From contig NW_020846942.1 of assembly GCF_003704095.1 (NCBI RefSeq), forward strand, positions 1,364,001 to 1,428,000: DNA of 64,000 nucleotides, in the 5' to 3' direction. Shown here in pieces: positions 1 to 64,000 of this stretch. The translations under genes were made by a program, and so were the position numbers. This stretch comes from Pocillopora damicornis. Its lineage: Eukaryota. The notes under the pieces were generated by a model. That model worked only from the letters and a program-made list of their open reading frames with translations, did no database searches and was not told where the DNA came from. How positions within the stretch are numbered: the stretch's first letter is position 1; every line of letters starts with the position of its first letter.

Positions 1-138
1 GATCTTTGTTGTTATTTTACCGTTGTACTTCAAGATTTGTTAGATTCCTTGCGTAATTTAGCCTGCGCACAGAAGGGTATAGGGCATTGCGGAAGAAAAT
101 TATCATAAACAAAAAGAAATCCCTCGTCATGTGGCGAA

Positions 139-184
139 GTCTCCGTGGCGCAATCGGTTTGCGCGTTCGTCTGTTAACTGGAAA
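139..184 (+). pseudogene. 5' half of a tRNA-Asn(GTT), truncated after the anticodon arm
   Basis: GTCTCCGTGGCGCAATCGGTTTGCGCGTTCGTCTGTTAACTGGAAA closely follows the metazoan tRNA-Asn 5' half (GTCTCYGTGGCGCAATCGGTTAGCGCGTTCGGCTGTTAACCGAAA). The T-arm/B-box and 3' acceptor strand are absent. Confidence 0.75.
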
Positions 185-1228
185 TTTGACTAAAAAGACT
201 AAACGTCATGAACAGGCTACCGCTAAAAAGGAAATGCTAGAGGCGCAAGCAAAAGCAATGGTACTTGATGAGAAACTGAGAGAAGCACGGGAACTGCTTA
301 AAGGATTACAAACTCTTCCGCCAAAGAGTGACGAGAGCATGTCTGAGAGCACAGAAACACAAAAAACAGGGCAATGCAGTTCTGTTGTGGATGGCTCTTC
401 ACAGGAGTTAGACTCAAAAAGTATAACTGCAGGTTTTAATCCATAAAAAAATGTCATAAGTCCCGTCTATTGTTGGCCCCCCCCCCCTTTGTTAAACAAC
501 TTGAGTTTATTAAGGGTATGTTGGCCTCTAGAGGAAAACCTTGGCTATAAGTTTGACACCAAGCGAAAGGGCTAACACAAGCGTTTGTGATCAGTTTCCC
601 CGTCTGAGCTTTCTTTTTTAGGTAGTGTGAGCGAAGGGTTTTAGCTTAGAAAAGATATCCCTTCTGAGAAGATTAGCACGAAAACTCGCCAACCTTTTAA
701 AGAGTAAGAACACCCATAGCAACTCGTGGCCTGAAGAGGATTTCTTGGGTAATGGAGACCAAGCATCTAAACGGGGTCACTATGCAACCCAAACGCTTTT
801 AATTCGAGGTGCAATTGTCCAAAAAATTGTTTCAAGTAATCTAAGATGAGCTGCAATAGTTCAATGGTTTCAGGACTTTTTGAGAATGTTGAAGGGTGTT
901 AATTTGTCGCAGCTTTGCTCCAAAAAGATTGATTCACTTACAATTATTAGTTTAAGACATATCAAAAAACAAAAAAACCCAAGTGAATTTAGAATTCCTT
1001 CTCCGAGCCTATACTAAGTAACAAATGAGGCTAGGTAAGTGTTAAAATCCAAAATCTTTAGCACAGGAAATGTTTCCAGGTTGTTAATTTACAAGAAATT
1101 GAACGAGTACTGAACAAATAGTGGTCGCACCGAAACATCTTTGAGTTACTCACCAGTGCTTCTCACACCGAAACTTGAATAACTTGTTTTCTGGCCTTTT
1201 TAAGATTCATAAGACTTATATGTACTAG
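185..1228 (+). pseudogene. Inverted degenerate copy of the C-terminal coding end and 3' UTR of the giant coiled-coil gene
   Basis: The translation LTKKTKRHEQATAKKEMLEAQAKAMVLDEKLREARE...VVDGSSQELDS matches the end of ORF 20082..27557. The non-coding part matches the reverse complement of ~19553-20080, with an extra ~275 bp insertion at ~572-847. Confidence 0.85.
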
Positions 1229-1389
1229 AGGGTTGTTCAATACCAGGGCTCGATACAAGTCGTCTAATGTATTCACGAGTCGAACGATCCGTAAGAGTCG
1301 TCTTATGTGTCACGACTCGTACGATTCGTCGAACCATGAATATTCATTAAGGAAACGATGGAAACGAAACGAGTCGTAAGGCTCTACTG

Positions 1390-1560
1390 TCTATCCATGA
1401 ATGTCATTAGGGAGACTACACGATTTAAAGGAGCGTGGGCGGAGTTGATATGCCAGGCTTCCAAACAAAGGCGCTGGTGGTAACGTCGATTAGTGGTGAA
1501 AATTTTAGAATTGTCCCACCCAACTGCATGGTTAGTTAGGCATGTGTGCTCCGATAAACA
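1390..1560 (-). mobile_element. Penelope-like retroelement fragment (C-terminal part of GIY-YIG endonuclease region)
   Basis: LSEHTCLTNHAVGWDNSKIFTTNRRYHQRLCLEAWHINSAHAPLNR fits the EH...H...WDN...R...EAWHI...LNR pattern at the end of Penelope ORFs. Confidence 0.7.
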
Positions 1561-1708
1561 CTGTAACTCCTCAGTTACATTCGTTAAATCTTTAAACCAG
1601 AGTAGCATCAAACCATGTCTGATTGTCCACCTGGTTGCTTTGTGCACTTTGATGCAAGAATTACTTTCGTTACACAAGTTCGAGCTGTTCGAACTTACAC
1701 AGAACTAT

Positions 1709-2460
1709 TTAAACACTGTCTGGATACTGGATCATACTAATAGCGTCATTAATAAACGGAAGCATCATTTTGACATCGAGGAAGACACCATATTGTCCCG
1801 CATTCGAACATTCGTCTTCGGCAGAAGCTACGCCTGTTAATACAAATCGTCCATCGATCCCTGGACAAACTAGAGGCGCACCCCTCTCGACATTACAACC
1901 TTGTGCTTTCCCTCGGGTGAAGTTTGCACATACTTCATACTCGGAGAGTTTTCCACTGTATGATGCATTACAGTCTTGAAATGGGGCTATTTCAACTTGG
2001 GCTTTGTTTAACACATCCGTGAAATTCCCGTCCTTGTTGGCAAACTGCCAACTGGTCACATAACACGAAGAATTTACAATAACGTTTGCATCGTCTTCCG
2101 GAAGACAGATAGGAAGAACTCGCTTGTGAAGGACAGCTTTTCGCTTCAATTTCAGCAGTGTGACATGCTGTTTTGCACTTGTGTAAATTTCTTTGACTTT
2201 AATACTTTCTTCGTATCCCTCGATGACTGTTCGGTCATGTTCACCGAGCCGGACCATCCAGTTATCGGTACTATGGCTTGTGTTCACACAAGTTGCCGAA
2301 GTCAGTATCCAGTGCCGGTTGATCAGAGAGCCGCTACACGCATGCCTATCTTTGAATAGCAGCTCAACCTGCCACGGCCAGGAGTTGGGACGAGCCTCAT
2401 TATGGCTGAGAGCAGGAGAACTTTCTGAGGATAGGAAGCGGGTGCCACATTTCGGATGAC
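1709..2460 (-). CDS. Polyserase-like gene, terminal exon: catalytically inactive trypsin-fold domain (domain 4)
   Basis: Acceptor tctgtttag|GTCAT at 2460 (phase 1). The exon reads HPKCG...NSWPWQV...CSGSLI. TSATC replaces TAAHC, HVTLLKL replaces DIALLKL and CNVERGAP replaces GDSGGP. There is no R-IVGG activation site. Confidence 0.85.
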
Positions 2461-2724
2461 CTAAACAGAATGAATAAAATAATCGAAATTCATCGGAGAA
2501 TCGCCATCATTAAATTACCGTCTGAAATAAAGAAGTTTACAGTCTCTTCAGTGCGGTTATTAAATTGGCTATGCTCTTCTGTCAATATTCTCTTCTTAAA
2601 ATTTCGCGAGTTTTCTTTCAAATTTTAAATGTAAATTTTTGGAAAACAAGGCACACCTGTATAAAGAAAAGTTAAGCAAGTGTATGTGAGAATTGAGGCA
2701 ATGATGGGTAACAGAAAAACCTTA

Positions 2725-3017
2725 AGGCGGCGAAATATGAGATACAGAAACCCTCAGTTTATCACGCAACATGAGCAAATTTGTTGCGTGACAAGTTGTG
2801 AGTTTGATGAAAAACGAGAAACAAACCCAAAATTTGCTGCTCAAAGTAGACCCGCGCTCTACTTTTCGCAATAAATTTCTTCAACCTGCAACAAATGTTT
2901 TTGTTGCACGACAAGTTGATCATGCATGGTGAAAAACGGGAAACATCGACCAAAACTTGCAACAAAACAATGTTGCGCGACAAGTTAAGGGTTTTTGTAT
3001 CTCGTATTTCGCCGCCT
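2725..3017. mobile_element. PIF/Harbinger-type MITE
   Basis: ~45 bp imperfect TIRs (AGGCGGCGAAATAYGAGATACA...), with TTA on both sides. The duplicate intron near 8498 carries an empty site with a single TTA. Confidence 0.85.
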
Positions 3018-3317
3018 TTACTCGTTAGGTTAACCTTTAGAGCAAACCTAACGAAGCAGATCTAAAAGGCAACCAAAGCCGTTTAGATACTTCTTTTCTT
3101 TTCACTCAGGGTGCTTTTCCATCAGTTAATTGTCATTAAAACTAAACCAAGAACAAAGGAAAATAGCTGAAAGGCGAAAAAGACAACCAAATAAGGCTAC
3201 GATTTGTTTCTGTTTTGCTACTCAGTAATTTGTTTCCATCGGGTAACACGTATTCTTATCGACCAATCACAGAGCGAGGCAAAAATGCACTATGTCGGCT
3301 AATTCTACACGACTTAC

Positions 3318-4076
3318 CGTATAGGGTACCCTCAATGAATGGCAGCATGTAGCGCACATCTAAATACACGCCATATTTATTAGCTCGGGCGCAGCCTTCA
3401 CCCCAGCTTACAACGCCCGTCAGTACGAAACGGCCATCCTCATTTTGACAAGCCAGCGGTCCTCCGCTATCACCAACACACGTGTCTTTACCACCGCCTT
3501 GAAAACCAGCGCAAAGATAACGTTCGTGTATAGTACCATTGTAAGAAATATTGCTGTTACAGACTTCTTTAGATACGAGGTTCACCTCCACTTCTCGAAG
3601 AACATCTGAATACTCAGTAGCATTTTCTTCTTGCATTCCCCATCCGGTGGCAAAACAGGATTTGCCTGTTGGAAAGGTAGTGTCCATATCAGGCAGACAT
3701 ATTGAATGTACTCGGCTGTGGAACACCGCTGGTCGCTTGAGCTTGACGAGGGCGATGTCGTAATCATCGAAAGAAGGGTCCAATCCCGGATGTATCGTGA
3801 CGTATTCAATTGCGATCCTTTCCTCGTAGCCTTCGAATTTTGTCGCGTTATGTTCCCCAACCCTTACATGCCACCAGTCTACTTGTGGAATATAATAAAA
3901 GCAATGGCCTGAGGTCACAACCCACGAAGGATCAATCAGCGAGCCGCCACAATAGTGAGAAGTACCATCAACAAAAAGAGCGACTTGCCATGGCCAGGTG
4001 TTGGGGTGAGCTTCTAGGCCTCCTACGATTCGGGAGGAAGGGGAAGGAACTGGACGAACACCACAAGATGGATATC
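3318..4076 (-). CDS. Polyserase-like gene exon: trypsin-like serine protease domain 3
   Basis: Acceptor tttctag at 4077 and donor TACG|gtaagt at 3318. Motifs SSR-IVGG, TSGHC, DIAL and GKDTCVGDSGGP (S1 Asp). Confidence 0.92.
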
Positions 4077-4639
4077 CTAGAAAATGGTAGAGTAACCAGA
4101 CAGAGAAGATTAGAACGTACATGAAAATCCTTTTAAGGAACCTTTACATTTGTGTATGGAGGTATCAAATGCCAAGTTCGAGGCTCTAAAATAAGATGTG
4201 TCTTTGACCAAACCTTGTGTAAAACGTTAAACATGACTTTTTTCATGCTTTTTTTAATCTTTCTCATCGTCACAAATTAAACCACTATCTTAATTTCAAG
4301 GAAAGTATCCTGAAATAATTCCCTGGAACTTGTAACAACCAAATTCAAATAATCCATAAAGCCAATGTTTTTTTTTTCAATATTTTTTTACATTAAATGT
4401 TGTAACTGGCACTATATGCACATGTACTATATCACACGACCCCTCAAGCATGTAATGCCTNNNNNNNNNNNNNNNNNNNNNNNNNNNNNNNNNNNNNNNN
4501 NNNNNNNNNNNNNNNNNNNNNNNNNNNNNNNNNNNNNNNNNNNNNNNNNNNNNNNNNNNNNNNNNNNNNNNNNNNNNNNNNNNNNNNNNNNNNNNNNNNN
4601 NNNNNNNNNNNNNNNNNNCTTACTTACTTACTTACTTAC

Positions 4640-5407
4640 CGTGCAGAGTGCTTTCAATGAATGGCGACATATAGCGTACATCTAAATACACGCCATATTT
4701 ATCAGCAACGCAACCGTCTCCCCATGAAACGATCCCGGTTAAAGTAAAACTTCCATCGTCCTTTGGACAAGCCAGTGGCCCTCCACTGTCACCCCTGCAC
4801 GAGTCTTTACCACCAGCTTCAACACCTGCGCAAAAATAACGTTCGTGTATGATCCCATCATAAGAGATGTTGCTGTTACAGACTTCTTTAGATACGAGGT
4901 TCACCTCTACTTCTCGAAGAACATCTGAATACTCAGCTGCATTCTCGTCCTGCTTTCCCCATCCGGTGGCAAAACAGGATTTACCAGTTGGTAAACCAGT
5001 GTCCATGTCTGGAAGACAAATGGCATGTACCAGCTTATGGAAAACCGCCGGTCGCTTGAGTTTGACGATCGCGATATCGTAATCGCCAGGATGTTTTTCG
5101 TCGCCTATAATGAATCCGGGATGGACTACTATGTTTTCAATATCAATCATTTCCTCGTATCCTTCGAATTTAGTTTCGTTGTGTTCACCAACCCTGACCT
5201 GCCATTGATCTGGTTTAGTGTACACATAGAAACAGTGAGCTGAAGTCACAACCCATAAAGGATCGATTAGAGAGCCTCCACAGTAGTGAGAAGTACCATT
5301 GACCAGAAAATCGACCTGCCACGGCCAGGAGTTGGGGCGAGCTTCGCGTTCAACAACGATACGAGACATTAAGGAAGGAAATGGCCGAATACCGCATTGT
5401 GGGTAAC
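4640..5407 (-). CDS. Polyserase-like gene exon: trypsin-like serine protease domain 2
   Basis: Acceptor cgttccag at 5408 and donor CACG|gtaagt at 4640. Motifs YPQCG..MSR-IVVE, TSAHC, DIAI and GKDSCRGDSGGP. Confidence 0.92.
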
Positions 5408-5708
5408 CTGGAACGAGAATTAAATAGTTTGGATGGATATGTGTATCACGTCAGAGAACTGTATTTAAATTTAATCCCACTATGATTCATAATACTTGGC
5501 TGTGAAGGATATGAAAAGCTATCGAGTAGCTGGTGATGTCTTGTTGAGGTAAGTGAAGTGTTTTAAGTATGTTCATTGGTAAGACGGGTAGAGTTATCAA
5601 ATACGCATCTCACAGTTTTACAAAAATACTCTTTAAGCTTTTTTCTGATGTGCACTAGGTGTTGTTATAAATGTAAACACTCGATTGAAGAAACGCCTAA
5701 AAGGTATG

Positions 5709-6091
5709 ATCCATGAACGATGAGACCCAAATTTTTGCACAGTTACATAATCAGTGATTTACTTTTTCCATTATTTATGGAAAATATTTGTTTAGGACAA
5801 TTCTTTTCTGTCAGGAAAGCTGGGTGGCTTTTATCATTTACCACGTGCAGCTAATAGTCCATTTGCTTGAACCGGAATGAGACTTAGGGTGATACAAACC
5901 TTGCTGCTTTTCAAATGCAAATTACTTTGTTATCATGCCAACTAGATACTGGTCTCTATCACAACAAGGTCACCTTCAGCCTCACTCCAAATCAAAGGCT
6001 TGGCAACTAAGTACACAACTGTAAAATGGCCTATTGCAGTTGCCATGGACATGTGTACCCAGAAAGCCATTGGGTCTCATCGTTCATTGAT
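5709..6091. mobile_element. TIR element with a second MITE nested at ~5853-6034
   Basis: Outer 22 bp inverted repeat ATCCATGAACGATGAGACCCAA / TTGGGTCTCATCGTTCATTGAT (21/22 match). The inner element is bounded by AATAGTCCATTT / AAATGGCCTATT. Confidence 0.6.
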
Positions 6092-6157
6092 AACGCTTTT
6101 TAGCCGTCGTTTTTACAATCGAGAGTATATTTTATTACCATCTTATTTAGTGCATAC

Positions 6158-6949
6158 CATATATGGTGCTTTCAATAAAGGGGAGAAATCTGCGGACATC
6201 AGCGTAAACCCCATATTTTTGCGGTCTCGCACATCCGACACCCCAAGTCACCACACCAGCCAGCACCCACTTTCCTGCGCCATCTTGACATACTAGGGGT
6301 CCTCCACTATCTCCTTGACAAGCGTCTTTTCCACCTTCAGGATATCCTGCGCACATGTAACGCTCCTTAATGTTACCGTTATAAGAGTCCTCTTTGTTGC
6401 ATTCCTCAAAAGAAACTAACGGCACTTCGTTCTCTCGAAGAATATCGGAAAAATTTCCATTTTCTTGGGTGTGACCCCAACCTGTCAAGAAGCACATTCG
6501 GCCAACCTCGTCGCTGATAGTCGAGTCTTCTTTGGGCAGACACACCGGACCGACTCGACTGTAGAACGTGACTGGTCTCTTCAGACGGTAAAGAGCAAAG
6601 TCGTAGTCTCCAGCGCTGACCATCGTCGGGCGGTTGTGTTTAAATCCCGGATGTATGTAGACCCTGTCTCCTTCGATAACCTCTTCGTAGCCCTCGAGGA
6701 CCTTGCTGTTGTGCTCTCCAACGCGTATTTCTTTTGGTGCCGATGAGTAAATTTCATCCACACAGTGAGCGGCTGTAATGATCCACTGAGGGTGAATGAT
6801 GGAGCCCCCGCACCAGTGCTTAGTCCCATTCTCTAGAAATTCAACTTGCCACGGCCATGAGTTTGGCTTAGCGATGTCGCCGCCGACAACTCGCTTTTGG
6901 CGGGAATGATAAATTTCGTCTTGTCGGCGACTTCCACATTTTGGAAAAT
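6158..6949 (-). CDS. Polyserase-like gene exon: trypsin-like serine protease domain 1 (upstream exons lost in gap)
   Basis: Acceptor ctttgcaaag at 6950 and donor TATG|gtatgc at 6158. Motifs FPKCG...RQKR-VVGG, TAAHC, DFAL and GKDACQGDSGGP. Confidence 0.92.
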
Positions 6950-7038
6950 CTTTGCAAAGAAAAAGAAGTTTTTACTGATTTACAATAGAGAGGAAACTTA
7001 TCAGAGATAAAGAAAATCGTGTTTTTGTATGACGACGT

Positions 7039-7138
7039 NNNNNNNNNNNNNNNNNNNNNNNNNNNNNNNNNNNNNNNNNNNNNNNNNNNNNNNNNNNNNN
7101 NNNNNNNNNNNNNNNNNNNNNNNNNNNNNNNNNNNNNN
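7039..7138. other. Assembly gap (others at 4461-4618, 15213-15312, 17632-17731, 38758-38857, 41318-41417, 63771-63870)
   Basis: Runs of N. Most are exactly 100 long, so they are placeholders of unknown size, and order and orientation across them are uncertain. Confidence 0.98.
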
Positions 7139-7885
7139 TTCGTCCAGTTCCTTCCCCTTCCTCCCGAATCGTAGGAGGCCTAGAAGCTCGCCCCAACACC
7201 TGGCCGTGGCAAGTTGATCTTCTCGTAAATGGTACTTCTCACTATTGTGGCGGCTCGCTGATTGATCCTTCGTGGGTTGTGACCTCTGGCCATTGCTTTT
7301 ATTTTTTTCCACAAGTAGACTGGTGGCATGTTAGGGTTGGGGAGCATAACGAGACAAAATTCGAAGGCTACGAGGAAAGGATCGAAATTGAACACGTCAC
7401 GATACATCCGGGATTAAACCTTTCTTACGGACCCGGCGATTACGACATCGCCCTCGTCAAGCTCAAGCGACCAGCGTTGTTCCACAGCCGAGTACATTCA
7501 ATATGTCTGCCTGATATGGACACTACCTTTCCAACAGGAAAATCCTGTTTTGCCACCGGATGGGGAAGGGAAGAAGAAAATGCAACTGAGTATTCAGGTG
7601 TTCTTCGAGAAGTGGAGGTGAACCTTGTATCTAAAGAAGTCTGTAACAGCAATATTTCTTACAATGGTGCTATACACGAACGTTATCTTTGCGCTGGTTT
7701 TCAAGGCGGTGGTAAAGACTCGTGTGGTGGTGATAGCGGAGGACCGCTGGCTTGTCAAAATGAGGATGGCCGTTTCGTACTGACGGGCGTTGTAAGCTGG
7801 GGTGAAGGCTGCGCCCGAGCTAATAAATATGGCGTGTATTTAGATGTGCGCTACATGCTGCCATTCATTGAGGGTACCCTATACG
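7139..7885 (+). CDS. Inverted duplicate of trypsin domain 3 exon (5' end in gap)
   Basis: RPVPSPSSR-IVGG...TSGHC...DIAL...GKDSCGGDSGGP...TLYG|gtaagt. Highly similar to the reverse complement of 3318-4058. Confidence 0.9.
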
Positions 7886-8400
7886 GTAAGTCGCGTAGAA
7901 TAAGCCGACATAGTGCATTTTTTCCTCGCTCTGTGATTGGTCGATGAGAATACGTGTTACCTGATGGCAACAAATCACTGCGAAGCAAAACAAAAACAAA
8001 TCGTAGCCTTGTTTGGTTGTCTTTTTCGCCTTTCAGTTATTTTTCTTTGTTCTGATTAGCCATTGGTATAGCTTTGGTTTAGTGTTAATGACAATTAACT
8101 GATGGAAAAGTATACACTGAGTGAAAAGAAAATAGGTACGGCTACACGGCTACCCTATACGGTGAGTCGTGTAGATTAACCCAGCATAGTGCATTTTTGC
8201 TTCGCTCTTTGATTGGTCGATGAGAATACATGTTACCCGATGGCAACAAATCCCTGAGTAGCAAAACAAATCAAATCGTGGCCTTGTTTGGTTGTTTTTT
8301 CCGCCTTTCAGTGATTTTAATTTGTCCTGATCAGTCACTGGTGTAGCTTTGGTTTAGTTTTAACTGATGGAAAAAGTATATACTAAGTGAAAAGAGAATA
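7873..8400 (+). repeat. Tandem duplication (~275 bp unit) spanning an exon donor site
   Basis: TACCCTATACGGTRAGTCG...GATTGGTCGATGAGAATAC...GGCAACAAATC occurs at ~7875 and again at ~8151. The minus-strand copy has only one unit. Confidence 0.8.
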
Positions 8401-8747
8401 AGTATCTCAACGGCTTTGGTTGCCTTTTGGATCCGCTATCGTCCAGCTCTTACTGTGTCTGGCAGGTTAAGTTTGGTCTTAAGGTTTACCTAGTGAGTAA
8501 TATTTTGCTGTTACCCATTATTGCCTAGAACTGTCACGTACACTTGCTTAACTTTCCTTTGTACAGATGTACCCTGTTTTCAAAAAAATTCACATTTGAA
8601 ATCTGAAAGAAAACTCGCGAAATTTTTTAAGGGCACGGCCAATTCAATAAATGCACTGAAAAGACTGTTAACTTCTTTATTTCAGACAGTTATTTTGATG
8701 GTGGCGATTCTCCGATGAATTTTGATTATTTTATTCATTCTGTTTAG

Positions 8748-9481
8748 GTCATCCGAAATGTGGCACCCGCTTCCTATCCTCGGAAAGTTCTCCTGCTCTC
8801 AGCCATAACGAGGCTCGTCCCAACTCCTGGCCGTGGCAGGTTGAGCTGCTATTCAAAGATACGCATGCGTGTAGCGGCTCTTTGATCGACCGGCACTGGA
8901 TTCTGACTTCGGCAACTTGTTTGAACACAAGCCACAATACCGATAACTGGATGGTCCGGCTCGGTGAACATGACCGAAAAGTCATCGAGGGATACGAAGA
9001 AAGTATTAAAGTCAAAGAAATCTACACCAGTGCAAAACATCATGTCACACTGCTGAAAATGAAGCGAGAAGCTGTCCTTCACAAGCGAGTTCTTCCTATC
9101 TGTCTTCCGGAAGACGATGCAAACGTTAACGTAAATTCTTCGTGTTACGTGACCAGTTGGCAGTCTGCCAAAAAGGACGGGAATTTCACGGATGTGTTGA
9201 ACGAAGCCCAAGTTGAAATAGCCCCATTTCAAGACTGTAATGCATCATACAGTGGAAAACTCTCCGAGTATGAAGTATGTGCAAACTTCACCCGAGGGAA
9301 AACCCGAGGTTGTAATGTCGAGAGGGGTGCGCCTCTAGTTTGTCCAGGGATCGATGGACGATTTGTATTAACAGGCGTAGCTTCTGCCGAAGACGGATGT
9401 TCGAATGCAGGACAATATGATGTCTTCATCGATGTCAAAATGATGCTTTCGTTTATTAATATGACTATCAGTGCGAACTAG
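8748..9481 (+). CDS. Inverted duplicate of the inactive trypsin-fold terminal exon
   Basis: Acceptor tgtttag at 8747. It carries the same TSATC and CNVERGAP substitutions, and ends ISAN* instead of ISMIQYPDSV*. Confidence 0.85.
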
Positions 9482-10850
9482 GATCCAGGCAGTATTTAAA
9501 TAGTTCTGTGTAAGTTAGAACAGCTCGAACTTTTGTAACGTGATTCCTACATTAAGGTTCACAAGACATTCCCGCGTGATTTTCCGCAAATTATTTACCA
9601 AATTTTTCCATACGCTCGAGACTTTTTATCTATCAAGTTTTATTTAAGTGTTACTTTAAAAACCCTTGCTTCCAGCTACTAAAAAAATATACCATGAACC
9701 GATGAAAAGACGCGTGTAATTATTTCCAGCACAGGCATAAATGAGGTTAGATAGGCTTATCATATCTCCTAAACGAGCATTGTAACCTATCTTTTTTATT
9801 GTATTTTTCAAAAAAGACATTGGTAGGGAACATTTAAGGAAAGTTTAACGAAATAGCTCGATAATTCTTTTTCTGAGAAATCGCCTTAAGACCGCTGACA
9901 TATCTTGTGATTGACTTCTCATAAACTCACTGTGATATTTTCCATTCTCCTGACTGGCTATTGTGACAAACTGTGGGTTTGATTTGCAGCACTCGATCAA
10001 ACAGGGCTCTACTAAAGAAGGGCGGAGTCAGCTAATTTTATGAGCGAAAGGTGGATATTTTTGAAGTCAAACCTTTTTAAAATTATTGTGATACGTCATT
10101 GCGTTGTCGCTCTTCCGAAATATGTAGAAGCTATTCTCGTCACTTCCGCCACGATGATGATATTTACTGTTCTAGTATATGCCAAAGAGGAATGACAACC
10201 AAGGGTTTACGAATTACGTGTGTTTTAAATGTCACAATTTATCAATCCCAAATGACCGTATCTTAAGGAATTTTCAAAGAATTTGTCAAAAGATTGTCTT
10301 CTCACCCACTGTCTTGACTAAGTCTTTAGAGGCGATCTCTCAGAGCGAACAAATCATGCATATAACTGTAGATTCACCCAAGCCAAAGCTTTCTATTTTC
10401 TCGTTCTTTTACCTCTTTACTCGCAGATTTACGGCAAACGTACAACGAGCATACCCCCCAGAATATATTTTAGAGATAATAATAACCATAAATTACTGAA
10501 GCTCCCGTTCATTCAATTTCAAAATTGTTAAAGGGAAAGTTTACCAGGTTTTCCACTGTTATATGATCACTCGCGAATAAGTTGCATAGTTGATCTCGAG
10601 AGCAATGGCAAGCATGGTTACCTTAATCGTTTCTGTGGGACATAACCGCTCCCTCAGTATAAACGGACATCAACCAGAGATTAACGCTACTACTAGATTT
10701 CCGAATTTGCGGGACGTCATAAGCTGAAAGTCAGCAACAGCACCTGATGAGTACACAGTATATCAGTAACATTAGTAATGAGATGATTTAAGTGCCCGTT
10801 TGGTTTGATATCCTTAGTCATGCTGCTTGACTTTTTCACCTTTTTATCTC

Positions 10851-10945
10851 ACTATTATTATTATCATTATTATTATTATTATCATCATCATCATCATCAT
10901 TATCATCATGATTGTTATCATTCTTATTATAATTATTATTATCAT
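10851..10945. repeat. (TAT/CAT)n trinucleotide microsatellite
   Basis: Directly visible tattattatcattattat...catcatcat run. Confidence 0.9.
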
Positions 10946-11371
10946 AGTCGACTAGAATTCAAGCAGCGTAATGTCTCGATTAAAAGCCAGATATCCAAGC
11001 TAGAGTCGTAAACATGAACATCTGAATTTTCTTAACAATTGAAACACCAAGAACTAGAGCTGATATGAGCGCTTTTCTTAAAGTAATCATCAGGGGATGA
11101 TTTGTTTCAAAATACCTTTTATCTGTTGTCGCTGACGCAATCACAGGTGAATAGTTCTCACTGAGCAACAAAATTCGCGGGAGCTCGACGTATAAGAATG
11201 ATATAAAATACTTCACACTGAATGATGATAAAAGTCGATCGGTCCAGAGGGAATCGTGGGTAATTATCATCACGTAATCTTTGATTTGTCACGGTAGATG
11301 AAATTATTTTCAGATGAAGACTTGTGACAAAAGTACAAATCTCAGCCATCCAGGAAATTGCAGTAGCTGAA

Positions 11372-26000: not shown

Positions 26001-28599
26001 CAAATCCTCTTTTTCGTTCTCGGACAGCTTGAAATTCACTTGCATGTCTGCCATGTCTTTTTGAGTCTGCAAGAGGTCATCTTCAATTTCCTGGTTTTCT
26101 TTTTCGTACCGCTCTTGCAGCTCCTGAATCGCAGTGTGTTTTTCATTAAGTTCGTGGTATTTCAATTCCATGCCTGCGGCCATGACTTTAAGCTCAGCAA
26201 TAATTGAATCCTTCTTTTCAAGTTCTTTTTTATGTTCCCCTTCACTTTTTCTTTGCTCTGAAATCCCTTGCTGCAAGGCTTGGTACTCCTCGTGCAGAAT
26301 AGAACATTGCTCTTTTTCCCTCTCAAGGTTTTCTCTTAGTTGAAATATTTCCGCCTCGTAAACGTTTCCATGGATTTCCATTTTGTGCATCTCCTCGCGG
26401 GTTTCCTTAAGCTTCATCTCGAGGTCTTTGTTTTCTTTTTCTTTTCTCTGAAGTGTAAAACGAATCTCAGTCGTCTGCCTTTTTGCTTGTTGGAGAAGGG
26501 AATCAGGATCTGGTTTGTGTTCCTTCACCTCATTTCCGGGTCGTGACTCTAGTTCTGCTATTTTATCGAGAGATTCCTTCAATTGTAGATTTAGCTCTTC
26601 CACCTGCGATTGGCTCCGACATAGCTCTGTCTCAGATTCAGAAAGCCTTTGACTTATTAACGATATTCCTGACTCTAGGTCCCGAATATGTTGGTCAAAA
26701 TCAATTTCTTTTGGTGTGGCTTTCGATTCTACTTTGAAATTTTCATTTTCGAGGAGATCAAGGCCTGTCTTGTCCGTCTTCTTTGAAAGCTGGAGAATCT
26801 CGTCTTCTAACTCTTGAATGCGCAGCTTAGAGTAAAGGTTTTCAGCTTTTAAATCTTTCAGCTCTCCTTCGGAGTTGCTCAGCTTCATTCTTGAGTCGGA
26901 TAAGGATTTCTCAAGTTTCGCCTTGTCACTGTGTAAAATATCATTGATTTTCTTCAACTCCACTAGTTCTTTTCTGGTTGCTGTTAATTCCTCATTACAA
27001 ATATCCAGCTTTTCATTGTATATCTTTACCTCGTTTTCTAATCCAGTACAGTTTTCGCGGTACATTTGGAGCTGATCACGGATAGCATCTAGGTCATGCA
27101 ATAGAGAGAAGTTTTCGTGCTCGTTTCTTTGCATTTCTTCAAATTCGGTTTTCACCCGTATTGTGGCCATTTTATTCGAAACCATAAGTAAATCGTGTTT
27201 TAACGATTCGTTCTCTTCATGCAGCATCATCATAGACTCCTTACATACTTCAAGTTCTTGTTTGTTTCGTGAGAGTTCCATCCCTAACTCTGAAGTTTCA
27301 GCGTCCTGGTTACCATTAGGTATGTTAAGACTTAGGAGGTCTTTCTTTAGCTGTTGTACCTCTTTATCCAACTCCTCCTTTTCCTCCTGAAGTTTGTATA
27401 TGATGCTGTCCTGATTTCCGTTATACCAGCTCTCAATTTCTGTACATCTCTTTTGGCTTTTAAGTAATTCCTCTTGGTATCTTTTGCCTGTTTCTCGTGC
27501 CTCTACCACTTTATCTCTTAGTCTCATATTTTGTTCTGTGAGCTCTTTGATCCGCAATTCAAGATTTTCAACCTAAAGAAAGGAAAAATAATTTTCTATG
27601 ACATATTTGATTTGGCATTCAGGCGGTATTCATCCTCAAACAGAGTTATCCGTTGACAATATATTTATGATGGAAAGACGATTGTTTTAATGGAATTACA
27701 GGACGACTTTATGAAGAATCCAAAAGTTTAAGTTTGTCATGGGAAACGTTAATCTGTATGGAAGAAAGCATATTGTTCAAATGGTAAGTTCTGAATATTT
27801 TCAAATTCCAGCGAACAGCTGCGTAACTTTTCAATCAAGAATTTTCTCGGGTAAACTCGGCTGGGAATCTGGACACCCTTTCGGTGTTAACGTTCTACGA
27901 ATCCAATAACCCTAAACTTTACGAATTCGGCAACATTTATGAATTCTTTAGAACCTCTTCTAGTGTTAACCTAGACTTAGAGACATTACCAAATAAGTTA
28001 TGCTTATTTGAGTCTACGTACAATTTCTAAGAAGTTTAAAACTCAAAGGTTTTACTTTCGGCAGCGATTTTGGAGAAAGATTTCAATTTGGTTTGAAGGC
28101 TTTTTTCGACAAAGTCATTCTGAGGAGGTTGCTTATCCGACTCAGCCGTTCTGAATTAGGTATCCAGCCTAATAATTGCAAAGCACTGATTCTGTATACA
28201 AACGTTAACGCGTGCTTTGGAGCGGCCGTTGTTTGAATTAAGCCACAGATCACTGCTAACAAAGGGAAACATGACAACGTAGCTCCCTTGAGCGATGTTA
28301 GGCCTTCAAATGAGCGATGAAAAACTTTCTTGAAAATTCAAAAAACCCAAAATATTGTCTCTTAGGTTCACTGGTAGAAGTTTTTGCAAGAATCAGATAC
28401 TTGAAGATTTCGTGCAAAGACGACAACAAAGAAATATTTTGTGACTGGAAAAAATGTTTGTGCTCGAATACAAACTATAGCTTTCTCTCACCTCATCAGC
28501 GTCATTTTCATGACGTTTCTTAAGATTCAATCTTCCCTCGCTTTCTCTCTCCACAAGAACATTATTATTGTTGGAGGTATCGCTATGTGTGGTGTCCAT
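20082..28599 (-). CDS. Giant coiled-coil protein (~2530 aa; golgin/centrosomal/CENP-F-like composition, orthology not assignable)
   Basis: The uninterrupted exon 20082-27572 (acceptor ttctttag|GTT) is E/K/L/Q-rich with heptad character. A likely first coding exon is 28492-28599 (MDTTHS...NDADE|gtgaga), with phase 0 compatible splicing and an in-frame upstream stop. Confidence 0.85.
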
Positions 28600-29908
28600 A
28601 GTTAATTCTCACAGTTTGTTTCACTGTCGGTAAAGTCTGATCCGCTTATGTCTGGTGATGTTGGCACCAGTGGAACTCTAATTAGCTCTAACGATACAAA
28701 CGCACGAAAATATTAAGATTTTCAAAAATGTCATGCCTTTTCCAAAGACCTTGCCATCTTGACGTTCTCGTAACAGCCTCAATAAACAATCGTTGCCAAA
28801 GTCAGCGATGAGAAGCGTTTTATTGTATGCGTGGAATCCTTTCTGTAAGAATATGCAAAATACCTTGCAACTGAACAATGCTTGGTCTTTAGAAATCATT
28901 TGATATGAAGTCTCTTGAGAACAAGCTTCTTAAGGATGATTATTGTTTTAGATTTTAAAGTATTTTAATTGAATGATCAAGTTTTACAATGCAATATTAA
29001 AGGATCAGGAAATGAAAACGTTTGGCGGAAAGCTTCTTCGATCCACGTCTCCATCTGATCATTAATGGAATGTTATGTCCACGCATTCTGCCCGATATGT
29101 ACTTCAGTATTCAATTTTATTCAGCGCATTCCGGAAAAAAAAATCATCCAGAGCTTGGCAAAAAGGCCTGGGAGAATCTATTTATTTCTATGGCAAAAAT
29201 GGGTAGCAGTCCTGTTAATCAAGTTTGATTGGGTCTTTGCGATATGGAGTATTGTGATTAAATCCGCGGTGGTGCTGAGTAACGTTTACGTCGATGAAAT
29301 AGCGTTAATCGCTTAAATAGGAACTTTTATGCTAGAAGCGACGTTAAAAGAAATGCGCATGTGCACTCGACAGTGAGGACAAAGCAGTCTCCTATTCCCA
29401 CAATTTTCTGACGTCGACAAAGGTAAACAGCAGTTATTCCTCGACTGAAATTCATCTAGCTGAACTGTTCTTAAAAACTAATTTTAAAGTATTCACTTAA
29501 CTTTCACACGTCTCTTAAATTATACAGCTGCAGATAGTAGAATACATGCTTTGTTAGTAAGTCTTCCTTCTTCACTTTTTTCCCATTTATTTATGTCATT
29601 ATGAAAAAAAAATATTTTTTGCCACTCAGCAAACATGGTGTAGTTGATGTAATCATATATCGCTACCGTTTAAACTTTTTCTTAGAATACTACGCATTCC
29701 ATTCCACCAAGACCTACTAAGAGAAAACACCTGTGAAGGACATTATTTTCTGTCGATTTTACTCAATTGTGCTATGGCTGCATGACTGCTGAACAAATCA
29801 TTTGATGGTATTTCAATAATTGCACGATTTTTTACCAACACAAATAGTAAATGAGTTGAAAGCAGCCGGCTAAAGATAACAGAATAGCCTGCAGTTTCGG
29901 TTGCTAAA

Positions 29909-30080
29909 ATACTTGTTACTAACCGAGTTTGAAGTCCGTACTGTAAATTACAGACCGATGTTTTTTTCCTATCAGATTTATAACCTAAGGGGGAAGCGCG
30001 AGCCTTTAATCCAAGCAGGAAAAACGAGGCTCCGCAACTTACAGCATATACCGAGAAAACGAGGTTAGTAATATATTTAT
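29909..30080. mobile_element. Short non-autonomous TIR element
   Basis: Ends TTACTAACC...GAG / GAGGTTAGTAA, with internal inverted ACTGTAA / TTACAG motifs. Confidence 0.45.
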
Positions 30081-31886
30081 TGCGTCTGTGAGTTAAAATA
30101 GAAGGGGAAAATTTCAATTCAAACAAAGTTTTGGAATTAGCGGGTCGCACTGTGAAATATGGCCCGCCGAATTTACCAGGAAAACTGGGGGAAAGCAAAC
30201 TACGGAAGCAATTTTTCACTTAGGCACACAGCCAAACAATGAGCTATTGTTTTTTCTGTTTCATACACCTTCAACCGAGGATCTCATAATTATTTTTTTA
30301 AAAGCTTTGTAGAAGGTTGTGCTGATTCATAGGAAAAATGTAACATCAACTTTATCTAATTATTCCGGTCCGGTTAACCCACGACACAACACTGGATTTT
30401 TAAACCTGCGACATTTAATAAATGTTTTGGAGATAAGATTATCGGACCGGGTGTTTGCATGTGGTTCTTTGAGCTATATTTCGTAGGAATGAAACGCAGA
30501 GCTTTGAAATCGCAGAGTTTTAAGGTGCAAACTGTTTTTATCACTGTTCAAGCGAAAAATTACGAATTTACCATGTGGGGAAAGCAAATCTATCATTAGT
30601 CATCATCTTACATTAGCATACTGGCTGCAATTCATCAGAATATCTTGTTCAAATTGCGTTGTCGCCTTTATTTAATATCCTGACGGAGAAATCTCTTCCT
30701 TCTAAAGGTAAACAACTCATTTACTATGGCGAGAAAGTGTCAATCTCATCAGTTTCCCCTTCGGCTTAATGGCGGCTCGCAGAATTTCTGTTTAAGGTGT
30801 TTAAATGCGTTATTTTTGCAAATTTCCTCCCTATTCGGGCAATACTAAAAGCACAGAATCTTGAAATTTTAACTATAGCGTGAATAACTGTCACTCTGAA
30901 AATGCGATAAGAATTGTATCACTCAATGCACCACTTTTAAGTCAATAGTTTCTCAGCCAAGTTTTAATTCAAGTAATTTTCGTATGCAACTTGTCTCTGT
31001 AACAACTAAATTGTCAGGATTTCGCAAGCAAACACGAGCGAAAAGTGAAAAAACAGCCAGAATACGTTTGATTGCAAAATATGGAATGATAAATTATTAG
31101 GAAACGAAGTCGAGTTAAATCAATTTATTTAGGTAAGCTATAAGATCGTTATTGTAATGAATATTTTTCTTTCACCTCAGAAGAGAGAGGTGTTAAAAGC
31201 TAAAACTTGAAAGGAAGGATTTTAAGCCTTTTCATTCAACATGTAACTGACAGCAAAGCTTTCTAGTTATTTTTACTCAAATTCGTCATTCTTAAATTCT
31301 CGCGCAATGTACGTCTAATTACAAGAAATACGTATTACTTGGTATGGCTAAAGTACAAACAAAAAATTTTAAAAATAAACAATTTATGAAACCTATTATT
31401 CATAACACAAAGACGTCTTTCATTACAGAAAGGAAAATATGTTCTTTTAAGCCAAAACTCGCAACGTGTCTGTCACTGAAGTTTTTTAATTCTTCGAAAT
31501 CAGCTGCAGGATTGAAACTTTAATTTCAATTGATTGCGTCGAAACACATCCGCTCTTAACATTTGGACGTGGTTTTAGTCGGGGATTAGGTTTCAGATCA
31601 AATTCTGGCGCATTCAGCGAAATAGATTAGAGTCCACGACTTTACTGTTTATTAATAAGCATTTTTTTTTCTCTCGGAAAAAAAAGCTGGTAAATTTTTC
31701 CGAAGACAGCTTTAACAGCTTTGAGACTACAATGTCTAAAAGATGAACTTTAGGAAAAAGCTGTGAAAAACAATTTTGAAAATAAGTTCCTGAAAGACGA
31801 GGATAAACTGACGTATCAAACTAATTTTGCAAATGGGAAACTTCTCGGAGTAGAAAAAAAAAAAAAAAAAGATTTGAGCATACATT

Positions 31887-32996
31887 ATGTATTGGACCAA
31901 CCGAGGATGGAATCTAAAGTTGGCTTTACTTTTCTTCACTACCGTTCAAGCTACAGCAAATAATTCGACGTCGGTATCATCTAATTCTCCTATCGTAACA
32001 GCTTCGACCGTAGCTCTTGCTGTTGTTGTGGTTTTCGCCTTGTTGGGAAATACCCTCGTTTGCTTTGCATTCTATCACTCGACCAACCTCAGATGTGTTA
32101 CAAACATATTCATTGTGTCATTAGCCATCACAGACATCCTTGTGGCTTCCGTTTCAATTCCGATCTGGCTTGTTATTCAGAACACGGATTGTATCAAAAC
32201 AATGCAGGCCTGCGATCCGATTCTCATCTCGTTTTGGAGGTGCTTGGACATCCTGTTTTCCACCGCTTCGATCATGAACTTGTGCGCCATAAGCTGTGAT
32301 AGGTACATAGCTATCACTTCACCTCTAAGGTACTCACAGATCCTCACCAAAACCCGCGCGATCATCGCCTTGATTGGCCTGTGGTCATATTCAGCAACCA
32401 TTGCTGCTATCAACATACACGGCGGGATTTACTACCCTGTACTGGTGTTTGTGGTGTCTTTCCTTCTTCCTCTCTCCGTAATGGTATACTCCTACTCACG
32501 CATATTTCTTGCCGCCCTTCGCCAAGCGCGCCGAATCCAACCTCTCCGGCAAGCGTTCTATTTCAAGCGGGAGATCAAGGCGGCAAAAACGCTGGCGATT
32601 GTCATGGGTGCGTTTATAGTCTGTTGGGCGCCGTTTTTCATCATGAATATCTTGGTTACGTTTTTAAAGTTTTATGTCCCGTTGGTAGCGACTTTCGCAA
32701 TCAAACTGCTTCATTATGGAAACTCCGCTCTAAATCCTGTCATTTACTCAAGCTCCAATCGAGATTTTCGACACAAAATTTTGCGAGTCCTCCCTTGCAA
32801 ATGCGGGCAAATTCAAAGCAATCTAAGCGAAGCTGTGGTCCAATTCTGGAGCACGAGTTTCCGAAGTACGTTCGGTGCAAGTTCTACATTTCGAAACGAA
32901 AGTGCTATGGAAAGAAATAATAACATTGACGACGAAATTACTAGTCGAACGAAAACAAAAGTTGAAAACGGTTTTTGCGAAAGACCAACTCAATAG
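31887..32996 (+). CDS. Intronless class A GPCR, biogenic amine receptor-like
   Basis: GN in TM1, SLAITD in TM2, TM3 CLDILFSTASIMNLCAISCDRY with the amine-binding Asp, KAAKTL, CWAPFF and NPVIY. Confidence 0.92.
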   Translation: MYWTNRGWNLKLALLFFTTVQATANNSTSVSSNSPIVTASTVALAVVVVFALLGNTLVCFAFYHSTNLRCVTNIFIVSLAITDILVASVSIPIWLVIQNTDCIKTMQACDPILISFWRCLDILFSTASIMNLCAISCDRYIAITSPLRYSQILTKTRAIIALIGLWSYSATIAAINIHGGIYYPVLVFVVSFLLPLSVMVYSYSRIFLAALRQARRIQPLRQAFYFKREIKAAKTLAIVMGAFIVCWAPFFIMNILVTFLKFYVPLVATFAIKLLHYGNSALNPVIYSSSNRDFRHKILRVLPCKCGQIQSNLSEAVVQFWSTSFRSTFGASSTFRNESAMERNNNIDDEITSRTKTKVENGFCERPTQ

Positions 32997-34129
32997 ATCG
33001 ACTGTGGATTGAAAACAAACAAGCGGGCTTTCTAAGAGCTGTAGATACAGGGATGTGGTGTAGTCTATGAGGAGCATGTATTACACATTTATGTTAACTG
33101 CTTCATAACTCTGTTTTTAGGCAATTATCTGAAATAGCCCAATTTGTATTAAACACTGTTCGATATTCCTTCTAAACTGCACTTTTATTTCGGTCTAGTC
33201 TGGCCTCATTATATCATCAGGTGATAACAAGATCATTGAAAGCCTCCGATCTGAGTTGTCATGGAAACATTTATGGAAACTGATGACATTTTTGATAACT
33301 TGATATTGTTTTACATGACACGATATCTTTCTTTAATGATTTCCCGAATGACAATGTAAATGGTTTCTAACGCTTTGGAACGGTGTAATCAAGTCATGTC
33401 AAAATGAAAATTCGCGAGCGTTACAACGTAGAAACCCTAAAAATTGATTACTTCTGCGTTGTAGTAGAAGCTGTTCGCTTTACTGGTCAAGTATTAAAGA
33501 CCATTTATCACTAGCTATTGTAAATAGTAGTGATATAGGTAATCCTAAGGAATAGTTAACAAGAAAGAATTAGATTTGCCTTTTTCGGAGATTAACATAA
33601 AGGAGAAAGAAAATGACCACAATCTTCCGTTACTAATAAAATTTTGTCAATTTAATTTTAAAAAAAAAATATTGATAACCAGGCCTGGGCAACAATCTGT
33701 GGGCATTTGTCGAGTAAGAATCCAGTCATTATTAGGGGATAGGGGGTAGGGGGTAGGGGGTAAGGGGGGGTCGGAGGACTTATGGAGGATCACATGGTTT
33801 TCAGGAGGAACGAGGCGGGGTCTGACGAAATATGATGTATGATGGGTTGTAAGTGGAGGATTTGGACCTGTTTGTGTCTCTCTACTCAAGGGAGAAAGAG
33901 AGGTATAATAATAAAGAAGAAGCTGACAGTTAACTTTGCTTGTGTTTATTTCTTATACAGTGTTTTGATCAAAACTAGTTGTTATTCAAATTGTGGAAAG
34001 CGTCTGCGACAGCTTCATCTAGCCAAAGATACGCTCCTTGTGAAGAAATCGGTGAAAATGACCTGATTGTAAAAAAAAAAGGGAAAATAACTGGTTAGTG
34101 TGTTTTAATGAAAGAAAATTAAGCATTTT

Positions 34130-34380
34130 AGAGACTAGTCATTAAATTTTTTTGGGGAGGGAGGTCAAATGGTTTTCGTAGGGAACCGAAGAAAGATTAG
34201 ACTTCGCAAGGAGAGTTAAAGGGGGGTAAAATAGACCATTGACTGCCCGTGAGGAGGGATCATTAAAATGTTACAAAGCCTTAAGGGGAGATCAGGAAAA
34301 TTTGCTGTGAACCAACTAAAATTCTCTGAACCCCCCCCTCCTTCCGCCTTGTAGGCGATAAATGATAACCGGTTTCTTAA
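34130..34380. mobile_element. ~250 bp G-rich TIR repeat family member (other copies ~33720-33830, 35868-36125, 45487-45745, 47686-47970)
   Basis: Shared core GGATCACATGGTTTTCAGGGGGAAC...AAATTTTATCGTGACACAACCAAA and termini resembling GGACCAGTCATTATTTATCGCC / GGCGATAAATAATGACCGGT. Confidence 0.7.
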
Positions 34381-35085
34381 TGAACTTAAGTTATTATAAT
34401 CAGAGTGCTAACTTTATGGCGTCCTTTTCATTAATTATTAGTGTCTCAATGAGGTAAATTTAGTCGTTGGGCATAAAAATTGACAAATCTTGCCCACTAG
34501 TTGAAATAAAAGTCAACTTTAAAAATAACTTTGGTAACAACAATGGAAAGATATTAACCGTTGGCCTTAAATTGGCTAAAATTCTAACCGTTCACCGTAA
34601 AGGCAATAACCCCATTGAAACCCCCTTATGATAGAAAGATCAAAGAGTGAGCAGCACTTAGGATGAACATGATAAAAAAGAGATCCTCTGACAGCGTTTA
34701 AGTGGTTTTTTTGATGTATTCTAGGTTATGGTACTATCGTAAATCGTTCCTTCTTCCTAAAAGGAGATTCAAAATCATCGCCTTTGTACCCGCCCTCACA
34801 TGCGTCATCGTGGGAAGGGGCATAAGGGGTTGAAAACTGGAAACGACAGTGGTAAGGATATCCCATATTGAACACCTGCAGCGTTGTTTCCTTCTTCTAA
34901 AATACAAAGAAGGATATCTAAATTTTCCTGAAACAGTCCAGTTTATAAATTTTCTTGGATGAAGAACATGACTTAGATTAAACGTTCAAGGTTCTAAGTA
35001 TCCCTCAGGCTCTTTCTGCCTCACTCATTGTCTCTCCCGTTCATCTCCGTTTCTTTTCGGTAATCTCATTGTCTCACTCACCTTC

Positions 35086-38000
35086 TTACCACAGAACACT
35101 GTACACATAGTTTGTTCTTTGTTTTCCCACTCCACTCCAGCAGGATGTGCTCGATCCATGCTTCGTGTAAGTTGTATCATCTTTATCCACCCAACATTCG
35201 CCGTAAAACTGCACGGCAAAATACTTCTTCCCATCTTTCTTTGCGGCCTGGTAGCAAAGGTCGACTTTGATAAAGAAGAAGAAGAAGAAATTTTGTAATT
35301 CCTTATTTCTTCGTGTGAGGTAGTTTCGTCATTAGCTCTTTTGATACGTTTTTCAGAGCAAGGCAGACTTTGCTTTAAGGTTTTTTTAACAAAATATATA
35401 AAGGTAACGCCATGAATAAACCCGATTTTTTCATTGAAATTGCTTGTATTTCTTGCACTGTCCTGTGCTTGGCGGTGATTTCTGGCAAGTTTGTACTAAC
35501 CCAGTCACACAACACTGATTCGTTGACTCCCAAATGTATCTGCTAGGGTTTTAACTGTGCGACACTAAAAACATTTAAAACTATTAACTACTCCACGTGA
35601 ACTGCACAATTTTATTATACTTACCAGTTTTACCGATGTTAAACCAATCAATCTGGGATCGCAGGTTCACAAGCAACTTTTCCATTGCTCGGTCACGTGT
35701 ATTATCCTTCCAACATCCCAGGTCCGACCAAGGTGCAAACTTGTACACAAAATTTGCCCAGTGCATCCCAACGCCTTAACGAGATAAAATGAAAATGAAA
35801 AAAAAATTATTCAGAGGTGATTAATTCGCGATATGGCTCTCCGTTTACTTCCTCCAGGCTCCTATTAGGAACCAGTCATTATTCATCGTCTGGAGAGTGG
35901 GGGTTGAAAGATTTTTAGGGCCGGGGTATCACACTGGTTTTCAGTGGGATCGGAGGTGGGAGTCAGTCGTCTCAAACAGAGTTTAAAAATGGACTATAGA
36001 AACAAAATTGACTGCCAATGAAGAGAGATCATTAGAATACTACAGAGCCTCATTAAAGGACCGGTTACATTTTATTGTGACACAATCAAAACCCCCCATC
36101 CCCTACCCTCCCTGGCGATGACTAAATTTACTTCGAGCTGCTATTATGTAGGAAGGAAAGGAACGCATTTGGTGGTATATTAACAGAATGGCTCTTAATC
36201 CACAGTCTCAAGCTCAAGTCATTTTTTGAGGTCGAAAAATATGTTACCTTGAATTAAATTTTGGTAGTTAAAGCGCAAAAGGCCCTAGTATGACCCTACA
36301 CGCCTCACTGGCTTGTGTCTGGTAATGAAAACTCTTTGAATGAGTGGAAAAGAGAACTTGTGTTGAACCATTGTGAACTTTGCTTTAAGACACGGCCTTA
36401 ACACCTTGACATCTAAGAGTTACTAGCTGCTGATATACTTTCCCCCTTCAATTTCAACCCTGAATCATAGATCAAGGTTAGGAGAATAAAGTAAATGATC
36501 ACCAACTAAAGAAGCTCTTGATTGTTAAACAAATTCTCCCTATCAGCACCTAAGGAAACGTATAGAGAACAGTATGGAGAATTTTCATTCTGATGTTAGG
36601 GTATAAAGGGTTAAACGTGGCACTAACCACATGGATAAATCGTTCACTCTGTATTCGTCCATGAAGACATTTTTGACATAAAACTATTCCAGACTAAATG
36701 TTTCTTCTGGGGCAGGAGCTCTCAGGCAAACAACCCCTCTAAGCTTAGTGGAAAGAGCCTTGACGTAAAAATGTTTTCGGATGCATACCTTCAATACAGT
36801 TCTGTTTGCTCTGTAGTTGTCCAACCTCTCCATGCATATCGTATCGTGTCTCGGCTTCTTCATCACTCCAGCATTCTCCGTAAAATTGGATTCCAAAATA
36901 TCTGAAGAAACAAACCGAGCTGCAGCAGGCAAATTAAACTTTTACCCCCCTCCTCGCCTCTAACTGCTACATATTACCTTGCAAACTTGTGATCAGTTTC
37001 GATAATTTTTTATTTGATCAAGATAACAACTTCTACTTGATAGGTTTGAAAATTCTCTTTGCTTATTTGCTGGGTAATGTATTGGTATCATAGGGAGAAG
37101 TTACATGTGAATCACTTGTGGGGGTTAAAAGGTTAACTGAGGATGATGAACTACGGTAAGAGGGGGCCCTGGTTTAAGCGAAAGCTGGCGCGACTGCTAG
37201 AACACAAATGGACATCGCAACTTTCCATTTCAGTACGAGGTGGGGATAAAGAATCCCGTGATAAGCTTGATTCTCACTTAGGATGGTTAGTAACTCTCTC
37301 GGTGGTTCATTCTGAGGAGTTACGATTCTCGCTGTCGTTTTCAAAAAGCACTCCTCTCAAACAAACAAAAAAAATCTTGATGCAAGTTTAACTCAAACTA
37401 AAACAGGAGTGACAAAGATGAATTCAAATGGATAACGCGTTGAAGATTAACTCTTGTTATTAAACTTTTACAATAGTGACCAAGTTGTTGTGACTCAGCG
37501 AACGTTCTCCCCTTGAAACGCATTATATTTCTCCCATTGATCAGTTAAGGCGATATGGTGTGACATCAAAATGGAAACCTTTGACTTATGATATCACTCT
37601 ATGAACCATAGGATGGCCGTAATCTTAAATCCACGAAGCTGATTGGCTAATCACGCGTTCACAAGCGATGAAGCTTTTTAAACAAACGAACCACGGTTCG
37701 GAATTTTTTCCGCGTCATTTGTGGCAAGGCGAATCCGCTCATTCGGTCCTCCCGCTCGGAAAATAACAATAATGAATTGATTGATTATTCCAGTAACCTG
37801 TTTTTCTAGTTTATGCATGGATATTGTAAGGAAAAGTTAATATTAATCACTTCTCAGAATTGAAGAATTAATACCGGAATCCTCGTTGCCAGGCTTTTTC
37901 GGCACACTTGGTAACCATGTTTCTTATGTTATACCAATCGATTTCCTTTCGTAGATAGGCGTACAGAGTTCGAAGGGCTCGATTGGTTTTACTGTCTTTA

Positions 38001-38757
38001 TAACAGCCAACCTCAATCAAACGCGGAAGACCTGAAAAGTGAGTACAAAGGAATCGTTAAAAAGATTTTAAGAATACTACGTTAGTTTAGTAATCAACAA
38101 AGGAGGCACTTTGCGTAGTCTGTTCGTCCAGTCCCGAGAAGGACTGTTGCGGTTGTAGCAACTGAAGTTTTTACAACCTAAGCGGGTAATCGGAGTCAGA
38201 ACGAGGGTAAGTGCATAGTCTTTGATATGCGAGTGCTTTGTCATTTTCATGTACATAAATCTTATTTAAACATTTAAGACTTCGCTCCTAGCCTCATTTT
38301 GAGGATCCTTAAAATTCCCAATTGGCTATTGACTGAGCGGGGGAAATGAACTGCTGACTGCATTCGGTATTCACCCATGAAAATTGGAAATAAGTCTTAA
38401 ATTAATATAAGATTTTCATACGAGAGTGGTTGTTACTTGAAAATACCCCCTCAGCTTACTTTATGGACGCGTTACTTACCTACATTTCCTTCTCACCTTT
38501 TTGCAAACACTTTACACCTGCGTCGTTACCATGGGTACAACTACCAACATTTCCCCACCCAGAGTGAGGGCAGCTTAGCAGAGATCTCTCTCCTCCTGAG
38601 CACTGCACATTGCTAAGCCATACGGGACCTTGACCTTGACCATATTTGGCTTTCTTTGTCTCTTGGATCGCTTTGACCAGTCCCAGTTCATTGCATACAA
38701 CGAAGGCGTCTTTGATGTCCCAGGCTTTGTCGCACACCGTACCCCATTGGTTGTCAT
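35086..38757 (-). CDS. SRCR plus 2x WSC-like domain protein, paralogue A (5' end in or beyond gap)
   Basis: Phase-compatible exons: gap-38497 (SRCR: WGTVCDKAW..GQGPVWLSNVQCSGGE..CTHGNDAGVKC), 37875-38031, 36789-36901, 35625-35774 and 35086-35264. Two repeats of GC[YW]KD...IDW...C...YF[GA]xQFYGECW...GVG...NxVY. Confidence 0.85.
35868..36125. mobile_element. G-rich TIR repeat family member
   Basis: Same core and termini as the 34130-34380 copy. Confidence 0.7.
36398..36614. mobile_element. TTAA-flanked (piggyBac-type) MITE; similar degenerate elements at ~36933-37136 and ~48507-48679
   Basis: TTAA-CACCTTGACATCTAA ... TTAGGGTATAAAGGG-TTAA ends. Confidence 0.6.
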
Positions 38758-39199
38758 NNNNNNNNNNNNNNNNNNNNNNNNNNNNNNNNNNNNNNNNNNN
38801 NNNNNNNNNNNNNNNNNNNNNNNNNNNNNNNNNNNNNNNNNNNNNNNNNNNNNNNNNAATGCAATAAACAATTCGCTTTAATTACTTTTTTTCCCTCCAG
38901 CTGGAGGATATTTTCCCGACGTGTAAAGACTGTTGAAATCGGCATGCCTGCCGCTATCGGCAAACCAAAGCCGGCGGCTCCTTTCGACGGAAGTCACGTG
39001 GCTCTCGTTGTGCTTCATTGCGTCACACTTTCCAAAAGTTAAGCACCTATAAACGCTTCGATGGTAGATAATATTATAATGTAACTACTGATATATGAAC
39101 ATAAAGTGGCGAGTTGACGGTGAAGGAGACTTTCAAGAGAGATAATCCGGCAGGGAATTACAGCGTCCATCGCCGAGGAAACAATTTTCCCTATACAGA

Positions 39200-51178: not shown

Positions 51179-51559
51179 AAATAAAAGGAGATAAGGTAAT
51201 GGTATAGAAGAATAAAAAAAACTTGAATTTTTTATTTAAAATCATCATATCAACGAAATCAGGTGGTTATAATTAGCCATTCTAGATTTTCCTTTTGAAG
51301 ATTTATCATGCAAAGTGATCACCTTTCCATTATCTGACACGAATGAGTCTATTGGAGGAAGAGTTTATGATAAAACAATCTAAATATCCCATTTGAGTAC
51401 CGTGAACCATCTAATTTATAGGGCTTCAACGACTTGGAGATGACGGAATTACATCAAAACTGGGACATGATAAAGTTTCATTAGTGGATGAGTTTCTTTT
51501 CGATGCCGAGTGTTTCTGTTATTTCAATCTCAGGATGCGTTCCATCCGGCTTTCCTATG

Positions 51560-52360
51560 CGAGAAATCTCTCTAAAAGCTTGCATTATGTTTTGAGTGCA
51601 CTAAGAGTAAATTATCGGATTTGAAAAAGAACCTAGTGGGGCAAGTTCTATACTGCAAATGATTAAAACACTTACATGTCGAGTTTCTAGGTTGTTTGGA
51701 ATAGCTGCTAGTATAAAAAGGTATAATGACTGGTTAATAAGTCAATATAAACGTCTCCAAGATCATTGCTTTTTTTCTTTTATCCTTTTAGCTTCCTTGT
51801 AAAAAGCATGTTCTTCTTCGAAGCGTTTTATCTGTCGCCATGTTTCTGAGTAAATATGGCCATTACAGTAAGAGATGAAAACAATACAGATCAGAAAGAA
51901 AACAGCAGTCCCGATAGAAACTAGCGTCCAAAACAGGTCGTATACTTTAGTTTCGCCGTGTAAGATAGCTAAGATGATCTCATGAACTATAAAAACTGTT
52001 GTAATTTCCAGGCTGAAAATAAAGCTCTCCTGATTCGCCGTTTTGGACAATTTTCTGTCACCTTAAGGGATCCTTTATCTTAATGTAGCGATCGATGATG
52101 ATAAGTACGAGGTGTGTCAATATTAAAAGACGCTGTCCAACAAAAGGGACAACGGAAGCTGTTTCAAGTATATAAAATGGCCCTATGCTGAAGGTGAGCT
52201 GGCTCTCTTAACGTTAGAAGCGATTCCAAAGGGATGAACAACCAGTCCTGTCAACAAATCAGCCCCCGCCAAGCAGGCTAGAAGTATGTTTGACTCGATT
52301 CCCGAGTAAAGCTCCCAAAAATGGGACCTTGAAAATAATATGCTATATTGACAATGTTGA
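51560..52360 (-). pseudogene. Degenerate intronless class A GPCR
   Basis: Colinear fragments SNILLACLAGADLLTGLVVHP (TM2), HLVLIIIDRY (TM3), a TM5-like segment followed by ETWRQIKR, and SNPIIY (TM7), interrupted by stops and frameshifts. Confidence 0.8.
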
Positions 52361-53233
52361 AAATTTAACAAATTTGTTTTAAATTTGATTTAACTGCTAA
52401 TTTTAAATCGATGTTATGGTCTGGGCTGTGGGATGATATCTTTTCAAGGAACCCAAGGGAACCAAATGCTGAACCGTATTTGCGTCTCAGTCGTGGCGAA
52501 TAATTTTCAAGCGAACACCCATGATATGCAATTTTATTCAGATTGAAAAATCTTAATCTCCCATTTACCACTAATCACCATATTAACATAGTTTCTCCAA
52601 TTTGAGATGGCGAATCGACGATAAAACCGATTCTTGATCCACGGCAGTCTGCTGCGGACAATCTTCATCAGAAGATGACTGAATCTCTGTTTGATATCGT
52701 CGTATTTCTATCATATCAGTCCTTCGCTAATTATTTTTCAGTTTTCCTACTGTTTTAGGCAAGTAGGCAAAGCGTGAATTATCAGTTGTGAAAATGAAGA
52801 GAACGTAGTAAGGCGAATCCTACGATCCAACTCTTGAAGATTAGATACGTAATCATAAGCAAGTATGGCAATAGTTATATCCCTGAGGTAATTGCTGGTG
52901 TCTTTGTTTCCTTAGGATCTTTCGTTATCCTTTAAGCTTTCTCGCTTTAAATCTGCTCGACTTCGAAGCATTTTTTCTGATGCCTCATTTACGACGAGAT
53001 GCAGTCATAACATTACAAGACGGTAGCAGTAGTTCCAGCAGATCGGAATGAAAGTAACAATTGAAATACCACTAAGCGTTGTATGAAATGGATACAGTTT
53101 TCTTCGCCATCCGCCGTTGCCAAATTAAAAAACTGTTCAAATTACTGGTCAAAAACAAAACTTTACTGATTCCCGGTGAAACGACGATTTCCAGGAACTT
53201 CAAGGGATCCTTGATATAGACTTTCATAGATGT

Positions 53234-54310
53234 TCAACACGCACTCTCGTAAAGATGCTCCCGACATTCTGTGATAGAGCTACCAACTTCCCTCGACGTT
53301 TGCTGACCGCGTAAATCGGTAAGAGGAATTGCTGACCCTCGGAGTCTGCTGAATTCAAACTTAAAAGCCTGAAAGAAGTCCCTTTTCATGAAGGTGTAGA
53401 GTAATGGATTGGCTACAGATGTCGCATATCTGATGATCAGTGACACTTGAGAAGGTACAACCAATTTAGAAGAGTCAATGGCCGAAAGCTGGTGCAATAA
53501 AAACAAGACAAACCAGGGGAACCAACATATCAGGTATACAGACGCCATCATGGCGAAGAGTGCCAAAGACTTGCCTTCAGAACTTGACCGGTTACGTAAG
53601 CTTGTTGAACGTCGAATTATAAGCACCCCGCCACCCTTTTTCCGATGTAGACTCTTCGATCTTCTATTGATACCTTTGAACATATCAATGAATGCATAGA
53701 CCAAGAAGATGTAAGGTAAAATTAAAGCAAACACAATACAGAATATCGAAAACGAGAGTGCGTATCTTGAAGATTCTGGTTTAAGTACTGGATGTATTTT
53801 ACTGATCCATGTGAAAGGGAGAAAAGATACAACAAGCGAGGAAAGCCAAACAATTATTAAAACTGTCAAAATGCTTTTCTTGTGAAGTACTCGATGTTTA
53901 AATGGAGCCTTGATTGCCAAATAACGCTCTCCTGTCACAACAACGATGTGATACACAGTAGCAATGGCCACAAAGTTATGAAGGACAGTCAAAACAAATC
54001 CAAGATAAAACCTAATCGATCCACTGGGTTGTATCAACGGCGTGAAAACTAGGAATGCGAAAAGTGGAATGATTATAAAACCACAGAAGAAGTCGCAAAC
54101 AGCCAAGCTGAAGAGTGGATAATTTGAAGTGGTTCGCAGAGTTTTCCTCTTAAAGAAGAGATAAAACACTGAGCTGTTGATAACAACGATGGCCATCGCA
54201 AGAGAGAACAGTACTGCAACCTCAACTTTTTTTGTCTCTTTATATAGACTTGTTAGCCTTGTGGAATTTTCCGTCTCGTTGGAATATGACTCGTGCTGCA
54301 TGGTGTTCAT
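53234..54310 (-). CDS. Intronless class A GPCR (orphan)
   Basis: First ATG at 54310, N-glycosylation sequons in the N-terminus, SLAVCD, TGERY, CWFPW and NPLLY. Confidence 0.9.
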   Translation of the reverse strand: MNTMQHESYSNETENSTRLTSLYKETKKVEVAVLFSLAMAIVVINSSVFYLFFKRKTLRTTSNYPLFSLAVCDFFCGFIIIPLFAFLVFTPLIQPSGSIRFYLGFVLTVLHNFVAIATVYHIVVVTGERYLAIKAPFKHRVLHKKSILTVLIIVWLSSLVVSFLPFTWISKIHPVLKPESSRYALSFSIFCIVFALILPYIFLVYAFIDMFKGINRRSKSLHRKKGGGVLIIRRSTSLRNRSSSEGKSLALFAMMASVYLICWFPWFVLFLLHQLSAIDSSKLVVPSQVSLIIRYATSVANPLLYTFMKRDFFQAFKFEFSRLRGSAIPLTDLRGQQTSREVGSSITECREHLYESAC

Positions 54311-55734
54311 TGCTTTGGCAGCAGGAGACAATAAATAGTGGTATTGCTAAACGAACTTCAATTCTTATTACAGAAAAATTAGTTGTCGGCGTCCTTCTGG
54401 ATTCATCTTGCCGCTTGGAAAAAGAGTCAGCGATGGAAACAGCCGTCTGAAACACAAACTTTTATCATTTAATTTGCCTAAAATGATAACACTTTTCAAA
54501 CTGAGTAATCATGCTGCATATTTAAATTTGATTAGTATCTATTAAGAACATCTACTCCATTACGTTTTTACTTCGTATATTTTGCTGAGTTGAGGTTCTT
54601 ATTGGTAATACCCAGAAAATAACCTACTTATGATTTTTTTCCCGTTTTCTTTACACTATTTTGTTGGTGTTGGTCAGTGTTGGCTGAGGTTCAGTAGTCT
54701 CATTTAATTCCTTCATCAATTTGCGCTTACAATTAACAGCTTCATCTCCACATGTAGGCAGGTGAGTTAGCTCAAGGTGGCTTTCGGTGTACACAATGTT
54801 GAACATTTTCCATAACTCATACTAAATGTCCAATTAAGGTTATGGATGTACTCGGCACTCCGGTAATCAGTGCAAAATGCGGCACGACTTAGGGTTCGAC
54901 CAGACAAAAGCATCTTCAAAAGTGTCCATTTCCGTCTCAGGCAAAATTAATCAAAATATTATCAACCACATTAACAATTTCATCTTGCTCTAGACTCCCC
55001 ACATTAATACGTTAACATTTAAAAACGCGCATATTTTCATGCAATTTCGTCTATACTGAATCCACACAAAACACCCGAAAACGCAGACTGAGGCTGCTGT
55101 ACTTGAAGTCTTTTTCGTCAACGTTTTCAAAATCCTCGTTTCCATTTGTTCACAAAAGAAAATGGTTTTCAAAAAGATGCTTTTTTACATCAGATCACTT
55201 TTGTAACTGTTGACGAAAGGCTTTGTTTTCGGGTGTTTCAGTCTAAGTGAGGGCCAAAAACAAATCTGAAAGTATGCCTTTCCGGACGAAAACGCATCAA
55301 TTTAGATATAGATTACGATAAAACCCTCCTTTTCTGCGAAATTCGTCGCACGAGTTTAAAAAAAAATCAGAAACAAAAAATTGTTAGCGCGCCGTAAAGA
55401 ACTTTGTGAGTGATACCTTACTCCCAGTGTTTGCTCGGCGCACTAGTCACCATTTGGTTTTTTCGCTAATTTTTTTTTTGGACTCCACGACGGCCTTCGC
55501 TGAAAAAGAGGGAGTGCTCGCAGTCCAGTTTAGATAGGGCGTCCGTCCTTTCCCCAAGGAAACGTTAAGCCACAGTATTTCTTATGATCGTGTAAATTCC
55601 AGTGATTTCATTCTGAGAGATTAAATTGTATATCTCTTCATATCTATTTTAGCAAAATCGTCGCTGGATCCGATTAGGAATTTTAAAAAAAGGTAATCTT
55701 TCCAAGAATGTAGTCATATAAAATCTGTGAATAT

Positions 55735-56050
55735 TATGTATTTGAACGGCGGATTAACAAAAGAAGACGAGAGTGATCTTCGCGGTGATGAGCACTACGT
55801 AAGCGGTAGTGAGAACAATGCCCTACAAAAATATAGGCTTGTGCGGGAGTTGAACCCATGACCTCTGTAATATCGGTGCAGTGCTCTACGAACTGAGCTA
55901 ACAAGCCAACTTGGAGCTGGTCATTTTGTTGGTTCGCAATAAACCCGTGTTTAGGGATGAATGAACGACTGTAATATTTTTTTGGATGTAGCATATTGAA
56001 ACTGCGGATTAATAAATGAATATGAGAGTGATCTTCGCACTAATGAACTT
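55735..56050 (-). mobile_element. tRNA-related SINE-like repeat (related degenerate copies near 15640-15850 and 46200-46370)
   Basis: The minus strand has an A-box-like TAGCTCAGTTCGTAGAGC and a B-box-like GGGTTCAACTCC, and the unit partially repeats at ~55990. Confidence 0.65.
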
Positions 56051-58321
56051 GGATTGTTGGGAACCAACATGGTGTTCCACGGTTCAAAGCAGCAAGGAAA
56101 GGAGATCTTTCTCTGGGCCACAGGAGGGTCATCAACAATTATTTTCGTTGTTTCGTTTCGTTAACGATACCAAAATCCAGGTAACAATTGTCTTATACCA
56201 ACTCACCATACGAATAACAATTATCAAACAGTTCTAGGAAAACTATGTTACCGGGATATCCTTGTCTTTGTTTGCATGGAATCCCTTTTCGCAGGCTTTC
56301 TGAGTGAAGCGTGTCGATAAATCAATCATAAATTAATGATTCTAAAGATAAGTTAGTGAAAAACGACAATTAGATCGCGGCTAAAAAAGTTTCATGAACA
56401 ACCGCCCAGGTGAGTTGAGAAGCTGTTTCTTAAACCACATTAATTATGTTATTCTTAAATTGTATGGCCACGTATAATCGAAAGTTCGGTTGTGGCATCA
56501 ATGGAAAACATCTATCGTAAATGAAACACTATATATATATTTATTTATATGGCGTTATTAGGAATTACATGTAAACATCCCCGACTTACATTTCTTATCG
56601 CTTAAAATTAGGCAAAACTATTCTTGCAATGAAAAAACTTCAATTATAATAATATGTTTTGAAGTGCCATCCGGTAAGATTGTGAAGATTGTGAAGAGCC
56701 AATGAGACAATATTTGGGCAGCCTTGACATTTTTTCCCAAGAACAATAATTAAAAATATTGCCACAAAAATTAAGCTTGTAAAGAATGGAAGCCACCAGC
56801 TTTGGCAAGAAACCATCTGGCAAAAAATTGTCTTAACCTGAATAGTAATAGGCCATGTCATAATGGAATCCATTATTTAATCAACGCAAAGGAAACGAGT
56901 ATTCGTACTCAAACACGTACATTTTAAGAAAGTTGTTCTCTCAACCCGAGTCCCACGATCGTTTTACTAAACTGAAAGTCCCTGAAACTTATTAAAAAGA
57001 ACATAGCAATGCTTGTTTATGTCTGCTGAAATTCTGCAACAAAATGGTTCTTGCCAAAATAAAATGAGAACGTGGAAACGGGACTTTGGCTTACGGTCGC
57101 CATTTGAGAATCCTAGAGAGTTTGGCTTGTTTTTCCTCTCTCCCCTGTTGTTGTTTTTGTTAATACCTTTTCAGATGGTATCTAAAGCAACGTGTACCCA
57201 TTGTTAAGTAAAATTACGCTCGAAGCAATCTTAAATTTGGCCAAACGTTTTATCTGAGTGTTAATTTTTGTGACCAGTTAAGGTGGTTTACAGCTTACAC
57301 AAAACATTATAATTTTTTACTTCAAACAAGCCACTTGTGAAGAACTGGCGTTGTCTATTATTTTTTTTAAACCACAGCCTATGTTGGATTTCGGTAAGTT
57401 AGACTGTTTTACGGCCCCCAGTGTTTATTTTGACCTCGAACCTTAGATCTCCCGCGCAGTACAACGCAATTGAATTAACCAAGTGATAGTTTCATGTCTA
57501 AAATCAGGTAATGAGCGATTTTTACGGCCAATACGAAAGACTGAAACTAAGGCTAATTTTTCGTTAAAAAAAAATAATCGAAAAGATGTGGAAGCAGTCC
57601 CAATAAATTATTTACGTCATGTAACACTGATATTTTGAATTTAAATCACCCTTCACATAAAATTCATATTTTTGGAATATTGCGACCCATAATATGCTAG
57701 TTAGCGTTCAGTCACCATAATGTTTTTTTTCACAACAAGTTTTTCCAGGGACTACCCTCGGCTCAGGTGTGTCGCTTAAACAACTTTTAATAGTAGATCG
57801 GTTGTGGTAATTTTTTTTTTCGAGATCTCCTTATGTAAGTGTCGGTTTTCGACTTATTAATTCCTTGTGGGGAAAAAGGGAAAAAAAACTCATTTGCTAA
57901 AGGCTGTCTTGGGTCCCAGTCGTCAAAAATTCCTTATCTCAGATAAAGGTAATTTGAATACAAGGTTTTGTACGAAAGAAAACTTGTTTTTATCATGATT
58001 ATTACAGCTTTGAAGTCCTTTGAAAACGGTCTTCACAAGGGCAAGTTTAGCTCTGTCAGACCTTTGCCCCAAACATTATCAGATTATTGCTTTATACAGG
58101 TACTTGTTGATGTTATTGTTGTTCACAACTTTAATTGGCGAGCGAGTTTTAGGTTAATGAACAAATTATAAGAACGCTTACCTTTTCAATCAGTTCAAAT
58201 GTGGTCTCGTTCTTTGCCTTAAAGAAATGTATTGCCAGAACGGATGAGTAATGCCCTATGGCATAAAATGAAAAGAAAATTCATATGAATAATTTAACAC
58301 TCAGAGAGCGGAGTTGGCTTA

Positions 58322-58697
58322 AGCCCAGTTCAAACGTCGAACTTCAAATGAGACGAACTAACTTACGATTTTGGTCGGCCCCAACGGGCAAAGTTCGACC
58401 GTTGGATCAAACGTCGAACATAAATCGTCGAACCAAGTTCAGAACAGCAAAAACGAATCTTTAGGTCAGCGGGATTTCACATAAAGCATTTGTAATTTAT
58501 TCATTAGGTTCGATTCATGAACAGATTGACGGTTGTCCCACAGATGTGATCTTTACGTGTTCTATCCGTCCGAAGCAGACAGACAGAACGTATTGGTCGA
58601 TCCAAATTCAGTTGGACGAACTCTACTGAATCAAACGTGAACCTAATTCTCTCAGTTTAGTGCGTGTCATGTGAAGTTTGACGTTTGAACTGAGCCT
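58322..58697. mobile_element. MITE with ~25-40 bp TIRs
   Basis: AGCCCAGTTCAAACGTCGAACTTCA / TGAAGTTTGACGTTTGAACTGAGCCT. Confidence 0.75.
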
Positions 58698-60002
58698 GTA
58701 TGGCAGAGGAAACTAATCCAAGTGAAACAGTGAAACGTCAAGTACGTCACAAAGATGCATAATTACAAGAAAAAATACGCACAAATTTTCGCAGACCAAG
58801 ACCTATGAAAATACGGTATCCGTAGCAACGCCAGTTGTTTTGTGCAAGAAGAACAAAAATTGATTACAAATAAGCTTTAAATAGATGCATAAATAACAGC
58901 TTTCCTCCGATTAAGGAGAGAGAAACATATATTTAGGGTAGAGGGCCATTTTGGGGACACTCTCATAAGGTCCTAAACTAAAGGGCAGTTTCCTTCAGGG
59001 GACCCTTTTTCATCTCCTGCGGATGTTCCTTTACTGGCGCCAAGTTTTAATGTAACGTTGAAACTCTGGCGGAAACCAGGTAACCTGGAATTTATTTCCA
59101 CAAGATCAAGCACAACGGTCGGGAAAGATTAAGAAACGGCCAAAAAATACTATGGGTAAATAAACGACACAAATGAGTAAATAAATGAATAAAAGTATAA
59201 ATACAACAACCCTTTTTCATAAATGATTTTGGGCTCTTTAATTTCCTAGTATAAAACAAAGTACTCGAGTTTATTTGTTCATTTCACATTTAATGTTTGT
59301 TCAACAGTCCACCACTGTTTTCTTTATGGTGAGCTGGCCAGTATACGGGTTTTTTTCTTATTAGACGAACATGACCATAAAAAAGGGTGAAATTACTGAG
59401 AAAGTAATTTTACAGCAAATTTTCTAAGTTAAGTTTGATACATTTTCCGAAAAATCCTGCTTGTCTTAAAACTAATAACCCCCCTTTCCATCATAAGCTT
59501 CAACGTGCACAGAGAGTGTAAAATTAATAAAAACCTTGCCATTTCACTGGCCAATTGAAAAAAGGGATAGGCAATTGGCAGTTGAACATTTTATAGGTCT
59601 TTTCCTCAAAGAAAAGTTTTCGACGCCGGATCGAGAGATCGACTTCCTAGTTTTAAATAAACACATTCAACTTAGGAAATGTTTCGACTTTTTGCGTTTC
59701 CAGTTGCGGTGTGTTTGTTCAGGTGGCAGCTGCAAGCGCTCTCTTTTCATTTGTAAATTAATTTTGAGACTACGAAGCTTTCCTCTTGTTTATTCAAACA
59801 TATATTACAAGGACGAATTTCATCCAATTCGGTTATAACTTATATTCAAACGAGGTGAATCCAGAACAGAATCATTTTGTTCGAACCGTCAAAGTTCTTT
59901 TGTCTCCTTTTAAACTATTAAACCGAGAGGCCACTACAAGACGTAAATATTTGGTTTCTTTCCGACGAATTTTCATCGTAAATATAAGCTTCCATCATCG
60001 AC

Positions 60003-61001
60003 ATGGAAAATGTAACCTCGTTAAACGAACACAATGCGGCCTCTCCAGCAGCTACGCTTCAATTAACCTGCATGTTTAAGTTTGTAGTATTGCAAACTGG
60101 TTCCTCGTTTTTAGATCTTCCCACATCGATTGTCAGTATTGTATCTGCCATCCTTGCAATCATGGGGAACACTTTAATCTTGATATCTTTGTTTAGGACA
60201 GCTTCAATTGCTCCGCCTTCTAAAGTACTTCTGGGTAGTCTGGCCTTAACAGATCTAGGTGTGGGGCTGCTCGCGCAACCATTGTACATCGTGAAGAGTC
60301 TCTCCTCCGACAAAGACACAAAATGTTTCCTTGGTTTACTCTTCGATCTGTTTTCTGGTCATCTCTCGATCACTTCCTTCTTTACAATGATGTTTATTAG
60401 CGTCGATAAGTTCCTGGCGTTACATCTAAAGCTGCGCTATCGAATTGTTGTTACGCTCAAGCGCTCGATTCTTGTTGTCGTTCTCGTTAGACTGGTTGCC
60501 TTGCCATGGTCTCTATCATACATCTGGTTTTCTGAAGTTTACTTCATGTTAATATTATCGATTATGCCATGGTGTTTATTGATCTCCTCCCTTGCCTTTA
60601 TCAAAATCCATCGTATCCTTCGACGACAGAAAAGGACATATCAAAACGAAACGCAGCTGGAATCTGTGCGTCGAGCCAACATCCTTAAAATATCCAGATT
60701 CAAGAAATCAGTCAACAGCATGTTATTCGTTTTCTGTGCGCTGTTGATTGCATACGTTCCCGCGTGGATGGTGATTTTATTACGAACCATCTACGGCAAT
60801 ACCGAGATTTTGAAAATGGCCACGAAATTGACAATGACTCTTATACTTATGAACTCCGCCTGCAATCCCATCTTATACCTGTGGAGGATGGAAGATCTGC
60901 GTGTCGCTGCTTTAGAAGCACTCGAGGGTTTAATCCCAAAATCACATTTTAGGAGCACATCGACAAATGCTATCGAGAGTTTTGAGTTACAAGTTGATTG
61001 A
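60003..61001 (+). CDS. Intronless class A GPCR (adenosine/melanocortin-like orphan type)
   Basis: GN, SLALTDLGVGLLAQP, ISVDKF (DRY variant), AYVP and NSACNPILY. Confidence 0.9.
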   Translation: MENVTSLNEHNAASPAATLQLTCMFKFVVLQTGSSFLDLPTSIVSIVSAILAIMGNTLILISLFRTASIAPPSKVLLGSLALTDLGVGLLAQPLYIVKSLSSDKDTKCFLGLLFDLFSGHLSITSFFTMMFISVDKFLALHLKLRYRIVVTLKRSILVVVLVRLVALPWSLSYIWFSEVYFMLILSIMPWCLLISSLAFIKIHRILRRQKRTYQNETQLESVRRANILKISRFKKSVNSMLFVFCALLIAYVPAWMVILLRTIYGNTEILKMATKLTMTLILMNSACNPILYLWRMEDLRVAALEALEGLIPKSHFRSTSTNAIESFELQVD

Positions 61002-62004
61002 TTATTAGAAAAATGGTTAACAACGAGTAAGCTGCTCACAACTAATTACTCCTCTTTTATTATAACTAACAAGATTCAACTCAATTACCAGTTTGAACAA
61101 TCTTCTTAAATCATCTCTTGACGAAAAAACAAACGTCAGAGATTAGTGTTACGATAACTGATAACTGGTTGTGTAACAATAACTGATGCTTAATTGCGTT
61201 AGTCCCCCTAAGTTTGGTTTCCGCCGGTTTTCTTGAGTCTCTTCTTCGATCCTTCCGAGAAGGAACGATACGAAGGAAAACGCGGGCTCATTTCCAGAAC
61301 AGCGGTTGGTAATCAAGCCTGCCCTTGCCACCTTCTCATACGAACACTCTGAAGGATTCTGGAAACCAAACTAAGTTGAAGAGGTTCTTAAAACTGTCTT
61401 ATATGGAAGGTTCCGCGAGAGCCTCCACACATTAGCTTGTCGAACAGCACCAAATTCGCTACTCGCCTTCGCAACGTGTGAAAAAAGCTTTAATTTTAAA
61501 AAATGTGTGAATAATTTTCCGTCAGGTTTTATTTTCTGAAAATACGCATAATTTGCTGATATCACGTAGTTGTATTGCAAAGAATAAGGATATGTAAAGC
61601 CTAGAAGAGGACTCACAGCGCGAGAGATCTTCTTACTTTCGCAACCTGGTTAACTGATACAAATCGCAGCTGGATTCACTTCTTGTTAAGATGAGTGGTT
61701 AGCAGTTGGCAAATATACAGAGCACGTAATGTTATTATGCAAATGATTTGCGCAAATGGACTTATTGGTTTGTTAATAAGTTTAAGCGACAAAAAGCCGT
61801 CTGAAAAATGTATGTGATCGAACTTACCGGTGATTCAGTAGAGGCGATAAAAAAGATGCGCAAGTCGGATAAATATTATTTTTTCGAACTTTTAGTTTGT
61901 TATATAGAAACAGACATCTTTTTAAAGAAACGTCAATTACTTAAAATTTAATTTCGACGACTCACGTGTTTCAATAAAATTATCTCTGAATATGCGTTTC
62001 ATCT

Positions 62005-63740
62005 CTACCAAAAATGAGGGAACAGATGAGACAATTCGGGATATTTACGTCCACTTCAGTTAATAGCCAATTTGCAACCAAACTCCCAAAGACGTGTTGA
62101 TCAAGATTCTTTCATCAAAGTGACGAGAAAAAGTGTATTTACTCGTCGAGCTGTCAATAAACCATTCAAAATATGCCATTTTGAAATACACCGCAGATAG
62201 AGCCGATAAAAAAACCAATCAAACTCGAAGTGGCCGTAAAATTCCTTTATGATTTCAAAGTGACGTTGCTCCGAACATCAGATAACCAAAATTTGTCACT
62301 ATTTCATTAACGACTGTTCAATTTTTTCAAGAATTGCGATCACGTATCGAAAATTGCGGCTTTTTTGTAGCATTTCATTTTTGAAAATAGCTACCCTCTT
62401 TGCGAAATCATAGGGAAATCAGTATGCCTTTTTAACCTTTTCCGTTAAAATCGATACAAACATGGAAATATATATACCTTAAACTACAATTTGGTCGAAA
62501 GTGATCAGTTTCTGAGGGAGCTGAGTGGTAGGCAGGAAAGTGAAACACCAGGACATTAATATCAAAGAAAATTGATACTGAAACCAAAATAAATGAACCT
62601 GTGAGGCGGATTTCGAATAGATGAATTCCCTGTGCGAGCAAACTTATATACTTATTCAGCTTCTGTCTTTTAAACTAATTCAGCTTCTTTATGTTTATGT
62701 AATCATAGTGGAGTTGAAACGTTGTTTGGTCTTCGTTTTGCGTATTACACAAAGGAAATCGGATGTAAAAACTGATCTCTCAACTGTGACTTTAAAAATG
62801 AAAATTAGATTTTGATATTATGAAATTGAACCATTCAACAAAGTTCGATCAGTCTAACCTTGCGCCAGAAGCTGTATTGTGCTCTAGAAAGAGTGTTTTC
62901 TTCTTCTTGTCTGTCAGTGTTTTGCATTTGGCTCAAAGAACAGAAGAGACGTCATCTCATCTCACTGAGCCAATTTCAATGTCAAAATTACCATAGATGT
63001 ATCTACGACAGAGGGACTGACAGGTTTGTAGAGTTTTCAAGATCTCTTCATGTAGAATCCGGCTATTAAAACTTTTGTTCTGACCCTGGAGTAGAGTGAA
63101 TTACATACGAAGCAAAAAAAATAGCACTATACATGACAATACGTCAAAATAACGATTTTGGCCTGGAAATCTATAAATTGTAAATTCAAGGTTTGCCTAA
63201 AGTAAACAAGAAACTAAATCAGTTACCTTGGAGTTGAAAGAGGTTTTGCAGCCCGCAAAAAGCGCCACTCAAAATTTTATCTTCGGACAGAACTCGATGA
63301 AAGAGTAGATTCTGATTATACTATTAAAATTATCTCCCACTTATTCCATTTTAGTAAAGGAAAGTTCGAGATCGTGGCACACATTAGTGTTCTGATGAAT
63401 TTTTCATGTCTGAAAAAAGATGTAATTAGCCAAAGTAATTTAAGGTAATATCTTCCAAATGAAATTCTAATCAGCTAAATTTTTCCAAGGTCACTTTCCC
63501 TATTTCAACACGTATTTCCAGGCCTTACAACGAATTTGTTCGACGAATATATCCTGATAAGCCAGAAGACGGGAGAGTCCTTGATGACTAAACTGAAAAA
63601 GGGAATTTTTCATGTTTGATTTTTTTTCCCATAAAATTTAATTATAATGTACAATTCAGATATAGATGATGTGCCATTAAGGCCACAGGAAACAGATTGC
63701 ACTTGCAGGATACAAGGATCCCACACAGAAAGAGTGTGAG
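62005..63740 (-). pseudogene. Possible heavily decayed Toll-like receptor (LRRNT-LRR-LRRCT-TM-TIR)
   Basis: Ordered motif remnants SCKCN..LNCT, ILSGAFCGLQNLFQL, LFLEHN..FVEWF, a hydrophobic segment, FSIRDRN..TVVNEIV, FEFD, LKW..HFW, with many stops and frameshifts. Confidence 0.35.
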
Positions 63741-64000
63741 AATTGATGTTTAAGTATTCGGCTATTATACNNNNNNNNNNNNNNNNNNNNNNNNNNNNNN
63801 NNNNNNNNNNNNNNNNNNNNNNNNNNNNNNNNNNNNNNNNNNNNNNNNNNNNNNNNNNNNNNNNNNNNNNTTGGGAAAACAGATTTGTTTTACAATAGTA
63901 TGGGGCTGTGCGAAAATTTTACCCCGAACATATCCGATGGCTTTAGAAGATATTGGAGACTCAGGAAACTCGACCTTACAGCGCCGTTTGCATTAGGCAT

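What the first reader, a model, noticed from the sequence alone, without database searches (positions are those of the whole stretch)
1709..6949. Four trypsin domains in one polypeptide: a possible self-contained activation cascade
Seen: what the ORF track shows as separate genes are symmetric phase 1-1 exons, one whole protease domain each, that splice in frame. Activation sites differ: RQKR-VVGG (furin consensus), SR-IVVE, SR-IVGG and none. Each domain keeps the pro-peptide Cys (xCG) and the [IV]CLP Cys, and the three intact domains have the S1 Asp. Established: polyserases and ovochymases are multi-protease polyproteins that often include a dead domain, and the Cys1-Cys122 bond tethers chains after cleavage. 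Inference: furin activates domain 1, which could cleave after Arg to activate domains 2 and 3 within a disulfide-linked chain.
Basis: partly seen in the sequence, partly recalled or inferred. Interest (0 to 1): 0.7.

Follow-up and report, generated by a model that had tools for sequence, protein, structure and literature searches.

The report
Coral four-in-one secreted protease chain
A stony coral gene splices four trypsin-like domains, the last one catalytically dead, behind a likely secretion signal and a discoidin domain; the first domain has a furin-type cut site and would likely switch on the middle ones, a layout kept across reef corals.

Summary
Four minus-strand exons each encode one whole trypsin domain and join in frame (1023 codons, one stop). 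RNA contigs show all three splice joints (3/3, 2/3 and 3/3 RNA runs), so the exons are not separate genes.

One RNA contig runs from a signal-peptide exon through an F5/8C (discoidin) domain into D1 and D2. Those exons lie outside the window on the opposite strand, most likely a scaffold mis-orientation of two tandem gene copies.

Orthologs are already annotated 'TMPRSS9-like': Acropora and Montipora have 4 domains, the Orbicella cluster 3, Actinia 2. In 9 of 9 stony-coral orthologs, D1 has RQ[KR]R, the middle domains a single Arg, and the last domain is dead. The domains form their own clade, apart from vertebrate polyserases and ovochymases.

The cascade is untested. Activation within one molecule is doubtful, and this species' D2 (IVVE) lacks Gly19, present in 458 of 459 fetched activation sites.

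Verdict: a real, independently evolved cnidarian polyserase-like protein; a new variant of a known kind.

The parts
6158..6949 (-). Exon for trypsin domain D1 (RQKR|VVGG, intact triad, Asp189), phase 1-1. Its upstream exons (signal peptide, F5/8C) lie outside the window at G000:C3577:1352685-1358062 on the + strand; exon 4 of that copy is not assembled
   Evidence: RNA joints; 5' end assigned by RNA letters; only one exon-4 match in G000
5408..6157 (-). Intron D1-D2, 750 nt, GT-AG; holds a high-depth repeat at about 5890-6035
   Evidence: skipped in 3 of 3 RNA runs laid, not in X19
4640..5407 (-). Exon for trypsin domain D2 (SR|IVVE, intact triad, Asp189, Arg192), phase 1-1
   Evidence: X2 contig differs from the window only at 5187 over 4878-5405, so IVVE is transcribed
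4077..4639 (-). Intron D2-D3; spans the N-gap 4461-4618
   Evidence: skipped in 2 of 3 RNA runs (X1, X2); gap bridged by 28 letters in X19
3318..4076 (-). Exon for trypsin domain D3 (SR|IVGG, intact triad, Asp189), phase 1-1
2461..3317 (-). Intron D3-D4, 857 nt
   Evidence: skipped in 3 of 3 RNA runs
1709..2460 (-). Terminal exon for pseudo-protease D4 (no activation site, triad lost, 10 Cys kept), stop at 1709-1711
   Evidence: RNA contigs of X1 and X3 run on to about 1610
7139..7887 (+). D3' of the second gene copy (5' end cut by the N-gap 7039-7138), 92% nt to D3. That copy's exons 1-4 and D1' lie outside the window at G000:C3577:1358354-1363012 on the - strand, open frame
8748..9481 (+). 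D4' of the second gene copy, 91% nt to D4 with flanks
   Evidence: D4'-like contig in RNA run X2

Best explanation
One coral gene splices a predicted signal peptide, a discoidin (F5/8C) domain, three trypsin domains with intact catalytic triads and one dead trypsin domain into a single chain of about 1,200 residues; furin likely cuts the first domain on its way out of the cell, and the activated first domain would then likely cut the single-Arg sites of the middle domains, more probably on neighbouring molecules than on its own chain. Shown: exons, splicing, domain order, motifs, conservation. Inferred from known trypsin-family chemistry: each Cys1-Cys122 bond holds each cut piece to the next, so the product would stay one four-chain covalent unit (F5/8C+pro1, D1+pro2, D2+pro3, D3+pro4+D4). 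Inferred, untested: the order of cuts; surface binding by F5/8C to concentrate the molecules; D4 as an uncleaved scaffold or binding module. In this species D3 is the likelier second active site, and D2 (IVVE) may be weak or altered.
For: RNA joints at all three introns, GT-AG, in 2-3 studies, absent from the intron-covering run X19. One 1940-nt contig runs from the 5' UTR through SP, F5/8C and D1 into D2. Orthologs are single chains: 7 with 4 domains (2 Montipora, 5 Acropora), 2 examined with 3 domains (Orbicella cluster, including 945-aa proteins on 3.6-3.7 kb contigs), 1 with 2 domains (Actinia). In 9 of 9 stony-coral orthologs D1 has RQ[KR]R; 16 of 16 middle domains have a single Arg followed by IVGG or VVGG; 9 of 9 last domains lack both site and triad. 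D1 has Asp189, Gly216 and Gly226, i.e. an Arg/Lys pocket that matches the P1 Arg of D2 and D3. No TM-like segment in 4 of 4 orthologs tested (best 19-residue hydropathy 0.9-1.2, against about 3 in two TM-bearing distant relatives). Purifying selection on D1 vs D1' (dN/dS 0.15, p 3e-07) and D2 vs D3 (0.19).
Against: No biochemical evidence of any cut. Any Arg-specific protease could open the middle sites, so a conserved pattern does not prove self-activation. Actinia D1 has PQAR|IIKG, with no furin site, and two distant 2-domain relatives have polybasic sites on both domains, so the hierarchy is not family-wide. No single RNA contig spans the whole chain, and the D2-D3 joint was missing in 1 of 3 RNA runs. 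dN/dS for D3 vs D3' (0.53) and D4 vs D4' (0.56) is not significantly below 1. The signal peptide of the transcribed copy was read by eye, not by a predictor. The trans-over-cis preference rests on recalled fold geometry, not on a calculation.
Confidence: 0.5

Rival explanations
1. One chain, but no internal cascade: furin makes D1 active, and an outside trypsin-like protease (digestive, wound or immune) opens the middle domains as a separate trigger.
For: Single-Arg|IVGG is the generic zymogen site. [quoted passage not shown] Actinia lacks the furin site, so it needs an outside activator or autoactivation even for D1.
Against: An Arg-specific D1 is tethered next to the sites, and the furin-first order is kept in 9 of 9 stony-coral orthologs.
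Confidence: 0.27
2. One reading: D1 cuts D2 and D3 within the same disulfide-linked molecule, independent of concentration.
For: Covalent tethering gives a high local concentration; 11-12 residues lie between Cys1 and the P1 Arg. D1 reaching D3 would need less strain than D1 reaching D2 (inference).
Against: Only 10 residues run from the last-helix Phe to the next Cys1 in 9 of 9 linkers measured. In the trypsin fold that helix lies away from the active-site face (recalled, not computed). D2's IVVE may not form a normal active enzyme.
Confidence: 0.13
3. The chain is a polyprotein whose domains are released and act separately, or it stays largely uncut after D1 as in polyserase-2.
For: Polyserase-1 releases three independent domains; polyserase-2 and -3 stay in one chain (PMC1435904, abstract and passages).
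Against: Cys1 and Cys122 are present in every complete coral domain aligned, which predicts tethering. The middle domains keep consensus Arg sites, unlike the uncut domains of polyserase-2 and -3.
Confidence: 0.08
4. The four exons are separate genes, or the four-domain order is an assembly artefact across the N-gap.
For: An N-gap lies between D2 and D3; the locus is duplicated and probably mis-scaffolded.
Against: The D2-D3 joint is seen in RNA of 2 studies and the gap is bridged in X19. No leader exon was found in 3 of 3 introns. Four-domain orthologs exist in 7 acroporid species.
Confidence: 0.02

Closest known systems
Coral RefSeq/GenBank models 'transmembrane protease serine 9-like' / 'Polyserase-2' (XP_068686246.1, XP_029188696.2, XP_015759636.1, KAK2573735.1, XP_020611829.1, XP_031558945.1)
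   Same: Orthologs: F5/8C plus 2-4 trypsin domains; for the Montipora and Orbicella-cluster proteins D1 is 70-79%, D2/D3 70-78% and D4 54-63% identical; same site hierarchy in the stony corals.
   Different: Automatic names only; no TM segment despite the name. No held paper cites any of these six accessions in its main text. The IVVE of D2 was seen only in this species.
Human polyserase-1 (TMPRSS9)
   Same: Tandem trypsin domains in one chain, processed after translation, with the first two active (PMC1435904 abstract).
   Different: Type II TM plus LDLRa there, against SP plus F5/8C here; vertebrate TMPRSS9 domains form a separate clade (98 support) from the coral clade (99).
Human polyserase-2 and -3 (PRSS36, PRSS53; gene symbols recalled)
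   Same: Secreted, tandem domains, dead or non-activatable later domains, predicted Cys tether across the activation site (PMC1435904 passages).
   Different: Their later domains lack the Arg-IVGG site and stay uncut; here the middle domains keep it. Not in the coral clade (one polyserase-2 model in the tree, long branches).
Ovochymases (OVCH1/2)
   Same: Secreted polyproteases with several trypsin domains.
   Different: They carry CUB domains (PF00431); not in the coral clade.
Nematostella triple trypsin NVJ_127465
   Same: Three tandem-duplicated trypsin domains with a signal peptide; the paper concludes that triple-trypsin proteins evolved more than once (PMC6767649 passages and supplement).
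   Different: All three triads are intact and it is listed as multi-exon; orthology was not tested (no sequence in hand).

Membership tests
Peptidase S1A, trypsin-like (D1-D3) | His57/Asp102/Ser195 triad and GDSGG motif | tested here: met
   Pfam PF00089
Peptidase S1A, trypsin-like (D1-D3) | Asp189 with Gly216/Gly226 (Arg/Lys pocket) | tested here: met
Peptidase S1A, trypsin-like (D1-D3) | Arg|[IV][IV]xG activation site | tested here: inconclusive
   met in D1 and D3; D2 has IVVE, while Gly19 stands in 458 of 459 distinct sites among 419 fetched proteins (the pattern required R/K-[IV][IV] and a downstream WPW)
Peptidase S1A, trypsin-like (D1-D3) | Measured proteolytic activity | not testable with these tools
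   needs recombinant protein
Serine protease homolog, non-catalytic (D4) | Trypsin domain with the triad lost | tested here: met
   PF00089 E 3e-41; His, Asp and Ser replaced here and in 9 of 9 orthologs
Polyserase as a structural class | Two or more serine-protease domains in one translation product | tested here: met
   RNA joints; orthologs; full-length single molecule not seen
TMPRSS9 / polyserase-1 orthologous family | N-terminal type II TM segment and LDLRa module | tested here: not met
   SP + F5/8C instead; no LDLRa in Pfam scans; no TM-like segment after residue 25
TMPRSS9 / polyserase-1 orthologous family | Domains group with vertebrate TMPRSS9 domains | tested here: not met
   separate clades, 99 and 98 SH-aLRT, quick tree of 80 domains
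Ovochymase | CUB domains alongside the protease domains | tested here: not met
   no PF00431 in 4 of 4 orthologs scanned; linkers of 10 residues
Furin substrate | R-x-[KR]-R at the cut, in the secretory path | tested here: inconclusive
   motif present and conserved in 9 of 9; cleavage not testable

The most novel reading that the evidence does not exclude
Stony corals pack a whole proteolytic cascade into one gene: a furin-fired initiator protease, one or two downstream proteases and a dead cofactor-like domain, held together by disulfides and aimed at a surface by a discoidin domain of the kind used by clotting factors V and VIII. Cascade length is tuned by copying a one-exon protease module.
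Probability: 0.25. Interest if true: 0.75.

Novelty: new variant of a known kind. Interest (0 to 1): 0.45.

Why it matters
Polyserases are known, but in the papers I could see the activator of their later domains is not shown to be the first domain. This coral family has built-in controls: one domain per exon, natural 2-, 3- and 4-domain forms, a furin site on D1 only, and a conserved dead last domain. That makes 'can one chain carry an ordered cascade?' directly testable with simple point mutants. It is also a further case of independent origin of the polyserase design, and it shows how whole-domain exons get called as separate genes.

Tried and rejected
1. AlphaFold2 on the 945-aa ortholog with a 5-row alignment gave mean pLDDT 34 and pTM 0.25: unusable, no fold search run, cis geometry not computed.
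2. ESM Atlas with the Actinia ortholog: no hit at 0.9 or above, no model.
3. The search of earlier findings by sequence, words and place: nothing.
4. Representative search with D4: dominated by unrelated multi-trypsin proteins; of the 150 listed only a few short ORFs belong to this family.
5. Literature: 10 searches, read as listings only except where cited. None showed a paper on this coral family. The library lacks most subscription papers, and the original polyserase-1 and ovochymase papers were not held, so what they say about self-activation was not seen.
6. No source was found for the effect of Gly19 changes; that point rests on conservation and recall.
7. 'D2 is orthologous by position to acroporid d2' is rejected (AU p 5e-08). 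'Window D2+D3 form one clade' is neither shown nor rejected (p 0.19) (16 rows, three Acropora species left out).
8. Depth differences between domains in RNA contigs were not used, since contig depth cannot rank parts of a gene.
9. No D1'-type RNA contig appeared in the listed pieces of X1, X2 or X6; the tables are cut, so this does not show silence.
10. No D2' was found in G000; it may lie in a gap.
11. Complex prediction was not run, as an enzyme-substrate pair is a poor use of it.
Full report
Observation. Four minus-strand ORFs at 6147-6971, 4632-5450, 3256-4143 and 1709-2506 each hold a trypsin domain. Splice sites give exons 6949-6158, 5407-4640, 4076-3318 and 2460-1709. Joined, they read as 1023 codons with only the final stop; all three joints are phase 1, and the other two frames carry 41 and 65 stops. 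D4 is terminal rather than symmetric, and lacks His57, Asp102 and Ser195.

One transcript. A run search listed 22 runs; I laid 6 of them as Logan contigs. On 1500-7038, three RNA runs from three studies skip the D1-D2 intron (3 of 3), the D2-D3 intron (2 of 3) and the D3-D4 intron (3 of 3) at GT-AG ends. Run X19, of unrecorded kind but covering the introns, shows none of these joints and bridges the D2-D3 gap with 28 letters. No single contig spans the gene; in X1 four contigs overlapping by 20-30 bases tile it from D1 to the 3' end.

The missing N-terminus. Negative positions below count back from the window's first base (0 = G000:C3577:1364000). A genome search found a second D1 (96%) 5' of the window. 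Around it lie exons for a signal peptide and an F5/8C domain (PF00754, E 1e-15; closest solved chains neuropilin-2 and factor VIII). One 1940-nt contig of X2 runs from the 5' UTR through exons 1-4 into D1 and D2. Its D1 matches the window's D1 (6 differences) and not D1' (32). Its exon-1 region matches a third piece, on the + strand at -11315..-5938: the 10 differences in X2 and 11 in X1 equal the counts between the two copies, and the 5 positions listed all agree. So the transcribed gene is split between opposite strands in the scaffold. Both ends of the block -5837..7038 are N-gaps. Flipping it turns all three repeat pairs that cross its ends into direct repeats and gives two head-to-tail gene copies. 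I read this as a scaffolding error over a tandem duplication (inference). The full chain would be about 1,197 residues if exons 3 and 4 have the second copy's lengths. Whether the second copy has its own D2 is open.

Relatives. Orthologs with F5/8C exist as single annotated chains: Montipora foliosa and M. capricornis (1189 aa, 4 domains), five Acropora species (1188-1189 aa, 4 domains), an Orbicella cluster (945 aa, 3 domains; several on 3.4-4.2 kb contigs, presumably transcripts) and Actinia tenebrosa (704 aa, 2 domains, no dead one). In 9 of 9 stony-coral chains examined (one isoform per species, two from the Orbicella cluster, one of these cut at the N-terminus), D1 has RQKR or RQRR, 16 of 16 middle domains have a single Arg before IVGG or VVGG, and the last domain has neither site nor triad but keeps 10 Cys. 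Against a family-wide rule: Actinia D1 has no furin site, two distant 2-domain relatives with a TM-like tail have polybasic sites on both domains, and M. foliosa d2 reads GDSSA.

Evolution. In a quick ML tree of 80 domains, 27 family domains form one clade (SH-aLRT 99), apart from vertebrate TMPRSS9 (98), polyserase-2, ovochymases and other cnidarian multi-trypsins; the careful search did not finish. D1, the middle domains and the dead domain each form their own clade across corals (99, 99, 100). Middle domains group by lineage, not by position (AU p 5e-08 against position). The four-domain form therefore either arose more than once or has been homogenised by gene conversion. The shared YPSCG start of D3 here and of Montipora d3 hints at the latter, so I leave it open. 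dN/dS is 0.15 for D1 vs D1' and 0.19 for D2 vs D3 (both significant), and 0.53 and 0.56 for D3 vs D3' and D4 vs D4' (not significant). Whole-domain exons are uncommon: 70 of 72 Nematostella trypsin domains are multi-exon (PMC6767649, passage).

Mechanism. Established (PMC7294081 and PMC5073354, passages): cutting before Ile16 lets the new N-terminus pair with Asp194. Recalled: furin cuts after R-x-[KR]-R, and Cys1 pairs with Cys122. D1's Asp189 pocket fits the P1 Arg of D2 and D3, so D1 is the nearest candidate activator. Two cautions. First, only 10 residues separate the last-helix Phe from the next Cys1, and that helix lies away from the active site (recalled), so cutting the adjacent domain in cis looks strained; trans-activation among surface-bound molecules seems likelier. 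The fold that might have tested this failed. Second, D2's IVVE is transcribed (X2) but lacks Gly19, found in 458 of 459 activation sites among fetched proteins, so D2 may be impaired in this species. The substrate and tissue are unknown.

Comparison. Polyserase-1 releases its domains; polyserase-2 and -3 stay whole because later domains lack the consensus site (PMC1435904, abstract and passages). Multi-trypsin proteins evolved repeatedly, including in Nematostella (PMC6767649: passages, section 7 and part 1 of 2 of one supplement). That supplement lists F5_F8_type_C among its Pfam domains without a taxon in the part I read, so the F5/8C-trypsin pairing has probably been logged before; the other supplements may say more. 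The protein works like a polyserase but is not a TMPRSS9 or ovochymase ortholog. Ten literature searches showed no paper on this family (see Tried and rejected).

Verdict. The single multi-protease chain is about 95% certain; the ordered furin-then-D1 activation, likely in trans, about 50%; the strict within-molecule cascade about 13%. New variant of a known kind; interest 0.45.

Noticed in passing
G000:C3577:1358163-1371038 (ends at window 7038): Block bounded by N-gaps that is probably inverted in the scaffold; RNA joins + strand exons outside it to - strand exons inside it.
   Followed up: yes
window 182-572 and 848-1227 vs 19553-20352: Inverted 81-85% copy of the 3' end of the large coiled-coil ORF; likely marks the end of the duplicated segment.
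   Followed up: partly
window 20082-27572 (-): Uninterrupted 2496-codon ORF that looks coiled-coil by eye, with strong AT skew; not identified.
   Followed up: no
window 6131-6157 (-): Reading on past the D1 donor gives a stop after 3 codons and an AATAAA 21 nt in; a like signal is seen after D1'. It could give a short SP-F5/8C-D1 form, or be chance in AT-rich DNA.
   Followed up: no
window 4706: Three extra bases in D2 in runs X1, X2 and X19 relative to the window, in the loop after Cys220: an in-frame length polymorphism.
   Followed up: partly
window 1719-2109: Run X19 shows D4- and D4'-like contigs at equal depth at 1719-1812 but only the variant type at 2005-2079, suggesting mosaic alleles or gene conversion.
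   Followed up: no
window 5890-6035 and 1560-1650: Short high-depth repeats, with inverted joints inside intron D1-D2, and just past the 3' end.
   Followed up: no
window 13966-17524 (+): Exons of a probable Ig-domain receptor tyrosine kinase (V-set E 1e-4, below Pfam's cut-off; kinase fragment E 2e-5).
   Followed up: partly
window 31878-32996, 39146-40318, 53234-54346, 59988-61001: Four apparently intronless GPCR-like ORFs; the first is 7tm_1 (E 2e-45), the others judged by eye.
   Followed up: partly
window 45277-48324 (+) and 38480-38881 (-): SRCR and WSC-like exons (for 45277 and 46504; the others by eye).
   Followed up: partly
L006, L007 (G000:C1169), L008 (G000:C796): Three more trypsin domains, each largely in one open frame; they form their own clade (98) outside this family.
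   Followed up: partly
proteins P0013 and P0016 (unnamed ENA and Logan contigs): Distant relatives with two polybasic-site trypsin domains, no F5/8C hit in P0013, and a C-terminal TM-like segment.
   Followed up: partly
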